Positions 1 through 64,000 of a stretch of DNA of 64,000 nt are shown here, one piece after another. How positions within the stretch are numbered: the stretch's first letter is position 1; the number at the start of each line of letters is the position of its first letter. The DNA comes from Salpingoeca rosetta (lineage: Eukaryota; Protista; Choanoflagellata): contig JAWQFM010000015.1 in assembly GCA_033442325.1 (NCBI GenBank), positions 58,794 through 122,793 on the forward strand, in the 5' to 3' direction. Below the pieces are notes generated by a model. That model had not been told where the DNA came from. It did no database searches and saw nothing but the letters and a program-made list of their open reading frames with translations. Position numbers and translations under genes: made by a program.

Positions 1-3000
1 TATATCCACACGACAGAGCAAGTGAACGGCATGCTGGCCGAGGCTGGCAAGGCGGTGACGCTGATGGTGGCTCGCGATAAGGACATGTGGCGGCTGTTCG
101 AGCCAAGTGCAGCCGCTGCTCCTGCTCGCACGCTCTCCACACCTTCGCAATCACCATCACCATCGCCACGCCGCGGCACCTCCCTCCGAAAGCGCATCTT
201 CAGCCTCTCGCGCAAGAAGACCAACCGGTCGGGGACGGTGACTGTGCGGGCAAAGCGCATTCGCCTGAGGCGTATCGATGGCAAGTTTGGCGTGACGGTT
301 GCGGGTGATACCAGCCGCCGCGGTCGCGGGGTGTTCGTTGCCGGCGTGAAGAATCTCGATGCAGAGAAGCAAGGACTGGCACGCGGCATGCGCATCATGG
401 AAGCTGACGGCGTCGACACGACCCAGTCCACACAGACACAGGTGCTTGACATCTTCAGCAACGCCGAGGACACGATTGTGCTGCAGGTCATCAGGGACGT
501 GCACGGGTTTGCTGAGTTTGAGGCCGGGCTGTCACGACACGCGTCTACGCGCCCAACACCAGCGACCACTCCTGTCCGCTCTCCTGCGCCCGGGTCATCC
601 CGTCTCCCCTCGCAGACAGATTCTGTGTTTGAGAGCGAGGGTGCCGCTGCCAGCACCAGCACTGCCACCAGCACACACAAGCGCATTATTGTTCGCCGGC
701 AAGAAGGGCGACTTGGGCTTGGGATTGTTGGCGAGTCAACGGCACGTGGGTTTGGCGTGTACATCAGCAACGTCGCCAACACAGACGCAGCGGCGCAGGG
801 CCTGGTGGCAGGGATGCGCATCATGACGGTTGATGGAGAGGATGTGCGGGAACTGTCGCAGGGAGACGTGCTACAGAAACTGGGGAGCAAGCGTGGGGAC
901 GAGGTTGTGCTTGGGGTGATTGGTGATGATGGCGGGTACTCGCGGTTTGTTGAGGTTGCATCGACCCAGACATCGGGAACACCGTCTGTGTCCGAGTCAC
1001 AAGGAAGAGCGGCAGCGGGGCTGGCGTCTGTGACGGAGGAGGCAGAGGAGAGTGATGACGACGACGACGATGACGATGATGGTGATGTGGCCCGTGCCGA
1101 GCAGAAGGCGGTGCAAGAGAAGGCGCAAATGCAGCATGAGGAATCTCGCACCGTTGAGAACCAGCAGCAACCTGAGCAACAGGCAGCAGCAGCAGCTAAT
1201 GTGGAAGAAGAGAACGCCAACGAGGCCGAGGAACAGCGCCACGCTCAAGAGCACGAGCGACAACAACCATCGCAACAACATCCACAGCAAGAGGACCAGC
1301 AAGAGGAAATGGAACGTGAGCAGGATGAGGTGGAGGTGGAGGTGGAACCGTTGCCAGTTGCTGAAGCCGCTGTCCGCCAAGCCGTGCCCATCGCAGCAAT
1401 TGCAGAGGAAGATGAGCACGAGCACGAAGATCACCATGACGAGGTGCAAGCCAGCGATGAAGCAGACGAGGATGGGTCATCCGACAGTGACTCGGGTGAC
1501 GACGAAGATGCACAGCGCATTGTTGTTCGCCGGCAAGACGGGCGGCTCGGGCTTGGTTTGGTTGGCGAGTCGATGGCACGCGGATATGGCGTGTACATCA
1601 GCAACGTCGCTAACACAGATGCAGCAGCACAGGGGCTGGAGGTTGGAATGCGCGTGCTGAGCGTGGATGGCCACGACACGCGGGACGCGACACAGAGCGA
1701 GGTGCTGTCGCTCGTGACGAGCAACGATCACGATGAAGTCATCTTCACCGTCATCCCAGACGACGGCGGGTTTGCCAAGTTTGCGCACGCATCGTCACTG
1801 CCCGGATCAGCTGCTGCAACGCCGCGCCGGCAGTCGAAAGAGGAGACAGCAGCTGCTGACGTGTCTCATGAGCACCCCGACCTGGTGAAGCAGCCCGCGA
1901 TGGACATGAGCCTGTACTCGCGGCGACAGAGTAGCGTAAACGTGCAGCCCATCACCGTTCGCCGGCAAGAGGGGCGACTTGGGCTGGGGATTGTTGGCGA
2001 GTCAACAGCGCGTGGGTTTGGCGTGTACATCAGCAACGTCGCCAACACAGACGCAGCGGCGCAGGGCCTGGTGGCAGGGATGCGCATCATGACGGTCGAC
2101 GGAGAGGATGTGCGGGAACTGTCACAGGGGGACGTGCTGCAGAAGCTGGGAAGCAAGCGTGGGGACGAGGTTGTGCTTGGGGTGATTGGTGATGATGGCG
2201 GGTACTCGCGGTTTGTTGAGGTTGCATCGGCCCAGACATCGGGAACACCGTCTGTGTCCGAGTCACAAGGAAGAGCGGCAGCGGGGCTGGCGTCTGTGAC
2301 GGAGGAGGCAGAGGAGAGTGATGACGACGACGACGATGACGATGATGGTGATGTGGCCCGTGCTGAGCGAGAGCAGCACCAGGAGGAACAGGAACAGGAA
2401 CAGGAGGAAGACTGGGGAGAGGAGAATGAGGGGGAACCGGACAGGGGACAGCAAGATCGTCACGAAGACCAAGACCGCGACCAGCACCAAAAGCAAGAGA
2501 AGCATCAGGGGCAAGAGGAAGTAGAACAGGAACACCGGCAGGAGGAGGAGGTTGCAGTAGTTGCTGAAGCCGCTGTCCGACAATCCGAGCCCATCGCAGC
2601 AATCGCAGAGGAAGCGGAAGAGCAGCAAGAGCAGCAAGGGCAGCAACGCCACGATGAAAGTTCTGACGATGCAACAGAAAGACGAGAGGTCGGTGAGCAT
2701 GACACTGGCAACGGTTCGAGTGCTGATGTTGCTGATGCTGCTGCTGATGATGATGAGGATATTGATGATGATGAAGGCTTTCAACGTGTCGTTGTTCGCC
2801 GGCAAGATGGGCGACTTGGGCTTGGGATTGTTGGCGAGTCAACGGCACGCGGATATGGCGTGTACATCAGCAACGTCGCCAACACAGACGCAGCGGCGCA
2901 GGGCCTGGTGGCAGGGATGCGCATCATGACGGTCGATGGAGAGGATGTGCGGGAACTGTCACAGGGAGACGTGCTGCAGAAACTGGGAAGCAAGCGTGGG

Positions 3001-5413
3001 GACGAGGTTGTGCTTGGGGTGATTGGTGATGATGGCGGGTACTCGCGGTTTGTTGAGGTGGCATCCGCCCAGACATCGGGAACACCGTCCGTCTCTGATC
3101 GCGGGCGTGTGGGTGCACACGACAGCGATTTCCATCACGAACATCAGCCGCTTCCCGAGGAACGCGAGAGTGCAGCGTCGAGCAGTGACGATGACTACGA
3201 AGACGGATCACTGGCTGACAGCGGTGTACAGCGCATTGTCGTTCGCCGGCAAAATGGGCGGCTCGGGCTTGGTTTGGTTGGCGAGTCGATGGCACGCGGA
3301 TATGGCGTGTACATCAGCAACGTCGCTAACACAGATGCAGCAGCACAGGGGCTGGAGGTTGGAATGCGCGTGCTGAGCGTGGATGGCCACGACACGCGGG
3401 ACGCGACACAGAGCGAGGTGCTGTCGCTCGTGACGAGCAACGATCACGATGAAGTCATCTTCACCGTCATCCCAGACGACGGCGGGTTTTCTCGCTTCGG
3501 CACCCCGACGTCTCCCGTTCGCGCACCCCAGCAGCAGCAGGAGCACCAACAACAGCAGAGCGATGCTGCCGCGGCCAGGGATGGCGATACAAACGATGAA
3601 GAGGAGACAGTGCCCGATGCCCCGCCAGCGCTGGTGGAGTGCGACGTGACGAGGACGGACGGCCGGCTCGGTATTGGTCTGCTGGGTCATCCAACCCAGC
3701 AGGGTCTCGGCGTGTACCTGTGCTCTGTCACCAACCCCGTGGCCATTGCTGCGGGCATGAAGAAGGGGCTGCGGCTGGTGCAAGTCAACGACAAGGACCT
3801 GACGTCGGCAACGCAGCGCGAGGCATTCAGCATCCTCACCACAGCCACGGAGCCTGTGCACCTCGCCGCACGCGTGGACACGGACGGATATGCGCGCATT
3901 CAGGGTTTGGCAGACAACGCTGACGCCGGCACCAAGACACACGGGACCCCGCAACCCGTACCACCGTCGCTGCCGATTCGAGTCCTGAACGTGGATGTTG
4001 AGAAGGACCGCGGGCGGCTTGGTTGCGCCATTGTCGTGCATGGGCAGTCTGTGAAGAACACGTACATCAACAGCGCCCACCCGCGCCACGCGGGCCGCGT
4101 ACAGCCGGGCGATTGTGTGGTTGCCGTCAACGGCGAGGTGATTGTTGGCAAGAGCCAGAACGTGGTTGTTGGCCTGATCCAGGCTGCTGGCGATGTTCTT
4201 CGCTTCACCATTGCCCGCTGCCCCAACGTGTCCCTCCCCGTGCGTGACGGCAGCTTCCAGTTTGACGTCACCGCCGCGCCCACCGCGGCCCGTGTCTCCA
4301 TGCCATCTGCAGATGTGGCTGCGGTTGCCTTTGAGGACATTGGGTCTGGCGCACCGACCGTCGCCAAGGACCACACCCCGCTGCGTCGTGGCGATGTTGT
4401 TGCCGCAATTGACTCGAACATGCTCGTCGACAGCACCAGCAGCGACGTGACAGCGTTGGCGGCGCAGTCTGGTCGCGCTCGCACCACATTTACCGTCTGC
4501 CGTGTTGGCGCAGAGGTGTGTGGTTGTGTGCGTGTGAGAGAGAGTGAGTGTGTGTGTGTGTGTGCGTATGTGTGCATGTGTGAGAGAGAGTGTGTGTGTG
4601 TGTGTGTCCGTGTGTGTGTGTGTTTTTCTTTTTTTTCTGCGTCGTGTGTGTAATGTACGCTCGTTGCCTGCTCTTATGCTGCTACATCTCTGCAATTTGT
4701 TTTTCCTCATTGCTTTGCGCTGTTGTGTCTGTGGCAGGTCCCCGCCTCACCTTCCCCGAGCGCTGCGGGTCGGTCCAACACCGACGCCGCAAGTCAGCAG
4801 CAGTCGTCTCCAGCCGAGGGCGCGCAGGACAACGCCAACGATGATGATGATGGCAACAACGCCAGCACTAATGCCAACATCAACGACACCGACACCGACA
4901 GCGCAGAGCCCGATACAGCGGTGATTGTGCTGCACAAGGGCTCGCAGGGCTTTGGGTTTGTTCTCAAGGCGAAGGACAAGCCTGGCCCGCTGACGGTGGG
5001 GCGTGTGCGTGAGGGCGGTGCGGCGTCCAACGAACCGCGGCTGAAGAAGGGCGTTCGCGTCCTCAGTATCAACGGCACCGACACATCCGTCGTCACAAAG
5101 CGTGAGTGCAACAGGCGTGTAGAACACGTACTTGTGTGTGTGTGTGTGTGTGCGTGCGTGTGTGTGTGTGTGTGTGTGTCTGTGTGTGCGCGTGTGCCTG
5201 CGCTGATATGGGTTGCTTGCTCTTGGTCCTTTCAAACGCTCTTCTCAATGTTTATCACGTTCATGTGTCGTTGTTACTCCACCACTCACACTGGCCTTGC
5301 CCATCATCTTCAACTGCGCGCTTTCGATGACGACAGAGGATGCTGGGCGCCTCATCTCGCGCGCCGGCGACACGATGGAGCTCAAGATTGTGCTCGATTC
5401 ATCAACTGCGTGA
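1..5413 (+). CDS. Multi-PDZ domain scaffold protein (about 10 PDZ domains plus a partial one; 5' end outside window)
   Basis: Long exon to about 4516 with repeated PDZ carboxylate-loop motifs (RRQEGRLGLGIVG, RRQDGRLGLGLVG, GKFGVTVAG, GRLGIGLLG) followed by GVYISNV...GLxxGMRIxxVDG, separated by acidic linkers. Further exons at about 4738-5101 (LHKGSQGFGFVLK PDZ) and about 5337-5413 (DAGRLISRAGDTMELKIVLDSSTA*). Confidence 0.9.
691..3488 (+). repeat. Near-identical intragenic PDZ-coding repeats in order X-Y-X-X-Y
   Basis: Type X at about 691-1098, 1957-2362 and 2794-3091. Type Y at about 1512-1772 and 3228-3488. Copies are almost identical at DNA level. Confidence 0.9.
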
Positions 5414-5884
5414 TGTGAGGCATTCGTGTGTGGAATTGCTGCACTCATTTTGTGGACATGTGTGCAGTGCACATGAATGTGCTTTGTCCCCGTGAAGTTT
5501 TTCTATTTGTTGTTTGCACAAGGCTGTCAAGACTGTCCCTTCACAATGCCTGCTTTGTACACTTTCTCACACATTATTTCTCCTTCTTCCTGCTCCTCCA
5601 CATTCTGCCCTTCATTCTGTGCCTCTGTGGCTGGCAGGTGTCAGCTGCTGTCCTCCAGAAGAGATGACAGTTTTGCTTGCAACTGCTGTGTTTCCTGTCG
5701 ATGTTTCTGTTTGTGTGGCATTGCGTGGTGCGTGGAGAAGAGGGGGTGGTAACATGATGAGCACTTGATAGGCGATAGTTGCATGCTGTGCTTTCGTGCG
5801 TGGCAATCCAAGGTTTTGTGTGCTTTTGTGCAACAGGGTGCGTGTGCGACGAAGTGTCGCTGTGGTTTTGTCTCGCGTTACAAC

Positions 5885-9310
<3,426 letters not shown>

Positions 9311-9351
9311 CGCAACCAACAACAACAACACACACAAACAAATCGTTGAGG

Positions 9352-10310
9352 ATGATGATGGGGAGCGATTCGAGACCAGACGAGCAGCAGCAGCAGCAGC
9401 AGCATGGAGCGAAGGAAGTGGAGGTGGAGGGGGAAGCGGGTGTTGTAGTGAGGGGCAATGAGGTTGGAAAGGGTGGGGCTGGTGGTGTGCACAGTGAAGA
9501 ACAAGGGCAGCTGCCGCCAGCATCGCCAAATGAAGGAAGGCGAGACCATCCTGAGGCAACGCCGCAAGCACAGGATGCAGAGACCAGCGGCATCAACGTG
9601 CTTGACGACGATGGTGCAGAGGAGGGCTCGGGCTCGTTATCGATGCCATCATCGCCCATGTCACTACAGAGCAACACGGTGACGTCGCGCAGCGTGGTGG
9701 ACAGTTGGCCAAGCGAGCAACACTCGCACCACACCACCAGCACAGCAGCAACACTGTCAGGAGGCGTGGAGCCACAACACCACCAACAACACCACCAACA
9801 GCACCTACGCCGTCCACGGCAAACCCAAGGCGACATGGGCAAGCGCGGCTCTATACGGCGTGGCTCAAAGAAGCACTCGCGCCACCATCTGGACCCAGAC
9901 CTCCTGTTCCCGGACTTGCCGCGGGAGCGCCGGTCACCACTGCCGTCACTCAGCAAGACCGGTGGTGGCAAGCGGCGAAGCAGCAGCACAGGCGATGCAG
10001 AGCTCGGTAGCCTGTCACCACACCGTGTGCTGCCTGGTATTGGGTCAGCCCGAGGCCCAGAGCAACAACAACAACAGCGCCGCGGCACCTCGGCAACAGA
10101 CCAACGGCCAAAGACAGCGGACTCGACGCGGCAACTGCGCCGACATCGCACGGAGGAGGAGGAGGAGGAGGCTGCCATGGCACCCGTGTTTCCCAGATCA
10201 ACGGACCACAGCCGAGCAGCACAGGACGAACACAACGAAGAAGACCACCAACCACAACCAGACCCACAGGTGTGTGTGTGTGTGTGTGTTTGTGTGTGCG
10301 TGTGTGTGTT

Positions 10311-10364
<54 letters not shown>

Positions 10365-10718
10365 TGCGATGTGATGTCAATCGGCTCATCAGCTGTCACA
10401 ACTTTCAACGCACTGGTTCCTGTGCATGTACAATAGCATCACGACCCACGGGAGATGGCCGTGTATCTGGAGCGCGCTGGCGTTCGCCGAACAGTGCAGG
10501 TGTGCCCATCATGGCTCCATGCACCTGTTGCCTGACTCCCGACGACCCACACGCCTGTGCTGCTTCCTGCTCCCATTTCATCTTCTCGGCACTCATCCCG
10601 TGTGCTTGCGTCTTGCTCGTCGCCGCTCTAGAAACTCGTGGAGGAGCTGGTGCTGGCGCAGCCGGACGCTCCACTCGACTACATGATTGACCTGCTCGAG
10701 CGAGACTTGGCCGCATAG
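9352..10718 (+). CDS. Disordered protein with C-terminal RIIa/Dpy-30-type dimerization/docking (D/D) domain
   Basis: Exon 9352-10269 is low-complexity. Exons about 10437-10499 and 10632-10718 give HHDPREMAVYLERAGVRRTVQ|KLVEELVLAQPDAPLDYMIDLLERDLAA*, matching the D/D pattern YL...L...L....PxxPLxY/F. Confidence 0.7.
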
Positions 10719-10732
10719 ACACACTCACTCAC

Positions 10733-10813
<81 letters not shown>

Positions 10814-11164
10814 CACACACACAAACGTTGTGTGCATGTAAAAGTGTGCAGTGCGTGTCTTGTTGCTGTGCTCGTCTCCTTGTGTCGGGATGGGCTTCTG
10901 GGGTTCGTTTACTTGTGGCTCATGATCATCATGTCGTGTTGTCGTCACTTCACATCACACCATGCCGCAAATGTGTACATATGTGGTGTCACATCATGCA
11001 ACAAGGGCGTGACAGGCATGCTTCGCTGTACAATAAAACTCTCTCTCACACTCACACACTCTCTCACGCATGCAGCAACAGGTGTGGCAACAAGCAGAGT
11101 ACGCGAGTGAGCAACAGCTGGTGGTACTCAGCGTGTGACATGGGGGTATTGGTGAGTGGGTTGG

Positions 11165-17472
<6,308 letters not shown>

Positions 17473-17700
17473 CGCCGCCGCCGTAACCGCCCAGGCAGTG
17501 TAGAGGATTCGTTGAAATCTCCCAACAATCCTCCGTTCACACGTGAAGTGTGCCTTTTTTGCCTTGTGCCTTTGACTTCAGAACCAGCAACCAGCCAGCC
17601 GCAGCCAGCCGCATTCACCAACGCACCTCGCTCGACTCGCTCGACTCTCTGCGTCTTCGATTGGGAACCACTTCCTTCTTCTCCCCTTACATCACCAGTC

Positions 17701-20549
<2,849 letters not shown>

Positions 20550-21356
20550 ACCCCTCGCGCCACACTCGCTCTCTCTCTCTTTGACATGCAGCACCAACCA
20601 ACCAACCAACCAACCAACCAACCCCCTTCACTAGCATCTAAGCTCCTGTGTGGCTTGTCCCACTCGTCGCACAATTCACAGCATCAAACCGACCCATCCA
20701 TCCATTACTCTGTGCTCGTTTGCCTTGTTTGTTTGCTTGGTTCCTTTCGTCGCCAGCCCTCACAGCGGCAAGCCAGCCAGCTTGATTGTTCTTTTCTCGC
20801 CTTTTGCTTCCTGCCTGTTGTTTGTCCTCACCTGTAATCATTTGCACGCGTGCAATATCAGGGCCCTCTCCTTCCTTGTTGTTTGCTTGTTTGTGTGTTT
20901 GTTTGTTGTTCTCGCCTTTCATGCCGAGTGTGTGATGTCGTTGTTGTCGCTCGTAAAAGGCCCTTCCCCGCACACTTCCTGTCAACCACCACCACCACCA
21001 CCACCACCACCACAGCTGCGGCTGTTCTTGGCCTAAAGTTTACTCGATGCGGTCATCAAAGCACACACACATACACACATACACATACATACACATACAC
21101 ACCTGTTTGAATAATACGTCTCCGAGCAGCCCACCGATTGCTGATAACGGCAATCGCACTTGCTTCCCCCCCCCCTTCCCAAAATTCACTCCAACACCAA
21201 ACCACCATCAACCACGGCCCCCCCCCCTCCTTTCCTCTCCTCTCTCAACTATCACGATCAGCAACTGCACCTGCTCGCCACAGCCACGTCCCGGCACCGC
21301 GGTTCGCCTAGAACTATGCAAAGCAGCGGCTGGTCCGTCCGAAGGAGCAGTAGGTG

Positions 21357-22736
21357 CTATGATCGATATGAGGAGAACGCCTTGATGACAGGCTGCTTCT
21401 GCTGCCAGTGCTGTGACGCCAAGTACGCAGCCACCTCCTCCCGCAGCTGTCGATACTCCCCACCAGCCAGACTCCAGCCGTCCTTGGGGCCATCGCATGC
21501 ATAGTCGAACTTGTGCCCCCCTGCGCGGGCCGCCACCTCGGAGAAGGCAGACCACCGACTGAGGAGCACACGCGAGCACCTGCTGAGCAGCATGGCGCTG
21601 GCAGTCGCAATCTGCATGCACGTTGTGTTGCGCGTGGTGCACGTGGGCAGGGCGTGCACGGTGACATGCTGTGCCAGGCCGGCAGCAGCAGAAGGCACGT
21701 CGCTGGATACAAACACTTCTGTGACGGGCGGTTCAAGCGCTGCAATGCGGCCAACAAAATGGCGCCAGTGGCACGCCAGGCGGAAGGGGACAGCAAGGTC
21801 GAGCATGCTGTCACGGTCACCGCCAACCTCACCATGCACGTCCGTGTTCATGCGCACGTGCACGCCCGTGAGCTGCGCGTGGAAGTCTGGGGCATCTGGT
21901 GCACTGACGGGAAGCGACGAGTAGTAGCGGTTGATGATGGCTTGGACGGGACTGCTTGGCTGTCGCAACAGGCCCCTGGTGAGATGATCGTGCCGTGGTA
22001 AGCAGAGTGACGAATGATGTGAGGTGGAGTGAAGATGTGGCGTGAGTCGTGCAGCCATGAACATGTTGAGGAGAGGGGAGGTATTGAAATGAAGTGTCGT
22101 GCAGTGATGAAATCATGACGTGTCAACACGAGGACAACACATCAGATAAGCAAGTCGCACAGCAACTACACACGCATGCGCATGCATACACACTCACGCA
22201 GACACGCACACCGTACCTGAGATAAATGTTGTCGTTGCGGTAGTGCCAGAGCGGCGAGTTGTTGAGTGCGTATGCCGTGGTGATGTACACGTGCTTGCTC
22301 TTGGGGAAATTGAGTGGACTGGCGCGTACCGCTGCGTTGAGCATGTCAACCATCTTCCATGTGCCACGTGCGTTCTTTGCCAACTTGAGGAATTCGGAAC
22401 CATCCTCCACCACAGAGAGGTCCTCGTGCGCTGCAAACAAGTCACGAAACGACGCCTCGCAGTGGTGATCGGGTGTCCACACCACCACCAGCGTGCGCGC
22501 AAGACTGCTTGCCATCGCCATCGCGGAGCTGATGGCCCGTACGCGCGAGCCAAGCCCAAGCTTCACGTCCACCACAAGGGCAGGGCGACCCAGCGCTGGG
22601 TCGTGCATGCGTGCAAGCAGACACATGACGTGGGCGGACGCAGAGGCCGGTACGGACACTTTTGACGCCTGCAGCTATCGACGCGGACATTGGGGTTGGG
22701 ATTGAGCGAGCGTTGTGAGTGTTGTGAGTGTGGTGA

Positions 22737-22790
<54 letters not shown>

Positions 22791-25700
22791 AGTGTGAGTG
22801 AGTGAGAGTGAGTGAGTGTGAGTGAGTGTGAGTGAGTGTAGTGCGTGCATTCGAGTGAGAGCTTGTGGCAGAGGCAGCCAACACAGGAGCAAAACAGCAT
22901 GCATGCATCGATATGCACAATGCAGCACATGCGCATGGGCACCGCGCATCAGTATGTGTGCTTGTGCATGCTTGTCCACACGAGCATGTTTGGTGGTGTG
23001 AACTGTATTCTGTGGTTGCGTCTCACCATCTCCTTGAGCACAACCACCTCCCCCGGCAGCCAGTCGCGGTCACAGCCGAGATCAATGTCGAGTACGTGGT
23101 TACGCACACGCTGCCGCACCTTGTCCAGATACCGCTCCCTGATAACGATGGCGGTGGTGGTGGTGGTGGTGGTGGTGGTGAGATAGAAGTGGTGATGATG
23201 ACATTCTCCGTGGTTGACATTCGGTGGTTGACATTCGGTGTTGGTGGATGTGTCTGGTTTGCCACTACAAATGCACGGACGAATGCATGCGCACGCACAC
23301 GCACACGCACGCACACACATGCACACACAAACAAGCGCAACACGCACACCAGCTCACCGTGCGGGCAGCTTTGGGCTTGGGTCAAACTCCTTGCTGCTGG
23401 GGAGGGTCTCTGAGAAGCGGGTGATGGTCTGTTGGCCGGGAAGCAGCGGCGCCTTAATGCGCTTTCGCCCCCACGTCAGCAGCAACATATCAGATGGCGC
23501 AGGCCACGCGCTCACATCCGGCAGCGGGTCTGGTGGACGTGGAAAGGATGGTGGTGGGGTGTGGTGAGAGTAGGTGGGTTGTGCTGGAAAAGAAAACACA
23601 GAGTACGCACAGACACACACACATCACCACAACCACACACGCACACAGGCACACGCACACACGCACACACGCACACACACACCACACACACGCACGTACG
23701 CACACGCACGCACGTACGCACGCACAAACATGCAAACACAAACACACACACACGCACGCACGCACACACACACACGCACACACGCACACACACTCACGCA
23801 ACACTCACCTTTTGCAGTGACGAGGGGCACCTCGAGGCGCTCTCTGAGGTAGGGGAGCCACTTCTGCTTGATGTTTGTGCCGGCCTCCACGCGCGGGGTG
23901 GTGAGGGACTTGTGGTCCGGCAGGTTGATGCTGATGAGGAACAGGCCCTCCTCCCACATGAACCGCTGCAGGTACTTCTTTGCGCTGCGCTCCGCGTCCC
24001 ACGTGTTGCTCCACGCGTGCGGGATAAACGGGTCCAGCCGGCTGTGGTCCACGTACCAGCGCAGGTAGCGCGCATATGGCGCCGCCACAAACACCGTGCC
24101 CCAGCTGCACGGCTCCTGGATCTTGAAGGGCATGTTGTTGTTGTTGACGGGCCGCTCAAACCGCTGGTTCACCTCGTCCCACTTCTGGTTGTACAGCTTG
24201 TACCCGAGCACGCTCGGGTCCTGCTCCTCGCCCTCCCCGTACCGCCGCACAAAGTGCTCGGCATACACAAACAGCATCTCCGACACCTCAATGTCGTCCT
24301 CGAGAAACATGGCGTACTCCCCCTCCACGGGCGCCCACGCCTCCAGCATCGTCCCGCGCAGGCCCTTTGGCGACGCAGCAAACACCGCCGTCACGGGGCC
24401 GTGCGCCGTCGTCGTCCCAGACAGGCCCGACGCAACCGTCACCTGCTCCTTCCACGCCTCGCTCTCCTCCCGGTCGTAGTCCACGTGGATCACAAAGTAC
24501 GTCGGCATGCCGCTTGGCCGCGCAGCCATCAGCTGCCCCCACAGCCGCTCCTCCCACATGAACCGCTGCAGGTACTTCTTTGCGCTGCGCTCCGCGTCCC
24601 ACGTGTTGCTCCACGCGTGCGGGATAAACGGGTCCAGCCGGCTGTGGTCCACGTACCAGCGCAGGTAGCGCGCATATGGCGCCGCCACAAACACCGTGCC
24701 CCAGCTGCACGGCTCCTGGATCTTGAAGGGCATGTTGTTGTTGTTGACGGGCCGCTCAAACCGCTGGTTCACCTCGTCCCACTTCTGGTTGTACAGCTTG
24801 TACCCGAGCACGCTCGGGTCCTGCTCCTCGCCCTCCCCGTACCGCCGCACAAAGTGCTCGGCATACACAAACAGCATCTCCGACACCTCAATGTCGTCCT
24901 CGAGAAACATGGCGTACTCCCCCTCCACGGGCGCCCACGCCTCCAGCATCGTCGCCCGCAGGCCCTTTGGCGACGCAGCAAACACCGCCGTCACGGGGCC
25001 GTGCGCCGTCGTCGTCCCAGACAGGCCCGACGCAACCGTCACCTGCTCCTTCCACGCCTCGCTCTCCTCCCGGTCGTAGTCCACGTGGATCACAAAGTAC
25101 GTCGGCATGCCGCTTGGCCGCGCAGCCATCAGCTGCCCCCACAGCCGCAGGAAGTTGTCCGGCCGGTTGAACCCAAACACGTGCACAGAGAGGCGGCTGG
25201 TCGTCAATGTCGCCGCTGCTGGTGCAACGGTTGTTGTCATTACTGTTGTGGTGGTGGTTGTTGTTGTCGTCGTTGTCGTCGTTGATTTTGCAGTGGGCCT
25301 AGTGTTGCCTGCCTGCCCTGGCGCGGGTGTCACGTTGAGCCGCTGACTCTTGTCCTGAGCGTCCCTGGTCTCTGTCCCACCATTGTTGCCCTGTGCGGCC
25401 AGCAGTCACAGCAGTGAAACACGGCACCATCATGCGTGTGGTGAGGTGTGGTCACACCGCCGCATGCATGCATACACGCACACACCACGCACACACCACG
25501 CACACAAACACACGCCCAACGCACATTCAAACGACTCAAACGTGCACCAAGAACACACTCATGTGCTCACACATGCTCACACACACGCACACACATGCTC
25601 ACACACATGCTCACATGCACAAAACCTCACTGAGGTCTCACCTTGTTTGGAGCGACAAGGCCTTCGTCTGTGGTTGGATCCATGTCGCTCTTTGGAGTGC

Positions 25701-25980
25701 CTATTGCTCCTGCTGCTGCTGCTTGTGTTGTGCCCTGCACGGTCCCTGCGGCGGCTTGCTGATTCGCCGCCTGTGATTGTGTTGCACTTTTGCGGTCTGA
25801 TGGGAGTGGAGTGTCGCCAGCCCTCCGCACCGGTCTCGGCGTTGTCCAGGGTTGTTCTTGCTGACCATATGTGTCTGCAAGCAACCCTGGCCCCTCTCCA
25901 CCGTTTGTGTGATTCCACAAGACCACCACCATGGCGATACCTGCTGCGACGAGGAACACATAGGCGCGGTGCCTGCTCAT
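21357..25980 (-). CDS. Type II membrane bifunctional glycosyltransferase: GT-A (GT2-like) domain, duplicated in this assembly, plus C-terminal fucosyltransferase-like domain
   Basis: N-terminal anchor [22 protein letters not shown] and Thr-rich stem. GT-A motifs [18 protein letters not shown] and QEPCSWG. Fucosyltransferase-like motifs [22 protein letters not shown] and [21 protein letters not shown]. Confidence 0.8.
23949..25148. repeat. Two-copy tandem duplication with a 600-bp unit, in frame
   Basis: 23949-24548 matches 24549-25148. The only difference noticed is gtcccgcgca versus gtcgcccgca (about 24354 and 24954). Confidence 0.95.
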
Positions 25981-26739
25981 GGTTCCACGTCAGCGAGGGG
26001 TGTGTGTGTGGCTTTACTCCCTGTTTGTCAATCAGACACACGACCACCACACGCCACGTCCCGCACCTCACTATCCAATCACGCCTTCCTTTCTTCTGGT
26101 GTTCTCTGTCCCTCTGCTGCTCTGGATCTCACTGCCACCACTGACGCTGCTGCTGCTGTTGCTGCTGTGGTTGCTGCTGTTGCCTGTGGGTGCTGCCTGT
26201 CTCTTCAATATCCGTCAGCAAGCCAACACCACCACTGCCACCACCATCACACTCACCACCACAGCAGGCTCCAAACCCACCACACCGCGTCTTGTTGTGT
26301 TGTTGTGGGCAACCACGCTTCACCCTCTCTTCTTCCGCCTGTGTGCTGCTGGGTGGAATATTGTATGGCGATATCCGTGAATTATCTTTGACCAACGACA
26401 AACGACCAAAGAAGCCGTTGCGTTTGCCTTCCATACCCCTTCGCTCGCTTGCTTTGCTGTGCTGTCTTGTCTTGTTGGCTTCGTGGTGTGCTTTTGTGCT
26501 GGTGGCGTGCAAACTTCACTCAGGAAGGAGAAGAGGACAGACGCCAGCGCACACCCTTCCTCGTGCTGCACCCACGCACGCTCTCCCTCCTCCATCTCTT
26601 TCCATTTCGATTGTGCCAGCGCGCTTGGCCGTTTGGGTTGTTGGATTGAGCGTTTGGTGTTTGTTTGTGTGTACGTGCGTGCGTGATCATTCTGCTGCGC
26701 TGTGTGCGGCACCGCAATCGTCCTTCCTCTTCTGTATCG

Positions 26740-26817
<78 letters not shown>

Positions 26818-27118
26818 TGGAGGGGGTGGTATGACGAGTTGCGCGTCATTGGAGTTGTTATGCTGCTGCTCCTGTGTATCCGTGCTGTGTTTGACGAGGG
26901 TTGGCGTTGCACTTGTTGCGCTTGTGGCTTGTTCATGGAGGGACCGCGACACGCCACACAGTTGTGTGGCCCGGGTCGTACCTGTCAAGTCATGCAACCT
27001 CACTCACTTTGCTGCTGCAACCTTGTTGAACGGCGCCTAATGGCGTGCTGTCCTCGCACACGTGCTGCGGAAACAGGGACCTTGGCTTTGACCTTGCCCT
27101 GAGCTTCGTGGCAGCATC

Positions 27119-28261
27119 ATGTCGAGTGGTGGCAATGTGCGGGTTGTGTGCCGCTTTCGGCCACAGCTCAGCAACGAGACGTCGCGTGGTGGCGTGAACA
27201 TCTCCACCGTGGACCCTTCTGGATCAACAGTCAGCATTGATGTACGGCACTCGTTCACTGTGCCGTGTGCTCCAATGCGTATGGGCGGGAGTGTGTGGAT
27301 GTATGCGGTGTGCATGTGAGTGGATGTGTGTGGGTGTGTGGGTGCATGTGCTTATGTACATGTGCTTGTGTACTTCTCTTGTCTCTGTCTGTACATCCCT
27401 TTCCCCCCTTTTCTCCCTTCTCCCTTCTCCCCCTTCCCTATCAATCTACCCGTCTCTCTTCTCCCCTGTTGTGTACAACCCATGTGTTTGAGATCCGAGC
27501 AACAATGACTGACAAACGATGACTTCGTCGTGTCCTTTGCGTGCTGTTGTGCGTCTCGTGTACAGGGCCAGCGCCAGGCGCAGTTTACGTTCGACCGCGT
27601 CTTTGACGGAGATTCTTCGCAGGATGACGTGTACGAGTATGCCGCCCGCCCCATCGTCGAAGGTGCGCCACCAAGTTGCATGTGTGCATCACCGGCACGT
27701 TTGCACGTGGGTTGCGCCAGCGTGACACCATATGCGTATGATGTCATCTCACGCCACGCCACCATGGATATCGCTCATGCCTCCTCGTAGATGTGCTCAA
27801 GGGTTACAACGGCACCATTTTCGCGTATGGTCAGACCTCCTCGGGTAAAACCCATACCATGGAGGTGCGTATTTATCTGTGTGCGTGAGTGAGTGAGAGA
27901 GAGAGAGTGTGTGTGTGTGTGTGTGTCTTTGCGTGTGTGTGTGCGTGTGTGTGTGTGCGCATACGTGGTTGTGTTTCACTGCACGTGTGTGCTTTCGTGT
28001 GGATGTTGCGCCCCTGTGTCTGAGTGTGCAACGTGTCGCTCACCGCTGCCACCGTACCCCATCACCACCACCACCACCACCATCAGGGCCCGAGCATCGA
28101 CGACCCTGCGTCGCGCGGTATCATCCCGCGGATTGTGGAGAACATCTTCCAGTACATCGACATGGCGCCAGAGACGCTTGAGTTCACCGTCCGCGTCTCC
28201 TACTTTGAAATCTACATGGAGCGCATCTCAGACCTCCTCTGCGGTGCGTGCGTGCGTGTGC

Positions 28262-28300
<39 letters not shown>

Positions 28301-28615
28301 TTTATTTCCTTGTGTGTGTGTGTGTGCTTTTATTTCCTTGTGTGTGTGTATTCGGGGTGCAACCTTCTGTGTGGTTGCTTGCGACGTTCCCTGCTTCCTC
28401 ATCCTCTATCTCCCTTCCCGACCCCTGCTACCTCCACCGCCGCCAACACCGCTGCGTGCAGACGGCAACGACAACCTGCAGATCCACGAGAACCGTGAGC
28501 GCGGGGTGTATGTGCGACACGCGACGGAGCTGTACATGCAGGACCCGGAGGACGTCATGGATGTCATGCGTGCCGGCGCCGAGCGACGATCCGTCGCGTC
28601 AACAAGTCGGTCGCC

Positions 28616-28671
<56 letters not shown>

Positions 28672-28699
28672 TGTGTCTGTGTGTGTGTGTCTGTCTGTC

Positions 28700-28739
<40 letters not shown>

Positions 28740-29144
28740 TGGACAATTCATGCTGCACTACATAATTGTCGCCCCACCCATCATCACCACCCCCACTCAC
28801 CATCGCCACCGCCCACCACTACCGCCTGCAGACATGAACGACATCAGCTCCCGCAGCCACTCTGTGTTTCTGATGGAGATTTCGCAGAAGGACACGGTGC
28901 GCGGCGGCATGAAGACCGGAAAGCTCTTCCTCGTCGATCTTGCGGGTTCAGAGAAGGTCTCCAAGACCCACGCGGAGGGCGAGGTGCTGCAGGAGGCAAA
29001 GAACATCAACAAATCGCTCTCTGCGCTCGGTCTCGTGATCATGTCCCTGACCGACGGGCAGAAGCGCCAACACGTCCCCTATCGTGACTCCAAGCTCACC
29101 CGCATCCTCCAGGTCCGCCGACGGTGGTGCTGGTGTTGTGTGTG

Positions 29145-29175
<31 letters not shown>

Positions 29176-29200
29176 GTGTTTGTTGTTCTTGCTCCTGTTC

Positions 29201-29265
<65 letters not shown>

Positions 29266-30392
29266 GCTGCTGCTGTTCTTGCTGATGTGCAAGTGCTTTG
29301 TTGTGCGTGTCCGCATACATTTGTGAGATTTGACATGCGCGTGCTTGCTTCTGCCTCCATTGCGTGTGCGTGTGTTTAGGAATCGCTTGGTGGCAACTCC
29401 CGCACCACCATCATCATCTGCTGCAGCCCTTCCTCCTACAACGAGCAGGGTACGCATGTGTGTGCGTCAAGTAGTAACTGAGAGCACCTTTCCCTCATCC
29501 GTGACCAGCATATGGCTGCCCATCTTTACCTCACGCCACCATCACACTCATCACCACCTCACCTCACGCCACCATCACACTCATCACCACCTCCACTCAT
29601 CCCACCACCACCACCACCTCCATCACGCCCTGCCGTGTGTGTGTGCGTGTGCAGAGACGATTTCGACGCTGCGGTTTGGCCAGCGAGCGAAGCGCATCAA
29701 GAACCGCGCCGTCATCAACGTCAAGTACAGCGCCGAGGAGCTCCAGAAACAGGTGCCGTCATTCGTATGGTGTTGTATGGTGTTGTGTTGGGTAGTGTAC
29801 AATACACACAACTCTCCCTGTGTCGCATGTACGCACATGGCAATCACCCACCGCATCCACTGTGACACCCAAACACACACACGCGCGCGCACACGCACAC
29901 ACGCACATCCTACGTTCACTCACATCACCCATATCGTACGCCCGTCCCACGCCGTGTGGCAGCTGGACCAAGCGAAGAAGGAGATCAAGAAGCTTGCCAA
30001 GCGGCTGCAGGCGGCAGAGGCCGAGCTCAAGATCTGGCGCGAGGGTGGCACCGTCAGCGAGGCAGACCGTGTTGCCCTGACAGCACAGGCCGGCGACGCG
30101 GTGACCAAGGCGCTGGCAGAGGGCGAGGAGGAAGAGGAAGAGGGTGCCGGCCCCAAGGAGGCGGGCGGCATCTCGGAGGAAGAACGCAGAGAACTGCTGG
30201 AACGCGAAGAGGAACTCCTCAACCTGCTCGACGACAAGGTTATCATGGTGGCGGTGGTGGTCGTGGTGGTTATTGGAACTGTTTTGGAGTTTGTACGCTA
30301 TGTGTGCGTGTGCCTGTGTGTGTGGGGGGGGAGTGTATGCCTGTGTGTGGGTGGGGGTGGGTGGGTGTCTCTCTCCCTCTCTATGTTTGTGT

Positions 30393-30429
<37 letters not shown>

Positions 30430-31583
30430 GTCGCATGTTTATTGAACGGTTGCGTGCCATATTCCTATCGTTGGTCTCGCCTGTGCTGTTTCGCTGCTCA
30501 CACAACTCGCCACCATCACCACCATGCCCCTGCTGGGCGTGAATTGCGTGCAGGACAAGTTTATCCGGGAGCTGGAGCGGGAGATTGAGGTTCTGTCGCA
30601 GGATAAGGTGACCATCACCAAGCTCGCCTCGGAGAAGGCCCAGCTGCAGCAACTCCTCCAGGAACAGGAGGAGGTCGAGACTAATGTACGTGGGGCGGTA
30701 TTGCTTTGTCGTCGCGTTCCTTGCCTTACTTGGTCCCTTCACTGCTTCGTTCCTTGCTTCTATCCCTCTGCACAGTCTTGCAAACGACTCACATGCACGT
30801 ATAACCACCACCGACAACCCTTCATTCCCCCATCGTCACCTTCCTCCTTCCTGTTTGTCTTCCTGTCTGTCACGCCGCGCAGCTGCTGGCCGAGAATGAG
30901 GAGTACGAGTCTGCCATTGAGGATATGGCCATGGTCAACGGCAAACTCGACGCAGACCTCAAGGCCGCAATCGTAAGTCTAGCTGCTTGTATGCACGTGT
31001 GTAGGGGGGGTTGTGGGGTGGGTGGGTGTGTGGGTGTGTGTGTGGGTGTGCTCGTGTGATGTGTTGCATCGCTTACATGACTCACCATCCCTCGATTGTT
31101 TGTTTTGGACGTGCGTACGAACGTTCACGCCCCCTCTCTCCTGGTTACTTACTCCCCCGCCCCCTCTCTCTCTCTCTCTCAAAACCACGACTGTGTGTAG
31201 GAGCGCACGAAGAAGCTGCAGGGCGCCATGGAAGAGCAGACGGCCGCAACGGCGGCGCAGTTGGCATCTGTCGCCGAGGCTGTGGCGCGCCTGTCCTCAG
31301 CAGAGGACGCCGAGGCGGAACTGCCGGAAACGGGCACCATTGTCGACACGCAGCTGTCGAAGGTGCACGCGTATGTCAAGCAGCTCCTCTCAAAGGGCGG
31401 CGACCTCGAGAAGGTGCGAGTGCATATGTGTTGTGTGTCTGTATGTGTGGGTGGGTGCGTGTGTGTGTCTGTGTGGGTGGGTGCATGCGTGTGTGTGTCT
31501 ATGTGTGCAATGTTTGGCTACATCCCTCCCTGCTTACCTGTGGACTGCGTTCCTTGTTGCCACATCAACCCGACCAACCGCTC

Positions 31584-31638
<55 letters not shown>

Positions 31639-33260
31639 CTACAGGTGCAAAGCGAGATGGGCGAGGAGAAGACGAAGCTGCAGGAGGCGCTTGAGGCGAC
31701 GCGGCGGGAGCTGACCACCAGCCAGGTCTCGTACGGCCAGCTCGAGAAGAAGCACGCAGACCTCCTCCAGGCAAAGTACGCGGACGCGATGGAAAGCACT
31801 GCAATGCAGTGCAGTGTAGGGGTGATGGTGGTGGCATGATGCTTGGTGTTGTGGCGGTGGTACTTGACACATGTAACAAATGCCTGCATCCCCCGCAGGT
31901 TTCTGTCGTTCTTCTCACACTCACAAACGCACACACACATACACTCACAAACGCACACACACACACACATCAATCAACCACGAACACACACACACACACA
32001 TCAATCAACCGCACACAAACACACACACATCAATCAACCACACACATACACAACCAATCAAACACAATCTGGGTGCCAGGGAGAAGCTGGCGCAGGAAGC
32101 TGAGGAGCTTCGGCAGCACAAGGCGGAGAGCCAGGCGCGCATCGAGGGCCTCATGTCGCAGCTGGTGACCATTGAGGAGAACGTGCAGCAGAAGGAGGCG
32201 CAGGCGCGGTCGACAGACGAGAAGCGCATGACGGAGCTGCGGGAAGAACTCGAGAAGCAGCGGTCGCTTCAACGGGAGGAGGACAGCAAGGAGCTTGCGG
32301 CGCTTCGGTCCGATTTGGAGACGACCAAGGCTGCCCTGGAGAAGAACCAGGCGGACAAGGACGAGCTGCTGTTGGAGGTGGAGCAGCTCAAGTCAGACTT
32401 GGAGGCGCAGCGGCACGTGGTCGACGCGCAGAAGACGGAGCTGGCACAGCTGAGCGAGCGCGCGGCGGCCAGCGAGAAGGAGAAGAAGGAGTCTGAGGTG
32501 ATTGGCGTGGCGACGCGGCAGAAGCTGCACTCGTACACGGCCATGTCGGAGAAGTGGCGCGAGACCATTCTTGAGCAGTGCCGCACCGCGCTCAACCACC
32601 TTCGGGAGAGTGGGGCGATTGCGGGCACGGCTGGTGGCGCCGGGGAGGAGGGCGCCGGGTCTGCGGAGCAGCAGGTGCTGCACAAGGAGAACGAGCGGCT
32701 GCGGCGGGAGGCAAAGGACCTCGCCACCAAGAGCCGCACACTGCAGCGCCAGCTGCACGTCTCGGACACGCGCATCAAGGCCTACGAGAAGCGCATTGTG
32801 GAGCTTGAGGCGAAGATGGAGGAGAACGCGCGCAAGATGCGGCGGCGCGTGCGGGAGGCGGTCAAGGCGCAGAGCGGCGCCGAGGCCCGGGCTGTTCGAC
32901 GCAAGCACCCGCCCGTGTACGTGGTGGAGCCAAGTTTGGGGGGAGGGGGAGGCGGTGGTTGTGGTCGGAGACTGTGTGAGGGGGTTTGGTGATGATGACA
33001 CTGCTTGTCGAGTGGAGTTGATGTCGGCTTGCTTTGCTCGATTGCTTGCTATTCGATGGTCTAATCTGTTGGTGCGTGCTTGCGATACGTGTGCCCCTTG
33101 GTGTGTGCCTGCAGGCAATCTGTGCGGGGCGGGAGCCGGCTGAACATGGACGACAGCAAGGCGCAGTTCTGGGCCAACGAGGCGAAGCAGAGCCGTATGC
33201 GCGACTCGCGCGTCCTCCGTTCAGAGCGCTCCTCCTCCATCCGTACGTTGCCCCTTGCAC

Positions 33261-33329
<69 letters not shown>

Positions 33330-33733
33330 ATATGCGTGTGCTTGTGTGGTCTGTCTCTGTAGCATCTCCCTCTCCTTCACTCACCTTGGTCACACTAATT
33401 GTGCACCTACCACCACCCACAACCACCCACAACCACCACCACGCACCCCTGCTTCTCCCTGTTGCTTCCCCTCTTGCAGTCGGACAAGGCGAGCCCCTCG
33501 TCGGACAATGTAAGAAACCTTTGCATGCACGCGCGCATCTTCATGCACACACATGAGTGTGCACACACACACACACACGAGCATGCACGGACGGAGGGAC
33601 CCAAACCCGACACACCCCTTCCTCATGTCGCCTTGTGTCTCACACTTTCCCGCGTTGCTTGTGATGAGCAGTTAAGGAAAAGACGAAGAACATCGACATG
33701 GAGAAGGAGCTCAACACCGTGCAATACGTGTGA
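27119..33733 (+). CDS. KHC: Kinesin-1 (conventional kinesin) heavy chain
   Basis: [38 protein letters not shown] (P-loop), NDISSRSH (switch I), [13 protein letters not shown] (switch II), [51 protein letters not shown] long coiled coil follows, and the tail ends ...ELNTVQYV*. Confidence 0.95.
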
Positions 33734-34036
33734 TGATGACACACGCACACGTACACGTACATGTACGCGCAGGCGTGTGTGTCTTGACTGCATCGATCAC
33801 TCTGCATCCCCCACCGTGTCAGCAACAGCACCACCACCATCCATGTTTGTTCTTGATTCCTTCCACTTGTTGTTGTTGCTGTTGTTGTTGCTGTTGTTGT
33901 TGTTGTTCCCTGCCCCTTGCTCCTCGCACACAGAGAGTGCATGCACACAGATATCCACACGCGCACACGCGCGCGTCTTCACGCTTCACACACAGACCCT
34001 GCTTTCCACCACCACCAACACCACCAACACCACCAC

Positions 34037-35614
34037 CAACACTGCTTGGCCTAAGTCCTTTGGTGTGCACAACACGTTCATGTTCGTTCGTTCGTTCTCT
34101 CCAACAACAACAAGCAAGCAACAAGCAAGCAAGACAATGTCAAGAGCGTTGGTGATGTTGAGTGCGGACAACGATGCGAACGACAACCACAGTGGGACAA
34201 CAACGACGATGACACGCGCAGAGGAGTTGCTGATGAGGCTGCAGTTGCAGCTGTGCACCCCGAGCTATGACACGTTCCCCACAAGTGTCGCAGCGCCGGC
34301 AAAGCGGTGTGACACAGGTGGCAACAACAACTTCCTGAAGGGCTGCCAGTGGGCTCCGGACGGCCTGTGTATCTTGACGTGCAGCGATGACAACCGCCTT
34401 CGCCTGTTCAACCTCCCGGACGCGCTCCTTCAGGACAGCAGCAGCGGCATGGATACACAGAATGACGCCGCGCTTGCAGACCAAGAGGACCGAGCGAGTG
34501 ACAGACCAACGGCAGCGCCACATGGACAACAGCTAACACCCACGGCATCGCACGTTCACAGCAATGACGGCAGTGACGACATTGGTGCAGAGGACAGGGG
34601 TGTTGGTGGTGCTGCGTCAACTTGGCAGCCCGTGCTGACGGCGGCGGAAGGAGAGCTGGTGTATGACTACTGCTGGCTGCCAGGCATGACCTCAGAGGAC
34701 CCGTCGAGCTGCTTGTTTGTGACCTCGTGCCGAGACCACCCCGTGCATGCGTGGGACGCGTTCACGGGCACGTTGATCGGCTCGTATCGCAGCTACGACC
34801 AGTACGATGAAATTATGTGGTGCGACGCTCGGCGTGCAACACTGCTTGGCCTAAGTCCTTTGGTGTGCACAACACGTTCATGTTCGTTCGTTCGTTCTCT
34901 CCAACAACAACAAGCAAGCAACAAGCAAGCAAGACAATGTCAAGATCGCTGGTGATGTTGAGTGCGGACAACGATGCGACCGACAACCACAGTGGGACAA
35001 CATCGACGATGACACGCGCAGAGGAGTTGCTGATGAGGCTGCAGTTGCAGCTGTGCACCCCGAGCTATGACACGTTCCCCACAAGTGTCGCAGCGCCGGC
35101 AAAGCGGTGTGACACAGGTGGCAACAACAACTTCCTGAAGGGCTGCCAGTGGGCTCCGGACGGCCTGTGTATCTTGACGTGCAGCGATGACAACCGCCTT
35201 CGCCTGTTCAACCTCCCGGACGCGCTCCTTCAGGACAGCAGCAGCGGCATGGATACACAGAATGACGCCGCGCTTGCAGACCAAGAGGACCGAGCGAGTG
35301 ACAGACCAACGGCAGCGCCACATGGACAACAGCTAACACCCACGGCATCGCACGTTCACAGCAATGACGGCAGTGACGACATTGGTGCAGAGGACAGGGG
35401 TGTTGGTGGTGCTGCGTCAACTTGGCAGCCCGTGCTGACGGCGGCGGAAGGAGAGCTGGTGTATGACTACTGCTGGCTGCCAGGCATGACCTCAGAGGAC
35501 CCGTCGAGCTGCTTGTTTGTGACCTCGTGCCGAGACCACCCCGTGCATGCGTGGGACGCGTTCACGGGCACGTTGATCGGCTCGTATCGCAGCTACGACC
35601 AGTACGATGAAATT
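34037..35614. repeat. Tandem duplication of 778 bp (800-bp period, 22-bp unique spacer) covering the WRAP53 5' region
   Basis: 34037-34814 matches 34837-35614, with a few substitutions near the start of the unit. Spacer is 34815-34836. Confidence 0.95.
34137..34955 (+). pseudogene. Truncated upstream copy of the WRAP53 N-terminus (possible assembly artefact)
   Basis: Same reading as the downstream copy up to YDQYDEI, then runs through the spacer into a different frame and stops at 34955. Confidence 0.5.
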
Positions 35615-36427
35615 GCAGCGCCCAAGGCCCTCGCCTTCACCAACGACAGTTCGCAGCTGCTCTGCGGCCACCGCGGGCTGCTGCACATCTTCGACGTGGA
35701 GCGGCCTGGCCGCGATTACACCGCCTGGGACTTGACAAGACAACACATGAAGGGCGTGGTGTCAACGCTTGCGTTCAGCAACCACGACGACAGGCTGCTG
35801 GCGGCCGGGTGCTACGGTGGCGACGTCGCCCTCATGGACTGCTCATCCCGGACCATCGCCACGCACATCCGCGTGTCATCCGGCGTCACGCACGTGCTCT
35901 TCAGCCCGCACGACCCGCACGTGTACGTGGGCACGCGCATGGACCCGCACATCTGGGGATACGACGTGCGCAACATGGCACGGCCGCTGCTGGGCCTGCA
36001 GCGCGGCGTCACCACCAACCAGCGCATGTACTTTGACATCGACCCGAGTGGGCAGTACCTCATCACGGGGCAACAGGACGGCAGCATTGTGTGCTACGAT
36101 CTCTGGTCGTGCGTCTCTTCGGACGGACCAGACACCACCATTACAGACCCAGCGTACACGCTGCGCAGAACAGCGACCACAGCGCACATCCACACTGCCG
36201 CCACCAACGGTGTGTCCATACACCCGTATCTGCCGTTGCTCGCGACAGCGTCAGGGCAGCGCATGTTTGAACTCGTTGGTGATGACAGCGACAGCGACGA
36301 TGAGGAGGACGCTGATGAGGAGGACGCTGAGGAGAGAGATGAGGAGGAGGAAGCAGAGGCGTGTTTGGTTCCCGACAACACGCTCAAGGTGTGGCGGCTC
36401 AAGTGGGATGTGTACGAGCAAGGCTGA
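34937..36427 (+). CDS. WRAP53: Telomerase Cajal body protein 1 (WRAP53/TCAB1/WDR79), WD40, intronless
   Basis: NFLKGCQWAPDGLCILTCSDDNRLRLFNLP, EGELVYDYCWLP, HPVHAWDAFTG, TTNQRMYFDIDP, NGVSIHPYLPLLATASGQR. Confidence 0.9.
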   Translation: MSRSLVMLSADNDATDNHSGTTSTMTRAEELLMRLQLQLCTPSYDTFPTSVAAPAKRCDTGGNNNFLKGCQWAPDGLCILTCSDDNRLRLFNLPDALLQDSSSGMDTQNDAALADQEDRASDRPTAAPHGQQLTPTASHVHSNDGSDDIGAEDRGVGGAASTWQPVLTAAEGELVYDYCWLPGMTSEDPSSCLFVTSCRDHPVHAWDAFTGTLIGSYRSYDQYDEIAAPKALAFTNDSSQLLCGHRGLLHIFDVERPGRDYTAWDLTRQHMKGVVSTLAFSNHDDRLLAAGCYGGDVALMDCSSRTIATHIRVSSGVTHVLFSPHDPHVYVGTRMDPHIWGYDVRNMARPLLGLQRGVTTNQRMYFDIDPSGQYLITGQQDGSIVCYDLWSCVSSDGPDTTITDPAYTLRRTATTAHIHTAATNGVSIHPYLPLLATASGQRMFELVGDDSDSDDEEDADEEDAEERDEEEEAEACLVPDNTLKVWRLKWDVYEQG

Positions 36428-36484
36428 GTGGAATGGATGATTGGTGGCGCGTACATGCTGGCCATGCCGCTGTGTGTGTGTGTG

Positions 36485-36519
<35 letters not shown>

Positions 36520-36797
36520 GTGATGTGTGTGTGTCTGTGTCTGTGTGTGTGTGTGTGTGTCTGTGTGTGTCTGTCTAACTAGGAAGCCCCGCCTTTGTTG
36601 TGCATATGAGCTTGGTCGGCGCGTTTACGTGTGTCGTTCGTTCACTAATCAAGACTTTGATGATCGACACAGCCACAGCAGACCGTGACATGGAAACAAT
36701 TTGATGTGAAGGAAGAGAGACACGAAGCAACCTCACACACACACACACAACCACCACCACTACGCACACACCCTCCGCTCGCGCATCCACGCTGCCG

Positions 36798-37127
36798 CTA
36801 TGATCTGATCTTGCGGGCCATTTCCTTGACGAGCTCGCGCGTGTGCTTTGCGCTGAGGCGCTCGCTGGCCCTGATGGCGTTGACCACCAGCATCGTCTCG
36901 CACGCGCGCGCCGCCTTGGCCCACACGCGCCCGTTGCGGCCAATGGTGATCTCAAACGGCAGCTCCGCCCCGAGCGCATGCAGCACCGCACACCCACGCG
37001 ACAGCAGCCTGTGATGATGGCAGTTGGCAACGGGGGGCGTTGAGATGAATGTTGTGGGGGGGGGAGGGGTTGAGGTGAGAGGAAGGGTGCGAGGAAGGCA
37101 GGGTGAGCAACGCCTTGTGTCTACTGG

Positions 37128-37166
<39 letters not shown>

Positions 37167-37359
37167 TGTGTGTGTGTGTGTGTGTGTGCGTGTGTGTGCA
37201 GTGTACCCCCTGATTGTCATTCTCTGCAGCATAACAAGACCACTCACGTGCGGGAGAGACCGAGGGAGATCTCAAACAGAAACCCGCCTTCCAGCAGGCC
37301 CATCCCTTGCGCTTTGCCGCTGCCACGGAGTGAACGAGTGTGCGTGTGTGTGGTTGGGT

Positions 37360-37446
<87 letters not shown>

Positions 37447-38805
37447 TGGGTGTGGGTGTGGGTGTGGGTGTGGGTGCAGATGAGAGAGTTGCATACATAC
37501 ACAGTGTTTGCGTGTGGATCATGGCATCGAGGAACAGCAGCACGCAGGCAACAGCAACAAATTACGCTGTTGTACCTGGCGTGTACGCATGTGAGCTCTG
37601 GTTCCATGTACTTGTGCATGAGCTGTACCCTCGCATACACGAGATCGCCAACCTGTTTGCACACACATGTGCGTGCGTGCGTGTGCGTGCGGGGAATGAG
37701 ACGCATGGGCGGAGAAGAAGTGCACAGATTGGATGACAAAGGAAAAGGACACAACAACACCATACATACACACACATACACACACATACACGCATACACA
37801 CAACGCACTCGTGCACACACACCCACAAACACACAACGCGCACCTTTAATCTGGGGCGGTTGCGTTTTGTTGCGCCTTCAAACGCCAGGTTGTGAAGGCT
37901 GCAAGGGTCCATCACACGTGCCAGGAGTGCACACACACAATGTTGATGAGCTCCAGCTGATGCAGGACACTTGTACAGAAGCAGCAGCACACACCTTCTC
38001 ACCCACACGCACATCCACACGCACACAAACGCACACGCACTCCCACAAAAGCACACGCACACCCACACACCCATACACGCTCACTCACGTGGCATTGCAG
38101 GAGCCGCCAATATCCACGTTGTAGTTTTCGCCAGGCGTGCCCGTGATGATCCCAATCACATAATCGCCTTCAGCCGGCAGCGCCTACACGCAAGCACACC
38201 ACAACATGAGATGATCACGACATGAAACAAGAGGAGAGTCAGAGTTGAAGTGAACCCTTGATGGAGCAATTGCAGCAGTGAATTTGTGCGTGCACGAGCG
38301 TGTACATACACATTCACATACATAAGCATTTGCACACATTGAAACACACACATACACACACACACACCAACGTACACATGTGTACATATGCAAAATATGC
38401 AAAACAAACCCTCTTTACTCCCCTCTCCACCCTCTCCACTCTCCTCAGCCCACTCCATCCAAACACACACACACAACACACAACACACAACACACACAGC
38501 AGCAACGATGACAATCGCACCCGCTTGTGGACGCCGTCGACCCAGACCATGTTGCCCTTCCTGCGCAAATCGCCGGGCACCACCACCTGCAACATCGCCG
38601 TGTTGCCGCTGCTGCTAGCGTCGCCGTCAAGGACGCCTGCGGCACGCAGCTGTGTCTCTGGGATCACCGTCAGGCCCGGCCCTATCCTCAGCGCGGCGTC
38701 CTTCTCCCCCTTCACCTCCACGGGCGCCACCTCCACCGTATCGCCTGGTGCCACAAACACGCTGCACGCATCGTCCCCCACCGCAGCCGCTTCAACGTGC
38801 ACCAT
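36798..38805 (-). CDS. EXOSC3: RNA exosome subunit RRP40 (EXOSC3)
   Basis: VWVDGVHKR|ALPAEGDYVIGII, YNVDIGG, LAFEGATKRNRPRLK|VGDLVYARV, MEPELTC, FEITIGRNGRVW. Confidence 0.93.
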
Positions 38806-38898
38806 CGCTTCGCCTGTCGCCTGTCGCACAACCAAAGTTGGGAAAATTTGTTGGCAGCAACGCAAATGCTCTGCAGAAGGTGAAGCCAAAAGAGGAAG

Positions 38899-40754
38899 AT
38901 GATGAGGATGAGGACGTTGAGTGGTTGTGGTTGTGGTTGTGGTTGTGGTGGTGGTCGTGTTTTTGTTGTGTTGGTGGCCTTGGTGGCGGGTGTGTCGGTT
39001 GTTGGCGGGGTTGTTGCGAGTGAGGGGAACGCAGATGACAGAAAAGGTCCTTCCGGGCCAGCTCCAGCTCCACCAGCATGGATGGATGTGTTGGCACCGC
39101 CGTACCCGCGTGGTGAATTCGGGTGGAACATGACGCTTCAAACGTTTCGCGAACAATGGGTGCGGCGAACAGCAGCACTGCGTGAGCGGCGAAACGAAGG
39201 GGACGGTGGCACCGCTGGCGAACGCATGTATGAAGTGTTCCACCCCAGCACCACGCCACCATCTCGTGATGATGATGCGTTGCCGTGGGTGAGCGTGCGC
39301 CGACTGGCACGCGCAGGTGTTGGGGTGCAGGTGGCCGTGGCCACCGACCCACTCCGCACGCTGTCCATCTATGAGCCGGGAGACCGGGGCACCTGCAACT
39401 CGCCCGCAGACAACAGGTTCGACAATAGCTCCTCCATGAGCCACACCTGTAACTTCTTCATGCCTAGCACCACGTTGCCTGCTGCGTTGATGAGCACGGG
39501 CATGTGCAAACGTATCCGAAACACCCACCGTGTGTTGTGTCCTTCATCAACCTGCTCGCCCCGATTTGCAGGACACTCGTGAGCGAGTCCGCTGCACGGT
39601 ATGGGTGCACATACGCTGCGAACGCTGGCTTCTTCAACACGCATACAGGTACCACGTTGTGCATACGTGGGCATATGAGTATGCTGCTGTGAAGAGGAAC
39701 GCGTGTTGTGTTAAGTGCAGCATATGGGAAAGGGGGTGAAAATGCGCAGTTGCAATGCCATGGATTGCAGCCGTGTGTATGTGTGATTAGCATTTGCCCG
39801 CGGCCGCGCCTGTGCTACCTGCCTCTCCCCCTTCTTCTTCTTGTTCTTCTTCTTCTTCTTGTTCTTCTTCTTGTTCTTGTTCTTCTTCTTGTTCTTGTTC
39901 TTCTTCTTCTTGTTCTTGTTTTTCTTCTTGTTCTTCTTCTTGTTCTTGTTCTTCTTCTTCTTGTTCTTGTTTTTCTTCTTGTTCTTCTTCTTCTTGTTCT
40001 TGTTTTTCTTCTTGTTCTTCTTCTTCTTCTTCTTCTTCTTCTTCTTCTTCTTCTTCTTCTTCTTCTTCTTCTTCTTCTTCTTCTTCTTCTTCTTGTTTTT
40101 CTTCTTCTTCTCCTCCTCCTCCTCCTCCTCATGCTTCTCTTCCAACATCTGCTTCTGCTTCTTACTGGGTGCCACGCTGGTTTTCGTTTTGACTGCAGGC
40201 GCGTGCTATGGCGACATTGTGAGCGATGGGCGGCTGGTTGCTCGGCCCGGGCGCCGCAACGCCCACTTTGGGATCCGGCAGGACGGCAGCATCGTGGTCG
40301 GGTATCTCGATGACATCCACGCCGTCATCAACGACAATGGGGCTGCGGACGGCAACAGCACATATGCCAGTGACACCAGCAATGATGATGGTGGTGGTGG
40401 TGGTGGTGGTGGTGGTGATAGTGCGGCTGATGAGATGAATGATGATGAGGGTGGTGCTGGTGATGCACCAACACCGTCTCCCGCTCCATTTGTGCAGCTC
40501 ATCTCTGGTACGATGATGGCCAACGAAGAGTGTCCAAGTTGCCTCTGAGCTGACTGTGCTTGTTTGTGTTCCAGTCGGCCTCTGTGCCTTGAATGTTCAC
40601 TGCGTCAAGTGTGTTTCTCACTCTCGTTTTGCATCTCCGCTCCCCCCTCCCACCTCCTCTCTCAATACACGTCAGGGGCGCTGTGGCTGGTGCGGAATGG
40701 CAGAAACAACGTGTTTGAAAGCATCTTGGCCGAGGACATGAGCATCCAGGAAAC

Positions 40755-40795
<41 letters not shown>

Positions 40796-41395
40796 TGTGT
40801 GTATCTGTTTGTGTCTGTGTCTGTGTCCTGTCTCGTGTTCCTTTTCCTCTTCCCGGCCCCTCTCCCTCCTCATTGTACCCTCCAGCATTCACTCAAACCA
40901 CCACCTCCTGCTTCTCTCCCTTCAACCCCGTGCCTTGCACCAGGGAGCTGGAGCTATTTTGCCAGCGTGCAGTCTGCACGGACCGCAATTGGGCACACCG
41001 CCGATGGCCGTGCTGTTGTTGTGCAGCACGATGGCAAGACGGGGCAGGCAGGGTGAGCAGTGGATGCATTGCAAAGGGGATGCGTGTTCGTGTTTGACAC
41101 TGCACTCACACTAACCGTCCGACATTGGCCGTGTTGCAATGTCATGCAGACACAAGTATTGCCTGTTTCTCATGTTTGTTTGTGTGGCGTGCATTGGCAC
41201 TGTTGCTGTCATCACCATCACAACAGCATGAGCTTGTACGACTTTGCCGATCTGCTCATTGGTCTGGGTCTCGTCAATGCCATCAACTTGGAGGGAGGTG
41301 TGTGTGTGTGTGTGTGTGTGTGTCTGTGTGTGTCTGTGTCTGTCTGTGTCTATGTCTGTGTGTGTCTGTGTGCGTACGCGTGTGTGTGCGCGCGC

Positions 41396-41435
<40 letters not shown>

Positions 41436-42267
41436 TATCTGACTTGCTGCCTGCATGTTTCCCTACCTCCCTGCATCTGTGCCCGTTTGAATCCCTCACC
41501 TTGCCAATTTACGCGCCATTCACGCCGAGCGACACGTGCACGTATGACCGATGCGATTGCACCGGCAACGAGACGACGTGTGCGCCCGTCTGCTCAAAAT
41601 TCACGTAAGTGAACCGCAAATACACATGTGCTCTTGAGCGTTCTGTCGTTCGTCCACGCACGCACACACACACACACACGCGCGCACATGCACACGCTCG
41701 GTCCCGTAGGTGTTGTCACTCCCAAGTGCACTCACACACACACACACACACACATTTTCACTCCCAAATGCACTCACGCACACTCACTCACTCACTCACA
41801 CGCACACTCACTCACTCACTCGCAGGTGCGAGCGCAGGGTGACGACGATCGTGTGCATGCACGCTCCACGCGAGTACGAGGGCGTGGGGTGCGTGTCTGC
41901 GGTTGACTGCAGCCCACATGAGCAGTGCGTGGGCGGGCGATGCCAGTCGACATCAACAGCCGTGCTCGGCCTGCCCTGCACCAACAGCGGTCTGGGCGCC
42001 CTGCTGTTGGCCCTGGTGTGCATCCTCGTTGTGTCCGTGGGTGCCAACGTGGCGCTGGTGCTGCGGCGAAGTGGCTACTCCATCCTCACCTCATCATCGT
42101 CTTCGGCGGCCACGAATGGCAAGATGGACCCGCTCATGTCTGCGCTCAGCTGGATTCCTGACGACGATGATGACGATGATGATGATGACGACGATGATGG
42201 TGGTGGTGGTGTGGGTGGACATGGGGACGATGTCAGGCTCTTCTCGCTCAGGGAAGCGAGGTTTTGA
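38899..42267 (+). CDS. NAGPA: N-acetylglucosamine-1-phosphodiester alpha-N-acetylglucosaminidase (uncovering enzyme, NAGPA-like)
   Basis: Signal peptide, then [57 protein letters not shown]|[24 protein letters not shown] and [13 protein letters not shown]. An EGF-like Cys segment, a TM helix and an acidic cytosolic tail follow. One internal junction (about 41298-41529) is unresolved. Confidence 0.85.
39830..40110. repeat. (CTT)n/(CTTGTT)n pyrimidine microsatellite in NAGPA intron
   Basis: About 280 bp of CTT/GTT repeats. Confidence 0.95.
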
Positions 42268-42976
42268 CGTTGCTTATGGATGATTGGTTGCTCATACTTG
42301 GTTAAGGGCTGCATTAGCTGCATTAGACAATTAGGACTGTAAACCCTCAAGTAATGCACGACAACGTGAGGAGCTCTGGTTGTGGTGTATGGAGGGGGGT
42401 GCCAACGTTTCAGCGCTGCGTGCATCGCTGCGGCAGTGCGATCTCAATCAGGACAAAATACTGCAGCATATCGTTGCTTGCGCTTATGATGAGTTGGAAC
42501 AATACAAACAGAGAAAGGAAATATGTACAGAGGAAGAATTCCAGAATGTCAACGAATGCGGTTCGGTTGTCGCATTGGCGGTGCTGTGTCGATTGTGATC
42601 ACGAACGGCAACCTGGGTGAAGGGGTGAAGGGGATGAACAAGTGTGTGCAGAGGAAGAGAAGACAAGACAAGACAAGACCACAACAGCACAACACTCGCC
42701 AAGAACGAGAACACTAGAACAAGCAATGTATGGCTGCTGCGCCTGCGCTCTCATGCTGCCGCAAGGCCAGAGTTGGACAGCAGTCTGTCAAGATAGAATC
42801 TGAGAAAGAAGAACACACGAACTCAATAGAAGAACACCAACCAACAGCCAAAACAGCCGTCCTTGACAGAAAAGAGCAGTCCTGACTCGTGTCATCTGTG
42901 TGCCTCGTTTTGCCGAATTTTCAATAATGATTTCAACAATATTTCTCTCACCTGTCATTTTTGACGTGGAGGGAAA

Positions 42977-43008
42977 TTTGAAAAAAAATCCAACCGCCAA
43001 ACCAACCG
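42977..43008 (+). promoter_or_regulatory. Candidate CHR element (TTTGAA) plus two MYB/MSA-like CAACCG sites upstream of KNL1
   Basis: TTTGAA at 42977-42982 and CAACCG at 42991 and 43003, in an AT-rich patch about 150-180 bp upstream of the ATG of a mitotic gene. Motifs are short. Confidence 0.35.
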
Positions 43009-43155
43009 CTGGCTCACAACGCATTCACACTCACCCCATCCACACACACATACACTCACCCCATCCACACACGCGAGCGGCTTGTTCGTCATGTCATCGT
43101 TCCAAGTGTTCGAGGACACGGAGCGGGTCGCACACACGCGAGCGGCTTGTTCGTC

Positions 43156-43677
43156 ATGTCATCGTTCCAAGTGTTCGAGGACACGGAGCGGGTCGCACTG
43201 AGGTGCGTGGTGCCTGCGTTGCTGTCTGTGCCTGTGTGTGTGTGTTGGTGGGTGCAGATGTTACTGCGTGTGCTGTGCGCGCATGCTTTGTGTGTGGATG
43301 ACTCTATTCGCTGCAGAAACGCTCCATGGCTCACCGGTCGCAACTCTTTTCTCGTGCGTGCGGTTCAGGTCCAAGCCAGCGAAGCTGCTGCGACGCCGGT
43401 CTTCCGGGGTAAGCACGCGACCCTCCTCACAGACTGTCCAGGAAACACACACACACACACACACACGTACACACACACACGTGCACACATGCACACGTAC
43501 ACGCACATGCTCACACGCACGCACACGCTCACACGATCATGACCTGTTTTCGCCCTTTTTGCAGATCCTCAAGAATGCCGAAGCTACAGCACTGCGGAGC
43601 ATTGACTCCAACACGCCAAAGAAGCGGTGCGTTGCATACAAGTGTGCCTTTGTTACAGCAGTGACAATTCATCTACA

Positions 43678-43716
<39 letters not shown>

Positions 43717-45637
43717 ATTATGCGACCTCAGTTTCATCACCCCCCTCACCAACTCTGTTTTGCACTTGCCACATCCACGACACCAGCGCAAAGAAGGTGC
43801 GGCAACGCAAGTCGCTTGGTCGCCGCGTCAGCTTTGCAGCCGACGACCAGCTCCGCAAAATCAGGTGTGCACAGCTGTGCAGTTGTGCGTGTGCAGTTGT
43901 GCGTTTGCGCAAGTACCACCACAGTCGTGCACCTGCACATCATCACAACGGCAAGGAACACACAACATGACTCACGCACACTTCACCTTCGCTGTGGTGT
44001 GCAGGGAGTACAACACAGAGGCGCAGGCCTGGAGCACAGCCGTCACCTCCACGTCTGAGGACGCAGCGCCCGTGTCTGTTGTGTCCACGAGCGCAGAGCC
44101 GGGGGTTGGTGGGCCCTTTGTGGATTTTGGACTGAGCAGCAGCAACACGTGGGCTGATCCCATGTTCACGGAAGCAAAGAGCGACACCACACAGGAGGAG
44201 CAGAAGCAGCCAGCCGTGCACCAACGCCGCACTACCGCAGCACGCAAGTCGATTGCTGGTGGTGGTATGGACCTGGATGAATCTGGCCTGGTTGGCGGCC
44301 TTGTCCCCGCCGATGCACAGGTGTGAATGGCGGCTGGCCTGCAAGTTGTTGGTTGCAATCGTGCGCGCAGGCACACAATCTGCACGCATACATGCAAGCA
44401 CGAGCAAGCACACACAGATGCAAACGCGCATGCACGCAACTTACATGCATCACAAAACACAATGGCATATCACAACAACACAACGTGCCACGTACATGTT
44501 TGAGTTCATGCCTATTCCACTCACACATCCTCGTGCTGTCCCTCGCCACCACGTGTTCACACCCTCTTGCACATGCAGACAAAGAAGGCACCGCGCAAGT
44601 CCATTGCGTTTGCAACAGATATGGATGAGACAGGCAACTTTGGCGGTGTTGAGGTGGACCAGCAGCCACGTCAACAGAAGCGTGACAGCCGCAAGAGCAT
44701 CGCCTTTGCCTTCGATATGGACGAGACAACCACAATTGGTGGTGTTGACGCTGAAGAAGCAGAGATGCAGCCACAGTCACAGCAGCAGCAGCAGCAGCAG
44801 CAGCATCAGGCCAAGAAGGCGCCACGCAAGAGCATCGCCTTTGCAGATGACATGGAGGAGACAGGCAACTTTGGAAAAGTGGAAGCCGGCGGGCACATGA
44901 AGAGTACAGCAGCAAAGCGTGACAGCCGCAAGAGCATTGCCTTTGCCTTCGATATGGACGAGACAACCACAATTGGCGGTCTGGAGCAACAAGACGCCTA
45001 CGCGCAGCAGCAGCAGCAGCGGCAGGCCAAGAAGGCGCCGCGCAAGAGCATTGCGTTTGCAACAGATATGGATGAGACAGGCAACTTTGGCGGTGTTGAA
45101 GCAGCAGACGCGGTGCCGACAACACAGCAGCAGCATCAACAATGGCAGCAGCAGCTGGAATCAAGCGCAAGCAAACACACGCAGAAGCAGCCCCGCAAAA
45201 GCATTGCCTTTGCCTTTGACATGGACGAGACGACCACCATTGGTGGTGTCGATGCAGAAGCGCCGGCACATCAGGCACAGCAGCAGCGGCAACAACAGCA
45301 GCCACAACAGCGTGGCGCCTTCAAGCGGCCTCGCAAGTCCATCGCCTTCGCTGCAGACATGGATGAGACGGACAACTTTGGTGGCGTGGAAACCATCAGC
45401 AACCCACAGCAGCAACAGCAACAGTTTGCTGCCAAGCGCGAAAGCCGCAAGAGCATCGCTGCTGCCTTTGATATGGACGAGACGACCACCATTGGTGGTG
45501 TTGATGGATCTCCTGATGATGCCAATGCAGGGCTCTGTAGCGACGACGCAAATCCGAGCAAGAAACCGCGCAAGTCTATTGCCTTTGCTGCCGATATGGA
45601 CGAGACGGACAACTTTGGTGGCGTCGAGGTGGCAGGC

Positions 45638-45669
<32 letters not shown>

Positions 45670-48058
45670 GTTTGTTGCAAAGCGTGAAAGCCGCAAGAGC
45701 ATTGCTTTTGCATTTGACCTGGATGAGACAACCACAATTGGTGGTGTTGATGCTGAAGAAGAACAGCAGCAGCCACAGCGCCAGCAACAGCCACAGCAGC
45801 AGCCACACCAGAACGAATTCAAGCCGCCACGCAAGAGCATTGCCTTTGCGGATGATATGGAGGAGACAGGCAACTTTGGCACAGTGCAATACTCTGCTGC
45901 AAAGACCGACAGTGTGCGCCAGCAACAACAAGAGGCCGTGATGAAAGCACAGCGTGACAGCCGCAAGAGCATCGCCCTTGCCTTCGATATGGACGAGACA
46001 ACCACAATTGGTGGTGTTGACGCTGAAGAAGCAGAGATGCAGCCACAGTCACAGCAGCAGCAACCTGCTCAACTGCTGCAGCAACCCCGCGCGGCGTTCA
46101 AACCCTCGAGAAAGTCTGTTGCCTTTGCCACGGACATGGAGGAGACCGACAACTTTGGCGGTGTTGAAGAGGCAGTTGATGGCAATGACCGCGCTGGCTT
46201 CAGCAGCAGCAGCAGCAGCGACGAGGTTAAGGCAAGCACGTCGCCTGAACCCTCAGCAGCAGCACCACAGACAACAACGGAAGCACCGGCGCCACTCACG
46301 ACAAGCACAGCTTCCGTCACTTTGGAGCCAAAGGCGAAGAGCAACAGATCAACAACGACAGCAGCAGTGACAGCAGCGGTGACAGCAGCAGTGGCAGTCC
46401 CGGCTGCAAGTCCCACCTTGACTGGCGGCAGCACAGGCACGTTCGCTGCGGTCCTGGCTGGCAAGAGCAGCGGGTTTGGGGGCGATATCCAGAACGAAAC
46501 TGTCGACTTTTCTGATGAGATTACAATCACGCGTCCCGGTGACCTGATGCCAGGCAGTGGTGCAACCAACAACACTTGCAGTCCAGCGCACGCACCTTCC
46601 ACACCAGCAACAACAACAGCGGTTGATGATGTTGCGACACCCACATCCACTTCACCGGCTGCCACCGCCACTGTTGAGAAGGAAGCTGAAGCTGTTGCTC
46701 AAGTGACTGCGACAGCGGAGCAGGGAACTGTGGAAAAGCCACAGGGCGATGAGGCCCACATGAAAGGCGAAAGCACGACCACTGCAGCAGCACAAGACGC
46801 CGCGCCGATGCCTGCACAAATGTCACCAGCTGAAGCGCCTTCAACACCAGCGGCTGCAACGGCAACACAACCAGTGGCACGCTTGACTTCGTCTGTCCAC
46901 CGTCGTAGCTCGCGCATGTCAAGTGCACGCAAGCGCAGTGGTGTCAAGACGCGTCGTTCGTCATCTGCTGCTGCATCATCGCTTCCACCAGTGCAGCCCG
47001 CGCAGCATGGCCCACTCTTTGCTCGCTTTCTTCAGGAGATCCAGGTGGGCTTGGTACTGGTTCACTTGCGCATGTGCCTGTACCTGCGAGCATGCGCACG
47101 CAACAATGCTTGGAACTGTTTGGATATGAACCAGTTTGCACATGAGAGTATTGTGAGGGTGTCGAGCTTTTGCACCACCAAACCACGCTACCATGGCGCG
47201 TCTGACCTCTTGCCATCCATAATCGTCCTCCCTCCTCCTCTTTCATTGTCGACAGATCAACTTCCTGGACAACCTCTCTTCGCGTCGCCGCACCACGATG
47301 CTCGGTGCTCCTGCGCTTGCACCGGCGCCGATCGATGAGCGAACGCTCGCTGTGCACGGCACAACGTTTCTGCCGCAGCTGTCGCAGGTGCGCTGGAGCT
47401 GTGAGGAGTTGACCAAAGTCACGCATGAGATGAAGCGTGTTGCTGGCGGGAAGATTGACGCTGCCGTCAACCAGAACACCTCGCTTGTCAACGCCGTCAC
47501 CTCGCTCGAGTACGTTGCGATGAAAGCTCTTGCGTGTGCGCCTGCGCCTGCGCATGTGTGTCTTCATAACGACAGTTGATTGTTGCTGTGTCCTTCCGTG
47601 CTTGTGTACACGTGCACGCAAGTGACGCGTTTGTGTTGTTCATGGTTATCTGCTTGTGCTTACAATTGTATTCACTTGAACCTGCGAACAAATCACACCT
47701 GCTTTTCCACTTTTGTGCAGGCTCAAGGACCACGAGCTTGCGCTGCTGCAAGAGGACATGGCGGCCATGAAGGAGGTGTGCCGCCAGGAAGCAAAGCATG
47801 CCTGGCATGTTTGGCGACACAAGTTGGAGACGGCCATTCACGAATCCCTGCAGGTGTGCCACGCACTGATGCATACTTGCTTCCGATTGCATGCATGCAC
47901 ATGTGTTGAAGCATGCGCACATGTGTGTGTACCATGCGTGCTATCGACCGTGCGTTTAAGCGGGTCTTTTTCCCTTCACACACGCATGCAAACACACGCA
48001 CACCTCCACACACACACACACACACACTTACAAACACCTCCACACACACCTCCACATG

Positions 48059-48090
<32 letters not shown>

Positions 48091-49888
48091 TACACCGCAC
48101 AGACGGAGAAGACTGCGCTCGACAAAGATGCGCAGTTCTATGACATGGCTCTCGCGAAACTGCAGGGAAAGACAGACAAGCTTCAGGCAGCGCTGAGCGC
48201 GCTTGAAGGTGTGTTGTGAATATGACTCGAAATGAACCTTAAGCTGTCGGCGTCGCTGTGGAACCCAGCATGTGGCGGGCGTTGCAGTATCAGTTGTCAC
48301 GTTCTGCATGGGCTGAACGCTTCTTGTCTTGTTTAAACTGCTTGCATGTTAACTCTCCCAATCCCATCCCATCTCACCACTCCCCACGACTGCCACAATC
48401 ACGTACCGTTTCCTCCAGATGAGGAAGCGCAGCTCGACAGTCAGCTGCTGAGCGAATCTGCCGTGGACGAGCAACTGCAACGCACACAGCAGCACGGCGC
48501 GTTGCAAGAGGAGCACGCATCCCTCGCGGCAGAGCTGAAGGTGTTGACGGACAGCCTAAACACGGAGCGAGACACACTGCTGTCGTTGGAAGTGCAGCTG
48601 CAGCAGGTGCAGGATGCATGCACAACGCTCGAGGAGCAGAAGAAGGCTGCTGCCGACGCCGTGAGTGAGCAGCAGGTGGACGCAGCCGCGCAGCTGTACA
48701 GCGACGTGGCGTCGCTCTGCCAGTGGGAGCTGCTCAGCTTCTACAAGGGCGGACAGCTAACTGTGTCTGCAGACATGCCTGGTCTGTGCACGCGTGCTGC
48801 CATGCTGATGACACGCGACGCCTCTGTGACGGCCGAGCTGACGCTCAGCAGCAGTCGCGACCGCATGTCGTCACGCGCACACGTGACACACTGCGCTGTC
48901 TCGTGGACATGCCCCAATGTGAGTCGGTGGTGGTGGACGGTTTGTAGCGATCTTGCAAACGTGCATGAGCAACGAGGGTGTTGCGGTTGGGGTACATCTG
49001 CAGTGTGCACATATTGCGTCGTGTTCGTGTGTGTGATTACGTCGCGTGCACATGCGTTGTTGCGTGATGGGTTGTGCGTATCAAAATTGTTTGCCCACCA
49101 ATCTGTCAGCGCTTACACTCACAACATGATGTTGTGTTGTGTGCCTGGATTCGCCTTTTCAAACACTTGCAGTCCCCCCACCTGTCGCAGATGCTTGGCA
49201 CCTTCTTCGCTCCTGCCGCCTTCACAGCTGACGGCTTGTCTGTTGCGCAGACACTCGATCACATCTCGTTGCGTGTCGCCAAATGCGCGCAGCTGTGCGT
49301 TGAACTCGCGGGTGCTAGCGTGTTCGCTGACATCCACACGTCTGTTGACGCAGACAAGATCCAAATCACGCTGCCCAGCATGTGGTGAGTGATGGTGGCA
49401 GTGGTGGTGGTGCGTGTGCGTGTGTGTGCGTGTGTGCGTGTGTGTGCACGTACACAACGCACACCATGCTAACCGTGCGCCCATGAGCTAACGCTATCCC
49501 TTTCTCTCCTCGCTTGTTCGTGTTATCATGTAACAGTTTCAGCAAGCGCGTGGAGCTGAGCACAACAGTCACCACCACGCTTGATCATTTGTTTGAGGAC
49601 GAGCACACAGACATTGCCGTCGAGGTGAGAGCATAACTCCTGTTAGGGTTCCTTTCTGTCTTGGGCACATGTCATTGCTCAATGGTACACACCCTCATTC
49701 ACTTGCTGATTTACTCACACACATGCACATACACATACACACACACGCACACTCAACGACATGTGGTTCAGGTTGTGTCTGGAAGCGTGGATCACATGCG
49801 TGTGAAGGGACACATGCGGGCCGTCCTTGGTGGCGAAAACACGTCCACCCTCTCCGCCATTCTTCGTGCTGCACGCACGTGCGAATGA
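43156..49888 (+). CDS. KNL1: Kinetochore scaffold KNL1/Spc105/Spc7
   Basis: RRRSSG|ILK (SILK) and RKSLGRRVSFA (RVSF) PP1 motifs, 13 MELT-like MDET/MEET repeats, Spc7-type region FLQEIQ|INFLDNLSSRRRTT...WSCEEL...EAKHAWHVWRHKL, coiled coil, and putative RWD-like C-terminus. Confidence 0.88.
44590..46170 (+). repeat. 13 MELT-like coding repeats in strict A/B alternation
   Basis: A = RKS(I/V)AFAxDM(D/E)ET(G/D)NFG, 7 copies. B = RKSIA(F/A/L)AFD(M/L)DETTTIGG, 6 copies. Spacers are mostly Gln-rich. Confidence 0.95.
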
Positions 49889-50357
49889 GCTGGCCCACAT
49901 CGCATGTGTATGTTTGTTTGCGTTTGTGGTTTGCTTTTTGCACCACCATGTCATGCGCTTTTTGTTTGATCGATTGATTGCTTCACTCACACTCGTCGTG
50001 TGTTCCATCTTTGTCTTCATCACTGGTCGTTGTTTGCTTCTTGTTTGCATGCAACAACTCATGTGGGTGTTTGTCCCTGCTGTTCATGTCACGATCTTGT
50101 TTCCGCGCCCTTGCCTGTTGCACGCGTTGCTGGGTTGTTTGCTTGCTTGCTTCTGGTTTGTTTCTTCTGTTACACCCATGCCCATTTCTTTGCTTGTAGA
50201 CACGCACACAGAAAGCGAATAAAGAGAAAAGCATCTTGCGCTGCACGCAAGTCCAAGTTGCACACAGACAAACACAGACAAACACACAAACACACACACG
50301 CACACGCACGCACACAAACACACAGACACAGGGTCGTAAATTGCCTTATCCTGGAGT

Positions 50358-51364
50358 CTATTGGGATTTGGTTGCTGCTGCCGTGACGTTCACTCGCTTC
50401 TGGTACCGTTGTGCTTCTTGGCGTGCGCAGTCCAAGAAGCCTTGCAACACGGGAGCACAGGCCGTGGCATTGTTCTCGTTTGCCGCCAGACACTTGTCAT
50501 AGGCAACAGCAATTCCGCGGTGATCGCCGCCAGCGCACGCTTTTGTGATATGCACGCTCACAGCCTCCTGCATTATGCGCAAGGTGGTGCGTGGGGCAGG
50601 GTAAGCATGAAGGGGGTCAGCGAGTGGTCGTGTGTCGGTAAACGTGTACAAGGCAACGCGTCTGTTGTCGTGCAATGAATGACAAAGCTGTTGACATGAC
50701 ATGTCAACACCTCTGCTCTCCTTTGCACATCTTCCAAGCGCTCACCTTCTTTGCTGCACAGTCTGAGAAGCGCGATGCCTCCTCCGCACAGTGACCGCGA
50801 CCAATTCCAAACTTGCGAACAAGCACAGCCACGTTATAGCGTATGAGAAGCACCAAAAGATGCCGATGTCGATTGGAGGACGAAAAGCAATGAACAATGC
50901 CGCGACAACAACAGATCAACAACAGAACCACAACAGATCAACAACAGATCAACAACAGAACCACAACAGATCAACAACAGAACCACAACAGATCAACAAC
51001 AGAACAAACTTACGCCCCACAGCTTCTGTGTGAACGAACTGGCACTGGCCACGCGATTTCTGCAGGTGTGCAGCTGCACCTCCTCGTCCTTCACAGCACA
51101 AACCAACCAAAGAATGTTAAGCAGTGTCAGTGGAGTGCACACACGCAATGTCAGTGGAGTGCACGCACACACGCAATGTCAGTGGAGTGCAAGCGCAGGC
51201 TCGAGTGCGCGTGTACCACTGCCGTCACCTCTCACAATGTGACCCGTGAACAGTGGATCCTCCCGCCAGCAGTTGTAACTCTCACGCACCTCGCATTGTG
51301 GCAGCAGCGCCGCAAATTTCTTCAGTGCATCTCCAAGCTCCTTTGACTTTGGGCTCGAGCCCAT
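50358..51364 (-). CDS. CHCHD5/Mix14-like mitochondrial intermembrane-space protein with CX9C motifs
   Basis: Spliced: MGSSPKSKELGDALKKFAALLPQCE|DEEVQLHTC (CX9C) ...|FGIGRGHCAEEASRFSDC (CX9C) AAKK|EAVSVHITKAC...YDKCLAANENNATACAPVLQGFLDC (CX9C) A. An alternative ATG lies at 51379. Confidence 0.75.
50905..51005. repeat. ACAACAGA(TCA/ACC) minisatellite in intron
   Basis: About 9 copies of an 11-bp unit. Confidence 0.85.
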
Positions 51365-51545
51365 CACAGGACAACCCATGTTTTCCCCGACAGCCAGCGA
51401 GGCGGATGAGTGGACGGTGCGATGCGACTTGCTTGCTTGCTTGCTTGTTGCCGTGCTTCTTGTTGGTTGTGTTTGCGTTGTCCTCCACGATTGCTGAATA
51501 GTTGCCGTATTTTCCACAAATCCTCTACAATCCTCATCGCTGATC

Positions 51546-53044
51546 ATGGCTGGTGGCAGCAGCAAGAAGCAGAGCAAGAAGCAAAGCAAGCACAGCAAGG
51601 GTGACAGCGTGCAGCTCAAGTTTGTGGATACGTCCACCAAGTTTGGCCACGCACGCTTCCAGCAGCAGCAGCAGCAGCAGCAGGGCGATGCTGTTGTGAT
51701 TGGCGAAGAGTCGTGCGTTTCGCCGGCTCTTGCTACGCTCAAGAGCTCCTGCAAGTGGCAGGTGAGTCACGGTGTGGGGAAAGGGGGCAAGCCACGTGTG
51801 CAGTTTGTTGATTCCTTCCATCCATCTCACACGCACACACACATACACACACGCACTCATGCGCATTCGTAGATTGGTCTGTTGGTTGGCGCCACTGTTG
51901 GGAACCGAACATATGTGCTGAGACTTGCACCAACGCCCATGGAGAACACAGAAGACAACGACGACGACGACGACGACGACGACGGCGGCGACGATGGTGG
52001 GTGCATGTGTGCGTGTGTGAATGTGCATGTGCATGTGCGTGTGAATGTGCATGTGCGTGTGCGTGTTTGCACTTGTGTGATATGTAGTTGGTGTCACCTT
52101 CCTTGCTCCTGTGAACGTTGACCGACCCTGTCTCTATGTTGTGCGCGTGTGCATGACCAGTGTGGACGCTGGCAGACGAGGACGCCATTCGGCAGCACCT
52201 GGACGCAACAGATGAGGAGTGGGTTCAGGAGCATCACCATCAAGGTGCGTGCATGCGCGTGCATGGTTTGGTTTTAGGTGCTAGTGCCCTGCACGTGTCA
52301 CATTGGGAAAGCGAGGCTTCTCGCCCTTGTCTCGCTTGGGGAGTGTGTGTGTGTGCATGTCGAGCTCACTTGCCCTTGCTTTGTTGATCGTTGCAGTGAG
52401 CAAGTGCTTGCCAGGCGGCTTGAGCATCGTCGGTGCATATGCGTTTGGACAGCCGCGCGCTCTGTTGGTGGACAAGCTCAAGTCCATGACAAACGTGGAC
52501 GTTGCGCTGTTCATCCCCGCCGACACGGTGGAGGTCGAGTGCTGGCGCACGGCGACAGGCGAGGTGTGCGTGGTCTGACGTGTGCATGTGCAGTGTGTGC
52601 ATCTGTGTGTGTGTGTGTGTATGTGTGCGTGTGCGCGCGTGTTTGCGTGTGTGTGCGTTTGCGTGTGTGCATCTGTGTGTGCATGTGTGAGCGTGCGTGT
52701 GTGCGTGTGTGCGTGCAGCGTGCGTGTGTGCGTGTGTGCGTGCAGCGTGTGCTGTGCACATCTACACACACACACATGTACACACTGCTTCCTTCAGCAG
52801 ATGTGGGCATCCATCAACTAACAGCACCATCTCTGCTCCCTTGCCTGCTGTAGAAGCTGAAGTGGAAGGTGCAGAATACGTTGCCCAAGTGGGCGCTGAT
52901 CCGGTCATCGTTCCAGCTCGACCTCCACTTTCCGCTCAAGCGGTCGAAGAAAGGCTTCATGTCTTCGCTTCGCACCGCCGTCGCAAAACAGGCACAGGTG
53001 TGTGTGTGTGTGTATGTGTGTGTATGTATGTGTTTGTGTGTATG

Positions 53045-53088
<44 letters not shown>

Positions 53089-54615
53089 GGTGATGTGCAG
53101 GTGACACAAGGTGTGGTGCATGTGTGAATGTGGTGCATGGGCGCTCGCTGGCATGTACCTCAACGCCTACGCCTTCACCATCAAACCCTCCTCATCCTCT
53201 TCCACCCTCCCCTCTTTGCCTTACCTCTCGCCCCAGCGCGTGCAATCGAGCTTGTTCACCATCAATGGTCGGCTCATATCCGACACTGACACCGCCCCAC
53301 TGCCGACCACCACGGGGCCACCAGCGCTCACCAACGCAGTCACGGTCAGTTGGAATGCAACTGTACATCGTGTTTGAATGTGATGTTGTGATGTTGTGAT
53401 TGAGTGATTGTGTGTGCAGTTGTGTGTGGGTGTGTGTGCAGTTGTGTGAGTGAATGCTCTTGTGTATGTTTCTCTCCTATTGTCAGGACGAGTTGTGCTG
53501 TATCTGTACGGTTGTAACCGAGAGCTGTGTGCGTGTGCCAGCGTCTGCTCTTCTGCACTCATCAACACACACACACACACACACACATTAATGCGACACT
53601 GCATTGCATCACATGTCACGTCCTTCCCATCTCCAAAGGCCACTGCACACTCGCTGTGCAGCGATGATCTCACGGCCAAGCGGGCGCCCAAGAGCAGCGC
53701 AACCACGCACCTCGCACACATCACCGGCACTCTCGCTGTCCTCGGTAGGAATCTCATGTACGCATGCCGTGACGCTGTGTGGGCGTGTGTGTGTGTATGG
53801 GTGTGCATGTGGTTGCATGTAAGTCTGAACGTGCATGATTTTGTTGTGCAATGGCCTTTTTGGCCTTTTTGCCAACCAACCAACCAACCAACCAACCAAC
53901 CAACCAACCAACCAACCAACCAACCAACCAACCAACCAACCAACCAACCAACCAACCCAATCCTTGCCCACCATCCATGTCCTCAGCGTACGCCCCGCCC
54001 AAGTGCAGCAGTGGCGCTGTTGCGATGGCGCTGCGCCACGATATTGCCCAGTCGCTCGCAGCCCGAATCGACACCATCGAGGACATACTCAACGGTCCGC
54101 ATCAGCATGGCGCGCGCGTGTGTGTGTATGTGAACGTGTGTGGATGTTGTATGGATGTTTATATGTGTTGGTGCGTCGATGTGCATGTGGCTTTGTGGTC
54201 ACGCACACACACGCACTCCACCTCAACCACTTGCGTTCACCACTCACGTTTACCCGCTTGTGTGTGCGCACGTTTACCCGCTTGTGTGTGCGCATCCACC
54301 ATCACGTCTTGACGCAGATGATGATGGTGGTGCTGACGCTGTGCAGTCGATTCCACTCCCGGCCCGCGTGGCGTTTGATGTTGACGGTGTTGTGTTCACG
54401 TGGCACGCATTCGCCGACGAGTCACAGCAGGTGCTGCTCTCTCTCACTCTCACACACACACGCACACTCACACCCACACCCACACACCCACACCCACACC
54501 CACACACTCACATTCACCAATACATGCTCACACATGCATACATGCACATATTTGTTTTGATCTCTTTACTTACAAGTGCTTACATCGAATCAATTAGTCA
54601 AAAACACACAAAGGA

Positions 54616-54655
<40 letters not shown>

Positions 54656-55069
54656 ACGTACGCGCACCAAAGACTCACTCCAAACACATACCACACACAC
54701 GCACACACACATACATTCACACACAAACGCACGCACATACAGGACATGCGTTCAATGTTGTCGAACGTGATTGGTGCTGTGGACTCCACACACGCACCGC
54801 AGGCCCTCGAGCAACACGCAGCACAACCAGCATCAGCTTCAGCTTCAGCATCAGCGTCAACATCAACATCAACGTCAACATCAGCATCGCAGACAACATC
54901 ATCACAGGCGGCAGCGTCAGCGGATGCGAGCAAGGCGGGCCATGCACGCCAGCGCGATGTTGCTGAGCACAGCGGTGGCAGTGGCGGGTCGATGGTGGTG
55001 GTGGTGGCTGGGATCGTGGTGGCGGTGGTGGCGGCACTGGTGGGCTGGTTTGTGGCCGTCGCAGAGTAG
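51546..55069 (+). CDS. ODR4: ODR4 homolog (tail-anchored ER factor for GPCR maturation)
   Basis: IGLLVG...[20 protein letters not shown]|[36 protein letters not shown], and C-terminal [27 protein letters not shown]. Confidence 0.85.
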
Positions 55070-55163
55070 TAGTACACACGTTCAACAAACGTCAAGAAAT
55101 GTGATTGGGTGTATGTTGGGTGTGTTGGCGTGTGTTGGGTGTGTGCATGTGTTGGCGAAGGTG

Positions 55164-55396
55164 TCAGCTGGCACGGTCTGATGCGAGGCGGGAGTAGACG
55201 TGCTCGGAGGAGCGGGGAGGAGTAGATTGCACCGACGTCTGCACATAATCGCAATCACCACAAGCCAGTTCACAGTCATGAGGGGGGGGGGGATGGGATG
55301 GTGAGGTACGGAGGGAGCAAGGAAGATCGTGCAAGTTTGAGGTACAGCCGAAGAATACATACATACATACATACATACATACATACATACATACAT

Positions 55397-55427
<31 letters not shown>

Positions 55428-56622
55428 CAGCCAACCACGTTGCAGACCATGTTGAGTGCAGAGTAGACGGGCTGGTCAGACGATGGTGGGGATGAGGATG
55501 ACGGCGGAATTGGGGGCAGTGGTGACGAGAGCACATCTGGCGGTGCACTGACGCGCTGGCGCCTCTTCTCCTCAATCTCAGCAGCAGTCACTCGTGTCTG
55601 CAAGCCCAAACACACGCACACACACATATGCACATGGGGGCGGGTATGGGAGATGAGAACACCAACGAATCGAACGAAACCGCAAGCCAGCTGGGTACGC
55701 ATGCACCGCATTCCGACAACCAGACTCTGACCACCACCGCCACCTTCACCACAACCCCTCGTCGTCAGTACCTGGGAGTGCGGGATGGAGTAGAGGGCGT
55801 GCGGGTCCTCCAGCTCGTGCTGCAGGTCGTGGTCGAGTTGCAGCTGGATCGACGTCTTCGGTCGCTGTCCTCGCCGCGTTGTGCCTCGACTCACCACCTG
55901 CCCCGCCCCCGTGGCCGTTCCTGGACCTTGATGCGCCACTGTGCCGTCACGCCTGCCGCCACCGCGGTGCGGGCTGCTTGTATCGAGCGATGTGTCCAGC
56001 GCCTGCGAGTAGTAGTGCCCCTCTTCCTCGTCAGGGTCACCTGCCTCTGCATATTCATGCTCTAATGCAGCAACTGTTGTTGCTGTCGTGCTGGCTGCTG
56101 TTGACGCTGATGTTGTCATGAGGGGGCGGCCGTAGTCCTGCACGAGTGTGCCATCATCGTTGTCGTCCTCGCTCGTGTCACCGTCGCTCTCAATCGCACG
56201 CGCGCGCTCGTCAATTCTTGCGTAAGCGACAGATTCCGGACTTTCGGTCCGCAGGGCCAGCTGCTCCAGGCGGCGGTTTGCAGCAATGTCCGGATCTTCC
56301 TCGTCCTCCTCCGCAGCAAAGTCGTCATCGTTGAGGAAGCGAACAGGCGCCGTGTCTGGTGGTGGTGGTGGTGGCGGTGGTGTTGTGGTTGCAAGTGCCA
56401 GTGCGAGTGTGAGTGTGAGTGAGTGTGAGTGAGTGTGGGTGAGTGTGGGTGAGTGTGATGGTGAGTGTGAGCGAGCGGGTGAGTGAGTGTACACACACAC
56501 ACACACACACATACATACATACGCGCTTCGCAAGCCAACATCCACAAGTTTGATGCACCACCTGCGAGCTGGCTTGCGACGGGTTGTGGCTCGAGATTCT
56601 TCTCAGAATAGCGGAAGGCAGC

Positions 56623-56670
<48 letters not shown>

Positions 56671-57980
56671 AAAGATATGTGAGCCGGTGCAGCAGCAGCC
56701 GCATTCCATCTGCCTTCCTTGACGCCCTCCGCCTTCCCTTCCCCCTCACTTGCTCGCACCTTACAGCCGCCGCTCGCCGATGCAAGGTTGCAGCACGTCC
56801 ACTTCCCGCGGAAGAACACGCCCGGGTGATACAGCTTGTGCTTTGAGGAGCGATTCTGGGGCAGCATGCACGCTGCACGCATGTGTGTGTGTGTATGCGT
56901 GTGGGCAGGTGTTTGGTGGTGAGAATGTTGGATGCTGAGTGTGTTAGCGTGGGTGTTCTTCCATCAGTGCATGTTGGTTGGTGTGCTATGTGGGGGCAGC
57001 CGTGCATGACAGCACTGCATATGGACAGTAGAATGTATGCACCTCTTCGAATATCCTCGATCCTTCGTGCGCGTGCGTGAGAGAGTGTGATAGTGTGAGT
57101 GTGAGTGAGTGAGTGTGGGAGAGTGAGAGAGTGGGGAGAAATGCAGGTTGAGTGGTGTGAGATGTAGCAAACTAATGGTGTTGGTCCAGGCACATGGGGA
57201 GCGCAGCGAAATGGTATTTTGATGGGCTCACCAATCTGCTAGCTGGGCACTGTTGGCAGCGGAAATGTACAGGGTCGCCTCATCGTGTACAACCTGAATG
57301 TCAGTCGATACGCGCGCGTGAGCTGTGAGCGCAAGTACTCTGTTCGATCGCGAGCTACTGCCTCGTACACGACCACATAGACACAGACACACCCAGCCAC
57401 CCACCCACACAAACACACACAGACACACACAGACACACACAGACACACACAGACACACACAGACACACACGACCACCCACCCACACACCCACCCACCCAC
57501 ACACACCCCCACACACACACCTGGATGAGGGAAGGTCTGTCCCAAACACTGCCATCGCATCGTTCACATGACCGAATGGACTGCAGTGGGATTGATCCTC
57601 TGAGTTTCAAGTCCTCCTAATCCCCGGATCAAACACAGGCAGTCACTTTGCAAGTGAGCAATCTCATGATGAAGGGAGGGAGAGAGGGATGCGAAGCGAC
57701 AAGCGCGATGCCAGATAGGATGGTGGGCACGATGGCAAGCATAGTGGCAGGCAGCCAAGCCGCCAGCAGCAAACACAGACACACACACAGACACACACAC
57801 ACACACTTACACACACAGACGAATACACACCGTGGCGACGCCCTTGTAGTAGTTGAGGCTGCTTGGGGTGAGCACAAACGTGCGCTTGCGGAAGGTAAAG
57901 TGCGTGATGGCGCTCTTGCCCTGTGCCCTCTTCTCAAGCACCCCGCGTCGAAGCCAATGCCTCGTGTCCTCATCCACCAT
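55164..57980 (-). CDS. PH plus Btk-motif (Tec-homology) protein without a kinase domain; tyrosine-motif-rich tail
   Basis: GVLEKRAQGKSAITHFTFRKRTFVLTPSSLNYY...LRGSIPLQSIRSCE...IQ|VVHDEATLYISA...W|IEDIRR (Tec-type PH). LYHPGVFFRGKWTCC...GGC (Btk Zn motif). Acidic tail with many Tyr motifs ending EHVYSRLASDRAS*. Confidence 0.85.
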
Positions 57981-58486
57981 CGCGCCGTTCTCGATGTTCA
58001 CTTGCTTGCTGGCTTGCTTGCTGCCTCGCTCGTTTGCTGTGTCGTCCTTCTTCTTTCTCCAGACACACCTTCCACCTCTTGCTCTTGACACACCTTGCAC
58101 CTCGTGTTCTTGACACACCGTCCGCCTTTCCACCTCGTGTTCTTGACACACCTTCCCTGCCTTTCGCTTCCTTCTCGACGCTGCCTTCTTGTCAATCCCA
58201 AACCACAGCAGCGCGCGCACCACAACGACAACGCTTTTGCCTTTGTGTCGTTTTGTCCTTGTCCTCCTCAGCATGCAATTTGCAAAGTTGCACAGCCTTG
58301 AGTACCACAATTTGCAAATGACGGGCATAATAATTTTTTGTTAATTTTGTTGTTGCGGGGGGCTTGTGGGCGAGTACCTGGTACCTCCAGTCAAAGTACG
58401 CGTGTGCAGAGTGCCTTTTTCCCCCTTCCGCACAGCACCAGCACCACCAACCCTCTCTCGGATACAACGCGCACGAGAACAGCATC

Positions 58487-60144
58487 ATGGCTGACGTCCA
58501 GGTTGAGGAGTTCACCGGCGAGGTCGACGTCGAGGAGACGGAGATGGTCCCTGTCGATACCGAGATGGAGCAGGTTGAGATCAAGATGTTCAACAAGTGG
58601 TCTCTCGACGACGTGAAGGTCGACGACCTCAGCCTTGAGGTGCGTCGTCCTCACTTGCACTGGCACGCGTGCTTGTTTCGTGCACCGCAAATGGGAACAA
58701 GGGAGGCACGTGGTGGTGGTGGTGGTGGTGGTGATGATGATGGTGCGTGCGCGCGTGTGTGCACACGGGGGTCGTGCCGATGAACTGCTGCAGCTGCGTC
58801 AGCAGTGAGCAGGGCAAGGAAGGTTGCCACGCAGCCATTGTTGTGGTTTGCGGTGACAGCCGTCCAAGCAGCACCAACACCACCACGCAGCATCAGCACG
58901 TGGCACACGCAACACAACTGTTTCATGTGGTCGATGGAAGAGGATGATTAGGGTGCAGCCTGCACAGCAGCGTTCCTGCCTCTGCATCAGCACTCGTCAT
59001 TTCGGTGTCTGTTCCCTCCCTCGTTTTTCTTTCCCATTCCCAACCACGATACGTTGACAAGACACTCACCCTCACCCTCGCTCCCTGTCTTCTGTTCTTC
59101 TTTTGTTATGCCTCGTTACTTTGTTGTTGTTGTTGTAACAGGATTACATTGCCACAAAGGACAAGGCTGCCCGCTTTGTGCCCCACACCGCTGGCCGCTA
59201 TGCCAAGCGCCGCTTCCGCAAGGCCCAGGTGTGTTGTTTTGTGGTGCCATAAATTGTGTTACTGCAGTGTTTGCTCCCGGATGGGCTGTGCCTTTGCTGC
59301 ACACGCTGGCCCTGTTCCACGCCTTCCGTTGACGCCGATTGGGAGAGATGGGTGTATACGTATTTGCCTTTGTTGTCACCTACACCACCCATTGTTGTCA
59401 CTTACACCACCCCTTGCTTCTTTCCTTTGGTTTGTTTGGCTGTGATAGTGCCCCATTGTGGAGCGCGTCGTCAACTCCATGATGATGCACGGCCGCAACA
59501 ACGGCAAGAAGCTCATGACCACCCGCATCCTCCGCCACACCTTCGAGATCATCCACCTCACCACCGGCGAGGTACGGAGGCAGCTCACTGCCCTTGAGAG
59601 CTTTTTTTGGGGAGGATAGGAGAGACAGGGTGGCGTGGCAGACGTGGTAGTATGGGAATTGTGGTTGGCGGTCTCCTTATGGCAAGCGAGAGCGCACCTG
59701 ACCCTCCAGCACGCACACACGCACTCTCTCACACACATATTTGTACGCACGTGCTTTCAACTCTTTCTCATCCTCACCCCTCATTCCACTCTTTTGTGTC
59801 CTCTGTCTTGTTGCTTGTGCAGAACCCCGTCCAGGTCCTCGTCAACGCCGTTGCCAACTCTGGTGCCCGTGAGGACTCCACCCGTATTGGCCGCGCCGGT
59901 ACCGTCCGCCGTCAGGCTTGCGATGTGTCTCCTCTCCGCCGCGTCAACCAGGCCGTGTGGCTCATCTGCACCGGCGCCCGTAACGCCGCCTTCAGAAACA
60001 TCAAGAGCATCGCCGAGTGCCTTGCCGACGAGATCATCAACGCCGCCAAGGTGATTCGCTGCTGTTCATTCTTGTTCATGTTTGTGTGCGTGCTTGGTGG
60101 TGTTGTTGTTGGTGTTGTTGTTTAAGTTGTTTAAGTTGTTTAAG

Positions 60145-60233
<89 letters not shown>

Positions 60234-60586
60234 GNNNNNNNNNNNNNNNNNNNNNNNNNNNNNNNNNNNNNNNNNNNNNNNNNNNNNNNNNNNNNNNNNN
60301 NNNNNNNNNNNNNNNNNNNNNNNNNNNNNNNNNNAAAAAAAAAAAAAAAAAGTAAAAGGGTAAAAAAGTGATGTTGTTGTTGTTGTGGTACTCGATACCG
60401 TTGTTGCTCGTCGGTGATGTGGCGCTGTGTTGGCTTCGTTGTTGCCACCTTTGCCAACACCTGCACGTTTCTGATTTGCTCATGGCTTTCTCCCGACACC
60501 CTTGACTGTGCCTGCAGAACTCGTCCAACTCCTACGCCATCAAGAAGAAGGACGAGCTCGAGCGTGTTGCCAAGGGTAACAGGTAA
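58487..60586 (+). CDS. RPS5: 40S ribosomal protein S5 (uS7)
   Basis: [16 protein letters not shown]|CPIVER...[54 protein letters not shown]|[22 protein letters not shown]. Confidence 0.98.
60235..60334. other. Assembly gap (100 N) inside RPS5 intron
   Basis: Run of N between a (TTG)n tract and poly-A. Confidence 1.
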
Positions 60587-60979
60587 AGGGACTGTTGTGC
60601 CACAAGCAGAACCGGCAGGCATTGTGTCTCTGTGCGGATACTCCTCGCTCCCCGTGCCCTGCTGCGTTTCCCGTTGTTGTTCAGTTCCATACACATTGAA
60701 ATAACAGCCGTTGGGGTTAACGCCAGCAGGAATCCTTTGAAATCCGTGTGCGTGCCATGTCGTGTGTGTGTGTGTGTTGGGGGGGGGGGTTGGTTGGTTG
60801 GTGGAGAAGCAGCAAAGGGCGAGGTGCAGTTGTTGTGGGGGTGGGGTGTGTATGTTTGGGAGATGCAAAGGCTACGGAGTTTATCTGGTGACGAAAGGGG
60901 AGCAGTTTATTTGGTGCACACCAACACAAAGCGTTGCAGACACAGACACAAGCACAAGCATGGGGCGAGAGAGATGCTG

Positions 60980-63693
<2,714 letters not shown>

Positions 63694-63894
63694 CTTGGCC
63701 CTGTGTGTGTGTGTGTGGAGAAAGAGAATGCGGGCACAGTTTTGCTGCTGTTGATGTGTGTTGTTGGTGTTTTGGAGGAAGGACAACAAGCCCATCTCAC
63801 AGGCAGTCACCTCAGCATCGCAGCAGTCACATCGCAGCAATCGCAGCACAGCAATCACAGCAGTCACTTGACTTCGAAGGCAAGACTGGACGAG

Positions 63895-63984
63895 ATGGGG
63901 GTGGACCTAGTGTGGCAGATTGTGGCGCTGGGATGTTGCTTCCTATGCATCATGGCTGCCTTCCAAACATCCTCCTTCTTCCAG
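63895..63984 (+). CDS. First exon of an UNC-93/MFSD11-like MFS membrane protein (continues beyond window)
   Basis: MGVDLVWQIVALGCCFLCIMAAFQTSSFFQ followed by a GT donor and (GT)n. Resembles the UNC-93-like N-terminal LGxxFxxxFTAFQT pattern. Confidence 0.6.
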
Positions 63985-64000
63985 GTCTGTGTGTGTGTGT

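What the first reader, a model, noticed from the sequence alone, without database searches (positions are those of the whole stretch)
55164..57980. Kinase-less Tec/Btk-type PH-Btk adaptor carrying a phosphotyrosine-motif tail
Seen: a PH domain that keeps the Btk-type basic phosphoinositide signature (KRAQGK...FRKR), then a Btk Zn motif (YHPG...WTCC...GC). No SH3, SH2, kinase or RasGAP domain is visible. Instead there is a disordered acidic tail with VAYARI (ITIM-like), DYGRP and LYSIP (YxxP), HEYAEA, HYYSQA, PVYSAL and HVYSRL (YxxL), plus a PxxP stretch (PLPPIPP). The stop lies 95 bp from the convergent ODR4 stop, so there is no room for downstream kinase exons. Known: the PH-Btk module normally occurs in Tec kinases and GAP1-family RasGAPs. 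Inference: a lipid-recruited, Dok/Gab-like docking protein built from the Tec membrane module, i.e. a possible lineage-specific phosphotyrosine signalling architecture.
Basis: partly seen in the sequence, partly recalled or inferred. Interest (0 to 1): 0.8.

Follow-up and report, generated by a model that had tools for sequence, protein, structure and literature searches.

The report
Kinase-less Tec-type PH-BTK docking protein
This is a real, expressed Salpingoeca rosetta gene for a protein with the membrane-binding head of a Tec/Btk kinase but no kinase; it ends in a disordered tail with two conserved tyrosine motifs, belongs to a family found only in choanoflagellates, and probably acts as a lipid-recruited docking protein.

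Summary
Window 55164-57980 (minus strand) is a nine-exon GT-AG gene. Its 436-aa product is identical to the annotated hypothetical protein PTSG_05814 of Salpingoeca rosetta.

- **Domains:** Pfam finds only PH (residues 11-111) and the BTK zinc motif (124-141). The rest is predicted to be disordered.
- **Transcript:** RNA data confirm every splice junction, including a 20-nt microexon, and the in-frame stop.
- **Gene limits:** a divergent RPS5 gene and a convergent ODR4-like gene leave no room for kinase or RasGAP exons. A true Tec kinase and a GAP1 RasGAP lie on other contigs.

New here: this is not an orphan. Orthologues occur in at least five other choanoflagellates. They form a well-supported clade whose PH-BTK module groups with Tec kinases, not GAP1 RasGAPs. 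The phosphoinositide-pocket and zinc residues are invariant.

In the tail, only two tyrosine motifs are widely conserved: Y407 (YSAL) and Y427 (E..YSRL), always 20-23 residues apart. A sister subgroup that includes the acanthoecid Didymoeca costata carries a tyrosine-rich linker plus a divergent SH2 domain.

A PIP3-recruited phosphotyrosine docking role is the best reading, but it is inferred, not shown. I found no paper on this family. I rate it a new variant of a known kind, of moderate interest.

The parts
55164..57980 (-). Coding span of the gene (PTSG_05814), 436 aa. Nine exons: 57980-57831, 57616-57521, 57293-57232, 57062-57043, 56872-56760, 56622-56562, 56355-55772, 55597-55448, 55238-55164.
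   Evidence: Manual model with all GT-AG introns, identical to P0001. A spliced transcript contig and stranded reads support it.
57981..58307 (-). 5' UTR, unspliced. It ends about 120 bp from the start of the divergent RPS5 transcript (about 58430).
   Evidence: The X5 transcript contig reaches 58307. RPS5 molecule ends pile up at 58430. RPS5 was identified by a Ribosomal_S7 hit on 59458-59619.
54900..55163 (-). 3' UTR. It runs on past the laid stretch and overlaps the last exon of the convergent ODR4-like gene (ORF end 55069).
   Evidence: The contig and same-sense reads continue without a splice from exon 9 through 54900.
56868..57950 (-). PH domain, residues 11-111, split over exons 1-5. 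Pocket residues K17, R31, R33, Y44 and R56 correspond to BTK K12, K26, R28, Y39 and K53.
   Evidence: Pfam PH 51.2 bits. Alignment to BTK and TEC chains. Conservation across nine family members. AlphaFold pLDDT is mostly 85-94 (one 10-residue block at 65), and the top 34 PDB fold matches are BTK or TEC PH-TH.
57043..57062 (-). 20-nt microexon (exon 4) encoding part of the C-terminal PH helix (W-IEDIRR).
   Evidence: It is needed to keep the frame and restores a canonical PH helix. The transcript contig has an unplaced stretch of about 20 nt exactly between exons 3 and 5.
56763..56831 (-). BTK (Tec-homology) zinc motif, residues 124-146, with ligands H125, C136, C137 and C146.
   Evidence: Pfam BTK 29.2 bits on exon 5 and 25.9 bits on the protein. 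The four ligands are invariant in nine family members.
56243..56338 (-). Conserved acidic segment just after the BTK motif (residues 174-205; family consensus D.DF...DPDE.SDARL). It is predicted to be partly helical.
   Evidence: Alignment A1. Helices 177-183 and 189-201 at pLDDT 55-70.
55451..55474 (-). Conserved tyrosine motif 1, QPVY(407)SALN (family pattern Y-[AS]-x-L-[ND]).
   Evidence: Present in 5 of 6 members of the SH2-less subgroup. About 0.01 expected per shuffled tail.
55185..55205 (-). Conserved tyrosine motif 2 near the C-terminus, EHVY(427)SRL (family pattern E-x-x-Y-x-[RT]-L).
   Evidence: Present in 5 species, with a near-match in P0153. About 0.003 expected per shuffled tail. 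In four of five species Y1-Y2 spacing is 20-23 residues.
55781..55801 (-). HALY(356)SIP, a YxxP motif shared only with Choanoeca flexa (TYSRP).
   Evidence: Alignment A1.

Best explanation
The locus encodes a stand-alone Tec-type PH-TH (PH + BTK zinc motif) membrane-targeting module fused to a disordered tail of about 290 residues. The protein belongs to a family found across choanoflagellates.

Proposed mechanism:
1. The PH pocket binds a 3-phosphoinositide (PIP3 or PI(3,4)P2) or soluble IP4. This brings the protein to membranes where PI3K is active.
2. There, tyrosine kinases phosphorylate the two conserved C-terminal motifs (Y407 YSAL and Y427 E..YSRL, 20 residues apart).
3. The paired phosphotyrosines recruit SH2-domain proteins, possibly a tandem-SH2 partner.

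The protein would then act as a lipid-gated docking adaptor, analogous to metazoan Gab/Dok proteins, which choanoflagellates lack.

Shown: gene structure, expression, domain content, absence of a kinase, Tec-type affinity of the module, and family-wide conservation of pocket residues, zinc residues and the two tyrosine motifs.

Inferred: lipid specificity, phosphorylation, SH2 recruitment and the adaptor role.
For: - **Gene and transcript:**
- **Domains:** only PH and BTK are found. The tail has pLDDT below 50.
- **Structure:** the top 34 PDB fold matches are BTK or TEC PH-TH. The best sequence match among solved structures is TEC PH-TH, E 2e-12.
- **Key residues:** BTK K12, R28 and Y39 equivalents are invariant, K26 and K53 equivalents are basic in 9/9 and 8/9 members, and the four zinc ligands are invariant.
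- **Orthologues:** Salpingoeca infusionum, Monosiga brevicollis, Choanoeca flexa, Hartaetosiga balthica and Didymoeca costata, plus environmental sequences. The clade has 99/90 support and sits with Tec, separated from GAP1 at 95/92.
- **Tail motifs:** the two motifs recur in otherwise unalignable tails, with 0.002-0.02 expected per shuffled tail, and at constant spacing. Acidic residues lie at -3/-4 of the tyrosines.
- **Sister subgroup:** it has 9-14 tyrosines in the region after the BTK motif and a C-terminal SH2-like domain (hhalign 90%, E 1.6e-6, FLVR arginine aligned). This places the family in phosphotyrosine signalling.
- **Literature:** no bona fide Gab/DOS protein is reported in Monosiga (PMC2747914). 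Substrates of premetazoan tyrosine kinases are described as unknown (PMC5043372).
- **Paralogues:** S. rosetta has its own Tec kinase and GAP1 RasGAP elsewhere.
Against: - There is no direct evidence of tyrosine phosphorylation, lipid binding or SH2 binding. I found no phosphoproteomic record for this protein.
- Most tyrosines in the S. rosetta tail are not conserved.
- The motif patterns were defined after seeing the alignment, so the shuffle statistics are post hoc.
- The H. balthica orthologue keeps only one of the two motifs.
- N24 of BTK is Thr in S. rosetta, so lipid specificity could differ.
- YxxL is also a generic sorting signal.
Confidence: 0.55

Rival explanations
1. Phosphoinositide buffer or competitor. 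The free PH-TH module competes with Tec, Akt or PDK1 for PIP3 (or sequesters IP4/IP6), as PH-only proteins such as PHLDA3 do for Akt. The tail only tunes stability or localisation.
For: The PH pocket and zinc site are the most conserved parts. S. rosetta has a true Tec kinase with which it could compete. The two fixed differences in the PH exons between the reference and the RNA-run strains are synonymous, whereas the tail carries amino-acid changes and a 5-aa indel.
Against: Pure competition does not explain conserved tail motifs at fixed spacing in five or more species. It also does not explain an SH2 domain in the sister subgroup.
Confidence: 0.2
2. Membrane-trafficking adaptor. The YxxL motifs act unphosphorylated as YxxPhi sorting signals, and the acidic D.DF/DPDE segment acts as a binding motif for adaptor or clathrin machinery. 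The PH-TH module would supply membrane identity.
For: YxxPhi motifs, acidic clusters and a lipid-binding head are typical of endocytic accessory proteins (established knowledge). The acidic segment is conserved.
Against: YxxPhi sorting signals normally work in the cytosolic tails of membrane cargo, not in soluble proteins. SH2-bearing relatives and the Tec-type module point to tyrosine-kinase signalling. No canonical DPF/FxDxF or clathrin-box motif was seen.
Confidence: 0.1
3. The conserved tail segments are intramolecular regulators. For example, the acidic helix or the C-terminal motifs fold back on the basic PH pocket. The protein's output would then be something other than SH2 docking.
For: An acidic, partly helical segment directly follows the basic PH-TH module and is conserved. 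Tec kinases use PH-mediated autoinhibition (PMC13648279).
Against: There is no confident contact in the model, because tail pLDDT is low. This reading does not say what the output would be.
Confidence: 0.1
4. Annotation artefact. The locus is a truncated Tec kinase or GAP1 RasGAP gene whose other exons lie elsewhere or are joined by alternative splicing.
For: None beyond the usual context of the PH-BTK module.
Against: The transcript contig runs unspliced from the 5' UTR into exon 1 and from the stop codon through the 3' UTR. RPS5 and an ODR4-like gene flank it tightly. Complete ORFs of the same architecture exist in transcriptomes of other species. Tec and GAP1 genes are present at other loci.
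Confidence: 0.02

Closest known systems
Tec-family tyrosine kinases (BTK, TEC, ITK, BMX; MbTEC of Monosiga brevicollis)
   Same: N-terminal PH domain followed directly by the BTK zinc motif. The pocket residues and zinc ligands are the same. The best sequence and fold matches are TEC and BTK PH-TH, and the module groups with Tec in the tree.
   Different: No SH3, SH2 or kinase domain, and no conserved proline-rich region. A disordered tail with tyrosine motifs follows instead. S. rosetta has a separate true Tec gene.
GAP1-family RasGAPs (RASA2, RASA3, RASA4, RASAL1)
   Same: They also carry a PH-BTK module.
   Different: In GAP1 proteins the module is C-terminal to C2 and RasGAP domains. Here it is N-terminal with nothing upstream. 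The tree separates GAP1 modules from this clade at 95/92.
Gab/DOS, Dok and IRS docking proteins
   Same: The layout is the same: an N-terminal lipid-binding PH domain, then a long disordered region with tyrosine motifs. A C-terminal pair of tyrosines at fixed spacing recalls the Gab1 Y627/Y659 bisphosphoryl motif for SHP2 (cited in PMC2747914).
   Different: They are not homologous. The PH is Tec-type with a zinc motif, there is no PTB domain, no conserved Grb2-SH3 sites were found, and there are far fewer conserved tyrosines. Gab/DOS proteins are reported absent from Monosiga.
DAPP1/Bam32 and TAPP-type small PH adaptors
   Same: These are small, non-catalytic adaptors that bind 3-phosphoinositides and become tyrosine-phosphorylated. 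The sister subgroup with an SH2 (PH-BTK...SH2) has the same domain pair as DAPP1.
   Different: The domain order is reversed, the PH domain carries a BTK zinc motif, and the lineage is unrelated. This comparison rests on general knowledge and was not tested here.

Membership tests
PH-TH (PH + BTK motif) module | PH fold followed by a His-Cys-Cys-Cys zinc-binding BTK motif | tested here: met
   Pfam PH 51.2 bits and BTK 25.9/29.2 bits, both above their cut-offs. H125, C136, C137 and C146 are invariant. The fold matches BTK PH-TH with TM about 0.7 over about 158 columns.
PH-TH (PH + BTK motif) module | Canonical inositol-phosphate pocket residues (BTK K12, K26, R28, Y39, K53) | tested here: met
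   K17, R31, R33, Y44 and R56 align to these residues. They are invariant or conservatively basic in the family. N24 is Thr in S. rosetta.
PH-TH (PH + BTK motif) module | Actual zinc and PIP3/IP4 binding | not testable with these tools
   This needs recombinant protein.
Tec-family tyrosine kinase | SH3-SH2-kinase (Src module) C-terminal to PH-TH | tested here: not met
   No such Pfam domains are found. The transcript ends at an in-frame stop with a continuous 3' UTR. A convergent gene lies 94 bp away.
GAP1-family RasGAP | C2 and RasGAP domains N-terminal to PH-BTK | tested here: not met
   The unspliced 5' UTR abuts the divergent RPS5 gene. The GAP1 gene of this genome is on contig C23. The tree separates the two modules.
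Gab/DOS docking proteins | Gab-type N-terminal PH, proline-rich Grb2-SH3 sites and multiple pTyr docking motifs (hallmarks as given in PMC2747914) | tested here: not met
   The PH is Tec-type. PLPPIPP is not conserved. Only two tyrosine motifs are conserved. This is a functional analogy, not membership.
Dok/IRS docking proteins | PH followed by a PTB domain | tested here: not met
   There is no PTB/IRS Pfam hit.
ITAM | Two YxxL/I motifs separated by 6-12 residues | tested here: not met
   The tyrosines are 20-23 residues apart, which leaves 16-19 residues between the motifs. That is longer than an ITAM. From memory, it is closer to paired ITIM/ITSM or BTAM spacing.
Choanoflagellate kinase-less PH-BTK family A (defined here) | N-terminal Tec-type PH-BTK, an acidic D.DF...DPDE segment and C-terminal Y[AS]xL / E..Y.[RT]L motifs | tested here: met
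   Alignments A1 and A2. Clade support is 98 SH-aLRT and 99/90.

The most novel reading that the evidence does not exclude
The kinase-less PH-BTK proteins of choanoflagellates are not degenerate Tec kinases. Instead they would represent the ancestral free-standing form of the PH-TH module, a PIP3-gated phosphotyrosine scaffold that sometimes carries an SH2. Fusion of this module to a Src module would then have created the Tec kinases. On this reading, choanoflagellates run a lineage-specific PI3K-to-phosphotyrosine docking system that fills the role of the missing Gab/Dok adaptors.
Probability: 0.12. Interest if true: 0.75.

Novelty: new variant of a known kind. Interest (0 to 1): 0.5.

Why it matters
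Choanoflagellates have very large tyrosine-kinase repertoires. Even so, the substrates and docking proteins that connect those kinases to downstream effectors are largely unknown (PMC5043372), and Gab/DOS adaptors are reported missing (PMC2747914). The PH-TH module is usually described as a hallmark of Tec kinases.

A conserved, expressed family that uses this module without a kinase, with a pair of conserved tyrosine motifs and SH2-bearing relatives, gives a concrete candidate link between PI3K lipids and phosphotyrosine signalling in the closest relatives of animals. S. rosetta is genetically tractable, so the idea can be tested directly. The family also bears on how the Tec architecture was assembled.

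The limits are clear. All parts are known modules, the protein is already in databases with PH and BTK domains precomputed, and the function is inferred.

Tried and rejected
- The word-index search with the PH-BTK region found only the protein itself. The same search with the family alignment was swamped by low-complexity words and returned only three members. The exhaustive HMMER search was what found the family.
- Accession searches in the paper library (PTSG_05814, MONBRDRAFT_24955, A9UY87, XP_001745403) found nothing. The two supplementary files held as text for the S. rosetta p38 signalling paper, which I searched for phosphorylation data, do not mention the gene. Manning et al. 2008 is not held.
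- Run X1 behaved like DNA of a divergent strain and said nothing about splicing.
- Loose ends at 55031 and 55750 lie in repeat tracts. I read them as strain differences, not as junctions to other exons.
- I looked for SH3, SH2 and kinase exons downstream of the second BTK-motif locus on contig C6 and found none. That locus is a second kinase-less family, not the Tec gene.
- An ITAM reading was rejected on spacing. An ITIM reading of VAYARI was rejected because the motif is not conserved.
- I ran no complex prediction, because phosphotyrosine-dependent binding cannot be modelled that way.
Full report
**1. What is in the sequence**

The window is eukaryotic, with short exons separated by introns full of CA/TG microsatellites. 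On the minus strand I assembled a nine-exon model with canonical GT-AG introns. The exons are 57980-57831, 57616-57521, 57293-57232, 57062-57043, 56872-56760, 56622-56562, 56355-55772, 55597-55448 and 55238-55164. The stop codon is TGA at 55166-55164.

The 436-aa product is identical to database protein P0001, which NCBI names hypothetical protein PTSG_05814 of Salpingoeca rosetta.

**2. Transcript evidence**

A 2020-nt contig of run X5 lies on exons 9, 8, 7, 5, 3, 2 and 1 exactly at my boundaries. It has two unplaced stretches, 67 nt and 19 nt long. These are the sizes expected for exon 6 plus the repeat-masked end of exon 7, and for the 20-nt microexon.

The contig runs unspliced from exon 1 to 58307 (5' UTR). 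It also runs unspliced from the stop codon to beyond 54900 (3' UTR).

Raw stranded RNA reads (X17, X18) cover the exons at roughly 0.5-15x, thinnest over the short 5' exons, in the orientation expected for a minus-strand RNA. Depth is about zero in the bins that fall wholly inside four of the introns. Loose read ends spell the e5-e6, e7-e8 and e8-e9 junctions.

Reads of very high depth on the other strand begin at about 58430. They belong to the divergent RPS5 gene (Ribosomal_S7 hit). The convergent plus-strand ORF ends at 55069, and one of its exons gives a weak ODR4-like hit. The gene is therefore closed on both sides, with no room for kinase or RasGAP exons.

**3. Domains and structure**

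Pfam finds PH (11-111, 51.2 bits) and the BTK motif (124-141, 25.9 bits; 29.2 bits on exon 5 alone) and nothing else.

The closest solved sequences are TEC PH-TH (2lul, E 2e-12) and BTK PH-TH. An AlphaFold model built on the family alignment gives mostly pLDDT 85-94 for the PH domain (one 10-residue block at 65), about 75 for the zinc motif and below 50 for nearly all of residues 158-436. Short helices appear at 177-201 and 367-375. The top 34 Foldseek matches in the PDB are BTK or TEC PH-TH modules.

In the HMMER alignment to BTK, K17, R31, R33, Y44 and R56 fall on BTK K12, K26, R28, Y39 and K53. These are the inositol-phosphate pocket residues, by established knowledge of the 1B55 structure. 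S. rosetta also has Lys at the position of BTK E41, but this is not conserved in the family.

**4. Relatives**

The exhaustive HMMER search with residues 1-150 found 256 proteins at E 1e-3 or better. The best hits are short proteins with an N-terminal PH-BTK module and no other Pfam domain:

| Species | Protein | Length | Note |
|---|---|---|---|
| Salpingoeca infusionum | P0002 | 331 aa | complete ORF |
| Choanoeca flexa | P0004 | 389 aa | |
| Hartaetosiga balthica | P0005 | 313 aa | complete ORF |
| Monosiga brevicollis | P0003 (MONBRDRAFT_24955) | 1321 aa model | PH-BTK at 895-1036 |
| unnamed (environmental) | P0153 | 382 aa | |
| unnamed (environmental) | P0012 | 437 aa | second subgroup |
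| Didymoeca costata | P0019 | 464 aa | complete ORF, second subgroup |
| unnamed (environmental) | P0025 | 496 aa | second subgroup |

The Monosiga model is probably a fusion. An ATG exon reading MSAGSLLQQG, with a GT donor, joins the same acceptor and gives the N-terminus seen in all orthologues. The annotated C-terminal extension looks non-coding.

In a 107-sequence tree the nine proteins form one clade (98 SH-aLRT). In a careful 46-sequence tree:
- the clade has 99/90 support;
- GAP1 RasGAP modules are separated from the Tec kinases plus the kinase-less families at 95/92;
- the position of the clade within the Tec-type radiation is unresolved.

**5. The S. rosetta genome has four such loci**
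- This gene, on contig C15.
- A GAP1 RasGAP on C23, with C2 and RasGAP exons upstream of its BTK motif.
- A true Tec kinase on C1, with PH, SH3, SH2 and kinase exons collinear.
- A second kinase-less PH-BTK gene on C6, which belongs to a different family (see section 9).

**6. The tail**

Across the family the tail is hard to align, apart from three islands:
- an acidic segment just after the zinc motif (D.DF...DPDE.SDARL);
- a DD.DD...F.P patch, in which the S. rosetta DYGRP tyrosine is Phe in the orthologues;
- two tyrosine motifs near the C-terminus.

The Y[AS]xL[ND] motif occurs in S. rosetta (Y407), S. infusionum (twice), M. brevicollis, C. flexa and P0153. The E..Y.[RT]L motif occurs in S. 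rosetta (Y427), S. infusionum, M. brevicollis, C. flexa and H. balthica, usually 2-9 residues from the C-terminus.

Shuffled tails give 0.002-0.02 such matches each. The patterns were chosen after seeing the alignment, so this statistic is post hoc.

The two tyrosines are 20-23 residues apart in every species that has both. LYSIP is shared only with C. flexa.

The second subgroup, whose one named member (Didymoeca costata) is an acanthoecid, has 9-14 tyrosines in the region after the BTK motif, many of them as hydrophobic-Y-[AS]-x-hydrophobic. It ends in a domain that profile comparison identifies as a divergent SH2 (90%, E 1.6e-6, with the FLVR arginine aligned; Pfam SH2 E 0.06 on P0025).

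**7. Interpretation**

The shown facts are a conserved, expressed, kinase-less Tec-type PH-TH protein with two conserved tyrosine motifs and SH2-bearing relatives.

The most economical mechanism is a 3-phosphoinositide-recruited docking adaptor that is tyrosine-phosphorylated and then bound by SH2 proteins. The fixed 20-23-residue spacing suggests a bidentate, tandem-SH2 partner. From memory, this resembles paired ITIM/ITSM motifs or the Gab1 bisphosphoryl motif more than an ITAM.

The literature gives context. Gab/DOS proteins are reported absent from Monosiga (PMC2747914). Substrates of premetazoan tyrosine kinases are called unknown (PMC5043372). PIP3 control of the Monosiga Tec kinase through its PH domain has been shown biochemically (PMC13648279).

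None of the functional steps has been shown for this protein. The rivals are a PIP3 competitor, a trafficking adaptor and an intramolecular regulator. An annotation artefact is effectively excluded.

**8. Novelty**

No paper in the searchable library mentions the gene or its Monosiga orthologue. Searches on kinase-less PH-BTK architectures returned only work on Tec kinases. The protein is in public databases as an uncharacterised PH-domain protein, with PH and BTK domains precomputed.

I rate it a new variant of a known kind: a new, lineage-restricted architecture built from known modules. Interest is moderate. The scan had not noted it before.

**9. Side observations**

- **Second kinase-less family:** the C6 locus has orthologues in S. 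infusionum (P0069) and Choanoeca perplexa (P0072). Four of its members, and the S. rosetta gene itself, end in a conserved V-[TA]-Y-V carboxy-terminus, which looks like a PDZ ligand.
- **Tandem repeats:** several environmental proteins carry two or three PH-BTK modules in tandem.
- **Strain differences:** the strains behind the RNA runs differ from the reference. Two differences in the PH exons are synonymous. In the tail there are two synonymous and two amino-acid differences (one at only about a quarter of the raw reads), plus a 5-aa insertion in a Ser/Thr/Ala-rich tract.

Noticed in passing
G000:C6:518700-519540 (loci L003, L005:8860-10000, L007:690-1545), minus strand: A second kinase-less PH-BTK gene in S. 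rosetta, from a different family. Orthologues are P0024, P0028, P0069 (S. infusionum, 319 aa complete ORF), P0072 (Choanoeca perplexa, 266 aa complete ORF) and P0091. It has a Ser/Thr-rich tail. The S. rosetta gene, P0024, P0069 and P0072 end in a conserved V-[TA]-Y-V carboxy-terminus that looks like a PDZ-binding motif. No SH3, SH2 or kinase exons lie within about 9.7 kb downstream.
   Followed up: partly
Proteins P0019 (Didymoeca costata), P0025, P0012: The sister subgroup of the family has a PH-BTK module, a tyrosine-rich linker (9-14 Tyr after the BTK motif) and a divergent C-terminal SH2-like domain (hhalign 90%, E 1.6e-6; YCIR aligned to FLVR). This PH-BTK...SH2 architecture has no kinase.
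   Followed up: partly
L009:9540-9660 and 11920-12470 (Monosiga brevicollis CH991549.1): The 1321-aa model MONBRDRAFT_24955 looks like a fusion or over-extension. An alternative first exon (MSAGSLLQQG, GT donor) joins the PH exon and matches the N-termini of the orthologues. The sequence after ...HYARLER reads like translated non-coding DNA.
   Followed up: partly
window 57043-57062 (-): A 20-nt microexon encodes part of the C-terminal helix of the PH domain. The transcript contig supports it with an unplaced stretch of the right length.
   Followed up: yes
window 58307-58430: An intergenic region of about 120 bp is shared with the divergently transcribed, very highly expressed RPS5 gene (transcript ends pile up at 58430). 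It is probably a bidirectional promoter. At the other end, the 3' UTR overlaps the last exon of the convergent ODR4-like gene.
   Followed up: partly
window 56105; also 55491, 55502, 56039, 56110, 57288, 57885: The strains behind the RNA runs differ from the reference. There is a 15-nt in-frame insertion (5 aa) in the Ser/Thr/Ala-rich tract. The two differences in the PH exons are synonymous (K32, V84). The tail has two synonymous changes, S398F, and S250A at about a quarter of the raw reads.
   Followed up: yes
Proteins P0006, P0018, P0021, P0022, P0029 (environmental, unnamed): Proteins with two or three PH-BTK modules in tandem and no other detected domain form their own cluster on the Tec side of the tree.
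   Followed up: no
G000:C1:2516100-2520730 (L008), minus strand; G000:C23:706500-713550 (L004): The bona fide Tec kinase of S. rosetta (PH, SH3, SH2 and kinase exons collinear) was missed by the BTK-motif scan of the genome. The GAP1-type RasGAP has C2 and RasGAP exons upstream of its BTK motif.
   Followed up: partly
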